Origin: Podarcis gaigeae
Lineage: Eukaryota
DNA: 64,000 nucleotides
Direction: 5' to 3' (one strand)
Assembly (NCBI GenBank): GCA_964106915.2
Contig: OZ066925.1
Positions 1 through 64,000 of the stretch are shown here, one piece after another. The position numbers were made by a program, and so were the translations under genes. Each line of letters begins with the position of its first letter. Position 1 is the stretch's first letter. The notes beneath the pieces are model-generated. The model worked only from the letters and a program-made list of their open reading frames with translations. It ran no database searches and was not told the origin of the DNA.

Positions 1-1139
1 GTAGCACCCTTCACACATGCTCCCTGAAGCACAAGAGCCAGCTGGCACTCTACTTTCTGAAAAAGATCTTGCAGTTACCACATTGTCAGCTCACTCTCAT
101 GTGCCCTTTCACAGTGTGGGATGTGTTGCATGGATTCTGAAAACCCAGATTTTTGCAGCAACAATGGTAGCCTGCCCCTGAGAAGGAGGTTCCATTTCAG
201 CCTGGAGAGGCAAAAAATAACTTCTGTTATGGAATTCAGGTAGGGCATAAGGCAGGACAGGTAACCCTTCCTTATACCAATTCACCTTCTCTTCTGACTG
301 TCCTTTGGAAATGGCCTTTCTTTTCCCCTGCTATGTCAGGACAGTTACAGGGAGAAATGACAGAACTCTCCATTCCACCCTCAGAGGTCTGAGCAAGACT
401 AGCAGTAGACCTCTCTTTTTCTTCATGCTCAAATCTCAATTTCCATTATCTCCCTTTCTCCGTTGCTTCCCAAAGCTTTGTCCATCACATTCCCAGAGCC
501 TTTTCTTTCTCTCTCTCTTCTATGATCACAAGCCACTTCAAGCCTTTCTCCTGGATGTGGAGTCTATTTCTCTCTCTTCCGCCCTCTAGTCCTGTTAAGA
601 ATGCATAGGCTAACTGCATTGGATCAGCTGCCTGCTCCCTTCCCTACTGCAATGACCCAGACATCTCCCACAATGTGTATGCCAAATTGTGTATTTTTTC
701 GAAGTTCACCTTGCCACACACAATTTCTTTCCCTTAAGGTGGCTGTTTTGGAATTAATTTATCTTCATTGCTTTGGACAGACTGTTCCCCTTCTCCGAGT
801 CCATTCCACCTCACTGTAGTTGCTATATGTGGTTTTGGGGTTTTTTTTTTACAACTGGCAGCCTGATTTATTGTTTTTTACTCTTCAAATGCCTGCTGTT
901 AATGCACTGTTTATGAAACTCTGTGTCAATTAAGCACCTAGCATCTTTTAATTAATATTCCAGTTCTATTTTTTAATGTAATAACATTACTAAAGATTTA
1001 TTTCTGTCCTTGAGTGCATTAACCTTTTATGTGTGAAAACTGGAATGTGCTGAAGACTCAGTGTCAAAAGACCCTAACATAGGTGTTGGGGTACATGTGA
1101 GAAATGCAGGCTTCTATGTAAAACTAATATTTCATAACA

Positions 1140-1580
1140 GAGACTCTGCAATGCATGGAAGAGACTCCCACCCAGTTGGAAGTATTTGTGAATAGGGGCC
1201 TTGTATGTGCTCAGGACCACAATACCTCAAGGACTGCCTCTCCCAATATGGACTGACCAGGACCCCGTGATACCACCACAAAGAGAGGCCCACCTCCATG
1301 GGAGGTTGCAGGGTGGCAACACAAGAACGGGCCTATTCTGGGGTGGCTTCCCCTTTGTGGAATGGTCTTCCCAGGGAGGCTCACCTGGTGCCTTCATTTC
1401 TGACCTTCAGGTGCCAGGCAAAACCTTTCCTCTATAGCCAGGTTTTTGGCCTTTAACTATCTGTGACCTTTTAGAATTGAGTGGGATGTTTTTAATGTAT
1501 TTCTTTTTCCCTCTTGGTTTTAACATCTCTGTGTGGGATTTTTCTTTATAAATAATAAATAAATAAATATTATTATTATT
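1140..1580 (+). mobile_element. L2-type LINE 3' remnant
   Basis: Degenerate L2 3' motifs (ggaccacaatacctcaaggactgcctctccc...tgtggaatggtcttcccagggagg...aaaacctttcctctat) ending in an (AAAT)n tail; boundaries approximate. Confidence 0.6.
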
Positions 1581-1698
1581 TCATTAATAACAGTCCAATG
1601 AAGGCCACATTAATAGAATACCAAAGTATACCAAAGCATAATACAATAAAAAAGCCAATTAACCAGTTCTGAATTCAATGTTTTTGGATGACTTCCCG

Positions 1699-3003
1699 TG
1701 TTATGGCTATCAGGAGTTGATGTTATTCCTTGGTCCTGCTCCAATTCTCTTAAATAGTCCAAACACCACAATTCCTTTTTTTTAAATAAAATATTTATTA
1801 GAGTAAAACTCAAACACCACAATTCCAATCTTAAACCTTTATTTTAACAGCCATTGGTGTGATGACTTTCGCTCATATTTAATAAATCCATATGCATTAA
1901 CTTGCAGGGGGAATTTATATCCTGTAGTTTTCTGTGTGAAATATTTGTTTACCTTCTTCTTTTCCTTCGTGTTGTAATCAATCAATTCTCTTCAACATTT
2001 GAGAACTCATTTCTTAGTACTGTACACCATAACTTCGCCATTTTGCCTCTCCAAAACTGAAAGCACTCCAGCGTCCGACCACAACTCCTGGCTTACTTCC
2101 AGCATTTGTTTCCTTTGATCCTTTCCAACCTTCTAATGAGCTGGTGTCTTGTCAAAACCATAATAAATCAGAATTAGAGCTCTCTTTAGTAGGAAATGTC
2201 ACAAGTTATCATAGTATTTCACACAGTCTATTCTTTCCGTAAAGAAAATTATAAGTTCTTGTTGATTCCCTCTTGCATTCCATATATATCCATTCAGTGA
2301 AGGCTTGCCAAATCATAGCACAGCAAATACAATGTAAATATAATGTAAAAAGAGAACAAAGGCTCCCCTTCACTTACGTGGCATTCCAATTACAATGACG
2401 AGAGTCCTCTCCAGATCAAAATCTTGGCACTCAGTGGCTGATTCATTTAGCAGGTTATCTTTCTCCTTCATCCAGTACACGTCTGTTTCTTAAGTCCAAA
2501 TTCTGATCCTTCTGAAAAGAAACAGAAGTACCTCTGCTCATGGTGACCACATTGGGGAGATTCCAATATGTACAGTGCTATGCACTCTGCGTCCCTGCCC
2601 CTGCATTCCACTGGAGTGAGAGGCAGTTATTGGACGATCTGCAAGTGAAAGCTCCCCCCCCCCGACCCTGATGGGGGCTAGCAAGGATAATTACTCCCAG
2701 ATTATCCTTAATTAACTGTACGGCGGGCATCCGCTACCATGAGATCCTCTGTTTGCCATGGCAGCAACACCGGAAGTCTGTAGCCAATGGGAAGCCACGC
2801 CCTGGCTTCCGAACGTTTTGGAAGTTGAATGGACTTCCAGAACAGATTCTCTTTGACTTCTGAGTTATCACTGTATATGAACTCCACATTCCCTTGAATA
2901 TCAGCTTCATAGATCCTTTCCTTTATCTGCTTCTCAGTTGTTTTAAAATGTGCAGTGCTCAGCATTTTTGGAATCCATTGCTTCCTTTGAAATTCCTCAT
3001 ACA
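1699..3003 (-). mobile_element. Unclassified repeat, possibly a long solo LTR
   Basis: Minus strand reads TGTA...AACA, with a CpG-containing promoter-like cluster at ~2740-2810 (GGGCGTGG, ATTGG, ACTTCCGG) and AATAAA near the 3' end; no convincing TSD. Confidence 0.3.
1776..1810 (-). mobile_element. 35-bp poly(A)-tailed retroposed fragment with 16-bp TSD
   Basis: caaacaccacaattcc at 1760-1775 and 1811-1826 brackets an insert reading ...AATAAA...A8 on the minus strand. Confidence 0.7.
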
Positions 3004-4247
3004 TTTCACTTAAGCAGTAACATCTCTATTTTCCTTGGAATTATGCTCTTAAACAAAATTTGATAGCAACTAATTTGTGTGTTTTAGCAGTAAGTGCTAT
3101 TCATGTCTAACTCAGCTCTGAGGAAAAGTCCAATTTAGGCAGGAAGATACAGTTCCTTACTTTCAGGTTTGCTACAGCACTGAGTTCTAGAAACCCCTTC
3201 CTTTTGATCTCCCAAATGTTGTGGGCGGCCATCCACCATCATGCAGCTGTCCGCATTCCCAATGCACTCCACACATCCATAGAAAAGGGCCCCAGATCAC
3301 ATGCAAAACTGGGTTTCTTGTGTGCCTGAAACTGAGCTAATGTCCATGCATAATAGAAATGCAGTGCAAACAAGATCTGCTTCAAGTGACATCCTGGCAT
3401 CCTTCACTCACCAGCTGGCTAAATATATAATTCAATGTTGAGATAATGTAGAAGTAAAAAAATGCTACTGTAATCCTTGAGACAGTGGGTTGAAACTAAC
3501 AAAATCTGTCTTTGCTTAATCCTTGTTAACTATAGCAGTCCTGGCTATGTTTGTGGTATTACAAACACAAATAGCCAGCGATATGGGATGTACCACTCTG
3601 TGGTTTTCCTTGTTCCTTTGGAGGGCACATGACCATTATAACCATGTCAGAAGTCTCAGTTGTGAGAGGTTTCCACTTCTGATTGGTACCCTCCATGTAT
3701 GAGAGTGCTAACTGTATGGGCAAGATCCATGTATTATTATAGTATCATCATCATCATCATCACATATGTATTTAGACTGCCTTTTTTCCCTTGATGACGC
3801 TCAAGGTGGCATACAGATAAAAATAAGAACCACTGAAAACATAGAAGAAACAATCACTGAAAAACAATTATACAGTGATAGAATTATATCTATATAGATA
3901 ACAATAGATATATAGTCTGTTAAAGCCTTACAAATATTTACAATAAAAACAGCTCGGCAGCACTCCTTTCATTAAAAGCAGTCAGTTCCCCAAAGCCTGT
4001 TGATTACCTCTACCCTTGCAGTTCCTTCCTTCACATCCACTTGTACTGGATCACACCATGGAGAAGTGGACCCCCCCCCCACACACACACATGAAGGATG
4101 TGGAAGAGTAGTTGGGATAAATTATGGAACCCCAGATAGAGCACAGAATGCAGGGTGTGATCTTGTTCCTATTATATTTCTGCTAGTTTTAATGCTACTA
4201 CAAGCAGCATTAGTACTAGCATTGCTTAGTTCCTAATTCTTCCTATC

Positions 4248-4326
4248 ACAGAATCATAGAATTGTAGAGTTGGAAGGGACCCTAAGGATCATCTAGTCCA
4301 CTTCCTGCAATGCAGAAATCTCAATC
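4248..4326 (-). mobile_element. CR1 LINE 3' end fragment
   Basis: agaatcatagaattgtagagttggaagggacc...atctagtcc is the reverse complement of the CR1 3' hairpin/octamer tail. Confidence 0.7.
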
Positions 4327-4745
4327 TTAAATTCCGTTCTCCACATTCCACATAAGTTGGCTTTTTAAAAATAAGTCCTCATAAAACTTTGCATTTCCTT
4401 TACAAATATTTTCCTCAATTTCTTATTTCTTTTTTTTTACCTTTAAAGGCCTAACCAGCTAAATGGCAGGGTGCCTCTTCCTCCCATACCAACCTGCCCA
4501 TGCATTAAGATTCCTAGAGGAGAATCTCCTCTGAGTTCCACCTGTAGGAGAGGCACACGATGAATCCATGAGCCCTAGCTTTGGAATAGCCTCTTGAAGG
4601 AAGTAAAATAAATAAACACTGTCACGTTTTTCTTCTGTCCTATTCACAAGCAGTCCTGGCATCCAAAATACGAATTGGGCTGTGTTGTGCGGGATTCTTT
4701 TATTACTAAAATAAGGAGATTCTTTGTTTTGCTAAAGTGATGAAT

Positions 4746-6052
4746 ATAGAATCATAGAATCATAGAGTTGGAAGAGACCACAAGGGCCATCGAGTCCAAC
4801 CCCCTGCCAAGCAGGAAACACCATCAGAGCACTCCTGACATATGGTTGTCAAGCCTCTGCTTAAAGGCCTCCAAAGAAGGAGACTCCACCACACTCCTTG
4901 TCAGCAAATTCCACTGTCGAACAGCTCTTACTGTCAGGAAGTTCTTCCTAATGTTTAGGTGGAATCTTCTCTCTTGTAGTTTGGATCCATTGCTCCGTGT
5001 CCACTTCTCTGGAGCAGCAGAAAACAACCTTTCTCCCTCCTCTATGTGACATCCTTTTATATATTTGAACATGGCTATCATATCACCCCTTAACCTCCTC
5101 TTCTCCAGGCTAAACATGCCCAGCTCCATTAGCCGTTCCTCATAAGGCATCGTTTCCAGGCCTTTGACCATTTTGGTTGCCCTCCTCTGGACATGTTCCA
5201 GTTTGTCAGTGTCCTTCTTGAACTGTGGTGCCCAGAACTGGACACAGTACTCCAGGTGAGGTCTGACCAGAGCAGAATACAGTGGCACTATTACTTCCCT
5301 TGATCTAGATGCTATAATCCTACTGATGCAGCCCAGAATTGCATTGGCTTTTTTAGCTGCCGCGTCACACTGTTGGCTCATGTCAAGTTTGTGGTCAACC
5401 AAGACTCCTAGATCCTTTTCACATGTACTGCTCTCAAGCCAGGTGTCACCCATCTTGTATTTGTGCCTCTCATTTTTTTTGCCCAAGTGCAATACTTTAC
5501 ATTTCTCCCCATTAAAATTCATCTTGTTTGTTTTGGCCCAGTTCTCTAATCTGTCAAGGTCGTTTTGAAGTGTGATCCTGTCCTCTGGGGTGTTAGCCAC
5601 CCCTCCCAGTTTGGTGTCATATGCAAATTTGATCAGGATGCCCTTGAGTCCATCATCCAAGTCGTTGATAAAGAAGTTGAATAAGACCGGGCCCAAGACA
5701 GAACCCTGTGGCACCCCACTAGTCACTCTTCTCCAGGATGAAGAGGAACCATTGATGAGCACCCTTTGGGTTCGTTCAGTCAGCCAGTTACAAATCCACT
5801 GAGTGGTAGCATAGTCAAGACCACATTTTACCAGCTTCTTTACAAGAATATCATGGGGCACCTCGTCAAATGCCTTGCTGAAATCAAGGTAGGCTACATC
5901 CACTGCATTTCCTTCATCTACCAGGGTTGTAATTCTGTCAAAAAATGAGATCAGGTTAGTCTGACGTGACTTATTTTTCAGAAATCCATGCTGACTCTTT
6001 GTGATCACAGCATTCCTTTCTAGGTGCTCACAGACTGTTTGCTTAATATGTT
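4746..6052 (-). mobile_element. 5'-truncated CR1 LINE with open RT-domain ORF2 (ORF 4824-6119); catalytic FADD changed to FAYD
   Basis: Translation contains [60 protein letters not shown]; (ATTCTATG)n tail at 4746-4765. Confidence 0.95.
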
Positions 6053-7839
6053 GAAGTGTGTTGGGTTCTATCGGGCACCAGGGATTGCATGGTCTGAGTG
6101 TGTGAAAAGGAGAAGGCATCTTGGGGTGGGGTGGGGATTACTGTTCAAGTATAGCAATTTTCATGAATGGTGGCACAGGGTCACTGTTGGACAAGATAAA
6201 GGCAAATAATCTGAAATCCTATCCTTTGTCATGCCTTCCATACTGAAAGTTTAGATTTGGAATCTCTTCTACACAACTAACTCTCCAAAGATGCCCTTAT
6301 TTTAATGAAGCTGCAATAGGTTAAATAGGTTTGAAATACATAATGACAAATTTTGCAAACAAAAAATGGGATTTACTCCTGAGTTGACATGGTTAGGATT
6401 GCAGTCATAGATTGCAAACCCAGAAAGGTCAATCCCTTCTAAAGTCAATAGATTATAATTAATTTGAGTGGTAGTAAGCTAAGTAAAATTCTTCCAGAGG
6501 TTACAAGACAAACTAATACAGGTTGGAGATCTTTAACACATGAGAATAGGTGGAATTAATGCAGATTGATTGAAGTGCACACACTCAATATTGGTTATTA
6601 TTCATATATTCAGATTCCCATTACATTAGAGAACATCTGTTGACTAAGAAAGACCTACAATGAAATATGAAAATAAAGGAAAGCAATTAGTGAGTTGCAT
6701 CAGAGGTCATAGTGACATGATATTCTAATGGAATAAATTGGCACTATTTACCTAAGTATTTTAGCCTCTACTAGCAACTGATTACTAATGAACCAATATA
6801 GGTTAGCATCAATTTTCAAAGAAGCAGAGATGAGATACTGTTTTTAAAAAATCCAAGACCTATGATGATTTCAAGTGTTTCAATAAATCCAATGTGCTTC
6901 TTGGATAAGCTTCTAATCCCAAGTACTGAGCATACAAATTTACATTTGTTTCTTCTCTTTTTGAGACTTCTAGGATGTCATTACAGTAATTTTCAGAAGA
7001 GGCATTGAAGTTGGTTTTTACATATTCTTCCATCTGTTATTCAATTAGAAAGCTCAGAGTAGCTTAGATTGGAACCCATTCAGGCACCGATCAGGTCTAC
7101 ACCCATGTCACAGCACCGGGTACTCTCAGGCTACAGATTTGTAAATGTGTTACAAGCCATTTTGACATTTATTTACTCTTTTGTCAGGCATTTCCCATGC
7201 CACTGCAATTGGTTTATTCCGTACAGGTCTTTTTTCCATTTTGTCACCCACTGATATAGAAATATACATATTTTATGTATATCATAGTGTGTGATAGGCA
7301 AATATTTCTCAGCCATCAACAGATATTTACAAATCAGTTATCTTCCCTGAATGTTCTGTTTCAAAGTTAATGAATCTCCAGAGGGTTATCCCTGTTGTCT
7401 TTTGCAACAAATACTAAAAAGAGTCTTGTTGCACCTGAAAGTCAGAGTCACTGAAGTGTTTGATGGACTATTACAAAGCTGTCTAGAAGTAGGATCTCTT
7501 ACTGCAACTCAGAAGTAAGAGAACTGAGTAAAAAAGTATTGAGAGAAAAAGTCTGTGATGCAATTGTGTGTGTGTGTGTCAAAATGGCAGATGAATGGAA
7601 TATGTTTGACAGACCAGTTTTTTTATGGAGTCTTCCAATATTCCTGTCTCAGACCAAACATTTTTATCCTTTCTGCATTTGATCCAATGCCAATTAACAT
7701 TTGTGCATGGACAATGTAAATAGATTTTCACTCTGAGAAATATCAGGTTATTGTTGTTGTTGTTGTCACACACAGCCTTTTCCCCGACAAAACGCAACGT
7801 GGCTTACAGATAAAAACAAGAATTGCTTAAAAACATATT

Positions 7840-7873
<34 letters not shown>
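7840..7873. repeat. (TAC)n microsatellite among L2-like tail remnants
   Basis: Direct reading. Confidence 0.85.
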
Positions 7874-7874
<1 letters not shown>

Positions 7875-8410
7875 ATATTATTGTGGTTACAATTTATATC
7901 CTGCCTTTCTGTTTTAATACAGGCAATTCCAAATATCTTAAGACAAAATGCAAAAATAAAGCAATAGTAAAAATATCAAGCAATTGAACAGACAAACCCA
8001 GCAGGTAAATAAGCATTACAGTAATTCTAGGAAGCCTAAAAACTTTACCAATAAATTCAAGGAACTAAAAAACAAAAACCCTAACAACTTGACTTGTCAT
8101 ATGCTCACTGGAATCAAATATGGCAAAGGACATTCAGGGAGGGGACAAGCTGGACCTTCCTTGGCCTTGGAGTTCCACAGTCTTTTCAAAGCCACAGAGG
8201 AGGCCCTCTCTAGTGTTCTAGGCAAAGATATAGCAATATTCATGAAGTTTCATAAGCAAAGCAACTGCCCCCCCACGCTGCAGACTTAGACGTATCTTAA
8301 TTTCAGTGTGAGCACATAGTGGATTTCAAGTGCAGTTACATGCATTTAGCCTTGGGGACCCTCCAAAGTTGTGCTTTGTGGGAGAGGGGTTGGTTGGGGT
8401 GTATTCAATG

Positions 8411-8900
8411 TCAAACAAAAATTGATTATCTCTTTCTACTGGCCCACAATAGAAAGTGTCTTTTCATACTGTATTACAGCATGGTATGCTGGTTTGATAG
8501 CCACAGACAGGAAGTCCCTACAGAGGGTGGTGAACACAGAACATTATATCATGGGCTGTTCCCTGAGTTTGCTAGATGATATCGCGGTAGACTGCTGCCT
8601 CAGGAGAGCAAGGGAAATCCCCAGGGATGACTCACACCCCAGCCAGCACCTCTTTAATCCCCTACCTTTGGGCAGGAGATACAGAGGTATAGTCAGCCGC
8701 ACCAACAGGTTAAAGAACAGTTTTTATCTGTGGGCTGTTGGGCTGCTGAATGGAAAAAAATAGTGGTGCAATTAACTTCCAACAAGCACACAGAGTGTGA
8801 ACAAGACTAATTGGGGGGGAGGGGGCTCGTTTAATTTCACTTTATACAGGTGGTGTAGTGACAATAAAGGTTTATTATTTATTTATTATTTTATTATTAT
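8411..8900 (+). mobile_element. Rex1/Babar non-LTR retrotransposon 3' fragment
   Basis: ORF 8371-8763: FYWPTIESVFSYCITAWY...DRKSLQRVV...DDSHPSQHLFNPLPLGRRYR...TNRLKNSFY matches the Rex1/Babar C-terminus; followed by gtgacaataaag and an AT-rich tail. Confidence 0.85.
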
Positions 8901-11296
8901 TCTGCAATATGTCACTGATGCAACAATAGTGCATTGTTGGTGGATTTATTCTAGAATCTAGACCACCTAGACATCATTTCACCCTATGAGATGCTTCCCC
9001 ATCATTATCACATTATTGTCACCTGGAGGGGCACTCTTGCGCTATAGCACAACAACAGTACCCAGAACATTTGTGGCATGAGAAGTTACATGATTTTAGC
9101 AAGAAACTTTGGGACATGCGCTAATTGCAGGCCCAAATGGTATTAACAGTGTGTTCGTGTCTCAATAGCATTATGAGCCAGGACATCTGTAGGGGCCCCT
9201 CTTTACAGCTGAACTGAAAGTTTATGCCAAAGGCTTCATGGGAAAGATAGGCTTTAGAGAGTACCGTATATTGAGGAAAAGAGAGTTGTTTGGAACTTTG
9301 CCTGAGTCAAAGGTCAAGGCATGCCAAGCAGCAAGAGAAGAGTTCCTACACCTCCCCGCCACAAGTTTTATATAAAGTTCCATTGCATTAAAAATTATTT
9401 TTTTAGAAAGTATACAGTGACTTCACTTTAATAACAGAAGCAGTCCTGAGGGCCTTCAGCAAGCAAGCAACTGCATTTTAACCTTAAGTTGTCCTTTATA
9501 AAATGAAACAACAATGGCTGAGCTGAAGGTATCCTTGGGGAGTAGATGCAGTTAATGAATTCATTGTCTTTTCTGCATTGAACATGCTAACAACTATCAT
9601 TAAAAATATTGAGGTCAATAGGGAATAAAAAATAAATATTTTGTAATGATTCAGATAAATAAGGTTGTGTTGTATTATTTGAATATGAAAAGCAAGTTGC
9701 TTTTCTGTGCTTCTTCATTTAGTATAGGTAGACTTCACCCTTTAGTCATTAATTTCCACTTGAGTAACAATGTGTGAGGAGAGCCTATGCATTTTTGGCA
9801 GGTGCCTCCAGTACACAGGCAGCATGTGACTGGGACCAACAGTCTGATAACTGAAGGGCACTTAACACTCACTGAGTTCTAGAACATATTTGCAACATTA
9901 CCACGTGTGCAGATTTTTTTTTTAAAAAAATTCACTACTGAAAAGTAGTCTACTTGAAGTAGTCTACAAAAAGCTCGAGCATCTCTGTGAATCAGAGTAC
10001 TTTAATTATAGGTTTTTAAAATAGCGTCATGCCAAAATGCACAAAACAGCAGGACAGAGAAAGACATTGCTGTATAAACCTGTCTCAATAGATGCTGATA
10101 GGTCATGATTGAACACTGTGAAAATGAACACTGAAGCTGCTTGAGTCAGGGTCATCCTCTTGACTGGAACACTGAAAATGAGCAAGTCTGGATCCATGCT
10201 GTCAACCCTTTTCAGGGATATGACAATGCAAGGAGATTATGGTTCTTTCCTGTAAAGGTACTTTCTCTGTCTTTTTTAACTATAGTGGGCAAGCAAAAAA
10301 TGACAGTCTATATAAACAGTTCATGTGTTTAGGCCTTGGGGGAAAACAACAATTTCCTTAGGGATGTACAAAAGCATGTCTCTCTTGGGGTGGAAAAGTG
10401 ATTCATTTTTCCTGAGCAGACTCCCAGAACAAACCACCCCTTTCTCTTCAAAGATAATTTTTATAAGTGACTCATTCTTCAGAATTTGCTTACTAGCAAA
10501 ATGATGGGCAGGGGTTTGTAGAAGGAGGGTCTTTATATTGCACAGGTCGCTGTGGAGAACTCAGTGCACACAATCCACAGCCATTTGCAGTATACCCAGG
10601 TTGGGGATTGGACTGCTGAGGAACAGGCCTTGCCATCACTTCAGCAGTGGCCCCAGTCCTGTGGTTTATTCTCCATCATAAGAACATTCAGGGACACCAC
10701 TGCTTTCTGCGAGTGCTGCCTCCTGTGTATGCAGTGAGCAGCAGATTTCCCTCCTTCTCAATCCTGTCTCAGGATGCAGCTCATTTATGACAGCCCGATG
10801 AGGTAGGCTAGCCTGAGGACTGGTGCTTCAGACACCAAAGTTCAGAAACTGCACATGCTGGTATTTTTTGCTTCTTATTTATCAGCATTAGCAATCTTTT
10901 GGTTTGGCTTTTTTTCCCTTTTTTCCATGTAAACATAATGACAATGAAATATATAAGCAAGGAGCCTGCTTTTTTTTAGCTTTCATTACAAGATTTGTGA
11001 TAAATAAATAAATCATTACATAGGAACATGAGCCTGCTGGATCCGCTCTACGGCTCCCTAGTACAGCACTCTGTTCTCACCATGGCCTTCCAGATGCCCA
11101 TTAGAAGGCCATAAGCAGGACCTAAGCACAAGAACACACTCCTCTCCTGCAGTTTCAAACAACTGGTATCCAGAAGCATATAGCTTCTGAACATGGAGGC
11201 AGAGCATAACCCTCAATTGCCTTATCCTCCATGAATTTGTCCAATTCTCTTTTAAAGCTATCCACTGTGGCAGCCATTACTGCCTCTTGTGGGAGT

Positions 11297-11714
11297 TACA
11301 GATAGGTAGCCGTGTTGGTCTGCCATAGTCAAAACAAAATTTTTTTTCCTTCCAGTAGCACCTTAAAGACCAACTAAGTTAGTTCTTGGTATGAGCTTTC
11401 GTGTGCATGCACACTTCTTCAGATACACTGAAACAGAAGTTTCCAGACCCTTCTATATAGTGAGAAGGTGGGGAGGGGTATTACTCAGAAGGGTGGTGGG
11501 AATGGGTGATTGGCAGATAGCTGTGATGAGCCTGTTGACGACTCTTAACGACTGCAATAGGTCTTACAGGAAAAAGCAAGGGGTGAGAAGGTGAAAAATG
11601 GCTTTGTCATGTATAATGAGATAAGAATCCAAGGTCTTTGTTCAGACCAGGTGTCTCCATGGTTTTCAGTTTGGTGATAAGTTGCAGTTCAGCAGCTTCT
11701 CTTTCCAGTCTATT
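11297..11714 (-). mobile_element. Penelope-like element (PLE) 3' fragment with 12-bp TSD
   Basis: TSD tcttgtgggagt at 11285-11296 and 11715-11726; minus strand 11714-11607 encodes NRLEREAAELQLITKLKTMETPGLNKDLGFLSHYT*, the end of a PLE GIY-YIG endonuclease; pLTR-type tail (gtgctactggaagg...agaccaacacggctacc). Confidence 0.85.
11389..11426 (-). ncRNA. Minimal type I hammerhead ribozyme (PLE-associated)
   Basis: Minus strand GUAU-CUGAAGA-A-GUGUGC AU GCACAC-GAAA-GC-UC-AUAC: intact CUGANGA and GAAA core, stem I GUAU/AUAC, 6-bp stem II, palindromic AGCU stem III. Confidence 0.85.
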
Positions 11715-12249
11715 TCTTGTGGGAGTGTATTCCATATTTTAACTATGGGCTATGTCACATGTACTTGCACCTTGCTTTTCCACCCAGGAACTCAAGTCTA
11801 CATACTGTTTTCTCTCCTCTCGCCTTTTACATTTGCAACAGCCATGTTAGCTACGTTAATATATGTACATAAGCAGCAGTTCTTGTCAATAGATTGCAGG
11901 CAGGGGGTGTGGGATGCAAAGCGAAATCCTTTTGGCAGCCCTGATCACAGATAATGAGGCTCACTCCTAGCTGCATAACTTCACCCAATCTTCCATTTCT
12001 AGATCTTGCTTACATATGGCGGAAGCATTTGGAGCTGACATATCAAATTTAAATATTTTATATGCTCACTCCCAAAGTTTCCATCAAATTTTATATGCCA
12101 GCTGTCAAATTTCATACTCTGAGGTATGTGTCAGTTTCTATCCTTACACCTGAGCTTTGTCCTAGTTATTGTGTGAGCTAGTCTCCATTAGCTAAAGCTA
12201 GGCAACTTGCTCACCTGCTTTTAACATCCTGTATCCATTTCTCCCAGTA

Positions 12250-12475
12250 CAGTGGTACCTCGGGTTAAGAACTTAATTCGTTCTGGAGGTCCGTTCTTAA
12301 CCTGAAACTGTTCTTAACCTGAAGCACCACTTTAGCTAATGGGGCCTCCCACTGCTGCCGTGCCGCTGGAGCATGATTTCTGTTCTCATCCTGAAGCAAA
12401 GTTCTTAACCTGAAGCACTATTTCTGGGTTAGCGGAGTCTGTAACCTGAAGTGTATGTAACCTGAGGTACCACTG
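12250..12475 (+). mobile_element. Tc1/mariner (Tigger/pogo-like) MITE
   Basis: TIRs CAGTGGTACCTCGGGTTA / TAACCTGAGGTACCACTG; TA on both sides (12248-49, 12476-77); internal ttaacctgaa repeats. Confidence 0.9.
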
Positions 12476-13224
12476 TATAGCATTTCTCTCCATATTGACA
12501 CAATGGCCAGGCTCTGTAGTGACGTCTTCATATGTTTTATGCACAAACATGATTTTTAAAGGTGAACTACTCTTTCAGAAGATGCCCCTTCCCTGAGCCT
12601 AAAAGTTGATGTTGAAACACCTTCAATATAAAAAAATACTTAAGATGAAGAAGACACTAAAGTTAGCTTCCCATCACATTCAGTGGTCATTCCAGGTATG
12701 TCATTGCTTTCAGTTGTCATTTGTTTTTCAGCATTCATCTTAATGCATAGTTTTCAGTGCTTCTTTACAATAAAATTAACTGCTAACTATCTCACATATT
12801 GAAGATGTAGCTTAGTCTGCAATCTTATACTCACTTTACAGGGAACAATGCCCACTCACCTCAACAGAACTTATTTCTGTGTAGAAATGTATAAGTTTGC
12901 ACTGTTATTAAGTTAGAAGTGGCGATTTTAAGATCAGTTTACTAATTTACAATTTGCTAGTAATAAATATTTCCTGACAGACAATATCTGAGTCCCGTTT
13001 ACCCACCACATGCGAACATACAATCAGTGACATTTCTGAGAAATATTTTATTCCTTTATCAGTATTATTCTACAGACTTTAAATAAACTATTTTTTTTAC
13101 CTCATGTACTCAAAAGAACAGCTAGAAAATAAGAGATGAATGTACCAAAACAGCCAACATCAAATGAATGGTAATAGCAGACAATATTCCTCTAGAATGC
13201 AGCAACTTTCATCTCAAGACTTGC

Positions 13225-13257
13225 AGGGGGGGGGGGAGAGGGAGGGAGGGAGGGAGG

Positions 13258-13325
<68 letters not shown>
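13225..13325. repeat. Polypurine tract: G11 + (GGGA)n + (GA)n
   Basis: Direct reading; a single pyrimidine interruption. Confidence 0.95.
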
Positions 13326-13803
13326 CAGCCGCAGGGAGTAGGGTTTCTTGAAGCCTTTTCCAACCAAAGCTACAATAATGCCTGATTGCATTACTGGTTC
13401 CTTGAAGGCAAGAGGTCTATTACTTTAATGCAGCCTTGCCGCCCTCCTGCCCGCTCTGCGTGCGTGTGTGCTTCTAATTGCACAACGGGAAGGGGGGGGG
13501 ACATCTGCATTGGAGCCTTCCGCAGTCCTCTTTACTCGCTTCACAACCGGGATGCTGAGATTCTGATTCTAGTACTTAGGACCGCTCGGAAGACTTGCTT
13601 GCTGGACTGCCTTCGCTTGTGCATCCCAGGAGGTTGGAACACAGAGAGCCTGTACCATCTCGCTTCGAAGGGGGAACACCTGAGAAGTCAGCAAAACAGG
13701 GGGCCACCTCCCCCCACCCCCTTCCTTTTAGAAACGGATCAAGGGGGAAAGGAGGCGAGGAGCAGGAAAACGCCCCGCAGGCCGACGAGCCTCCGCTTCT
13801 AAG

Positions 13804-13824
13804 TTCAGCACCACGGACAGCGCC
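13804..13824 (+). promoter_or_regulatory. RE1/NRSE (REST/NRSF binding site), perfect consensus
   Basis: TTCAGCACCACGGACAGCGCC is identical to the canonical 21-bp RE1 consensus; ~0.9 kb upstream of the ATG of a neuronal gene. Confidence 0.93.
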
Positions 13825-14335
13825 GCCGATCGCTGAGCGAGGCCGCCTCCCGCTTCCCCGGCAGCAGCCCCTCCGGAGCAGCCCCGGCTCGCGGCCAGGG
13901 GCGGAGGGGGGCAGCTGGGGGTGTTTCTTTTGCTTTTGCTTTGAAACTAGGCAAGTGCCGAAGAGTTGCAGAGAGGGGGCTCTTTCCCTGGCGAAGAGGA
14001 GGAGCCGCCGGAGAAGGCAGAGAAGCCGAAGGAGGGGAGAGGAGGATTTTCCCATCCCAGCTCTTTCCAACCCCACCCCCCACCGAGCTCTCCCCCCCTC
14101 CCTCCCTCCCTCCCTCCCTCTCGGTTGCTGGTTATGCTGCCTCTGCTGCTAGTCGTGGCCACGGCAGCGGCGGCGTTTCCTCTTGCTGGCGAGCGATGAA
14201 CGTAGGAGGCGAGAGCGTCTAAGGCAGCTCCTCTGCGGCGCCGGGAGGGTCCCGGTCTCCCGCTCCTTCGCTCTCCTTGATCCCACTGCGTGGCTGGCTC
14301 GCCGGTTGGCGCTGCGTGAGCGCTCCGCGTCGCCG

Positions 14336-14342
14336 TATATAG
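14336..14342 (+). promoter_or_regulatory. TATA-like element (TATATAG)
   Basis: AT-rich motif within the GC-rich core; no ATG between it and the CNTNAP2 start at 14718. Confidence 0.4.
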
Positions 14343-14558
14343 AGAGAGGCGAGCAGGGAAGCTCCCGGAAGCAGCCAGCCCTCCGCTGTGCGCAAGGAAG
14401 GGCTCGCTGCAGCGGTGCCAGCACCGGCAGCGAGAGGCGCTTTCCCTCGCCTCTCCCTTCCTGATACCCCGCTCGAAACCCCTGTTCCCATTAGTACCTC
14501 GAAGAGGGGGCGCAGGACCACCGGGAAAGGAAAAACGAAGTCCCCGGGACTTGAATTC

Positions 14559-14559
14559 G

Positions 14560-14617
<58 letters not shown>
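14559..14617. repeat. (GA)n microsatellite in the probable CNTNAP2 5'UTR
   Basis: Direct reading; ends ~100 nt upstream of the ATG. Confidence 0.95.
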
Positions 14618-14620
<3 letters not shown>

Positions 14621-14717
14621 CCCCCCGGCGAGCAGAGGGCAGATCCGACGGAGAGGAGGATCCGACGGCTCTTCTGCACCTGGCGCCTTGGACTAACGAG
14701 GAGTCTGGAAGCACAGG

Positions 14718-14814
14718 ATGGTGGTGGTTCTCCGAGCCGGCTGCCGGGCAGCTCTCTTCCTGTGGATTTTCAGCAACATCAGCTGCAGAGCCCGGACAGC
14801 TCTGCCGTCCTCCC
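14718..14814 (+). CDS. CNTNAP2: Contactin-associated protein-like 2 (Caspr2), coding exon 1 (signal peptide)
   Basis: Strong Kozak context aggATGG; 97 nt encode MVVVLRAGCRAALFLWIFSNISCRARTALPSS+C, colinear with human [33 protein letters not shown] (recalled); phase-1 donor C|GTGAGT at 14815. Too short for the ORF track. Confidence 0.93.
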
Positions 14815-17800
14815 GTGAGTACCTCGTTTCTGTATTAAACTGGCCAGGGCGGTTCGGGAGGGAGAATCGGATTCCCTAGTCGGAGCTCGAATTCGGTGCT
14901 GGTTTGGTGCTGGTGGCTCTCTTTTGGGCGATCATCGCAACAGCAGGAGGCTTGTGGATCTGGTCCACTATTTCCGTGGCGAGGGTGCTGTTGGAGAGAG
15001 GTTGTTGTTGATCCTCACCTAGACCTAGGCTTGCTAGTGGGCTCTCTCGGAAGTTCGTTGTCCACTCTTCGGTGGGATTGGCAGCGGTTTGACTTTCAAG
15101 TGCCAGGGGCGTTAGTGCGTGCTCAGAAGAGGGGGCGTTGGGCGCTATGACTCGGGATTTTCCTGCTGATCTGGTTGGAGAAGGCTTGATTTAGGAAGAA
15201 ATACAAAGTTTTCCTTCTCAAAGCAAAATCCGTGAAGTTGGACTAAGCCGTTGCCTCTGTGTTTCATTCTTGAGAAAGGGATGTTTGTTACGTAAACGAT
15301 GAGCAAAGAGTTGGTGGGCGAGAGGGTTGCATCCCAGGGCACTTTGAGAGGGTCCTAACTCTGTTGCCAGATCTGTTGAGCTAAGGGCAACTTGAAATAT
15401 TGAAAGTCGAAAATGACTGTAAGCTTTTAGCGTTGGTTGGCGGATGCCAGACTGAAGTATTTAACCACCTCTCCAGACTCTATAGAGAGGGTTGTTGTAG
15501 CGTTATCAAATATACAACTTTTACTTCAAAGATCAGCAGTTTCCTTTTTACGTTCACAGTGATCTGGAAAGCAGACGCTGCACGCCTGTGGCTCAGTGTG
15601 CTAGTTTTGCTCTTTGTTTTGGAGTGTGGGCAGTGCATGCTGTGTTCTTGTAATAAATCATCTTGAAAATTTAATAGCCAATGTACAATTCTTGATATTT
15701 GACTCAGCACCTTTGCATCTGTTATCTTCAGTTCTAGAAAATAAAAAGCACTACTTTATTTATAGGAAGAAGGGGAGAAATGCCAGAACAGATCCTTGAA
15801 GTTTGGAGATTCTTTGCAGTTCCTTGATGATTAAGTAAATGCACTTTGCACTTGATCTGGTGAAATTTCATTTATGTTTATGTGAAATATGCCACACTTG
15901 AGACTTTGCATACCATGGTTGAACCCTGAAAATAACTGGCATTTATCCAGTCCCAAATGCAAGGGATTATTTTCCAATGTCTGTGATACATTTGAAAGAT
16001 ACCATGTATGACACAACGAAAAACATGGTTCAGTATATGAACCAAATAATTGCACACTGCAAACTGGTTTGAGCAATGTCGCGCTCTCTTTCAGAAACAA
16101 TCCAATAAGGATTTTTTGTGCTTGGTGTGCATGGTTTATCCCATATAGATTCTGAATGTGAATGTCTTCCAGTTAATGGTAAAAGGTGGTGTGTAACACC
16201 ACAGGAAGTCAAGAAAGACCTGGTTGTACCTTTCCTCTGGCTGCTGCAAGCTCAGTCCGTTCTAGATGGTGTATTGAAACTCAACCCTTCTACATTTTTC
16301 TTCATGTTCACGTAAATGTACCCTGCATCGTATTTTTAAACTGTCTCTGTATAGCATTGTTGCTGTATCAACTTGCAGGGTAGCTAGTTTGTGTTACCTC
16401 CTAGTGTTGTATCACAATGCAAGAAGTTTGTCCATGTGCACTGATTTGTGGTACTTGTTTTAATGTTACTCAAGCTTGGATGCAGGCATCATACAACCAT
16501 TATTTGCTTGTTTTGAAAAAATTGGACAAGAACCTTCTGTAAGTAAAATTTCCATGTTGTCTTTTTTGAAAACAAAACCAAACCCCATTCTCTACTGTAT
16601 ATGCAACATATGGATATCATATAGCTATACTTTCCTAGTTTCCTAGATTCAATAATTATTTTTTTATTATTACCTTGTGATCCCTTGTTGCCAGTATTGG
16701 AGAAGGCAGAAGAGGGACTGGCTGCTAACAGATGAATAGTTGCATAAAGCAAATCAAGCAATATAAGTACATCTGCTTTCTTGAACCATTATAACAAAAC
16801 CAATTACATCCTGGCAAATGAAAAGTGCATGAAAAACATTCCTGCAGAGAATCGTAAAGGTATATCCTTCCAAGTGACAGTGAAGGAGCAAGAAAGGAGG
16901 TTTAGTTTGCTCTCAGATTTGGTAATGTTACTTGAACACTGTGATATGTAAGACTTTGACAGATGAAATTAATCTGCAAACTGATGTCCAGTTTGATTGC
17001 GCCAAAGAAATTAGTTTGTTTGTTTTTTGAGAGGGTCACCCATTACAGAGCCACCCATTACTGAGCATTTTTGAAGTTTTCTGCCTTAATGTCCTGCTGT
17101 TGAAATGGGAACTGGAAGACTAAACTGGACTATTTACTGCATATGGAGTTCTGAGGGTGATCTACAGCCCCTCAAAGGCAGTGGCAGAACTCTGTTGATT
17201 TTAATGCAGCTGGAAGATGCCACCCACAAATACCTTGAAAATGCAGGGATGACCAGCTAGGTTGCTGAATGGCTGTTGAAATGGGAGCTGAAAGATTAAA
17301 CTAAAGGACTATTTACTAGGAAATGCAAGGCTATCTTTGGTTGTGTGTGGAAATTGCTGAAGTCACTGCACATTTTCATGTGGAAGTATGCACAAAGGAG
17401 TGTGAAATATGACAGAGCAACACCAAAAGTTTACTTGCACTCGTTCTACAAGTTACTGTTTTGAAAGCTGCTCCTTCACACAAGAAACTACATATTGCTG
17501 TATAGTTGGTTCTATTGTGCTAGAACTAGAGCACCAAGTATTTGTATTATTTTTAGTAGAGAGAGCTGAAAATACTTCTTTTTAAACTTTTACATATTTT
17601 TCCATACAGTTTGGCCAAGTCGTTTCACTAAAAATAATTATTATTAGTTGAAAGGCCATCAAGAGCAAACGTTCACATTTCAATATGACCATTATATAGT
17701 TTAAAATAAATATGAGTTTCAGATATACCATAATAATAATGCAATGTAAATAAAATGTTCTATCCCTTGTGAACTGTACCGTATTGGAAGGAAACATTTA

Positions 17801-18802
17801 TCAGACCCAACCATAAGCAGCTGTACCTACTGATGGTCTTATGACAAGGTTTAAAAACAATGATCTGAAGACTCTTAACTGTTTGCATCAAGGATAATGA
17901 ACAGCTTAGCCAGGAGAGGTCATCACAAGACAAAAAGTAACATGGAAAATAAAATTTAATACTTTCCCCCTCCTTTACTCTCACTTTGGAATAGGCTGAG
18001 AAGGAAGCAAATGCAGTCAGGCTTAGACAGTGTGTCTGCTTATGGGCTCTTCTTGGCAAATTATATTTTCTACTCAGTACATAAATGTAACCAAATGAGC
18101 ACTTTTTGAGCTTTCTATAGATAGTTTAATGCAACCTAATTATGGAACCATTGCCTTTCACAGCAGGGTTCTGCTCAGTTCTGCTTGTTTATGTGTGAGT
18201 GAAGTTGGCTCCAAGCAGGCACCTTACTTGGGAAACTGCAATTGAAGCTATAACAATATGATAGTTACCATAGCTTAGCTGATAGTGAAATGTATCACCC
18301 TGTGTTGATCAGGAGTAAAAACCCAACATGCAGAGAAACTTTTTATTATGCACATGTATGCACACTGTGTAATATAAGTTGACTGACACACAGACACATC
18401 ATTAGTAATGATGCTAATTCATACAAAGGAATGGAAGATGCACAGAAACGGACAGTATGAGCAGGGAATTAAACCCACAGCCTGATCAACATATTCTACC
18501 TAGGCAGTAAAATGCTTAGAATGTTGCTTAAATGTAAGTGGTACATAAATTGTCCAAATGTATAAATAAAAATGCATAGCTTCCTAGCAATGCATAGCGG
18601 ACATTGACAATGGGGCAGTGTGCACATTGGCTGGCCAATATCCATACTTTCCTGCAGCAGCCATACATATTACCCAATGTGAAAAGTACCCACTGTTTTG
18701 TGATTTGTGTGTGTGTGTGAATTGGCCAACGGTGATAATGTAATTATTACAGTCCTACATAATGACATTGTGAAAATAATCTGTTAGGTGATAAAAGCTT
18801 CT

Positions 18803-18991
18803 AGAATCAAAGAATCATAGAAGTGTAGAGTTGGGAGGGATCCCAAGGGCCATCTAGTCCAACCCCCTGCAATGCAGGAATCTCAGCTAAAACATCCAGG
18901 ACAGACGGCAAACCAGCCTCTGCTTAAAAGCCTCCAAGGAAGGAGAGACCACCGCCTTCCAAGGGAGTCGGCTCCATTGTCAAATGGCCCT
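18803..18991 (-). mobile_element. CR1 3' end fragment
   Basis: agaatcatagaagtgtagagttgggagggatccc...ctctgcttaaaagcctccaaggaaggagag. Confidence 0.8.
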
Positions 18992-20509
18992 CAGAGAGAT
19001 CGTGGGATGGTAATCTGATTTTTATTTTTTAATTTATTTTTAATAAATAAACCCTTGCTCCCGTGTACTGTATTATTATTACTTTTTAGTGAGTGATATA
19101 CAGAAATGGATCTTTTACGTCTTACCAACTGTAGAAAACCCTGCAATTCTAGGAAGGAGTGGAGAAGGAAGGAGAATTTACATGCTGGAAATTCTCACAG
19201 TTCACATTTCTTTCTGTCCTTAAAAGATTCATTTTTACTTGCAACTCAACTCAAAATGAAAGAATATTTAGCCATGCCCTGCTTACAGTAGAAATCTTTT
19301 CCCTTTGCTAGCTGCTAGATTAAGTACCGATTCTTCTGGATTTCTTAATGCACCTGGCTGCAAGGGTGGAGAATCAGACTGGTTTTAAGTTCATTTACAT
19401 TTATATATCTTTTAATAGTGTGCTTCAATAAAAGAAAAATAACCGTTGGCCAGTTGACAATCTACAGCCTATTTGTATTTCATTTATGTTTGGATGTTTT
19501 GTTTGTGCTTCACACAAACTAGCATGTGGGTGCAGCAGCCAAGACAATATGCCTAAGGCACCATCGTTGGGAAAACCCCCAAAACTGCCAGGCTAGTAAC
19601 TGTTTGGTTTCTAACATTAATGTTATGTTGGTATCCAGCATGGTTGAAAATTGCCCTGCTGAGCTCTCTTTGCCCAATACGCACTGGGCAGAGACTTCCA
19701 CTGACTGCTCATGTTGTCCTGTGTGTGCAAACACAGTCATTACCGAAAGCGGTTGGCAGATCATAAGCAATGCACTAATGGCCAATCTGGTTAATACTAA
19801 TCACCATCAATATTTCAAAGTGTTGGCCTCCTGTGTTTTGATTTCCAAAAGACTCGCAGAGCTTTCTCAAGTTTTCTTCATGCTTATATGCTTAATACAG
19901 TGAAGCCCAGACAACCCTATTTCAGCAGCAGCAGCTGCTGTGACAGGGACTAATGTAACAATATTTAATGTTCGAATCAAAAGCCAAAAGCTACAGCTAC
20001 ACTTGCATCTGACTTCTGGTTCACAGGAGAACAAATTTTCCTTGAGGAGTTCCTTAGCCATTTCAGCTCAGGCCTTGGAGAATCCTTGTAAAGCATCATG
20101 TGTCATGTTCAGTTTCTGAAAATGCTTAGAAATATTCCAGAAATGGCACTATGTGAAGACTTGGAGTGATAAACTGTGTATATGTTCCTGCCTTAAATGC
20201 CTGGGCAGGAGCCTATTCTGTGTTCTCTTGGGAAGATCTAGATTCCATATACATTGAACAGAGTGGCATATCTCATTACTGGTCACACATCTCTATAGAC
20301 TGCCAACACACATGAACATACAAAACTGCCTGATAATGAGTTTTAATTCCACCCAACTCAGTAATTGACTTAGGGAGACTGTGCAAATGTGTGGTCTCCG
20401 ACAGAGGAGCTTGGAGCCTCTTTTCTGCACCCTAGTCCCTTTTACTGCCATGCTATGCTGAGTTAAGCCAAGTTTGTGTCTTGTCCCAGCTAGACTGGTG
20501 GCTAAGCTG

Positions 20510-20511
<2 letters not shown>

Positions 20512-20543
<32 letters not shown>

Positions 20544-20583
20544 TTGTATACCACCCTGTACCCACAGGTCTCAGGGCAGTCAT
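20512..20583 (-). mobile_element. (ATTG)n plus L2-type tail
   Basis: (attg)n followed by atttgtataccaccct...tctcagggcag. Confidence 0.5.
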
Positions 20584-21343
20584 TCACTAACCACAAACTG
20601 TAGCCAAGGCCTGTTCTTCAATATATCTTGTGGTTAACAAGGAGAAAGCTTAACCATAAGTTCTGGTTCAGATGACCTGCTGAGCCAAACCTCGGCTTAG
20701 CTCAGTGTAGTGTGGCATAAAAAGGGCTTGGGGAGGAGCAAAGCAGCTGTGAGCCCCTTTTGGGGATCCTGAACATTTGCAGTCCTGTGAAGCCATAGTT
20801 TTGGTTATTGTGTCATGCAAACCCACCCAATGCTTACAATTACCAATAGCAATTCTGCAAGATCTCAGGCCAGAGGTTTTTCTTATCTTGCTAGCTGTGG
20901 TTCTTTTATCCAAAGATTAAACTTTGAACCTTCTCTGTGCTGTTTATCCACTCACCATTCTTTTTTCTTTTTGTATCATGTGTATTAAGTTGTAAGGCTG
21001 TGAAAAAGGCCTGTCTTGGCTGATAATAACCATAACCATAATCATAATGCAATATTGGTAAGTGCCTGGGAAGAAATACAATTGGGAAAGGAGCTGGTAG
21101 AAAACTGATGGTTATATATTAGAGTGACCAATATGAACAAACTCTTTATTCTCTTTCCTCGTATAGCACTAACCTTTATTGTTTAATTTCATTTGATATT
21201 GTATGCTGGATGATGTTTAGATGGTGCTTGCTGCTGGTCTGATTTAAACTTTTATGTTGTGATTGCTGTTATGTTTTTGTTATGTTATGTTATGTTGGTT
21301 TGCTGCTTTGGGTATCCTACTGGATCCGAACACAGTATAAATG

Positions 21344-21345
<2 letters not shown>

Positions 21346-21391
<46 letters not shown>
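21346..21391. repeat. (TA)n microsatellite
   Basis: Direct reading. Confidence 0.95.
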
Positions 21392-21394
<3 letters not shown>

Positions 21395-21499
21395 AAACCC
21401 TGTGAAATCATTTCTTTAAATGCACCATTGAGAATAGTGACATCCTTGTCTGCATACACTTCAGACTTGTGATTTCTTCATGATAATCCACCACCCATA

Positions 21500-21770
21500 T
21501 CAATACTGGAAGTACAAATGACAATACAGAGAATGAAGATGGGGAAAGCACTGGGGCCGGATGGACTTACAGCAATTTATTATAAAAAGTTCCAGTGTAA
21601 ACAAGTTTTGATGGACGTAATAATGGATTACTGTTTAGTTTATGTAAAATGTGCAGGGATTTATGATATGCAAAATGAACCATGGAAAGAGAAGAAGGGA
21701 AGTCATTGACATTTTAAGGTTGTTTAAATGAATATTCTACATTGTAAAACAGAAAATTTAATAAAAATAA
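21500..21770 (+). mobile_element. Internally deleted L1 fragment
   Basis: IQRMKMGKALGPDGLTAIYYKKF (L1 ORF2 KxPGPDG motif) joined directly to an L1-like 3'UTR with aataaa. Confidence 0.7.
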
Positions 21771-22313
21771 TGCACAGATAATCCAGCTCCTCTGAAACTG
21801 ACATGAACAAGAGATGTGGAAGAAAGGAAACATGGATCGCAAATAAATTGCATATTTGAACAAGAGATGAAATAACAGTGTCCTTGCAATTGCTGTATAT
21901 TTGTTTGCAGGGGCTTCAGTATATGCATGCAGTTGCTGCCTTCTCTTCTGCTAGTTGGGAAATACATCACACCCAGAGATTACAATGACTTCAAAACATT
22001 TTCAACCACCCTGGAAACAAGAAGGCAAGACACACAAGCTGGGCAGACGGGGCCGTATTTATTAATTTAGCACAACAGATTTGCAGAAGGGAATCGTAGT
22101 ACAGGACACTCACTGCAGATAGCAAACTAGGGGAGGCAACCCTTCCAAAGGTAAGAGGCATTTCATCTGTCCCTTTCCCATGACCCCAGTCTGGTCTCTG
22201 GGAGCTGAAGAGTGGTGGTGACAAACCATTTCAACCACATACAAACAAAATGCAGAGGGCTTTGGGGGAGTCAGGGAACGATTAAATAGCCCTGCCCTCC
22301 ACATGCCACCACA

Positions 22314-22649
22314 CAGGGCTGGCTCACCCATGAGGCAAGGTGAGACAACTACTTTGGGTGGCAGGATCCACAGGCGCAGCAGATCTAGTCTCCAGGGAAT
22401 GCATTGCCTGGTGGCAGCAACAGCTGTGGGGCACTTGGAGGCCAGATCTGCTCCCTCCATGCCACCTCTTCCTTGACCTCTTAGCCAATAGGAGGTGCTA
22501 CTAGTTTCCTCCAACCCTTGTTCCCAGTGTAGATCTTTATTCCCCCCTTGTTCCTGATGTAAATCTTCACTCACCCCTTATCCCTGGCCAGGCGGGGGAC
22601 ATCCTTTTGTGGCTTGCCTCAGGTGCTGAAATGTCTTGAGCCAGCCCTG
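22314..22649. mobile_element. hAT-type MITE
   Basis: Perfect 12-bp TIR CAGGGCTGGCTC/GAGCCAGCCCTG; 8-bp flanks ccaccaca / ctgccaca, both derivable from ccgccaca by CpG decay. Confidence 0.8.
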
Positions 22650-24036
22650 CTGCCACAGCATGCATGTGCACACAGGGGGGCAGATGCCCATCAGACAGAG
22701 AAGCTACTGCACACATGGAATACAGGCGCTCTCTGCCTGTGTCCTGCAGAACTAGCTGTAAAGAACCAAGGACAGTGTATGTGCGCGCGCTACATTTTGT
22801 ATACAGTTGCTAATTTTGGCTTGGCTTTGCTGCTTTTTGAGGAAAAAATTCCAATTGTTCAATGCATGCTTTTATTATAAAGTGCCTTGAGCATGCTGCT
22901 ATGAAAAGTGGCATTGTAATTTGATAAGAAAATATTAAAGGACTGCCCGCTACAAACAGGATCTTACTGGAGCAAAACATGGCACAGATGTAAGATTTTT
23001 TTGAATTCTTTCTTATACTTTACATGACTTTATGAATAAAATCACATTTAGTAGTGTATATTATCCTTCTGTTCAGTGCATAGTCAATGGATCAGCTTTT
23101 AGCGAAAGTTTCCTGAACTTATGTCCACAGTCAAATACTTGGTTCCCCATGAGGACCTTGAAAAGGACTTTTAAAAACCCTTTGGCTTTTCTCACAAGGA
23201 AGCCTTCTGAATACTAATTCTGCAGGCCTCTTCTCATAACTGTTCTGGCTCCCAAGTTTCTATCCACCTCACAACTGTCCCTTTTCTAAAATGAACTTGT
23301 TGATATATTATGTACGGTAATGTAATGTTTTTAACGGCACACAATTGACTGCTGTGGCTTGACTAAGACACTTTTATCATATAATCTTTAAAGCTTCAGA
23401 ATCTCTCCTGACAGTAATAACACCAAAAATATCGATTGTTTGTATACTGTATGGAAAGACACTGCACATAGCTTATATTTTTCTACAGTGGAAGGCAGTT
23501 AAGTAAGTACCAACACTCCTTTTGGGACTATGTTTTACCTGCTTTCACTACCAACATTTTTCTGGTAATATAAATTGGCTTTAAGTGCCAGAGATACAGC
23601 TAGTTTCAAACCATAGTTTATTGTGTCAGTGTTCAACTCTGAATTAGAATCTGTTCCTCTTGGTATTAGTTTTCAGTTTGTTCCCAAAGGTATCATAACA
23701 ATCAAAACAACTGCAACAACATAAGCTCTTACCTAAGTCAAATAATAGTAAGCTTGCCTAATAAGGTACTGTCCACAGTTTATTAACATGTATATCAAAT
23801 GTCAAGGATAGAAAATATAAATTCCACACAGTCATGCCTATAAATTTCATCAGTGCAACTACAAAGACTACAGTCATGCTGTAGCAGTGTTATCACATGT
23901 TAGCAGTGATAATTCAGAGTACAATATTTTCATCCTTCATAGTATTGAGATCAGAGTGAGTATGTAACTGAGCCAAAGGGGAAGGAAGCACATTTCATGA
24001 CTTTGTTTGGCAGTGCTGAATAGCTCTTCCACTTTC

Positions 24037-24076
<40 letters not shown>

Positions 24077-24086
24077 ATTATTATTA
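24037..24086. repeat. (TTA)n microsatellite
   Basis: Direct reading. Confidence 0.9.
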
Positions 24087-24520
24087 GTTGCACTGAAATA
24101 GAAAGCATATAATATATGCAGGGTAATAATTGACAAGGGTTTGGGGGGATTTGGGGAAATATTTAATCCCCTGCCCTATTTTGGGTTCTGACACTGAAAT
24201 GGGCAAATGTTTGGCACAACCTAGTAGCACTATATATCCTGGGCATATGTTATTACACAGTGTAATCATCAAAAGGATGAGAAAATAATGGCAGTAAAGA
24301 AGGCTTTGGAGATCATTGTGTGCACCATGAGTCTAGGGATGTTTCAGGATTCTGTTTTTTGTGAATTTCAATAAAGACTAAACGAAGATACTGGACAAGT
24401 CAGAGGTCAGAGTTCCCTATACTGTAAGTTTTTATGGCAGACCATGGAGAAGCTGTTTTTATCCTTTCTCTAGCCCATATAAATATTGCAGATCTGTTGC
24501 TTTTCTAGAGTATTGTCATA

Positions 24521-24522
<2 letters not shown>

Positions 24523-24554
<32 letters not shown>
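24523..24554. repeat. (TG)n microsatellite
   Basis: Direct reading. Confidence 0.9.
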
Positions 24555-24555
<1 letters not shown>

Positions 24556-25470
24556 ATGTACATATATGGTGTTATAGATTTAAGAATTTATAAACCCTAT
24601 AAATTAATAAATGCTAGGATTTTGGTTATTTGGGATATCAAGGGTGAATGCAAGCTGAGAAAAGTTCCTGGACTATCTTATGCAAAACAACCTGGCTGAC
24701 CTATGGCTATCAAAATAAAAATTGATGGACATTAACAATACAAGAGAACTCCTCCCCCCTTGCCCTGAGGTGTGACTAGAGTTTGGTGATTTGGAAGTCT
24801 GGCTGGGAAGAATAAGGAGGAGGAAGAGCTGGAATCCATCTTGGGCAGGCTGGTTGAAGGCTCTCTGCACTGCAGTGGGGGACCAGTGGGGTTGCCATAT
24901 TCCAAAGAGCAAAAAAGAGGACAAATTTTTCGACTTCTGCTTTTAACTATGGGTCGCTATGGAGACTCTCATTTTAATGTTTTGTGAGCAGAGCTGCAGA
25001 ATTGGGCACATCCCATTGAGCTATAATTCTTTACTTTGTCCTTTTTGTACTAGAGATTCCCCACTATGTTTTTTTAAATGCCTGACTGTATCCCCAGATG
25101 AACCACATCAACAGCACTTCATTCCAGTGCCCACCCCCAAAACAAAAACAGCACTTCTGAGAAAAGCGTCCAGAATGCCCCTTTTCCACACTGACGTTAT
25201 TAGAAGAAACCCACAGCTGCCCACTGTCTCCCTGCTTCTAGGGAAAGGAAGCTAACTAGATGCCACACACCTGCTAATTTAACAGGCCAAGAAAGTAGCA
25301 ATGCCTTTTTGGCTCATTTAACCAAATGAGAGGTAGGTTGGTCTGAGATTACCCTCAAGGCTGGCCCAACCAGCACTGAGAAGGCAGGGGCCTGTACAGC
25401 CGATGAGCCCCTGATGACGTCCTTGCCCCTCCTCCCTGCTACCTCTGGGGCTGCCTCTGCACCCCTTCAC

Positions 25471-25719
25471 CCTCTGGAAGTGGCCCCTGCAGCGCTGGCA
25501 CTGGTTGCCAATCCATCTGGGTGGGCACTCACACTGGTTGGTGCTGGCCTGGCAGCACCCTTTGTTGGCACATGACTTGTCACACATCTTCGCCTTGGCA
25601 GCCACTCCAGCTCTGGCCACTGCCAGACCCAGCAGGAAAAGGACAGTGGCCAGCCAGAGCGGGCACCTGTGGAGGAGGAGGGCAAAGAGGCCACGCCACC
25701 TGCGGGCCCACTGCTCCAT
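25471..25719 (-). pseudogene. ATRN: Attractin (ATRN) exon 1-like fragment: signal peptide + EGF-like domain, CpG-decayed
   Basis: AKAKMCDKSCANKGCCQASTNQCECPPRWIGNQCQRCRGHF aligns without gaps to human ATRN AEAKECDRPCVNGGRCNPGTGQCVCPAGWVGEQCQHCGGRF (recalled); hydrophobic leader upstream; similarity stops at the exon-1 end and the CUB domain does not follow. Confidence 0.8.
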
Positions 25720-26071
25720 CACCTGAGGTAAAATGTACAGAAATGTGGAGAACAGAGCCCTGGGAGGAGGTGGGCAGCAGCTGCAAGAGCCTCTGCCTCT
25801 CAGCTTTGCACTGACGGGCAGTGGCTAACGAGGGCTGCGGCATGGCCTCCTTCTTCCTGGAGTGACAGAGGTCCGTGAGGCTCAACCTTAGTGCTCACTC
25901 TCCTCCTCTCACAACAATTCTGAGGAGAAGGAGGAGGCGGAGCATTGTGTGCCCCCACCCCCAGCATCCGCTCCCAATGACGTTGGCGTTGAAAGACCCT
26001 GGCGGTGGAGGGGGGGTAGGGAGGGAGATAAAAATAAGAGAGACCATAGAGAGTGGGAGTGCTAGTGTGCC

Positions 26072-26393
26072 TGAAATATACTCAGAGTCGCAAAGTGATT
26101 TCATGCTCTTTATTCAGCTCATAGTGGTGAGGAGGAATGAATGAATGTCCCCTCAAAGTATCTGCTTTATATACATTATTTACACAATGGGTTGCACATG
26201 ATTGGCTAATTCTGGAATTCTACTGTAAGCCAATCAGGTTGTGGATTCACTTATATCTGGAGCATGATTGGGTGGTTCCTGCCAACCAATCATATTGCTG
26301 CATTGTTCTAGGACCAATCAGACTGCTGCATTCTGAATCCTATTGTTCTAGGACCAATCAGATGTTGGATCCTATTCAACTCAGTACATAACA
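26072..26393 (-). mobile_element. Solo LTR, copy 1
   Basis: Minus strand TGTTATG...TTTCA; multiple CCAAT boxes, TATATAAA (26173-26166), AATAAA (26114-26109); near-identical to 46753-47082; flanks gtgcc/ccgcc match imperfectly. Confidence 0.85.
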
Positions 26394-27184
26394 CCGCCAC
26401 AGGCAAGTGCCTCTCTACAGCAGAACATCATAGAGAGGCTAATCTGCCTATGCATATTATGAAACTCAGCCAAGTCTATGGCTTTCTAAACTGAGAAGCA
26501 AGAAGCAAGGATACAAAATTGAGTGGATAAGAAATACAGTACAATATTTTCCTTTTGACTGTGCATGCTCTAAAAATGGATTTCTCTAGCAAAACATAGG
26601 TATGTCTGATAATGAGCTTGCTAATAGTTATCTAATAACATTATCATATATTACCCAAGTATATGGAAATGATGCATGATCCTGATCTATAGTGTGTTGA
26701 ATCTGCAGTTATTTCTGAAGAGATGTTGTGATGGGAGTCAATATGGTTATGTGCAAGGAAGCTGTAATATGAATTATAGCTTTGCTTGGGTGGATTATAC
26801 TTTTATTGGTAAACATATTCAGGCATTGATTTTCTGCCCCCCCCATTAATAATTGAAATACATGCAGAGAGAAATGTAACTTAAAAAATCATTCAAAGGC
26901 TATTAAGTGTTGCTGCATCCTAAGGCCCAGTTCAGCACCCCACTCTGTTCAGCAAACCACTTAAAAATTTGCTGAGATGTGTGTTTCTCTCTCTGTGTAT
27001 ACTGAACTATGACCAAGATACATGGAATACTACAAAATTGGGTCCTATGATAATGTCACTGGCAGTAGCAAGGCTTTATGTGTTAGTAATACAGAATGAT
27101 AGTACGGGTGTTAAGAGAGAACAACAGCTATATTACCATATCATTTTCATGGGATTTCTCAGATACTGAGAAACTAGGGCAAAT

Positions 27185-27876
27185 TGTTGTTGTTGTTTAG
27201 TTGTTTAGTCGTGTCCGACTCTTTGTGACCCCATGGACCAGAACACGCCAGGCACTTCTGTCTTGCACTGCCTCCTGCAGTTTAGTCGAACTCATGCTGG
27301 TAGCTTCAAGAACACTATCCAACCATCTCGTCCTCTGACGTCCCCTTCTCCTTGTGCCCTCCATCTTTCCCAACATCAGGGTCTTTTCCAGGGAGTCTTC
27401 TCTTCTCATGAGGTGGCCAAAGTATTGGAGTCTCAGCTTCAGGATCTGTCCTTCCAGTGAGCACTCAGGGCTGATTTCCTTAATAATGGATAGGTTTGAT
27501 CTTCTTGCAGTCCGTGGGACTCTCAAGAGTCTCCTTCAGTCCAATGCTGTAAAGAAAAATATTGCATAGGAACCTGGAATGTAAGAACCATGAACCTTGG
27601 TAAGGTGGATGTGGTCAAAAATGAGATGGCAAGAATAAATATTGACATCCTGGGCATCAGTGAACTAAAATGGACGGGAATGGGCGAATTTAGTTTGGAT
27701 GACCATCATATCTACTACTGTGGGCAAGAATCCCGTAAAAGAAATGGAGTGGCCCTCATAGTCAACAAAAGAGTGGCAAGAGCTATACTGGGATGCAATC
27801 TTCCCCTTCATGGATCACTGCCTTGCCGTGGCGAAGGGGCTTGAATAACTCAGAGAAGGTATGAACTATGCCAAGC
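27185..27876. mobile_element. BovB (RTE) insertion with inverted, rearranged 5' part and 9-bp TSD
   Basis: 27185-~27540 minus: BovB 3' end with (CAA)n tail; ~27541-27800 plus: endonuclease N-terminus (IGTWNVRTMN...DILGISELKW); ~27803-27876 plus: BovB 5'UTR; TSD agggcaaat at 27176-27184 and 27877-27885. Confidence 0.85.
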
Positions 27877-29159
27877 AGGGCAAATATATCTGTGGATTAT
27901 GGAGGGGATTTCTGCTTCCTGTACCACTGTGGTTGTTGATGAGAGGAAGATGCAGTACAGCCTTGACTTTCCTTGTCCTGATTGTGGGATGGGTTATATA
28001 TATTAATTGCAATTTATCTCTCCAGGTGCCCATGTGTGTGGTTGAACAGTTTCAAAATCCCATCCTTGGCATCTGATTGTAGTATAAACAGCTTCAGGCA
28101 TGTTCTTTGAGCTGCAGCTGCACCCTCATGGATGATCACAGAAAAAGAGAGGAGCAGGAAGTACACAGAGCCCTCTCTTCCAATTGTATTTCTATGGTCT
28201 GAGTATCTGTTTATCAGCAATACAGCTCTGTGGTACTTAGCCCCTTCTCAGGTTAACTCCTAGGAATACCCTTTTGTTAGGTTTGGCTGCTAATCACCCA
28301 CATTGGTGATCAAGTGGTCTCATAGAGCCAGTCCTGTCCCACTACTTGCTATGAAGCGAGGTGGTCTGCTGCAGTCCCCCAGCCCTGAGAATTTGTTGCG
28401 GAGGAGACACCAGGCTTCTCCTTCACTTGGCTGTTATCTGTATTGTGTTCTCAGAGTGGCCTCAGTGATCAGGACGTGTAATGAAGTTGGAATGATCTTG
28501 CCGTAAGGACTTCTCGGTTATGGAGCACAAGCACTCTGGCATAGAGACACACACAAGCCACACACAAAACCATGAAATGTGTATATATGGCTGATGAGTG
28601 AAGTTGTATGGGGAAATTTGACCATACCTGGCTAATAATATTTATAATAATCAGGCCACCTTGAATCCTGGACCCAGCCTGCAAGCACCTGAAGGCTGTC
28701 CCTGCTCTGATACTGCATAAATCAGCCCAGAGCTCCATGCAGATCTTGCCACAGGTTGACTGCAAATATTCCTGGTGGTGGCAGAAAAACCTCATGTGGG
28801 TAAAATATATCTCAGAGTGAAGATAGGGTGGTTGTAGATCAGCAGTGTGTATTTTGTGCAATAGTGTGTATTCTGTAGAGTGCAACTAACTAGAATACAC
28901 AACAACAGGCTCAGGCAACCCAATAAGCCGTTTTGGGTTTTTTTTGTAGAAGCCCCCAGGCCCTGGAGATGGCCAAAAAGCAACAGTATCACCCATAATA
29001 TAACGAGCACCGGCTTTTTGCGATGGCAAGGAATGTAGAACTTGAAGCCTGATATGAAAGCTGCCAGATTTTGAGAACAATTTCATGCTGGTATATTCAA
29101 TGCTGTGGTTTCCATTTATGTCATCATTATCATTATATTAACTAACTTTTCAAAAGAAC

Positions 29160-29510
29160 AAGACTTCTGTTCTCCAGGCTCAGCATGTTCAGTTCCTTCA
29201 ACCTTTGCCCTCTAGGGGTTGCTTTCTGCACCATGGCCCATCTCTGTTGTCTTTCTCTGAAAATGTTCCAATTTGACTACTTCTTTCTTAAACTGTAACA
29301 CCCAGAACTGGACTGACTCCTGGCAGAGGAGGTCTGACTAGTGCAAAATGACGTGGAGCTTTTGTTTCTTGTATCTTGGAAACTACATTCTTCTAAAGCA
29401 GCCTAAAGTCACATTTGCCTCCCCACACCCACCCTCTCAGCTTCTGACTCAAGTTCAGCTTGTGACTGACTACATCCCTGAGATCCTTTTCACATGTACT
29501 ACTGCCAAAG
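29160..29510 (-). mobile_element. Degenerate CR1 ORF2 fragment
   Basis: Similar to 5100-5430 (ttctccaggct...cccagaactggac...agatccttttcacatgtact). Confidence 0.7.
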
Positions 29511-30573
29511 GCAATATAGAGGCATTGCCAGGCCATCAGGAGGACTACCTAATTCTTGGCAATTGGAGGGTCAGAGTATTTAAGGAGACTTTTGGCTTGA
29601 GAATCTCAGCAACAGAACTTCAGTTCATGACTGAAGTTTACAAAACTGAGCCATGTAATGAATATTTGAGTTTTGCTACATAGCAAGATATTCTCTATCA
29701 TGAATTCTAAGGTCATTTCTCCCAAGTTGTTTAAAGGTTTGCTGTGTTCAAAACACCACTGGTAAGCATTATCTTCATTATGAAGGATGTTCAGCCATGA
29801 GGTTTAATCCACCACCCCCCCCCCCCCCATCCTGGCTGGAGAAGGAAATTGCTTTTAGTTTTATATTGTCTTGAATGGTGAAGCTCAATCTATGTACCTT
29901 TCATCATGATATGATGCCACCTACTTAGAGCTTGGTTATCTTTGTATAGCACTACCAGCATTAATCATTTTTGATTGTGGGGATAGAATCTGGTAAGAAT
30001 CTGACAATGTGATTTCTACTACAAAGTGTAGGCTTATTTTAGCTAGCAATTTGTATTTGGATTATCTGAGAAAACTAAAGGCATCAAACTTGTCTAGAAA
30101 CACTCCCCTGGGGAGCTGGGCTAACAGTTTCATGAGGAAATCTGTTCTATCACAGACTCAGGCTTAATTTGAGCCAGGGCTCAGTCCAGAAACTTAATAG
30201 GGCATATTAATGCACAGAACACCATCTCCTGGTAGATTTGAATGCAATTTACAGATATTGATCCTCCTAGCATGCACATGCCCCTGAGGAATACTGATTA
30301 CACAATTTGCACTAGGGGAACACTGCACACCTCCCTAAATGTTTCTGAGCATGTATAGACTGTCTGTTTGCCAAAGCACCCAACTCTTACCAAGTAGCAG
30401 CGGTTGCTTAAAGGGCTGAAATGCACATTTCCACACCGCCACCACCAGCTCCCCATCAGTGTCCAGTGTGTGGATTTCCAGTGGGTGTATGTGGTACATG
30501 CACAGATCTCCTCCCTTCATGCCTGCCCTCTCTCACACACACATGCACACAGCCCACGTTCAGTTTCTGGACT

Positions 30574-30624
30574 CCTCTGGACTCCTTCCAAAAGAGTCCT
30601 CTGGACTCCTTCCAAAAGAGTCCT
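30574..30624. repeat. 24-bp tandem duplication
   Basis: cctctggactccttccaaaagagt occurs twice in tandem. Confidence 0.85.
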
Positions 30625-30679
30625 CAATCTGCTGAAATTTTGGCTAATTCTGATTTAAGCATCTATGGGCATAAGGAAC

Positions 30680-30865
30680 ACCAGGATCTGCTTTATACTG
30701 AGTCAGACCAACAACCTATTTAGCACAATGTCATCTCCACTGACCAGCAGCATCTCTCCAGGGTTTGAGGCTGTGAATCCTTCCCAACACCACTTGGAGA
30801 TGCCAGAGATTGAACCTGGGAGCATTTACATGCAAGGCAGTTTCTCTGCCACTGAGTTGCAGCAC
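30680..30865 (-). mobile_element. tRNA-derived SINE (Squam3-like)
   Basis: Minus strand: ctcagtggcagag...ccaggttcaatctctggcatctcc...aaaccctggagag...ggtctgactcagtataaagcag. Confidence 0.6.
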
Positions 30866-31561
30866 TTCTTCAGCCCCTTAAGAGACACCAGAGCCATGAA
30901 TTTAAACCTTGCAGATGCCACAAAACTGCAACAACCAGAAATAAACAGAACCGTCAGCTGAGCCAAAAAATAAAACTTATCAAGAAACAGCAACAATGGT
31001 TTCAAGTCAACATGTAGGAGGTGAAAAGAATGTCCTTGCTAATCCTTTATTTAAGCAAACCCACAAAGACAAGCACAGTACTCAGTAGCTTTCAGACTTG
31101 GGCAAAGTGCAGTGGCATGTTTGACATTCTGCTAGAGTTCAAAGGGTGGCATAAAAGAGAGGCCGCTTCCCAAAGAAGAAAAGTACTATTTACAAATATA
31201 GGCTGTTATTTATACAGCTAACTCAATATTCTCTGGGAGTTTGTTTCTATTCTTTATTTAATAGTGCTGATTAAAGAGGAAGAAATGAATTTGGGGGTGA
31301 TGAAAGATTTCATGGCAATTTGGAAATGTAAAGAGCTGGAAGCCTCTATTAATCCAGTGCATAGAGAGACATCAAACTGAAATTGTTCTGCTGTCGTTTT
31401 TAATGAGAATATGGCTTTACATTGGCTCTTTTGCTTAGGGGATTAATTCTCACAAAAGATTTCTGTTTTGTTTTTTAAAATAAAGTCTGGTGTTTTGCTA
31501 AGTTATAAAACGTTAGGAACGATTTCTTCTTCCAGTTTCAGGGTTCTAAGGGAGTGTCAGA

Positions 31562-31655
31562 TCCATCCCCCTGCAATGCAGGAATCTCAACTAAAGCATC
31601 CATGACAGGTGACCATCCAGCCTCTGCTTAAAAACCTCCAAGGAAGGAGAGTCCT
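31562..31655 (-). mobile_element. CR1 3' fragment
   Basis: ccctgcaatgcaggaatctc...ctctgcttaaaaacctccaaggaaggagagtcc. Confidence 0.7.
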
Positions 31656-32181
31656 TCAAGTCAGCCTGGGTGGGTCCTCCTCCCTCAGTGAGTCAGTCTC
31701 CTCCCTGCCATTATCATCTGCCACTGCTGCTGTTGCTCACCTTCCCCTTCATTGATAGCAGCTCAGGGCCAATGAGCAAGTGGGCAGTGGCAACTCTTTC
31801 TCGCCACTACTGTTTCCTGTGTGTGAGAGAAGTGAGAAGTGAGAAAAGAAGCAAGCAGGATGCAAGGGGGAAGCAGAGGAGTAGGCTCAGTGGGTCCCTC
31901 AAGGAGGTGTGGTTCCTCAGCAGGTGCCTGACCATGCAGATCCTTGATGCTGGCTCTGCTATGGGAGATGGGTCTGATTCCTAACTAAAGAGCAGAGTTG
32001 ACTTACATACTAGTTGGTTCATTGAACAGCCACACGGCAGAGATACATTAAAGGAAAGTGTCTTATTTGGAGTATTGAAATGGGACTCTGTACCTACCAC
32101 CACATGTCCCTTGGTCACAGCTAAAAGCGTTCAAGTCCTCCTGTGCTGAGCAGGGAGTCAGGCTAGAAAACTTCTCAGTTT

Positions 32182-32814
32182 TTTGTTTTTTTTTTAAATG
32201 ATATTTTATTGAGTTTTACAAAAATTAACAACAATAAAATTAACTAAAATCACAAAAAACCAACAAACACACACATCAGAAATACAAACAAAAACACAGA
32301 ATAGGAAAAATAAAAACATAAAAAAGAAAATTAAACATTAAAAAAAAACTCTGTTTCAGATTAATACCCTTCCAAATCTTATTTTCTTTGCTTCCACCCG
32401 CCTTCCTTTCATGTATTCCACTTTAAAATTAGTTCAGCAATTATCATGTTATTCAAGTTCATCTTTTATCCTTCTCTTTATACTCTTACTTATCTTAATC
32501 ACTGGAACCCCTTCATTTCCTTTACAATGCCCTTAGCATTCATAAATTTTACAATGTTTTTGTAGATAAACTTTAAACTTCTTCCAGTCCTCTTCCACCT
32601 GCTCTTCTCCTTGATCTCGGATTCTGCCGGTCATTTCTGCCAGTTCCATATAGTCTATAACTTGTGCCTGCCATTCTTCCAGAGTGGGTAGATCTTGTGT
32701 CTTCCAGTGCTTTGCAATGAGTATTCTTGCTGCTGCTGTAGCATACATAAAAAAGGTTCTATCCTTCTTTGACACCAATTGGCCGACCATGCCCAGGAGA
32801 AAGGCCTCTGGTTT
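32182..32814 (-). mobile_element. 5'-truncated L1 with poly(A) tail and 19-bp TSD
   Basis: TSD ctagaaaacttctcagttt at 32163-32181 and 32815-32833; ORF 32533-32790 is the L1 ORF2 C-terminus (YATAAARILIAKHWK...PTLEEW...W). Confidence 0.9.
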
Positions 32815-33549
32815 CTAGAAAACTTCTCAGTTTACCCTCAACTCCAAAATGCTACAATTCCACATTAAGAGTTGTTAGCTATGGCAGCAAAAATGGAACC
32901 TCCATGTTAAAAGGGAGCATAGCTCTGCATACAGACGGCTGGTGGCAAATCACTGGAGGTTTACTGTCTTCATGCATTACTTATGGGTTTCCTGGAGGCA
33001 TCTTGCTGGTCCCAGTTGGAAACAGGATGCTGGACTGCATGGATTCTTGACTGGACCCTTCTGGGCTCTTCTTACATTTTCACATTCTGAGGATCAGCAC
33101 AAAGCCACCCAGCTTCAGTCAAAGCTTCTCCTAAGATTACACCCCCACACCTCTACTCAGAGCTAGTGCAGGTTGAGAATCTCTTTCATTTGCCCATTCA
33201 AATCCTCCAGAAGGAAACACTAGAAAACTCTCTAGGTCTTGGGCCTCCCAAAAGGTGAAGAAGAGCTTGCCGTACTGAGACATTGAACTGATTTTGAGGC
33301 AGGGTAAGAGAGCAGGAAAGGAAGGCAGATGCATCCATACGCATTAAAGCAACAACATTGGGTTGCTGGGTTGTGAACCACATGCACAAACAATGCACAT
33401 TTGCATAACGATGCTAATTAGAGTTGAGGCCCTCCTTGGTGCTAGATGGTGGGGGTGAGAGAGGGCATTTTCATCCCCGTTGCAATTTGATTGAAAGTAA
33501 CACTCTAAGTCTCTGAGGCTTGTCATATGCATTGTTGTGTATCACTTGA

Positions 33550-33712
33550 GAGGTAGTGTAGTTTAGTGTACTGGCTAAAAAGACTGAGTCCTGGGTTTTG
33601 ATTCAGCCATCAAATCACTTAGAAGGCCTTAGACAAACCATGATCTCTCTGAGCCCCTATGTACTCATACAGGAATAAAAATACTGACCCATTTGACAGG
33701 ATAGTTGAGGTT
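33550..33712 (+). mobile_element. MIR/CORE-type SINE remnant
   Basis: gtagtttagtgtactgg...cctgggttttgattc...ccttagacaaacc...tctctctgagcc...acaggatagttgagg. Confidence 0.5.
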
Positions 33713-36700
33713 ATATCTGTGAGGTTTTTCCAATATCTGGCAGGTACTTTATAAATGATAAATAATTTTTATAGGTGTTATTGGCTCTAGATCTTGTTTG
33801 GTCAGATCTATTATTCCATAATTTCAAATGTGGCTTTGTGGGAAGCATTCTACTGATGACTTCATTTGGCCTAATTTTATACCCATTAAAAAAGATAATC
33901 ACTTCCATGAATTTTCTGTCAGTAATATATATTTATTCCTATCATATGGGCAAATGGCATTCATTGCTAGTTCAAATTATCTATTTATCAGTCTTTTTAT
34001 ATCCTTCCAAATGTGTGTGACTCCAGTTCACAAAACAAAAATACTTTAATTGTTGTTGACAGGATGTAAAAGTTCTTGGAACTATTTATGTTACACTAAA
34101 GCAATGTTCTTTCATGTAGTGCAACAGTCCGTATACTGCCAAAGGATTCCATTGGTTGATCTATATGTATGTAATTTAAGGAACAGTAAAAGTGACAAGG
34201 TTATAGCAGATGAACAGATCTGAGCACTGTCATTTCAAATAACGGCTGAAATAATGGTGCTTCTGAAGTACTTTGGCAGATGGCTTGACAATACTTAGCT
34301 GACATTATGCTATGTTTCTTTGACACAATGCAGTATGTTTGCTGCAAAAACAATAATTCCAAAGTTTGCAACAAACAGTGTGTTCAGTCCTAGAATTGCA
34401 GCACATGCCATTTCATCACAGTCTCTATAACAAATCTGTTCTAGGTGTCATCATAAATAGATGAGATCAGCATTTTTTATTATAATGTCGAAATTCATGC
34501 TATAATGTGTAAGCTTGGAATAAATATACTAAAATTAATAGGGCAAAACTGAAAGTACCTATTGCTATCTTTAACAGTTATGGCAGCATTCCCCGTTGGC
34601 AAGTAGTATATTATTGTTATTTTTTAAAATAATAATAATAATAATAATGTGATTTTCACTCATTCTGAATTAACTTTGCCACTTTTCAGACATTCAACTA
34701 TGCATATTTAATGCCTATTTGGAGGGAGACAGCAAGCCCCATCCTTGACCTGCATGTGATCTGGTTCTGCTTGTGCAGCATGGCCAATGGCCAGGGATGA
34801 TGGGTGTTTTTATTCAGTGACACCTGGTGGGCCCAGAGTTCCCACACCTGCAACAGGGCTTGCCCTGAGTGCCACTTAAATGTAAACCCTGGTGATTATG
34901 TCCAGTTGGCTTGGATCCACCTGACATTCTATGGCATCAGGTGATTGAAAGGTGGATGAGGTTGCCCACCTCTTGAAAGGGCCTGGCGGTGGAGTGGACC
35001 CCTGTTCTGGGCATTGTTAGTAGAGAACAGAGACTGACAGGTGGTGGGTGCCCTGCATTTGTTAATATAGCATTACAAAGCCCCTGATCAATCATTGTGG
35101 CTTTCCATGGGTTCAGGTCTTTCTCACCCATGTTACCTTTTTAATTTTTTTTAAAAAATGGTTTTATTGATTTCCAATATATAACAACAATTGCAAAAAA
35201 GAGAGAAAGATACAAAAGCAAAATCCCAACTTACCCCCTCCTGCTCTAGGACAGATCAATCTAGTTACATTTGCCAAAGTCCAATCTATGATTTTTGTGG
35301 TTGCCATTCTTCAGGATGCTACTTGACGACATCATTTTTACTGAAATTGAATGTGAGATGTTCTTCATTCAAAGCATTGTAAACCACCCTGTGATCCTCG
35401 GATGAAGGGCAGTATAAAAAAAGAAAAAAAGAAATGTGCTATGTTACAGAATTATGCTCTCCCCCCCAAAGCAGCTGCTCTCTCCCCAATGAGCTGCAGG
35501 CCTTTTCAGGTGGTGCTTAAGGATGCCGCCCTCTGGTCTCCTCCTGAAAGAGTGGGAGAAATGCAGCCATCTTCTTGACCAGCAAATCAACCCTGCACAA
35601 CACAGCCAGCCAGGAAGCCATCTTAACCAGAGAAATGGGAAATTAGCCAATAAAATTCTGTGGAATAATTCATCTCACTGGACTGCATAGAGGGCATTCT
35701 GCAGAATTTTGGGGTGGAAAAGGTTTAAGATGGGGAACTTAACTGTGTTGTGCCCTTCCCAGAGCACTGTTAATATCACGAACACGTGCCAGTGTGTATA
35801 TTAGGAGAAATTTGCACTAAGATGCTGAAGAATTTTCATGAGACCTTAAAAACAAATGAAACCTGATGAGACAATGTGGGGAACAAAAGATTGGGGGGGG
35901 GGGAGAGAGAAAATCAGAGAAAACCAAATTTGACATATATTTGCCTTTCCCTACCAATGCTTTTATCCGGACCTCCTGAAAATCCTGTCAACACTTGAAT
36001 GATGAAAAATGACTTTTTATTTACTTTTTGCAGTCCTGTGGCCCATAAAAAGGGAAGTCCTTTAACAACAAATTGAAATGAGCACAGTGCTAGGAATATC
36101 CTCCACTCAGCGTTTTCCTTCTGCCTTAAGACAAGAGGGAACGTGTGATTTTTGAAACCTGGATGACAAAATGCAAAGGCACTTTCACAGCCAATTTCTT
36201 GCAACGGGTGAGGACTGTAATGTGTCTGACATGTACCAGAATCAGTAACTCTGTATCCAGCGTGCCCTGAAGAACTGAAACTGTCGCTTGATATTCTGTG
36301 GAAAAGACTCCAGGAGTAACTTCAAACACACTGTCAGCACCTTGTAGGACTTGTTAATTTCCCTTCAGGTGAAGGCAACAATAGCTTTCAGCCCAAAAGG
36401 CTTTCTTCATGTTGGGGAAAGAGAATACAGCATATATCTTTCCCTGGACTATGTTTGAAAATGTCTGCCAGTATTCGGAGCTGAAGACCTTAAATATTAG
36501 CTGTGGTTAATGCACTTACTTACTGTAGGTTTGCCAGTAAACTGTCACTTCAGAGAGAGAGATGGTAAATAATTTGCACTTAAACCCTTGCCACACCTGC
36601 CCTGCTCCTGCTCCTCCTTGTCACCTGTGAAGCCACCACTTTGTAGTCCTTTCAAATATGTCTCTGGGAGGGTTGTGGGTTTATTTTTATTTTTTTTGCT

Positions 36701-37689
36701 CTTCCTTATGTTACGTATTTGGTGTTTTAATTTTGTAGATTTATGCTGTGAGCTATTGCATTTATTCTTCTCCAGGGGGGTCAAGGCTCTGTGATTTCTC
36801 TGTAGTCTTGGCAATTTGTTATGAAAACCTCAAACACTCTCTGAAAGGGTGCCTATATAAGCTGTGTGTTGTGAATTTTTACCATAATAACTGAGTTTCA
36901 TTTTATTTAAACACCTTTACCAATGCACTGCTGTTATAGGTGTAGTTTCCTAAAAGGCTTTTCTTTTTTTCTTTTAAAGAACAACAGCTGGGGGGGTGAA
37001 CATCCTTTGGGAAGTATTTGCACATTACAGGCTTATAAAGCTGGTTTGACATTCATTTATCTTCTTCATGGAACTGTAGTTTTGCAAGGAGGGCTAGTGA
37101 TCTCTGATATATAATTATACAAACTACAACTCACAGGGTACCATGACAGTTAAAATAGTATGAAACTGATAAAAACTAACAGGTTAGCCTGAGAGACAGT
37201 GATTGGAACAAGGTCACATGGTGCATTTCATGGCTTATTTTAACTTTGTTCTCCCAGGTCCTACTCCACTTAATAGCCCCCCACCTTATTCCACATTGTG
37301 CAGATATTCAAGCACACAAGGCATCTTGCAAGAAATTCCAGAGGTGCCGGCTTTAAGCTACTGCAAAGACTGCAGGTGGAGGCGATTTTAGCCTGCCTTG
37401 CCCTTCATCACCTGCATCCACTGTTCACCTGCTTCTCACTGCATCTATGAAAGCTGAGTCAGGTTTTCTTCTCCCTGTGAAGGATCCCAACTGTATTTCA
37501 TATAGTGGGGGGAAACATCCAGTTCTGGTGATATTAGAAACTCTGAGTTTTATTGGCCTGGAAAGAGAATAAAAGGGAAATGACAGTATAAATGACAACA
37601 ATAAATATCCAGTTATAAGATCCCATGCTTCTAGCCCTATGCATTGCTCAGATCTCATACCACCCCACTCACACATAAAAACAAAATTC

Positions 37690-37992
37690 ACCACAGCCAA
37701 TCATAAACAACCACCCCCTAGGCCACCCCAACCTCTCTCAACACCAAGGGAATACAAGTGAATAGTGAAGAGAACCCACACAAGCGACGCTGACACAAAA
37801 CCCCACACAAACATCAAGTAGAATAGAAGCATTGCAACCTGACCCCACCCCACTCACCATTCCCCCTTTTCTTCCTAATGTAACACTAATGTCTCAACAA
37901 ATGAAACTGATCTGTAGAAAATGTAACTTGAAAAAAGAGACATTGCACATACTTTTGTAAACCAAGAAATCTTTAATAAAAACATGTTTTAA
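37690..37992 (+). mobile_element. L1/Tx1-type 3'UTR fragment
   Basis: C/A-rich 3'UTR-like sequence ending ctttaataaaaa; family assigned by pattern only. Confidence 0.4.
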
Positions 37993-40576
37993 TATACATA
38001 AATTCTCAAAACCTTTTGTCCACATACAGTTACAATCCCTTGAGAAATATTTGGATCACAAAGAATGACCAGACCAAGAGTGTAATTGAGACTGATTATT
38101 TTTACACAGTGTTCTCAGAGACCTGGGAATCCCTGGGACAATTTTGCAAGGACAGCTTGTGCACCAATATTGATCTTCCTCTGCAACGTTCAGCAAAAGT
38201 GAAATGTTTCTGATGTGTTTAGTTTATTCATTTATTCGGCTTCTGTTGGTTTGCTGTACATAGCTGATGTATAGCTTTATGTGTGACAAGTTGTGCAGGC
38301 TTGTAGATGCAGGAGAACAGAAGGAAACTTTCGCCTTTAAGGTAATCCCCCTTAAAAGACAGCAAAACATTTGCAGTCTTGAAGCATTTACTGCCAATAT
38401 GAATGATATGATAAATGACAGGAGTTGGCTTGATAGAAAATATTTATTCCCATTCCATGGTAGGAACTACATGTCTGCCGCCTTGAGTTCTAGGATGGAA
38501 GAATAAACCAGGTTAACCCTTTCTCACCAAAACTTTTTTTTTTTTTTGCGATTTAGAGTTCAGTCCTATCACCACTTACCTAGGAGTATGTCCTTGGCGG
38601 TTGTGACCCTGTAAACTAGATATGGAAGGTTCTGGATCATATTAGCAATCTTCTTGGCAACCTGACCCTAAATGTGACCAATGTTTCTTGCTTGTTTGAT
38701 AACCATTTGAAAGGAGTATGGAGAATGAACTCTTAAATCTCTAGCATAAACTGCTGCACAATAGCTAGCAATACCATTATAAATCTGCAAATTAAATCCA
38801 CTGTTTATTTTTGTTCTGATTTTGATTGGTATCATCATCATCATTAAAACACAAGGCTTAAATATGTTATTTATTTATTTATTTCTATTTTAGATTTCCA
38901 TACCGCCCTTCATCAAATTTCCATACCTGCCAGGAAAACTGATGCCCTTTCTTGCCTGACTTTTCAGAAATCAGACCATTATGTAGCTTGTTGTTAGCAC
39001 TATCTTGAGTTGTTTGCATTTTTGGTATGGCATTATGTTTTTGGTGTAGTGTTCTGTGGATCTGAACCTAATGGATTTTTGTGGGGTGGGTGGATGTTGG
39101 CTGGAATTCAGAACTCAAAATTTATTTTATGAACCAAAATTCACATTTTCCAAAAGCTGACACACATCACTTGGTCACAGTCTTTTCTCCTAATACATTT
39201 CTATTTAAATTATACAACAGCTACTAAATTTGTGTCTATATGTAAAAATCAGACAATGCAATTTTAATGCAAATATGTGCCCTATTTTGTTTTCTTCTTT
39301 GGTGATGCATAAGTGGACACCCTAGGAGTAGCTGTGTATGCCACGTGATCTGTCTCATGCCCCCTAAGTGAGTCTGGTACATGCAATAGAGGGCAGATTT
39401 AGTTCGGTGAGATTCAGTTTTCTATCTGGTTAGCTTTTCTTACATGAAATGGAATGAGGCACCATCTTGTCCCTAACAAGCAGCAAGATGTCTTGGACGG
39501 GCCCACCCAGAGGGTGACAAATAATGCTGAATCTTTTTTTGCTTTAGAGCCTAGTTGCTAGAAAAGGAAGAGACAAGATTTCCCAAACCCCATAGCAATT
39601 TTGTAAAAGCTATACATTTAAAATGAGTGGAGTTTTCCCTGGTCTGCCAGACTCACCTAAAGTCATTAGGCTCCACCTCAGACACAGAGGTTCCCACCTC
39701 CCCATCCATACCCATGTCCTAAGGTATTTTATTTCAAAATCTGGTGACCCGAAGCATAACTGTGGAGAAATTAAATAGGGTGTAAACCGGTCCATACTAT
39801 TGGTATGACATGGAGACATGTTGAAGCCACAGTTTTTTTCAGCAGAATTTGCTTGGAAGGCCTAATAGATGGGGAAATGTAAAAGAAAAAACATTATGTT
39901 CTTCATTGACAAATTAGCAGATTTGGCCTATTTAGACCAATTAAGAAAATGGAAATATATGTACTTACATTGCAGTCACCTTAATGATCATTGAGAGAAT
40001 ATTCTTTTCTCGTTTAAAATGATACATTCAAATCCCATCAGTATTGTAACTTTTGCCAACTGCTGAATTATTAATAAGGTGATAATCATGTTAATGAAGT
40101 TGCCTCATTATATTTTGCTTGCTCTTGTTAAAAAGTGCTGGTTAAACATCTGTGTATATGAAATTGTCTTAGGTGATTCATTCTGAATTAGGAAAAGTAT
40201 AGATGTAATTGCAGCATATTCTAGACCAGTAATATCTTTACTGTTGAAAACTTCCATATCAGACTTATCCAGAATAGATCCGCTTGTATCAATTTAGGGT
40301 CAGTCCATATATGCATGGACATCACTTAAATCCCCCCCCCCCTTAAAACTGTGATATCTGCCATTTGAGAAATGATAATCCAAATGGGGTAAACCTAATT
40401 GAGATGAAACAATAAACTCTAGCAAGAGAGAACAACCTTTTTTATTCTAAGACTATATAGAAAGATGGTGGGAACACTTTTTAAAGTCTGGGGGAAAATT
40501 AAGACAGGAGTGGGGCAGGTTCCCCACTATAGAATAAAGTTTATTCTTATAGGAACAAGCTGCAGTGAGCCTGAGG

Positions 40577-40727
40577 GTTAGAGAGTCAGAGAGTTAGAGA
40601 GCTAGAAGGGACCACAAGGTCATCTAGTTCAACAGCTGCAATGCAGAAATCTTTGTTCCATGTGGGGCTTGAACCCTTGACCCTGAGATTAAGAGTCTCC
40701 TGCTCTACCAACTGAGCTATGCCAGCT
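40577..40727 (-). mobile_element. SINE with tRNA-Lys(CTT) head and CR1 tail (P.s.1/POM-type lizard SINE)
   Basis: Minus strand TAGCTCAGTTGGTAGAGCAGGAGACTCTTAATCTCAGGGTCAAGGGTTCAAGCCCCAC (tRNA-Lys-like) followed by ctgcattgcag...actagatgacc...ggtcccttc (CR1 3' end). Confidence 0.8.
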
Positions 40728-42325
40728 GGTGTAATCCTCATTCCCTTTCCAGCATGGCCACAAGTAGAAGATCAAAAACTTTGCTTCTGTTTTTGATGAA
40801 TGGCAGTTTAGCATCACATCTGAATCTTCAAATGTGGTCATAATCTTAACTATTGTTTGTTGAAACAAGACAGCTTTGTTTACTGGTTTGTTTCAGTAAA
40901 CTGTGGTTAAGATTAACCATAGTTTGCCCATGCTCAGATGTAGTGTGAAGCTGTCCTCAATCAGCCATGGGAGCAAAGGCTACTGACCTCATGTTCAGAA
41001 GGGGGTGGGGGCGTTATGATAATGAGACTCACTGCCACTTCTTCCCATAACAATAATCAACAGCATATTGTAATATTTGAATGCAGGCAATATCTCCTTG
41101 CTGCTTTCTTTCTATTGTTGAGTCATCACATACCATGAGAAAAGACAATAATCCATGCTGTCTGATAACATAAAAAGGACAGGAGGTGCAAACATTCAGC
41201 ATATTAACAGCAATTCTCATGTGGATAATGCACCATGTAATCTCACCCTTAGGGCTACTTCCAAATACAGATGGGGAGAATGAGACTTGAGCACACACAT
41301 CTCTCAGGCACTCAGTCTCTCAGGCACAACTTGTTGGGCTTGTTATGCAACTCCAACAGGTTTCTGCAACATGCTTCATCAAAGCTCAGTTTCAAAATAA
41401 GCCCTTGGCAGCTTTTGGAATGGATGATGCTAATCAGAAAGAAAGCAAATGTTTGAATGGTGGATGTGATTCCAACATGCTAACCATGGTTATCTACTAC
41501 ACTCAAAAGTGGTCACACTGGCTGCTCTGGGATTCCTGTGCCTTATCAAGTACATTCTGACAGCAGAGGCTGTACTGTCAGATGGGTAAAAAAGCTACTG
41601 CCTCAATCAGTGGTTCATTTGACCTGGATGCTTTTGCTCCAGAGTCAATAAGGCAAGCGGCAAACCGGCTCCGGAATGCTGTGTCCTGCATTCATATGCT
41701 TCCCTCCTCACATATCTCAGGGCATTCCTAGCAGGAACTCTGACATGTTATTGACCCACCACTGAGGAAGCATAATGTGCTTTACAAGATCACTGCACTT
41801 CTCTTGATTTCATGGTCAGAAGCAGGTCAAAATGCTGGCTTATAGCGCTGACAGGGGCATGCTGGGATCACCTCACACAGCATTGCCTCCTAACAATCTC
41901 AAAGTAATCAGATAAATGCAATGAGTAACTCGGTGTCAAGTGAACCCCTTCAGCTAGAATAAAATCTAACTTCTGCAAAATTGTAATGTGTTTTAATACC
42001 TGAGACTTTATGTTCTCAAAATTCCAAATAAAATGAAAGTCTGAGAAAAATAATATTGGAAGTTAATTTGAATAGGTAATGGCAAAGGTTGTTTTCAAGG
42101 GGCCCATCCTGACATAGAGGTAAAGCAATATATTTAGTTTATTCGTTACATTTTTTGCCTACTTCTCTCTAAACCTCTTTGTTTATATGGATTGATGTAA
42201 AACTGACCTGCTAAATGTAAAAAGAAATAAATAAAATTCATATATGTGCCAATATTTTATTTAATTCATCTTTTTTATCTGTACAATTATTAGTCACCTT
42301 TCGATTTAGAATAAAACAAAAAAAA

Positions 42326-42329
<4 letters not shown>

Positions 42330-42373
<44 letters not shown>
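42330..42373. repeat. (TA)n microsatellite
   Basis: Direct reading. Confidence 0.95.
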
Positions 42374-42376
<3 letters not shown>

Positions 42377-43523
42377 ACACATCAACATTTTATTTTTAAA
42401 ACCTACACCAAATAAAACAGAAACATTCTATCATGGTAACTGTGCTTATTAAACTCAGATTCAATCAGTGGTTGGAAAAAGCTTTCAGAACCACCTTGTA
42501 GCCTGAAATGCCAACCTGTGCCCACACAAGACCTGTATAATAGCGGGAAGATACCAGCAAGATCAGCTTTCCCTCTTGCAAGCAGAAAGGTTTCTCCTAA
42601 GTTTTGGCTTATTGTTATGGGCGAACTGGGCCACTACATTCTGCAGCCTTAGCAGGGATTAAAGCAAGAAACTATGGTTATTCTTACCGCGGTTAAAAAA
42701 CAAACAAACATGTCTACACTGACTAAGCCTATGTCTTTTTAATAAAACCAAAATGTTCTCAATTGTATTTTCCCTTTGACATTGTATACTCCCTTTGTAT
42801 ACTCTGGGATACAAATGGATCTAATTTTCCTTTTGATAATCTACGATAGAGTTACAGATATGTAGCCCTCAAAGTTCAGAGGCAATCCAGTATTACAACA
42901 GTTTCAGTCTTCTTTGTCAGAGCTCTCAAATTGGTTGGTGCTATTTCCCATTTGTGGTGCTTGTGAAAAGTCCACTTAATCTGCAAAGAACGCATTGCAA
43001 ATCTTGTTTAAATGAAGCAGTTCCTGTTAGTTGGTGCTTTCCTTATATGAGTTCTAATCATCTTTTTCATTTTTATGTCTTAGTTATTCAGTCATTGGAC
43101 CATGACAGGAGTGAAACAAATGCAATGACAGTGAAGCTGTTGGGAAGCTACTGTATGAGATTTCCAGATCTTAATTGTATTGTGTGCTCAATAAGTGCTG
43201 ATAATACTGTACTTTCCTCAGCTCATGTCTATATATCTGACTTCTGAAAGTTCATAATATAAGACTGAGAACTTAGGGTGGTCTAGTGAGTTGTGCAGTG
43301 GACAGAGTAGAGCATTTATCAGGCCAATGATTCTTTGGGTGAGCTGGAGTAGTAGTAGGAAAAGGTTTCTCCTACCCACCATATATTTTATTATTATTAT
43401 TTATTGAATTTATATACCACCTTATATCCGGAGGTCTGCAATATGTGATACTGGATGTGATGCAGGGATTCCTGGTGCAGATATGGAAGTGTGTCTGCCA
43501 CATTTGCATAACCACCCCCTTTT

Positions 43524-43685
43524 ATAGAAGAATCATAGAATAAATCATAGAATCGCAGAGTTGGAAGGGACCCTGAGGGGCATCCTTTCCAACCCCTGCA
43601 AGGCAGGAATTTCAACTGAAGCATCAATGACAGGTCCAACCTCTGCTTAAAAACCTCCAAGGAAGGAGAGTCTGCCACCTTCTGA
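43524..43685 (-). mobile_element. CR1 3' end fragment
   Basis: atcatagaatcgcagagttggaagggacc...; ORF track VADSPSLEVFKQRLD. Confidence 0.8.
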
Positions 43686-43739
43686 GTGTTCATTTAGCTA
43701 AGTTCATTTAGCATTATTATGTCCCCATGTGTTGCTTGA

Positions 43740-44622
43740 GGTCTTCATATTAATGAGCCCACAGGTAGTTAACACAGACAATGACCGCTCCCCGCATAAA
43801 ACAGGGGGTGCCCTTTGCGTGGATGCGCGCAGCCCCTGGATCTGGAGCGGCTTCCATCAACACTGGCTTGGCTTCGCCTTCCTCCAGGTGGGATACCAGG
43901 AGGTCTCTGCCTACCTCAGCCAGTTGTCCAATCCCACCTGGGGGAAGCGTTGCCAAGGAGACCAGGCCAGGTAGGGGAGGGACTACCTGCCCACACAATA
44001 GAGGGAGGATCTTACCTGGGAATCCTCACTTGGCTCCAGAGCTTCTCCCACCCTACCCACCCTCAGTTAAGTCTTATTTTGCAGGTTAACTTTTCTTCAT
44101 AGGTATGCGGGCACTGCTACGTCAAGGTCGCTGTTAAAGGGCCGGAAAGGAATTCCCCTGCATCGGCAGGTTTTGCCTTTCCTGTAGCAAAATGTCACAA
44201 CTTTGGTGGTATCAGGCCTTGGGTGGAATCCTTTAGTCTATCTTCATCTTTGCAGCAGCGATACCAGGGTTCCCTGTTAAATGAGTTTCTGAGGGGAGGC
44301 TTTGACCGTACGCCAAGAGGTCGTCATTGCTCTCCCCTGCAATGGCGGCGTAATGGGGGCGGCTATCTCTGCTTGAACATATGTTCTCCAGAGCCGGCCC
44401 ATTCCCCCCACACACACACTGGATAACCCTGATGTTTCCCTAGGTCCCCAGCTAGGGACTGGGGAGGGATAACGCCCAATTCCTGAGCCAAGGTCTACCC
44501 ACATCTGAAATATAATAAAGTTGTGGCCAATTTAATCCCATAGCACGTTGTCTTGAGTCATTATTCCACATGATGGGGGGGCGGCGCCCGGGGTCTGGGG
44601 GACTCCACCTGTCCACACAATG
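43740..44622 (+). mobile_element. Probable DIRS/Ngaro-like (tyrosine recombinase retroelement) remnant
   Basis: Locally CpG-rich block ending with aataaagttgtggcc...gagtcattatt, a terminal pattern I associate with squamate DIRS/Ngaro repeats; no recognisable RT or YR ORF. Confidence 0.45.
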
Positions 44623-46369
44623 GGGAAGTCCTGTAATATGAACATTTCTGTTCATGGAGTAAATAGTCTAAAACGAGTAAATAAAAAAGCAATGGGGAGG
44701 GAGGGAGAAGTTAAGTGATTTTTACACTGGGTCAGGTATAGTCAAAAGCAAAAGCTATTTCTTTTCATGGTCTGGTGCCTCATTTCACAGCACTATATAC
44801 CCATGTCAAATGAAGTAAAGGGTTCTTGTGATGAAAGACACATGAAAGGGCCCAGGTATGAAGTCTGCTTCAGGCTGGGCTGAAATTTCTGTTCTTTTGT
44901 TGTGGCAGAGATTAGGTAGGCTAATTGTTCTTCTGTGCCATTTGCTGTGGTATTTTGGTCAAGCCTCATACTAAGCCTTCTGAAGCAGGCTTCTCACCTT
45001 TCAGCTGTAAGTCCTTGACACCAGCTTCCCTGAAATGGACTTTTATCTCTCTTCCTTTAACTGACAATGGTTTATGGATGGCATCATCATTATAATTGCA
45101 CGTAGTCTTATTCACAGAGTTGCTTAATTGTGTCCCTCCCCCACTTTTTAACACATTTGTGTATGCTTGTAACAGTTGTCATTCAGGGCTTTGAACCAGT
45201 GAGTTTCTGAGAAATAATCACATCTAGTCTGAAATACAGACTTGCCTTGACTCTTCAACATGTCCTATTGTCCTGCATAGATGAGCTCTCATCTCCTTGA
45301 AACCTCTGCTGAGGAGAAGGCCCAGCTCACATGGACCATCATAAGAACACACTCAAAGTGCTGCCACATCAGGAAAAGGCCTCTCAGGACCATCATCCTG
45401 TTTCCCATTGGTGAGATGCATGACATCTTGTACTGCAAGTACTCTATTTTTAAACAGTAAGAATTGCAGTCATGTTCCAGAAAAGGAATAACAAAGGTTT
45501 TGACAGATGTTAGGATCTGATTGTTTTTCATCTCTGGGAATCTGCATATCTATAGAAATATATATAATGCTCAGCGAACAGTACCCTCCCCCCTCCCCGC
45601 CTTTAGCATCCCACAATGGGTAGTTCAGTGATGTAGCCAAAGTCTTCATCATCATGCAGATGGGCTTCTTTCCTTCTCAAAATGATAAACCACCAAATAT
45701 CAACCCAGCAATATACCATTTTGGGTCAGTATTTCTGTTGGGTTTAGGCAATGAAACGACAACAGTGTGAGCTGAAAATGTTGCATGACTCAAATGTTTT
45801 ACTGCTAATGACTGGCTAGGGATCATTTGCATAATGTTGCTTGCTAGTTTATTTTCCTGGTGAGGTTAACGGGCTAAAAATCATCAAATAAAGTATTAAT
45901 AATTCATGCCTACATGACATGATGTATAAGGAGGAGTGCTCTACAAGCTCTAATAAATATTTCAGCCATTTGCAATTGTAATAGCGTCACATTGCACAAG
46001 GAAGTCACCTCGAAGAATTCCTTGTACAATCTGCTGTGGCTGGTGGGAACACCTTGCTTTTAATGCCAGTCAAGCTGAATATTTACAAACACGTGAGGTC
46101 AAATGATGAACTCTAAAGATCATGTCAGCCCATTTCCAGGCACTTTGGTCAACCATGAAAGCAGCATGAGACCCGGCTTCCCAAGCTCTGGGAATACAAG
46201 GGCTGCTTGTTCCTACCTGGACCTGCTGAGGTACGAAGACCGGTGAGGTCCTCACTTATCTTCCCACTGCCCTTATCTGAGGCATGGTGCATGTGGCGGC
46301 TCCATCAGGGCAAGACTTGAGGGCAGAAGGTCCCTAAGTGCTGAAGCACCTAAAGTAATAGTTTTATTT

Positions 46370-47130
46370 AAATAAATGTATTTCTAAGCTGCCTTTTATC
46401 ACAAAGCAATCCCAGGGCAGCGTACATTAAAAATAAATAAATAAATAAATCTATGTCCACAGCATTAATAAAATAGGGCAGTTAAAACATTCAGCAATAA
46501 AGCAGACTAATACTGCTACAGCATAAAACAGGATGACAACCAACCTGACCTGCAGAGGCCTCAGTGAAGGTGTTTAGCTGCTGATGGAAGTTTCTCTAAG
46601 GAGAGGGTGTTCCATAGGCTACAGAAAAGGTCATTTCCTTTATTCCTGCAGATCTCCATTGGCTGTGGCACAACCGGATAGACCTCCCTTGATTATCTTA
46701 GTGCACAGGCAGGTCTGCATGGGAGGAAACACTTGCTACTGGATTTAGTTCCTGAAATATACTCAGAGTCGCAAAGTGATTTCATGCTCTTTATTCAGCT
46801 CATAGTGGTGAGGAGGAATGAATGAAAGTCCCCTCAAAGTATCTGCTTTATATACATTATTTACACAATGGGCTGCACGTGATTGGCTAATTCCGGAATT
46901 CTACTGTAAGCCAATCAGGTTGGGGATTCACTTCTATCTGGAGCATGATTGGGTGGTTCCTGCCAACCAATCATACTGCTGCATTGTTCTAGGACCAATC
47001 AGACTGCTGCATTCTGAATCCTATTGTTCTAGGACCAATCCCACTGCTGCAGTTTGGATCCTATTCAACTCAGTACATAACAGTTCCCAAATTGTATAAT
47101 GCCTTGAAAGGAACTAATGGTACTAATGGG
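46370..47130 (-). mobile_element. Degenerate L2 3' end hosting solo LTR copy 2
   Basis: L2-like tail (tttctaagctgcc...cccagggcagcgtaca) and gagagggtgttccataggctacagaaaagg; resumes after the LTR. Confidence 0.5.
46753..47082 (-). mobile_element. Solo LTR, copy 2, with perfect 5-bp TSD
   Basis: TG...CA termini; TSD gttcc at 46748-46752 and 47083-47087; 330 bp; CCAAT cluster, TATA, AATAAA. Confidence 0.92.
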
Positions 47131-47798
47131 GCACGCTGATCTGAAAGTCTTTTATTTCACATCCATATTGTGCACTACTACAACAGCTCCACACTCATTC
47201 TTTATCAGCACAATGGCACAATAATTTAAGACGGCACCCACCTGTTCCCAAGACAAGAACACCTGTCTTCAGAAGGCTCTGAGACACTGGATTGGTTTCT
47301 TTCTAGAGAACAATCCTGGCAATGCTTTTATGACTATTGTAGTTATTCCAGAGCTAATCCAGAGTTGCATTAAATGCATTACACATCTCCACAGCTCCTG
47401 CCTGAATAAGGCTCCTAGAAAGACCTCAGTTTTGTATTACAAACAGTCTTACCCACCTCCTCCGCTTGTTACATGGACACCTCCTGCCTGCATAAGGCTT
47501 AGGAACACTGCTTTTTAAGATTCATACTTGTGCAGAAGACAGTCGGCACCTCCACAATACCTGCCTGACTGTGGCAAGCTCTCAGCCATTAACAACCTCT
47601 CTCTGTCTCTTTCTGAATGTCAGACACTGGTAACAAATAGTGAAATGTGATGGCCTCCCTGCCCAGCTGCTTTTTCAGCTTTTCAAAGGCATGGACACAG
47701 CCCCCAACAGAGTGCTGGACTAAATGGATTTCAGTGAGCTGCCAGGACCACATACCACATTCAGGCTAAGGCTGCATCCCAAGCAGCTTGCCACGCAA

Positions 47799-47938
47799 GG
47801 CTCATCCACGCCTTGATTTGCCCTAGGGAGAACTCATGGTTTTCCTTGGACTGCTGTTTGCTCCAATTCATTTTTTAGGGGGAAGCAGTGAGGCAAAATG
47901 GCTCAGACCCATGCTTTTAAGGCACCGGTGGATGAGCC
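47799..47938. mobile_element. Short TIR MITE (PIF/Harbinger-like)
   Basis: 11-bp TIR GGCTCATCCAC/GTGGATGAGCC; related element at ~55618-55850. Confidence 0.55.
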
Positions 47939-48118
47939 CTTGTTCTCTCTATCCTTCAGGATCACCTCCCCCACAACCAGGGGCAGTTGGTCCCATTTTG
48001 CCTCTTGAGGTGAGATGCCAAAGCATCTCTTACTTAGAATTTGTGGTGGTGGCAGGTTCTGGCAAGATCTCATCAGAAATCAGCACCCAAAAATATCCCC
48101 CAAAGCCCTCGCCACATA

Positions 48119-48301
48119 CAGTAGTACCTCGGGTTACAGACGCTTCAGGTTACAGACTCCACTAACCCAAAAATAGTACCTCGGGTTAAGAACTTTGCTT
48201 CAGGAAGAGAACAGAAATCGTGCTCCGGTGGCACGGTAGCAGCAGGAGGCCCCATTAGCTAAAGTGGTGCTTCAGGTTAAGAACAGTTTCAGGTTAAGAA
48301 C
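48119..48301 (-). mobile_element. Truncated second copy of the Tc1/mariner MITE at 12250
   Basis: TA + cagtagtacctcgggttac..., reverse-complement match to 12290-12475; the other TIR is missing. Confidence 0.85.
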
Positions 48302-49059
48302 TGTTAAGATGTCATGGGTGCTTCTGGGGGTTGTGCTGGCTGTGGGGTGGTCTATAATCCCTCTTCCTCCTCTTCCTTCCTCCCCCCCCCCACGCCTCCT
48401 TAATCTTTAGCAGTCAAAGGCAAGGCAGCTCCTGAGCTGCTGCAAGTTGCTCTCTGCTGCACAAAGTGAAAGCGCCTCAAAGTCCTCTGGTACGGAGGAA
48501 AACAACATGGCTCCCCTTCCTCTAAGGATAGATGTGGCTGTTGAGCTGCTGCCACCACCAGCTGAACTGGAGAGTGCTGCAAAGCCCCATGGATATGTCC
48601 ATCCCCATGGGCAAATGTGATGGGTAAACTGATGCTGCATTGCTGCAAGCACATGAAAGGCCCCTGGGGGAAAGAGAACACAGGACGCAGAGAACACTGG
48701 TCTGGCCGGAAAGAGCCCCACACACTTGAGATGCTGAGGTTGAAGAGGTGGTCTTTGTGCCTCTAGGAGTGAGTCCAGCAGTCATGCTGGAGCATAACCA
48801 TCTCCATGTCAAGAGGAGACCCTAGGGTTCTTTCTGGGGCCAAGCAGCTCCCTGCTAGGGATTTCCCCCCTCTCCAATGTTCCCTCATGGTTGCAGACCT
48901 CTACGACTTGGTACCATATCAGCAGCTGGTTGGTTCCTTCAGGGCAGGTGTTACATGATCTGAATAGGCTGAGCCTGCCAACCATCTGGTTGCCATATTT
49001 TGAACAAGGTGCAATAGGCTGGACCAATGATGGACCAAGGAGTCTGACGCAGTTTCGTA

Positions 49060-49420
49060 CTCTCCAGTTTCCTAACCATCTCAAAGGTAGCCCACATAGT
49101 GCACATTATAGTAATCCAAATGAGAAGTTATCAGTACATGGGACCACTTTAGCGGGCCATCACTGTCCAGAAATTATTGTAACTAGCAATGCTTTCAAAA
49201 CTGGTGAAATATACTCCTTGCTCCTAAAGACCCCCAGAAGACTCCTTGCACCCCCAGCAACAACAGCAAATTTAGTAGCACCCCCAAACAACACACCTGC
49301 TCTTTCAAGGGGACAGCAACCCCATCTAAAAAGGTTGTGTTCCTAATTCCTTGAAAATAGAGCCCTCTGCCCATATGGCCTCCATCTTGTCGAGTCCACC
49401 ACTGTGTCCAAGCACTGATT
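49060..49420 (-). mobile_element. Degenerate L2 ORF2 fragment
   Basis: Minus strand LDYYNVHYVG-like and LDGVAVPLKEQVCCLGVLL motifs, homologous to the L2 at 58441-59199. Confidence 0.7.
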
Positions 49421-50229
49421 TGGGACATGCACAGCCACATGTGACTCTGGTGGTAAATAGAAAGAATAGCAGGGGAAATGAGGGGATCATTTCAACAAAT
49501 CTCTCCAAAGGAGGGGAAATTCTCCAGTTTCTGAAGGCTGGGCACAGTGTCTCTCTGACAAATTTTGGCTCAGTTGTAGCTTATTTACAAAGATGCTTTG
49601 CAACGTGCTGGTGTGCATCAGGTGTCTGACTCCAGATTCAATTCTGCTTCTCTGGAATTCACAGTTTTTGAAAGACTCATAGATAATAAATGAGAACAAT
49701 TATACCCTGGCTATTTCCAGGAATACAGCAGTTTGTTTGCAGGAGATGTTCCTGGCCATCTGTCTCTTTGATACATTTGTAAATTTCAAGAAAAATGCAT
49801 TTTAATTAGCTACTGTTCTCTTATTTATAATTGTAGGCACCATTTTGCTTTTGTTTGGTTGTTGTTATTTGTCATTGTTAAACTGTCTTCCTAATTGATC
49901 ATTCTTGCACAAGTGCTGGGCAGTTATATCTTGGTATGGGGGTTTCAGAATAGAATAGTAAAAAACTGAGTTGCAAGAGTTGCTAATAGTCTAGAAAGTA
50001 AATTGAAAGTTGAATGCAAATACAATAAAGAACTTCTGATTTTTCATCTTTCAATATACAGTATATATAGGGTGGTGTGTATATACAGAAGTCTATGAGA
50101 AGTTTCCAGTCTTTAGTAAATGTTAACAATGACTTTTCTCTGATTAGGCAAGTCAGCTACCTCAGCTAAGTCTGTTAATATTAAGAACCATTATTCCTTT
50201 GTTGGAAATGATGAATTTCCCCATCTTTG

Positions 50230-51275
50230 TGCATATAAAAGTCTCATCCCTGTGATCATATCTTGAAACAAACTTTCATAGTCCTTTTCTATTTGTATAT
50301 TCATATGCCCAAGCAGGGAGAGTTATTCTTTCAGTTCAAGGTTAATCTTCAAAATTCTCCATGTCAGTGTATGTATTTGTATCCAGTATTTTTTTTTTTG
50401 CCTTTTTTTACATATCCACCAAGCATGTCCCTTCATGTTATTTACATTTCCAACAAGTATTCAGACTATTTTTTGTACATTATAAATAATTTCTCAGGAG
50501 TTAAATACCAACAGTACATAATTTTATTTAAAAAATTCTTTTAAGTCATTACACAGTGTATATTTTAACCTTTTAGTCCACATATGTTCCCATTGTTCCA
50601 TTTGTACATTATACCCAAAGCTTCTTGCCCATTTAATTATGCATTCTTTAACTTGTTCCTGTTGCATTTCACTTTTCAACAGTAATTTATACATTTTTGC
50701 AATAATATGTTCATTATCTGTACACAACTGTATTTCAAAATTTGTCTTTTTTTGTTCTATACCAAAAATCTTTTTGTCCAATTTAAATCTCTGTTAGTTG
50801 TAAATGAGTAAACCACTGGAGGCTGTAACCTCTTGTTAGTTGTTCCCTTGTTTTAATTTCACAGTCCCCTTGGCTCCACTCTAGTATTTCTTGATTAGTT
50901 AACCACCCTTGGCTCCACTCTAGTATTTCTTGATTAGTTAACCACCCTTGGCTCCACTCTAGTATTTCTTGATTAGTTAACCACCCTTGGCTCCACTCTA
51001 GTATTTCTTGATTAGTTAACCACCCTTGGCTCCACTCTAGTATTTCTTGATTAGTTAACCACCCTTGGCTCCACTCTAGTATTTCTTGATTAGTTAACCA
51101 CCCTTGGCTCCACTCTAGTATTTCTTGATTAGTTAACCACCCTTGGCTCCACTCTAGTATTTCTTGATTAGTTAACCACCCTTGGCTCCACTCTAGTATT
51201 TCTTGATTAGTTAACCATTTCTTGTTACCTATCATTTTTTTTCCATGAAATGCTTCTTGCATTGAAATCCATATA
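50230..51275 (-). mobile_element. Degenerate L1 ORF2 C-terminal fragment
   Basis: ORFs 50783-51262 and 50524-50781 (IAKMYKLLL...IKWA...WEHMW...LKE), then WYLTPEKL; frameshifts and stops. Confidence 0.8.
50867..51217. repeat. Perfect 39-bp minisatellite, 9 copies
   Basis: Unit cccttggctccactctagtatttcttgattagttaacca; translates on the minus strand as (WLTNQEILEWSQG)9. Confidence 0.95.
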
Positions 51276-52719
51276 TACTTGCTGTAATGTTAAAAAAAGA
51301 CACAGGGTGATAACCCAGTGTTAGTCATAGTGACATTGTAGATACAAAATAAGTCAGCAGACATGAGTTATTTTAGTCAATTAATTTCAGCGGGTCTGTT
51401 CTGATTATGACTTTGATATCACCCACAGTCTGTATATTTATTATTTAATAATAAAAGATCAAATGATGACACCACAGATGGAGCATCACCACAAATACAA
51501 TACATATCAATGGAGTCATTTCTCACACTCAGCTTCCAAAATGTGTGTTCAATATGTGTTAATGAAAAGACAATCAGAGATAATACTACAATAAGCTGTG
51601 TACAGATGACCAAAGAGATATGTGTATGTTGGGATTGCATCCACTGTTGTTGCTCCAGCATCTGTGCATTCTTCTGTGCAGAACTGACATGTATACTATT
51701 ACTAACAAAGGCCATTGAAGTGTCAGGGAAATAAGATATCAAGTAATGTAAATCACTTATAGATGAACCCTTCAGAGGCCCCGAGCTCAACCATATTAAA
51801 GCAATAATCCAATTGTGGTATTAATACACTCATGCAAAAGTAATCTGCTTTACCCAAGATCCTGTTAGTAGATAAGTTAATGACATTTGTAGAAGCCATA
51901 TTGTTGATGTCTGCTTAACACATGCTAATATAGAAGTGGAATGAACTTCTGGTGGTATTCTATTAGTATGACACAGTGTATTTTTAAAAATAAAAAACCT
52001 AACTGGGGCACTATCAACTCCAAGTCAACCCCTTCTATGTGCTAGTGGGATGACAAACATTGTCATCTTTCTTCCATTGAAATCAATGGGGCTTATCAGC
52101 CCATGCTCGGCAAACATAACATCCACAATAGCAACTTTAATAATTCCAAACAGATATTTACTTTATAAATCCTTCTCTTACTCTACCAAGTGCATTCTTA
52201 TTTAGTACAATGTGCATTTCTCTGTCCCTACTTAGCATGAATTCTGTGAGCAAAATACATTGTCCACTTCCTTGTCCATTGCCAGTGTTAAAATAAGAAT
52301 GTTCAGGAGACTCTCCACCTTGATTACCTGTTATACAAGTGTTTTGCTCAATGAGCCTCCACAGCTGCGTACATAAACACTGTGTGCCAGGGCTGTGAGT
52401 GCCCCCACAGAGGCAGCCATGTACACACCACACGGGCATGGGTGTGCTTATGTCATCACACTGCCACTACACACATGACTGGTGTCAGCACACCAGTGGG
52501 CATGCTGACATAGTGCACCCCCCCCCAGCATGCCCACACATCCTGGGGATGGCGTATGGCCCTGGGCACCCATGTTCATGGGGGTAAGCTGGCACCACTG
52601 CTGTGTGGTCTCTGCTTCATCAAGAGCTCTGACTGCAGGGGACTTCCAGGAAGGAAAATGGTGGACTAGTCATCAACTGCTGGCATTCCTGTCGACAGAG
52701 ATAATTATGTAGTAATTGA

Positions 52720-54473
52720 AGGTGATGTCTTTTGATATAAGGGAGTTCAGGGATAAGCCTCACATGCTTAAAAGAAGACATTCGTCATCCTGGAGACAAA
52801 AGTTTTTTTGGGGTGGAGGATTGTCTCGAGGAGGAACATTCACCGGGCCCACACACTGCATAATAGTCCTTAAGTAAGGACCCCAGGACAGCAAAACCTC
52901 ATTCTTTTATCTATTTCTAAGGCTGGAAGCAAATAATTAGCAGCCAGAAATCTAAAGGACTAGTTTGGAAGCAAAAAAGCACAAATTAACAGGGTAAGAA
53001 GTAAACCAAAAAGCTTAACTTAAATTCTGGCAACTTTGAAAGAATACAACTGATAAGATAGCTCTAAATCAGTTTTAAATCTTCACTTTATACTGCTGGT
53101 AAATCTCCGCCTTGTATGTCCTGTGTTAGCTATGAAAACTAAAGTGAATCTTATATGCGTGAAATGAATGTGTTCTTAAATAAACAGGCACAAGTTCCTG
53201 GAAGCAGAGACTGCCAAGGGGAGATTAATAGAAGCTAATCTGACAAAGACAACACTGAGTGTCTCATTGGTCATTGGTATCATGTGATCGCTGCTAGATG
53301 AACAGCTGACAGAATTAAGAGCATAGAAAGTTAAAAGAGATTAGATCAGAGATAGATCAGACTAAAAAATACACAGGATCTGTGGAAAAAAGATGTGGAT
53401 TCTCTTCTGCTAGAACATGAGAGTAAAGGTGGGTGCAAAATGTATAACAGCAGACAACTGTCTAGAGGATGGAAACAGACAAAGGACTGTGTTGTGATGC
53501 TGGAAGAGATGAATGGATTTATGAACAAAGACATTAAGAGACAACTGGAGATAGCAGAGATTGACCTTGTGTACAGTTTGAAGTGAACACAGAAAGAAGA
53601 AGCCTCCCAACTCTTGGTGATGGGATTGGAAAAAGAATGGAAGAAGAATCTTTCTTTTTCTCTTTAAACCAAGATGAAGTATGCCTAACAGTAAATGGGC
53701 CTGAAATATATGGAACTGACTACAAATTACTGAAGAAATAACAAGCAAATAAGTATGGACTATTACATTATTAAGACTTGTCAGAGCCCTTGGGGAGAAA
53801 TTTATCATATTAAACTGGAGGACTATTTTGGACATTTAATGAAAAAAATAATTGAAGACTCGTTTTTGAACTTTTTGAGTGGAAAAGGTGAATTTGAGAT
53901 GCCTGCGAGGGAAGACTGAGAAAATGAAACTTATTGAGAAACAGCTGGACAATGCAGCTAGATGTTATCCTGAGTGAAGACTTTGAAGACTTTGAATATT
54001 TTGAATAATTTTTCTTATACATATTTGGCAGACAGAGAATTGGAATCTCTTCTTTTTCTTTTCTTTTATCTTTCTATGATCGCTAATTCTTGTTTTCCTT
54101 CTGTTAATTCTATCAATATTTATGCTTTGCTTTTTAAAGTTCCCTCTTTTGGATTAATAAAGATACACACAGGATGGTGATGGACAGAAGATGAGGAGCA
54201 GGGAAGAGAGGCTCTCCCAGGGTTGGAGGCTGGGGGAAGAGGGGGAGCTCCCAGGTCAGAGTTGGGAGGGCTCATTCTTCTGTGTGTGGAATAAGGGTTA
54301 AGATTTAATTGTGATAGAGGGCTTCGTATTCACTTTCTCTTTCTTCCTTCTCTTTCTTCTTCATATTCTTATTCTTGCTTTTTTCTTATTTCTTTTCTCA
54401 ATATTAGTTTGGCTTTTATTGTATTTTATGTTGAAAACTTTTAATAAAGATTGATTTTTTTTTTAAAAAAAAA
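52720..54473 (+). mobile_element. L1-related, probably non-autonomous element
   Basis: A-rich sense strand, coiled-coil-like ORF1 remnants (53395-53586), pyrimidine-rich 3'UTR, aataaa and poly(A) at ~54443-54473; boundaries uncertain. Confidence 0.45.
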
Positions 54474-54849
54474 GAGTTCTAAGACTGCAGAGCCACCAAA
54501 TAAAACAGGATGACTCCTTAGATGTCAGTTAAGATTCTGTTTTGTGCAATGCATTTCCATTTGCTAACTAGCTAAGCATCTTTGCCCTTTCATCTGCAGT
54601 TGCAGAGGCCATGAAAGCTCATCAGGCTAAGCAATCCTGGAATGGACAACCAAGAAGCAAAAGTCTCTTGGTTGGTGTGCCAAGAGATAGGCCTGTCTGT
54701 GAAAACTTTGAAGACTTTCACCTCTCCCAGCCTTAAAACCATCTAAGCTTTGGGATCATTGGCACATCTTTCTTCATCTGCCCTTAGCGTGGCATCAGCA
54801 GTCAGTATTTGTGGGCAGTTGCTGAAGGCTTACCTAGTTTCACAGTGCT

Positions 54850-55380
54850 GACATGCAAGACATGTCCAGAGTGCGGAATTACTATAACTCATTATTGTCA
54901 AAAGTGCACTTACAAGTTAGGGAAAAGCATGTCCATCAGTCCTACATCTCTCAGCTACTCCTAGGTGTGCACCCGATGAGGCAGTTGCAGCAACAGAGAG
55001 GCCCCACTCCAACCTCAGCTGATGTATCTCCCCCACCTGAGCTGCACACAAGACTACACCTGTGTACAACCTCTTTCTGCTGCTCCCTCTTCAATCCTCT
55101 TTTGGTCCTGGGAGACAGGAAAGCAGGAGAGCTGGGGGCAGGAGGAGTGGAAGCCCTTGACTCTACACCAGCCTGACCCATCTCTCTCTCCTTCCTTATG
55201 TCCCTGTTCTTCACTCTCCAAACCTACAGTTTCTCTTGCCTCTGACTCCCATCTCCCAGCTGTTACAGGTCCCCCCAAATCACTAATGCCTTCTTCCAAG
55301 CCTGTCCAACCCTGCTTCTCCTGCTGCCCTCTCACCAGTATCCAGACACCGCTCTTCAGCATCCAGCCAGGCCCTGACAC
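54850..55380 (-). mobile_element. Possible degenerate LTR
   Basis: Minus strand begins TGTCAGG and is purine/GC-rich; no TSD identified. Confidence 0.3.
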
Positions 55381-55617
55381 TCAGCTGCAACATTGGCAGG
55401 CTGACATTTAAACTTCTGACAAAGCTGCAGAGCCATGTTCCTCGGTACTGTGGGAAATCAAAATGGTTCCTTGCCCCTGCCACTATGAGGTAAGCCTGAA
55501 GACAGGGGTCCACCCGTGTAGGGGGGCCCTACCACAGAGCCAGTGTGACACAATGGTTAGTAGACTCTAGTAGCTGGAATGTTGTACTAGGACTGGGAGA
55601 TCAAGGTTCAAAGTTTA

Positions 55618-55850
55618 GGCTTATCCACACTTCCCTCCCCCCCCCCCGAGCTTTCCTTGCAAAACCCTTTAGTGCTCAATCGGAGCAAACGTCAGTTGGG
55701 TTTCTTGCACATTGCCATTTGCTCCAACTGAGCTGTAAAAAGCGGGTTTCATGAGGAAAGCTTGGGAACAGAAGAAATGGCTCTGGGACATACAGCTTTT
55801 AACTGTGCCTGAAAACAATGGAGGAAAGGTAAGTGTGGGCAAGCTCTGCT
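55618..55850. mobile_element. Palindromic MITE related to 47799-47938
   Basis: ggcttatccacactt ... aagtgtgggcaagc termini; internal inverted gctttcct/aggaaagc and ggagcaaa/tttgctcc. Confidence 0.5.
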
Positions 55851-57384
55851 CCACAGCCACAAAGTTAGACTGTTTGGGTGTCATCTGCAAATCAGAAGCA
55901 CTGCTTTATCAGGTTAGCTTTGCTGTGAAAAGGAAGACTGCTGCAGTCCATTTACAAATGTAGTAACTAGTGACAAAACCTCTACTTCTCTTTCTCTGGC
56001 TACATATAAAACCACCAGTTTTTCATTTCCTGGTATGCATCTCAGTAAGTGTGACCTGCGTTTTAAACTGGCCTTGATTCCCCATTAATCAGCATCCATT
56101 GCTGGAGGTCAAGTCACACAGAACACAATAATGGGCTCAAGTGCTTTTCTAAATATGATTGCTAACCAGTTCACCATAGATGTCAAAATAGTAAATACTC
56201 ATATAAATATGTGGGAGAAAAAGTTTAATAAATGTGAAGTGTTTGGAGATTAATATGAAAATACCTTCATAATGATGTTCCCTCACTGTCAACACTTGTC
56301 ACCCTGATTTTATTTATCTACCCCAGTGTAAGTGAAAATATAATTTTGAGAAATGCAAGTAGAGATAAATCTTTGAGACGAAGAAGCAAGAAATAATTAA
56401 TTAATTAATAAATAGTAAATTAATAACTACAAGTCACCATCCTCAGATGGACCTACTGAGCTGAGTGGAATGGTCACTGACTAATTACTATTCAAATAGC
56501 ATACAATAATTAAAGTGTGCAAATATGAACTGTAAATACTCCCAGAGCTCAGAATCTGCCTAAACACGGACTGGAATAGACTGATTTATGCATTTCTACA
56601 TGTCATGCATCATATTGTAGAATGTTTTTTCTATAAAAATGTATGTGTGGAGCCAAATAATCAAGCCAATATGTCACTTGATTATTTTTTTTAAGAGATG
56701 GGGAATCATATGACCACAGCTTTCTTTGAAACCAATGAGACTTCAAAGAGTTTTTCTTCAGCTAGATCATGCTTTTTTGTAGGCTTACACTTCATATTTT
56801 TATGTTTTTCCACTTTCTTGTATATTTCCCCGCATTTTTATGCTGTCAGTTGCCTACACTGAGATCTGTGGGAATTAAGACTTCAGTTTCCAATTGCAGA
56901 GTATGCGGAAGACAGCCCTGGGTGGTTTGACCCTTCCATTCTCTTTTTCCTCCTATAAAAACTACACAAGACACTCTCTGTTTAAAGCTTAAAGAACATA
57001 CAAAATTCATTTAGTGTACTTGCCGTTGCGGATTAAATATATACAGTATACAAATGCAGGTGGGTGTTTCTTTTAGTTGGTAAAACATCTTACATAGAAT
57101 AAACTGTTACAGACTAACATTCACAGACTGACTGATACTCTGAGGCAGACAGCAACACAACACAACTTGTATAACATGCTGCTGTACTAGTTAAGACTCA
57201 CAAGACGGTTAATAACCAAACCAACTTAAAATGATGGCCTCAGGTGTAGGACATCTCAGGCTTCTACAGCCTATTCAAACATAAACCTTTACATAGGCAT
57301 TTCGAATGCTAACATTCCACAAGATCCACAAAAGATATGATCAATAAAAAGTTCAGTGTATGTTTATGTGTAAATATATAAATG

Positions 57385-57862
57385 ACTTGGAGTACTGTAC
57401 CCAGTTCTGGACATCACAATTTAAGATGTTGACAAGCTGGAATGTTTGCAGAGGAGGGCAACTAAGATGACACAGGGTCTGAAATCCAAACCTTTGAGGG
57501 AGTTGGGTATGTTTTGCCTGGAGGAGATATGGAGGAGATATGAGAGCCATCCTTAAATATATCAAGGGCTGTCATGTGGAAGATGGAGGAAGCGTATTTT
57601 CTCCTGCTCTGGAGGGTAGGACTTGAAGCAATGGCTTCAAGTTACTAGGAAAGAGATTCTGACTAAACATCAGGAAGAACTTTCAGACAATAAGAGCTGT
57701 TCAACAGTGAAACTGTCTCCCCCCAAAGATAGTGGGTGCTCATTTGTTGGAGGTTTTTAAGCAGAGATTGGATGGCCACATTTCAGGGGTGCTTTAGTTA
57801 AGGTTATTGCATTGCAGGGAGTTGGACTTAATGATTCTTTGGGTCCCTACAATTCTATGAAT
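57385..57862 (+). mobile_element. CR1 3' fragment (degenerate ORF2 end + tail)
   Basis: gagtactgtacccagttctgg...gaggagggcaactaagatg...aaacatcaggaagaactt...ctacaattctatga. Confidence 0.85.
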
Positions 57863-57944
57863 CAAAGAGACCGTGGCAGGGATGGGATTTTTAAAAGTGA
57901 GAGGGCTTTGGACTTGGTTTTCTTACAGACAACAACAACAACAA

Positions 57945-59558
57945 CTTTTTATTTATACCCCGTCCATCAGGCTGGGTTTCCTCAGCCACTCTGGGTGGCT
58001 CCCAATAGAATACTAAAAACATAATAAACCTCAAACATTAAAGACTTCCCTAATCAGGGCTGTCTTCAAATGTTTTCTAAAAGTCAGGTAGTTGTTTATT
58101 TCCTTGACATCTGCTGGGAGGGCATTCCACAGGGCAGGCGCCACTACCGAGAAGACCCTCTGCCTGGTTCCCTGTAACCTCACTTCTTGCAGGGAGGGAA
58201 CCACCAGAAGGCCCTCGGAGCTGGACCTCAGTCTCCAGGCAGAAAGATGGGGGTGGAGACACTCCTTTAGGTATACTGGACCAAGGCTACTTAGGTCTTT
58301 AAAGGTCAGCACCAACACTTTGAATTGTGATCAGAAACGTACTGGGAGCCAATGTAGGTTTTCAGGACCGGTGTTATATGGTCTCGGCAGCCGCTCCCAG
58401 TCACCAGTCTAGCTGCCGCATTCTGGATTAGTTGTAGTTTCTAGATCACCTTCAAAGGCAGCCCCACATAGAGTGCACTGCAGTAGTCCAAGTGGGAGAT
58501 AACCAGAGCATGCACCACTCTGGCAAGACAGTTCGCGGGCAAATAGGGTCTCAGCCTGCATACCAGATGGAGCTGGTGGACAGCTGTTCTGGACACAGAA
58601 TTGACCTGCGCCTCCATGGACAGCTGTGAGTCCAGAATGATGCCCAGGTAGTGTACCTGGTGCTTCAGAGGCACAGTTACCCCATTCAGGACCAGGGAGT
58701 CCTCCACATCTGCCCGCTCCCTGTCCCCCAGAAACAGTACTTCTGTCTTGTCAGGATTCAACCTCAATCCATTAGACGCCATCCATCCTCCAACCGCCTC
58801 CAGGCACTCACACAGGACCTTCACAGCCTTCACTGGTTTTGATTTAAAAGAGAGGTAGAGCTGGGTATCTTCCGCATACTGATGAACACCCAGTCCAAAC
58901 CCCCTGATGATCTCTCCCAGCGGTTTCATATGGATGTTAAAAAGCATAGGAGAGAGGACGGAACCCTGAGGCACCCCACAAATGAAAGCCCAGGGGTCTG
59001 AACACCCATCCCCCAACACCACTTTCTGGACATGGCCCAGGAGGAAGGAGCAGAACCACTGTATAACAGTGCCCCCAGCTCCCAGCCCCTTTTGATGGTC
59101 CAGAAGGTCCACATTCTTGGAGGTAACAGATTGGAATCGATCCCATGCAACTTGACTAGACAAGACTCTAGCACTCTCCTGCCCTGGCCCTGCTCCCATG
59201 GTGGAGTTTACCTCCTTCCGAAACTAACTGACTTTATCTGCAAAAAATTTTTTCAAAATCATTGCAGGAGATCTTGGGGTCCTTACCCAATGGCACAGGT
59301 GGTTCCGTTAAATTATGAACCACCTGAAGAGTCTCCTGCTGCTGTTTTCTGCAGATGCAATAGAGGCAGTGAAGATGGTCCTCTTCGCCGTCACTATTGC
59401 CACTAGGTAGTATCAACATTGAGCTCTAACCTGTGTCCGGTCTGATTCAGAATGAGTCCGGCACTCTAGCTGTCTCAGCAATTGTTTCATCACCCTCAGC
59501 CCTGGAGAAAACAACAGGGCTGACTGGGCTCCATGCAATTGGAGATGGGGCTCTGGAG
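57945..59558 (-). mobile_element. L2 LINE, 3' part (RT domain, internally deleted, YADD changed to YAED)
   Basis: ORFs 58441-59199 ([45 protein letters not shown]) and 58031-58318 (FSVVAPALWNALP). Confidence 0.92.
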
Positions 59559-60689
59559 CGCTGGATTATGGAGAAAGCTAGAGAGTTCCAGAAAGACATC
59601 TACTTCTGCTTCATTGACTATGCAAAAGCCTTTGACTGTGTCGACCACAGCAAACTATGGCAAGTTCTTAAAGAAATGGGAGTGCCTGATCACCTCATCT
59701 GTCTCCTGAGAAATCTTTATGTGGGACAAGAAGCTACAGTTAGAACTGGATATGGAACAACTGATTGGTTCAAAATTGGGAAAGGAGTACGGCAAAGCTG
59801 TATATTGTCTCCCTGCTTATTTAACATATGCAGAATTCATCATGTGAAAGGCTGGGCTGGATGAATCCCTAGCCAGAATTAAGATTGCCGGAAGAAATAT
59901 CAACAACCTCAGATATGCAGATGACACAACCTTGATGGCAGAAAGTGAGGAGGAATTAAAGAACCTTTTAATGAGGGTGAAAGAGGAGAGTGCAATATGG
60001 TCTGAAGCTCAACATCAAAAAAATTAAGATCATGGCCACTGGTCCCATCACCTCCTGGCAAATAGAAGGGGAAGAAATGGAGGCAGTGAGAGATTTTACC
60101 TTCCTGGGCTCCATGATCACTGCAGATGGTGACAGCAGTCACGAAATTAAAAGACACCTGCTCCTTGGGAGAAAGGCGATGGCAAACCTAGACAGCATCT
60201 TAAAAAGCAGAGACATCACCTTGCCAACAAAGATCCTTATAGTTAAAGCCATGGTTTTCCCAGTAGTGATGTATGGAAGTGAGAGCTGGACCATAAAGAA
60301 GGCTGATCGCCGAAGAATTGATGCTTTTGAATTATGGTGCTGGAGGAGACTCTTGAGAGTCCCATGGACTGCAAGAAGATCAAACCTCTCCATTCTGAAG
60401 GAAATCAGCCCTGAGTGCTCACTGGGAGGACAGATCGTGAAGCTCCAATACTTTGGCCACCTCATGAGAAGAGAAGACTCCCTGGAAAAGACCCTGATGT
60501 TGTGAAAGATGGAGGGCACAAGGAGAAGGGGACGACAGAGGACGAGATGGTTGGACGGTGTTCTCGAAGCCACCAGCATGAGTTTGACCAAACTGCGGGA
60601 GGCAGTGGAAGACAGAAGTGCCTGGCGCGCTCTGGTCCATGGGGTCACGAAGAGTCGAACACGACTAAACGACTAAACAACAACAACAA
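59559..60689 (+). mobile_element. 5'-truncated BovB (RTE) LINE nested in L2
   Basis: WIMEKAREFQKDIYFCFIDYAKAFDCVDH...GVRQ, RYADDTT, MYGSESWT...DAFELWCWRRLLRVPWT; frameshifted; (CAA)n tail. Confidence 0.95.
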
Positions 60690-60710
60690 TTTGATAGGGC
60701 TATCAAATTG

Positions 60711-61110
60711 GTTAACTCCTCATTCCAGCCGGCCACCAAGGAATCAGCTGAAAGGCCATCAACATGGGATAACACATCTCTTACCACTCTCTGGAAACCA
60801 TTTGGATCCATTAAGTGGCAGGGGCAGACCATTTGAATCGGTCAGGAAGTGATGCGACCGTGGCACTTCTTTTGTTTCACTTTTACTTAGTGTCAGATCA
60901 CCCACATCTGTAGAGGTGAACACCAGGTCTAAGGCATATCCATGACTATGAGTTGGGCCAAACTTATTCAGGGACAGCCCCATGGAGGCCATGCTTTCCA
61001 CGAAGTCCCGAGCGGCCCCTTGTAAGGTCGTGTCAGCATGGATGTTAAAATCCCCTAGGACAACCAAACTAGATGTCACCAGAACATCTGCCATGACCTG
61101 AAGCAGCCAT
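60711..61110 (-). mobile_element. L2 LINE, 5' part (endonuclease region), continuation across the BovB insert
   Basis: ORF 60759-61094: LVVLGDFNIH...GPTHSHGYALDLVF...SHHF (APE domain motifs). Confidence 0.85.
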
Positions 61111-62258
61111 GTATTAATAAAGGAAATTCAGAACAAAACAAAAATTTGCTTGTCCTATGTCAGTTATTTTTTAAGTCCCCACCCCACTCCACCAGAAGCC
61201 TCTGCATCTTAATGCTACATGGGAGCTTCAAAATCAATATAGGGTGACTCTTTGCCTAAAGCACTTAAGTCACCAGGTTAGAGTGACATTTTCTGTGGAG
61301 ACTCAGAATTAGCCACCGAAAATCAATGGGAAGATCCCTTTCCATTTCAATAGGTTTGGAAAGCTGGATGCTGAATTCAAGAGGTTGAAATGCCATCATG
61401 TCTGTCAAAACTGGTGAATCCAGATTGATAGGGAAAAGTCTGCAGGAGACTGAGGGTGATACTAGCTAGAGGAGTGCGAAACTAAAGAATATGGGCAATG
61501 TTTAATACAGTGACTTTAATATGATTAGATAAAAATGCACACAAATGTAATTTCTCTTCCATTAAAGTTGGGGGAACACACTCTCAAAGCTAACTGCTGA
61601 AAAACTACATAGAGTGAATTTACACTATTTACAAAAAGATACAACAAACAGTTCTTCACTTCTGAAATAGTTCTTTTAAAAGGGCATTTATCAAGCACTT
61701 TCCCCTTGAATGCAAGCTTTCCTTTCATACATTGCCACTGGAGAGGGCTCAGTCTGGATCTGAACTCTGGTGGTGGTGGTGGGATTTATAGCACTTTGGA
61801 TCTCGGTCAAGGCTCCGAGACAAACAAATCTGCATTGGGGAAAAGCTCCCGTTCACTCAAATGGGAGCTTTATCTGATGCAAAATGCAAGCATCAAAGGC
61901 CCAATTCCAGACTGTACTGGGGATAAAGGGTGAAGGCCAAAGTTAAAGGATATGAAGGCCAACTGATTTTAATGAGAAATAAACGCTGACGTTTTGTTGC
62001 TGGGCCTCAACAAATTTGAACCTACAATAAGAAACTTCTGAATGTGATTTGAAAGCTTTTAGAAGCAACACAGAGTCAGAACATTAGCCTCTTTGGTTCA
62101 ATACAGTCTATACCAGTTGGCTGTGGAGTCCTACCTGGAAATGCCAAAGACTGAATCTGAGACCTTTCCCATGTGAAACTACAGCCCTACTTCAGTGCTG
62201 TGCTACTGCCTAGAATAAAAGAGCAAGATATGTAAGGTATCAAAAATACTGAACAGGG

Positions 62259-62549
62259 CAGTGGTTCCTAAACACCTCTCCCCAACTACTTGAAAATTGC
62301 TGAAGGTTTTGGCAAACCAATTAATTACATTCACAGTCTGTTTTAGCAATTGAAATGTGTCGTGCTAGATGCTGTATAATTCTTAATTGTATTTTTATTG
62401 TTTCTTTTATTTCTTTATTGTATTTTATTATATTACAATATGAATTATATGGAATCCGTATTGCGTGTTCTTCAGTGACATACTAAGGACCACCTGAATG
62501 GAGCTTGCAGATCACTGGTGGTCCACAGATCAAAGTTCAGGAACCTCTG
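62259..62549. mobile_element. hAT (Charlie-like) MITE
   Basis: Termini CAGTGGTTCCTAAAC / GTTCAGGAACCTCTG; 8-bp TSD gaacaggg (62251-58) / gaataggg (62550-57). Confidence 0.75.
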
Positions 62550-63679
62550 GAATAGGGCAGCCTTTGTGGGGCCATGATTCTGATGTAAGAGATCAGACCT
62601 TGAATCTGATATATGTCGGAAATGTCCTGTTTATCTTGCCTGCTGCATTTGAATTGTTTTGCTGTTGTGGGTAGAAAAGAAACTAAATCCTTTAGAAACT
62701 GATGGGGACATAACTGCTTGTCCTTTTGTTTTGAGGCAGAGACCTGTGCCTTCCACTCAGGCAAGGGATTCTTTGTGTAAAAGCCCCAAGAACTATGGAC
62801 ATGCAAATGAATTTGAAAGAAAGTAGGTACCAAAGAAATACAAATCCAATGTTTTCCCATATGCTTTACATACACAAGCTGTCAGATTGTACCAGTAGTC
62901 AGAAAGATCCGTGGTTTAGCTGACCTAGGGTCCTGACCTGCAGTGTGGGATCAGCAGAAGCACTTGACCTTCCCATGACTCGGGCGAAACCAGCTGGCAA
63001 ATGTGATTAGAAAGCAGATCCTAACTGGAAAAGAGAGGCTGTCTCAGTGCTAAGCCCTCAGAGGTAGATATTGCACAAAACCAAACTAAATTTAGAAACA
63101 GCATGCCAGTTGCTTGCAGCAAGATACAGCTGATGAATGATGTGTGAGGATGATTGATGGAAGCTTAATTACATTCTTGTCCTATCCATTGAGGAAATGT
63201 CCATTCAAGCCACCGTGTTGTTCACCTTATATAGAATTTGAACTTGACTTTGCCTTTTTTCGTTCCCTTGCTGTGATGGAAGTGACAGGTGGCACTGCTT
63301 CAAAAGAGAATGACTTACAGGAATTCATAAATAATGGAAATCAGTAATGGCAGGCTGCATCCCTCGTGATTCCATTTATTTATAGCCACTTTCATTGCCA
63401 ACATGTCTGAAAATCTCACAGTGACTGGTTGGATTTGTTAATTAGGTAGGGAACCAATACAGGAGATCAGAAAAACTGAGGTGAGGCATGGGAAGCCTAT
63501 CATGCTATTCTGTGTTCAGTCTGCATGGTTGGTGATCCATGAAGCCATACCTGCTGTGCATTGTGGTCTGCTCAGGGCTTGATATTCTCCTTGTTCTGGT
63601 GGTCCCAAGCAGGCAGCAAAAATGGGAGGTTTATTGCACTGTGTAGTTGGAGGAAGGGGTGATTTCAGATTGATAGGTC

Positions 63680-64000
63680 ACAAATTGTGTGGCTTTGCTC
63701 TCAAGGAAAACTCTGCCTACTGAGGCACTCAAAGCAGCCTATAAAATTAAACCATAAAATCAGCACCATAAAAATAACAAGAACACATACTACAAGAAAC
63801 TAGTAACAACGCCACATATACCCCCCACCCCCTGCCCCATATTAGCCACAGGAATCCACATTAAAACTACCATATTATCTCTGAGAGATCTGGTTGCTGC
63901 CACCCTCCTCTTTAGGGCCAGATGAATCTCTCTGGGAATGGAATGCCATTGAAAGGCAGCGTTTGTGACTGTCAAGCTAATGTCAGAAGGCAAATGTAGC
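63680..64000 (-). mobile_element. L2 3' remnant
   Basis: ctgaggcactcaaagcagcc tail; minus strand AFQWHSIPREI resembles L2 ...WNxLPxEI. Confidence 0.45.

Follow-up and report, generated by a model that had tools for sequence, protein, structure and literature searches.

An orphan, CpG-depleted copy of attractin exon 1, probably a pseudogene fragment, on the minus strand of a presumed CNTNAP2 intron

The window analyzed here, a stretch of genomic DNA of 64,000 nucleotides, contains a CpG island at positions 13500-15500 (GC content 0.59-0.67, CpG observed/expected ratio (o/e) 0.67-0.78). The N-terminus encoded by an exon inside this island resembles that of CNTNAP2, and the exon is probably the first exon of CNTNAP2; searches of the PDB and the Atlas returned no match for it. 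Runs of (GA)n/(CT)n, implied by the ER- and SL-repeat translations of ORFs, occur at ~13.2-13.3 kb and 14.5-14.6 kb. On the opposite strand, ~10.5 kb downstream of this exon, lies an ORF related to exon 1 of attractin (ATRN). Two ORFs with reverse-transcriptase domains (RVT_1), at 4824-6119 (minus strand, 431 aa, E 1e-23) and 58441-59199 (minus strand, 252 aa, E 2e-16), are LINE-type remnants in the same intron as the ATRN copy. The features to which the text refers are as follows:

14718-14815, plus strand: signal-peptide-like first exon followed by a GTGAGT donor, inside the CpG island.
24889-24985, no strand assigned: medium-copy repeat adjoining the single-copy block on one side (summed word depth ~7e4, loose contig ends piled up at 24889).
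24986-25317, minus strand: what is left of the single-copy block on the downstream side of the ORF (at single-copy depth in both organism G and organism H; no significant match to the ATRN loci L001-L003).
25318-25470, minus strand: G-rich read-through tail of the ORF, intron-like and not CUB (BLASTP, Pfam, relatives).
25465-25473, minus strand: retained splice-donor-like site, AGG/GTGAAG (CAG/GTGAG in true ATRN loci), read from the sequence, at which the protein similarity ends.
25471-25719, minus strand: coding segment derived from ATRN exon 1, comprising the start codon, a leader that resembles a signal peptide and the first EGF-like module with its seven cysteines (HMMER, alignments A1-A3, blastn).
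25723-26071, minus strand: single-copy DNA preceding the ATG, rich in GC (0.57) but poor in CpG, which may be a decayed ATRN 5' region.
26072-26443, no strand assigned: high-copy interspersed repeat adjoining the block, not ATRN-derived (summed word depth ~1e6, where single-copy DNA gives ~50-80; many contigs end at 26072).

The minus-strand ORF (25318-25722) opens with GTG at 25722, has an ATG at 25719 and stops at 25318-25320, which gives 134 codons counted from the GTG and 133 from the ATG. Its translation combines a hydrophobic leader with a single EGF-like cysteine module, and its first 83 residues resemble ATRN exon 1 from the start codon to the splice donor. In an exhaustive HMMER search of 1.84 billion proteins, 38 matched at E ≤ 0.001. 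The best were ATRN exon-1 fragments, which ranked above other EGF proteins, with P0001 (93 aa, E 8.2e-11, 56% identity) at the top. Most of the matches are short gene calls whose C-terminal ...QCQHCGGRFR faces query residue 82-83, many of them ending exactly there; these calls are attractin exon-1 fragments. One full-length match, P0025, is the named Attractin of Labeo rohita (E 2.4e-5), and P0005, P0003 and P0007, which were left out of the alignments, have the appearance of ATRN N-termini from human or another mammal. A two-row-profile word search added five tetrapod-type exon-1 fragments, P0042 to P0046. In BLASTP, P0045 and P0001 were closest to the ORF, followed by fish ATRN and then by ATRNL1-type sequences. 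These searches and the alignments confirmed the sequence-only reading, which had noticed the ATG at 25719, the hydrophobic leader and the EGF-like module and had matched them to ATRN exon 1.

Alignment of 16 sequences showed that the ORF keeps all 16 columns that are invariant in ATRN/ATRNL1 N-termini, including seven Cys as well as D, K, W, G, Q and F; the earlier claim of a frame open for 133 codons with its cysteine scaffold retained (7/7 Cys) thus holds. In the same alignment four of the six near-invariant columns are replaced (G62N, G69R, H77R and R81H). The copy shares with ATRN exon 1 the start context, the leader, the pattern of seven cysteines together with the invariant D, K, W, G, Q and F residues, and the placement of a GT donor, and with P0001 and P0045 the tetrapod-type extra residue and the QCEC motif. 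ATRNL1 and generic EGF or laminin-EGF modules have the same cysteine scaffold, and the CDKSC motif is found in ATRNL1-type matches too, but the loop length of the copy (CQASTNQC) and its higher scores point to ATRN. The comparison supports descent of the ORF from ATRN and not from ATRNL1 or a generic EGF module. Pfam returned EGF matches below the gathering threshold only (EGF_laminin 14.8 bits versus 21, EGF_2 14.8 versus 22.1), and searches of the PDB and the Atlas with the ORF gave only generic EGF/laminin matches. A word search of 5.8 billion clusters revealed no similar protein of 74-235 aa, a range that does not include full-length ATRN, and a literature search for an attractin exon-1 pseudogene returned nothing relevant.

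Genuine ATRN exon 1 was compared with the ORF at the nucleotide level via three genomic contigs, L001, L002 and L003. The identity of the ORF to these loci is 65-72% (E 1e-18 to 1e-22), collinear and with a GT donor at the end; against L003, blastn covered 25717-25477 with 65% identity over 249 nt (E 1.6e-22). The nucleotide alignment begins at the start context, which reads CAGGTGATGGAG in the copy and CAGCAGATGGAG in L003. At the other end, the donor region of the copy has 3-4 extra nucleotides relative to the true ATRN loci. An extension of the similarity past the donor into the start of the CUB domain, produced by HMMER and MAFFT, was rejected, since BLASTP of the ORF tail against ATRN residues 86-330 gave E 0.13 and since decay should be milder in a genuine exon 2 than in exon 1, not stronger. 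Pfam detected no CUB domain in the tail, which has no relatives. No spliced exon-exon junction was found, as the donor is kept and the sequence after it is not exon 2. When full-length Attractin was searched against the whole 64 kb by tblastn, the exon-1 piece was the sole match, and the copy is therefore an orphan within the window. Because the similarity stops at a retained donor, no CUB follows and no other ATRN exon lies in the window, the copy is not a processed retrocopy. The sequence-only reading had reached the same view of the exon boundary, of the missing CUB domain and of the orphan status.

The region 25300-26050 has a GC content of 0.59 and a CpG o/e of 0.24 and is set in DNA of 0.35-0.45 GC; within the block the CpG o/e is 0.18-0.34, compared with 0.20 for the whole window. 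True ATRN exon 1 in the three loci is a CpG island of ~80% GC (in L001, GC 0.81-0.82 and CpG o/e 0.9-1.0), whereas the copy is no CpG-island first exon. In the EGF part, at columns where L001-L003 agree, all 11 conserved CpGs have been lost, four to TG, five to CA and two otherwise. Measured against these proxy loci, 11 of 22 CpG sites have changed versus 18 of 88 other sites (Fisher P 0.013), and GC>AT changes in the copy number 21 versus 3 AT>GC. These counts support the view that the copy is a former CpG-island exon eroded by CpG deamination, as had been proposed from the replacements in its translation. Of the individual replacements then attributed to CpG deamination, R>C, R>H, G>R and D>N indeed coincide with CpGs that have been lost, whereas the supposed G>S is P>S against the proxy loci.

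Sequencing runs of eight organisms contain 31-81% of the 31-mers of 24800-26600. In two relatives (organisms G and H), which are ~4-5% diverged from the window, the block 24986-26038 has single-copy depth (~17-220, mostly 45-190), while 24824-24985 reaches a depth of ~7e4 and 26039-26443 a depth of 0.4-3.3e6. From these word depths, the block is a unique sequence bounded by interspersed repeats. It is thus present in both relatives, and in single copy, two points that the earlier reading had raised for checking. Two small runs, X16 and X18 (~85 Mb, guessed to be RNA), contain the flanking repeats only, and no run among those containing the block is on record as RNA. A further repeat, at 24581-24661, has a summed depth of ~1.3e4, and a search of the flanking repeats with ARAGORN gave no tRNA-like head.

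Considered together with these observations, the copy is probably a decayed, non-functional and unprocessed fragment pseudogene of ATRN. Most likely, the coding part of ATRN exon 1 with its donor was copied as genomic DNA, as an unprocessed partial duplicate; the retained donor, with no exon 2 after it, makes copying of genomic DNA preferable to copying of spliced mRNA. The copy is located on the minus strand within ~700 bp of formerly GC-rich DNA, and away from its promoter context it would have lost the CpG-island state. Methylation-driven deamination of CpGs and a drift from GC to AT would subsequently have eroded it, and its present evolution would be as neutral as that of its flanks. The copy differs from the ATRN gene in having neither the CUB domain nor later exons, in its lack of a CpG island and in the replacement of the near-invariant G, G, H and R. 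It resembles unprocessed duplicated pseudogene fragments and orphan exons in its preserved exon-intron boundary, intronic site, single copy and neutral drift, although that class is normally defined by non-coding flanks homologous to the parent and the copy is known here from the exon and the donor. With processed pseudogenes it shares the nature of a gene-derived piece at an unlinked site and the LINE reverse-transcriptase remnants in the window, but it lacks an exon-exon junction and a poly(A) tail, and a clear target-site duplication is missing as well.

An unlikely alternative is that the copy is a semi-processed retrocopy, made via RNA from an unspliced or intron-retaining ATRN 5' transcript, in which case it would comprise exon 1 and the start of intron 1 and no promoter. 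Such an origin would agree with the presence of only the 5' end of the gene, with the retained donor and with the reverse-transcriptase ORFs of LINE type in the window. It would also agree with the flanks, for which homology to the ATRN promoter is not demonstrable. Against the distant loci L001-L003, the flanks of the copy gave weak, non-collinear matches, with z of 3.4-3.8 only for L003 and at unmatched distances, and the best local matches were rejected as homology because they are C-rich low-complexity sequence or non-collinear. L001-L003 share no repeats with the window. The alignment between L001 and L003 is itself limited to the exon and ~50 nt upstream, and since the loci's own flanks barely align to each other, they cannot decide on flank homology. 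The 45 nt directly upstream of the ATG of the copy are AT- and pyrimidine-rich, which by our own reading is unlike a decayed GC-rich leader or 5' UTR and fits the RNA-mediated route.

The DNA further upstream speaks the other way, as ~330 nt of GC-rich, CpG-decayed sequence precede the ATG. All three true ATRN loci have a full cAMP-response-type element (CRE), TGACGTCA, 226-245 nt before the ATG, and judging from this recurrence TGACGTCA looks like a conserved attractin promoter element. The element is palindromic and is followed by TCG; it is located at ~414-421 in L001, ~390-397 in L002 and ~418-425 in L003. The copy has a CRE half-site, ACGTCA, at -264 (25978-25983) with some flanking matches, and its closeness to the position of the promoters' CRE is suggestive of a trace of the ATRN promoter. 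The background expectation for the half-site is 0.0125 per 80 nt, and the match was made post hoc among eight motifs. The C-rich match to L001 and L002 falls on the other side of the CRE, which counts against promoter homology. A second CRE-like site, GACGTCATC at 25407-25424 on the minus strand, lies 56 nt after the donor and is closer to the 9-mer around the CRE of the promoters than is the upstream half-site.

A possible target-site duplication, which would favor the retrocopy, is the exact 10-nt direct repeat CCCACCCCCA at 25130-25139 and 25954-25963, whose two copies enclose the greater part of the ATRN-like block. No other candidate for such a duplication was found, but the 10-mer is of low complexity and probably arose by chance, has no adjacent tail and is not located at the GC boundary; we rejected it as a target-site duplication and regard it as a weak lead. 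The sense 3' end of the copy lacks a poly(A) tract, the longest run there being A7 at 25069-25075, and the A-rich DNA beside the candidate duplication is on the wrong strand for a retrocopy of pre-mRNA. Within the pseudogene interpretation, DNA-level copying is therefore favored with some confidence over its main alternative, an unspliced-RNA intermediate.

More improbable is that the copy is, or has been, exapted, whether as first exon of a lineage-specific, antisense or chimeric transcript or as a gene for a small secreted EGF-like peptide. Exaptation would explain why the start codon, the leader, all seven cysteines and a GT donor fit for use have survived the heavy CpG decay, and the high-copy repeat just upstream carries CCAAT and TATA-like motifs in the sense orientation. 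The open frame as such is nothing unusual: ORFs of 97 and 101 aa occur in other frames of this GC-rich block, and the 133-codon frame is a by-product of GC-rich sequence. The Nei-Gojobori dN between the copy and a proxy ancestor is 0.295, as compared with 0.05-0.06 for L001/L002 versus L003, and omega is 0.42 for the copy (with the proxy ancestor derived from distant species) versus 0.15-0.18 between L001/L002 and L003. In a permutation analysis the observed changes were kept and redistributed among sites of the same class. The probability of finding no stop was 0.34, that of keeping all seven cysteines ~0.011 and that of 16 or fewer amino-acid changes ~0.008, so that cysteine retention and the small number of replacements are unlikely (P ~0.01) under random placement. 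With a differently tie-broken ancestor both probabilities, for cysteine retention and for the replacement count, were 0.005, and a repeat run gave 0.02 and 0.01.

These values hinge on the unseen parent sequence. Since the ancestor is a proxy from distant species, synonymous changes of the working ATRN lineage are charged to the copy. When 6 of the 15 synonymous-type differences were assigned to the unseen parent, the probabilities for cysteines and replacements rose to 0.05 and 0.12, and with 9 of the 15 to 0.10 and 0.31. Such a correction is plausible because L001 and L003 differ by seven synonymous changes in the same exon block, and the retention of seven cysteines together with the low replacement count is thus a weak, parent-dependent hint of past constraint.

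The relatives argue against exaptation more directly. Among the differences listed, organism H differs from the window at no fewer than 17 positions of the 405-nt ORF (at least 4.2%), as compared with ~2-3% in the unique flanks. Eleven of the 17 listed ORF differences are nonsynonymous, and those in the exon part are R84W, R77C, K54R, S50L, M46K and C20R. Many of the differences to the relatives are CpG/TpG alternations; codon 50, for example, is TCA in the window and TTG in organism H, consistent with derivation of both from TCG. In the ORF tail (25318-25470) the relatives differ at no fewer than 8 of 153 nt among the differences listed. Over 25299-25821, 77% of which is ORF, contig 5 of run X12 has a net deficit of 2 nt relative to the window; the length change probably falls inside the ORF, and a frameshift in the species of run X12 is likely. 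Changes that are mostly nonsynonymous, CpG-driven and at least as frequent as in the flanks suggest that the copy now evolves like neutral DNA. Exaptation is also hard to reconcile with the replacement of the near-invariant Gly and His of the module, with the lack of a similar protein of this size in the clusters searched and with the lack of RNA runs among those containing the block. The notion that the ORF is raw material for a small secreted EGF peptide, entertained in the sequence-only reading, was over-optimistic as to function and found no positive support.

That the copy is an artefact of assembly, or the genuine ATRN exon 1 put in the wrong place in the scaffold, is very improbable. 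Misassembly is common for first exons rich in GC, and the parental locus was not among the sequences analyzed. Single contigs of the two relatives, however, span 24833-25952 (organism H, run X14) and 25299-25821 (organism G, run X12) at single-copy depth. These independent contigs are continuous and join the block to the same left flank, which excludes a mis-join peculiar to this assembly. The depletion of CpGs and the replaced conserved residues are furthermore unlike a working ATRN exon 1. Finally, an EGF-like ORF that arose by chance in GC-rich DNA, with no relation to ATRN, would account for the sub-threshold Pfam scores and the generic structural matches, but is refuted by the HMMER ranking (E 8e-11 among 1.84 billion proteins, with top matches that are almost all ATRN N-termini), by the DNA similarity to three ATRN loci and by the collinearity of leader, start context and donor with ATRN.

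The copy appears to be an ordinary, neatly bounded gene-fragment pseudogene and not a new gene, and its importance beyond annotation is small. For annotation, we recommend masking the ORF as a pseudo-exon, lest gene predictors place a non-existent secreted EGF peptide or ATRN start inside the intron. The copy also provides a natural example of a CpG-island first exon that, outside its promoter context, loses every conserved CpG, mostly to TG or CA, and a datable single-copy marker common to several related species. Were the exaptation alternative true, a new secreted peptide would have been born from a stray first exon.

The high-copy repeat at 26072-26443, whose left edge may reach ~26057, has internal subrepeats of 28-40 nt with CCAATCAG, the number of which varies between copies, and it is also found in the more distant organisms I and J.
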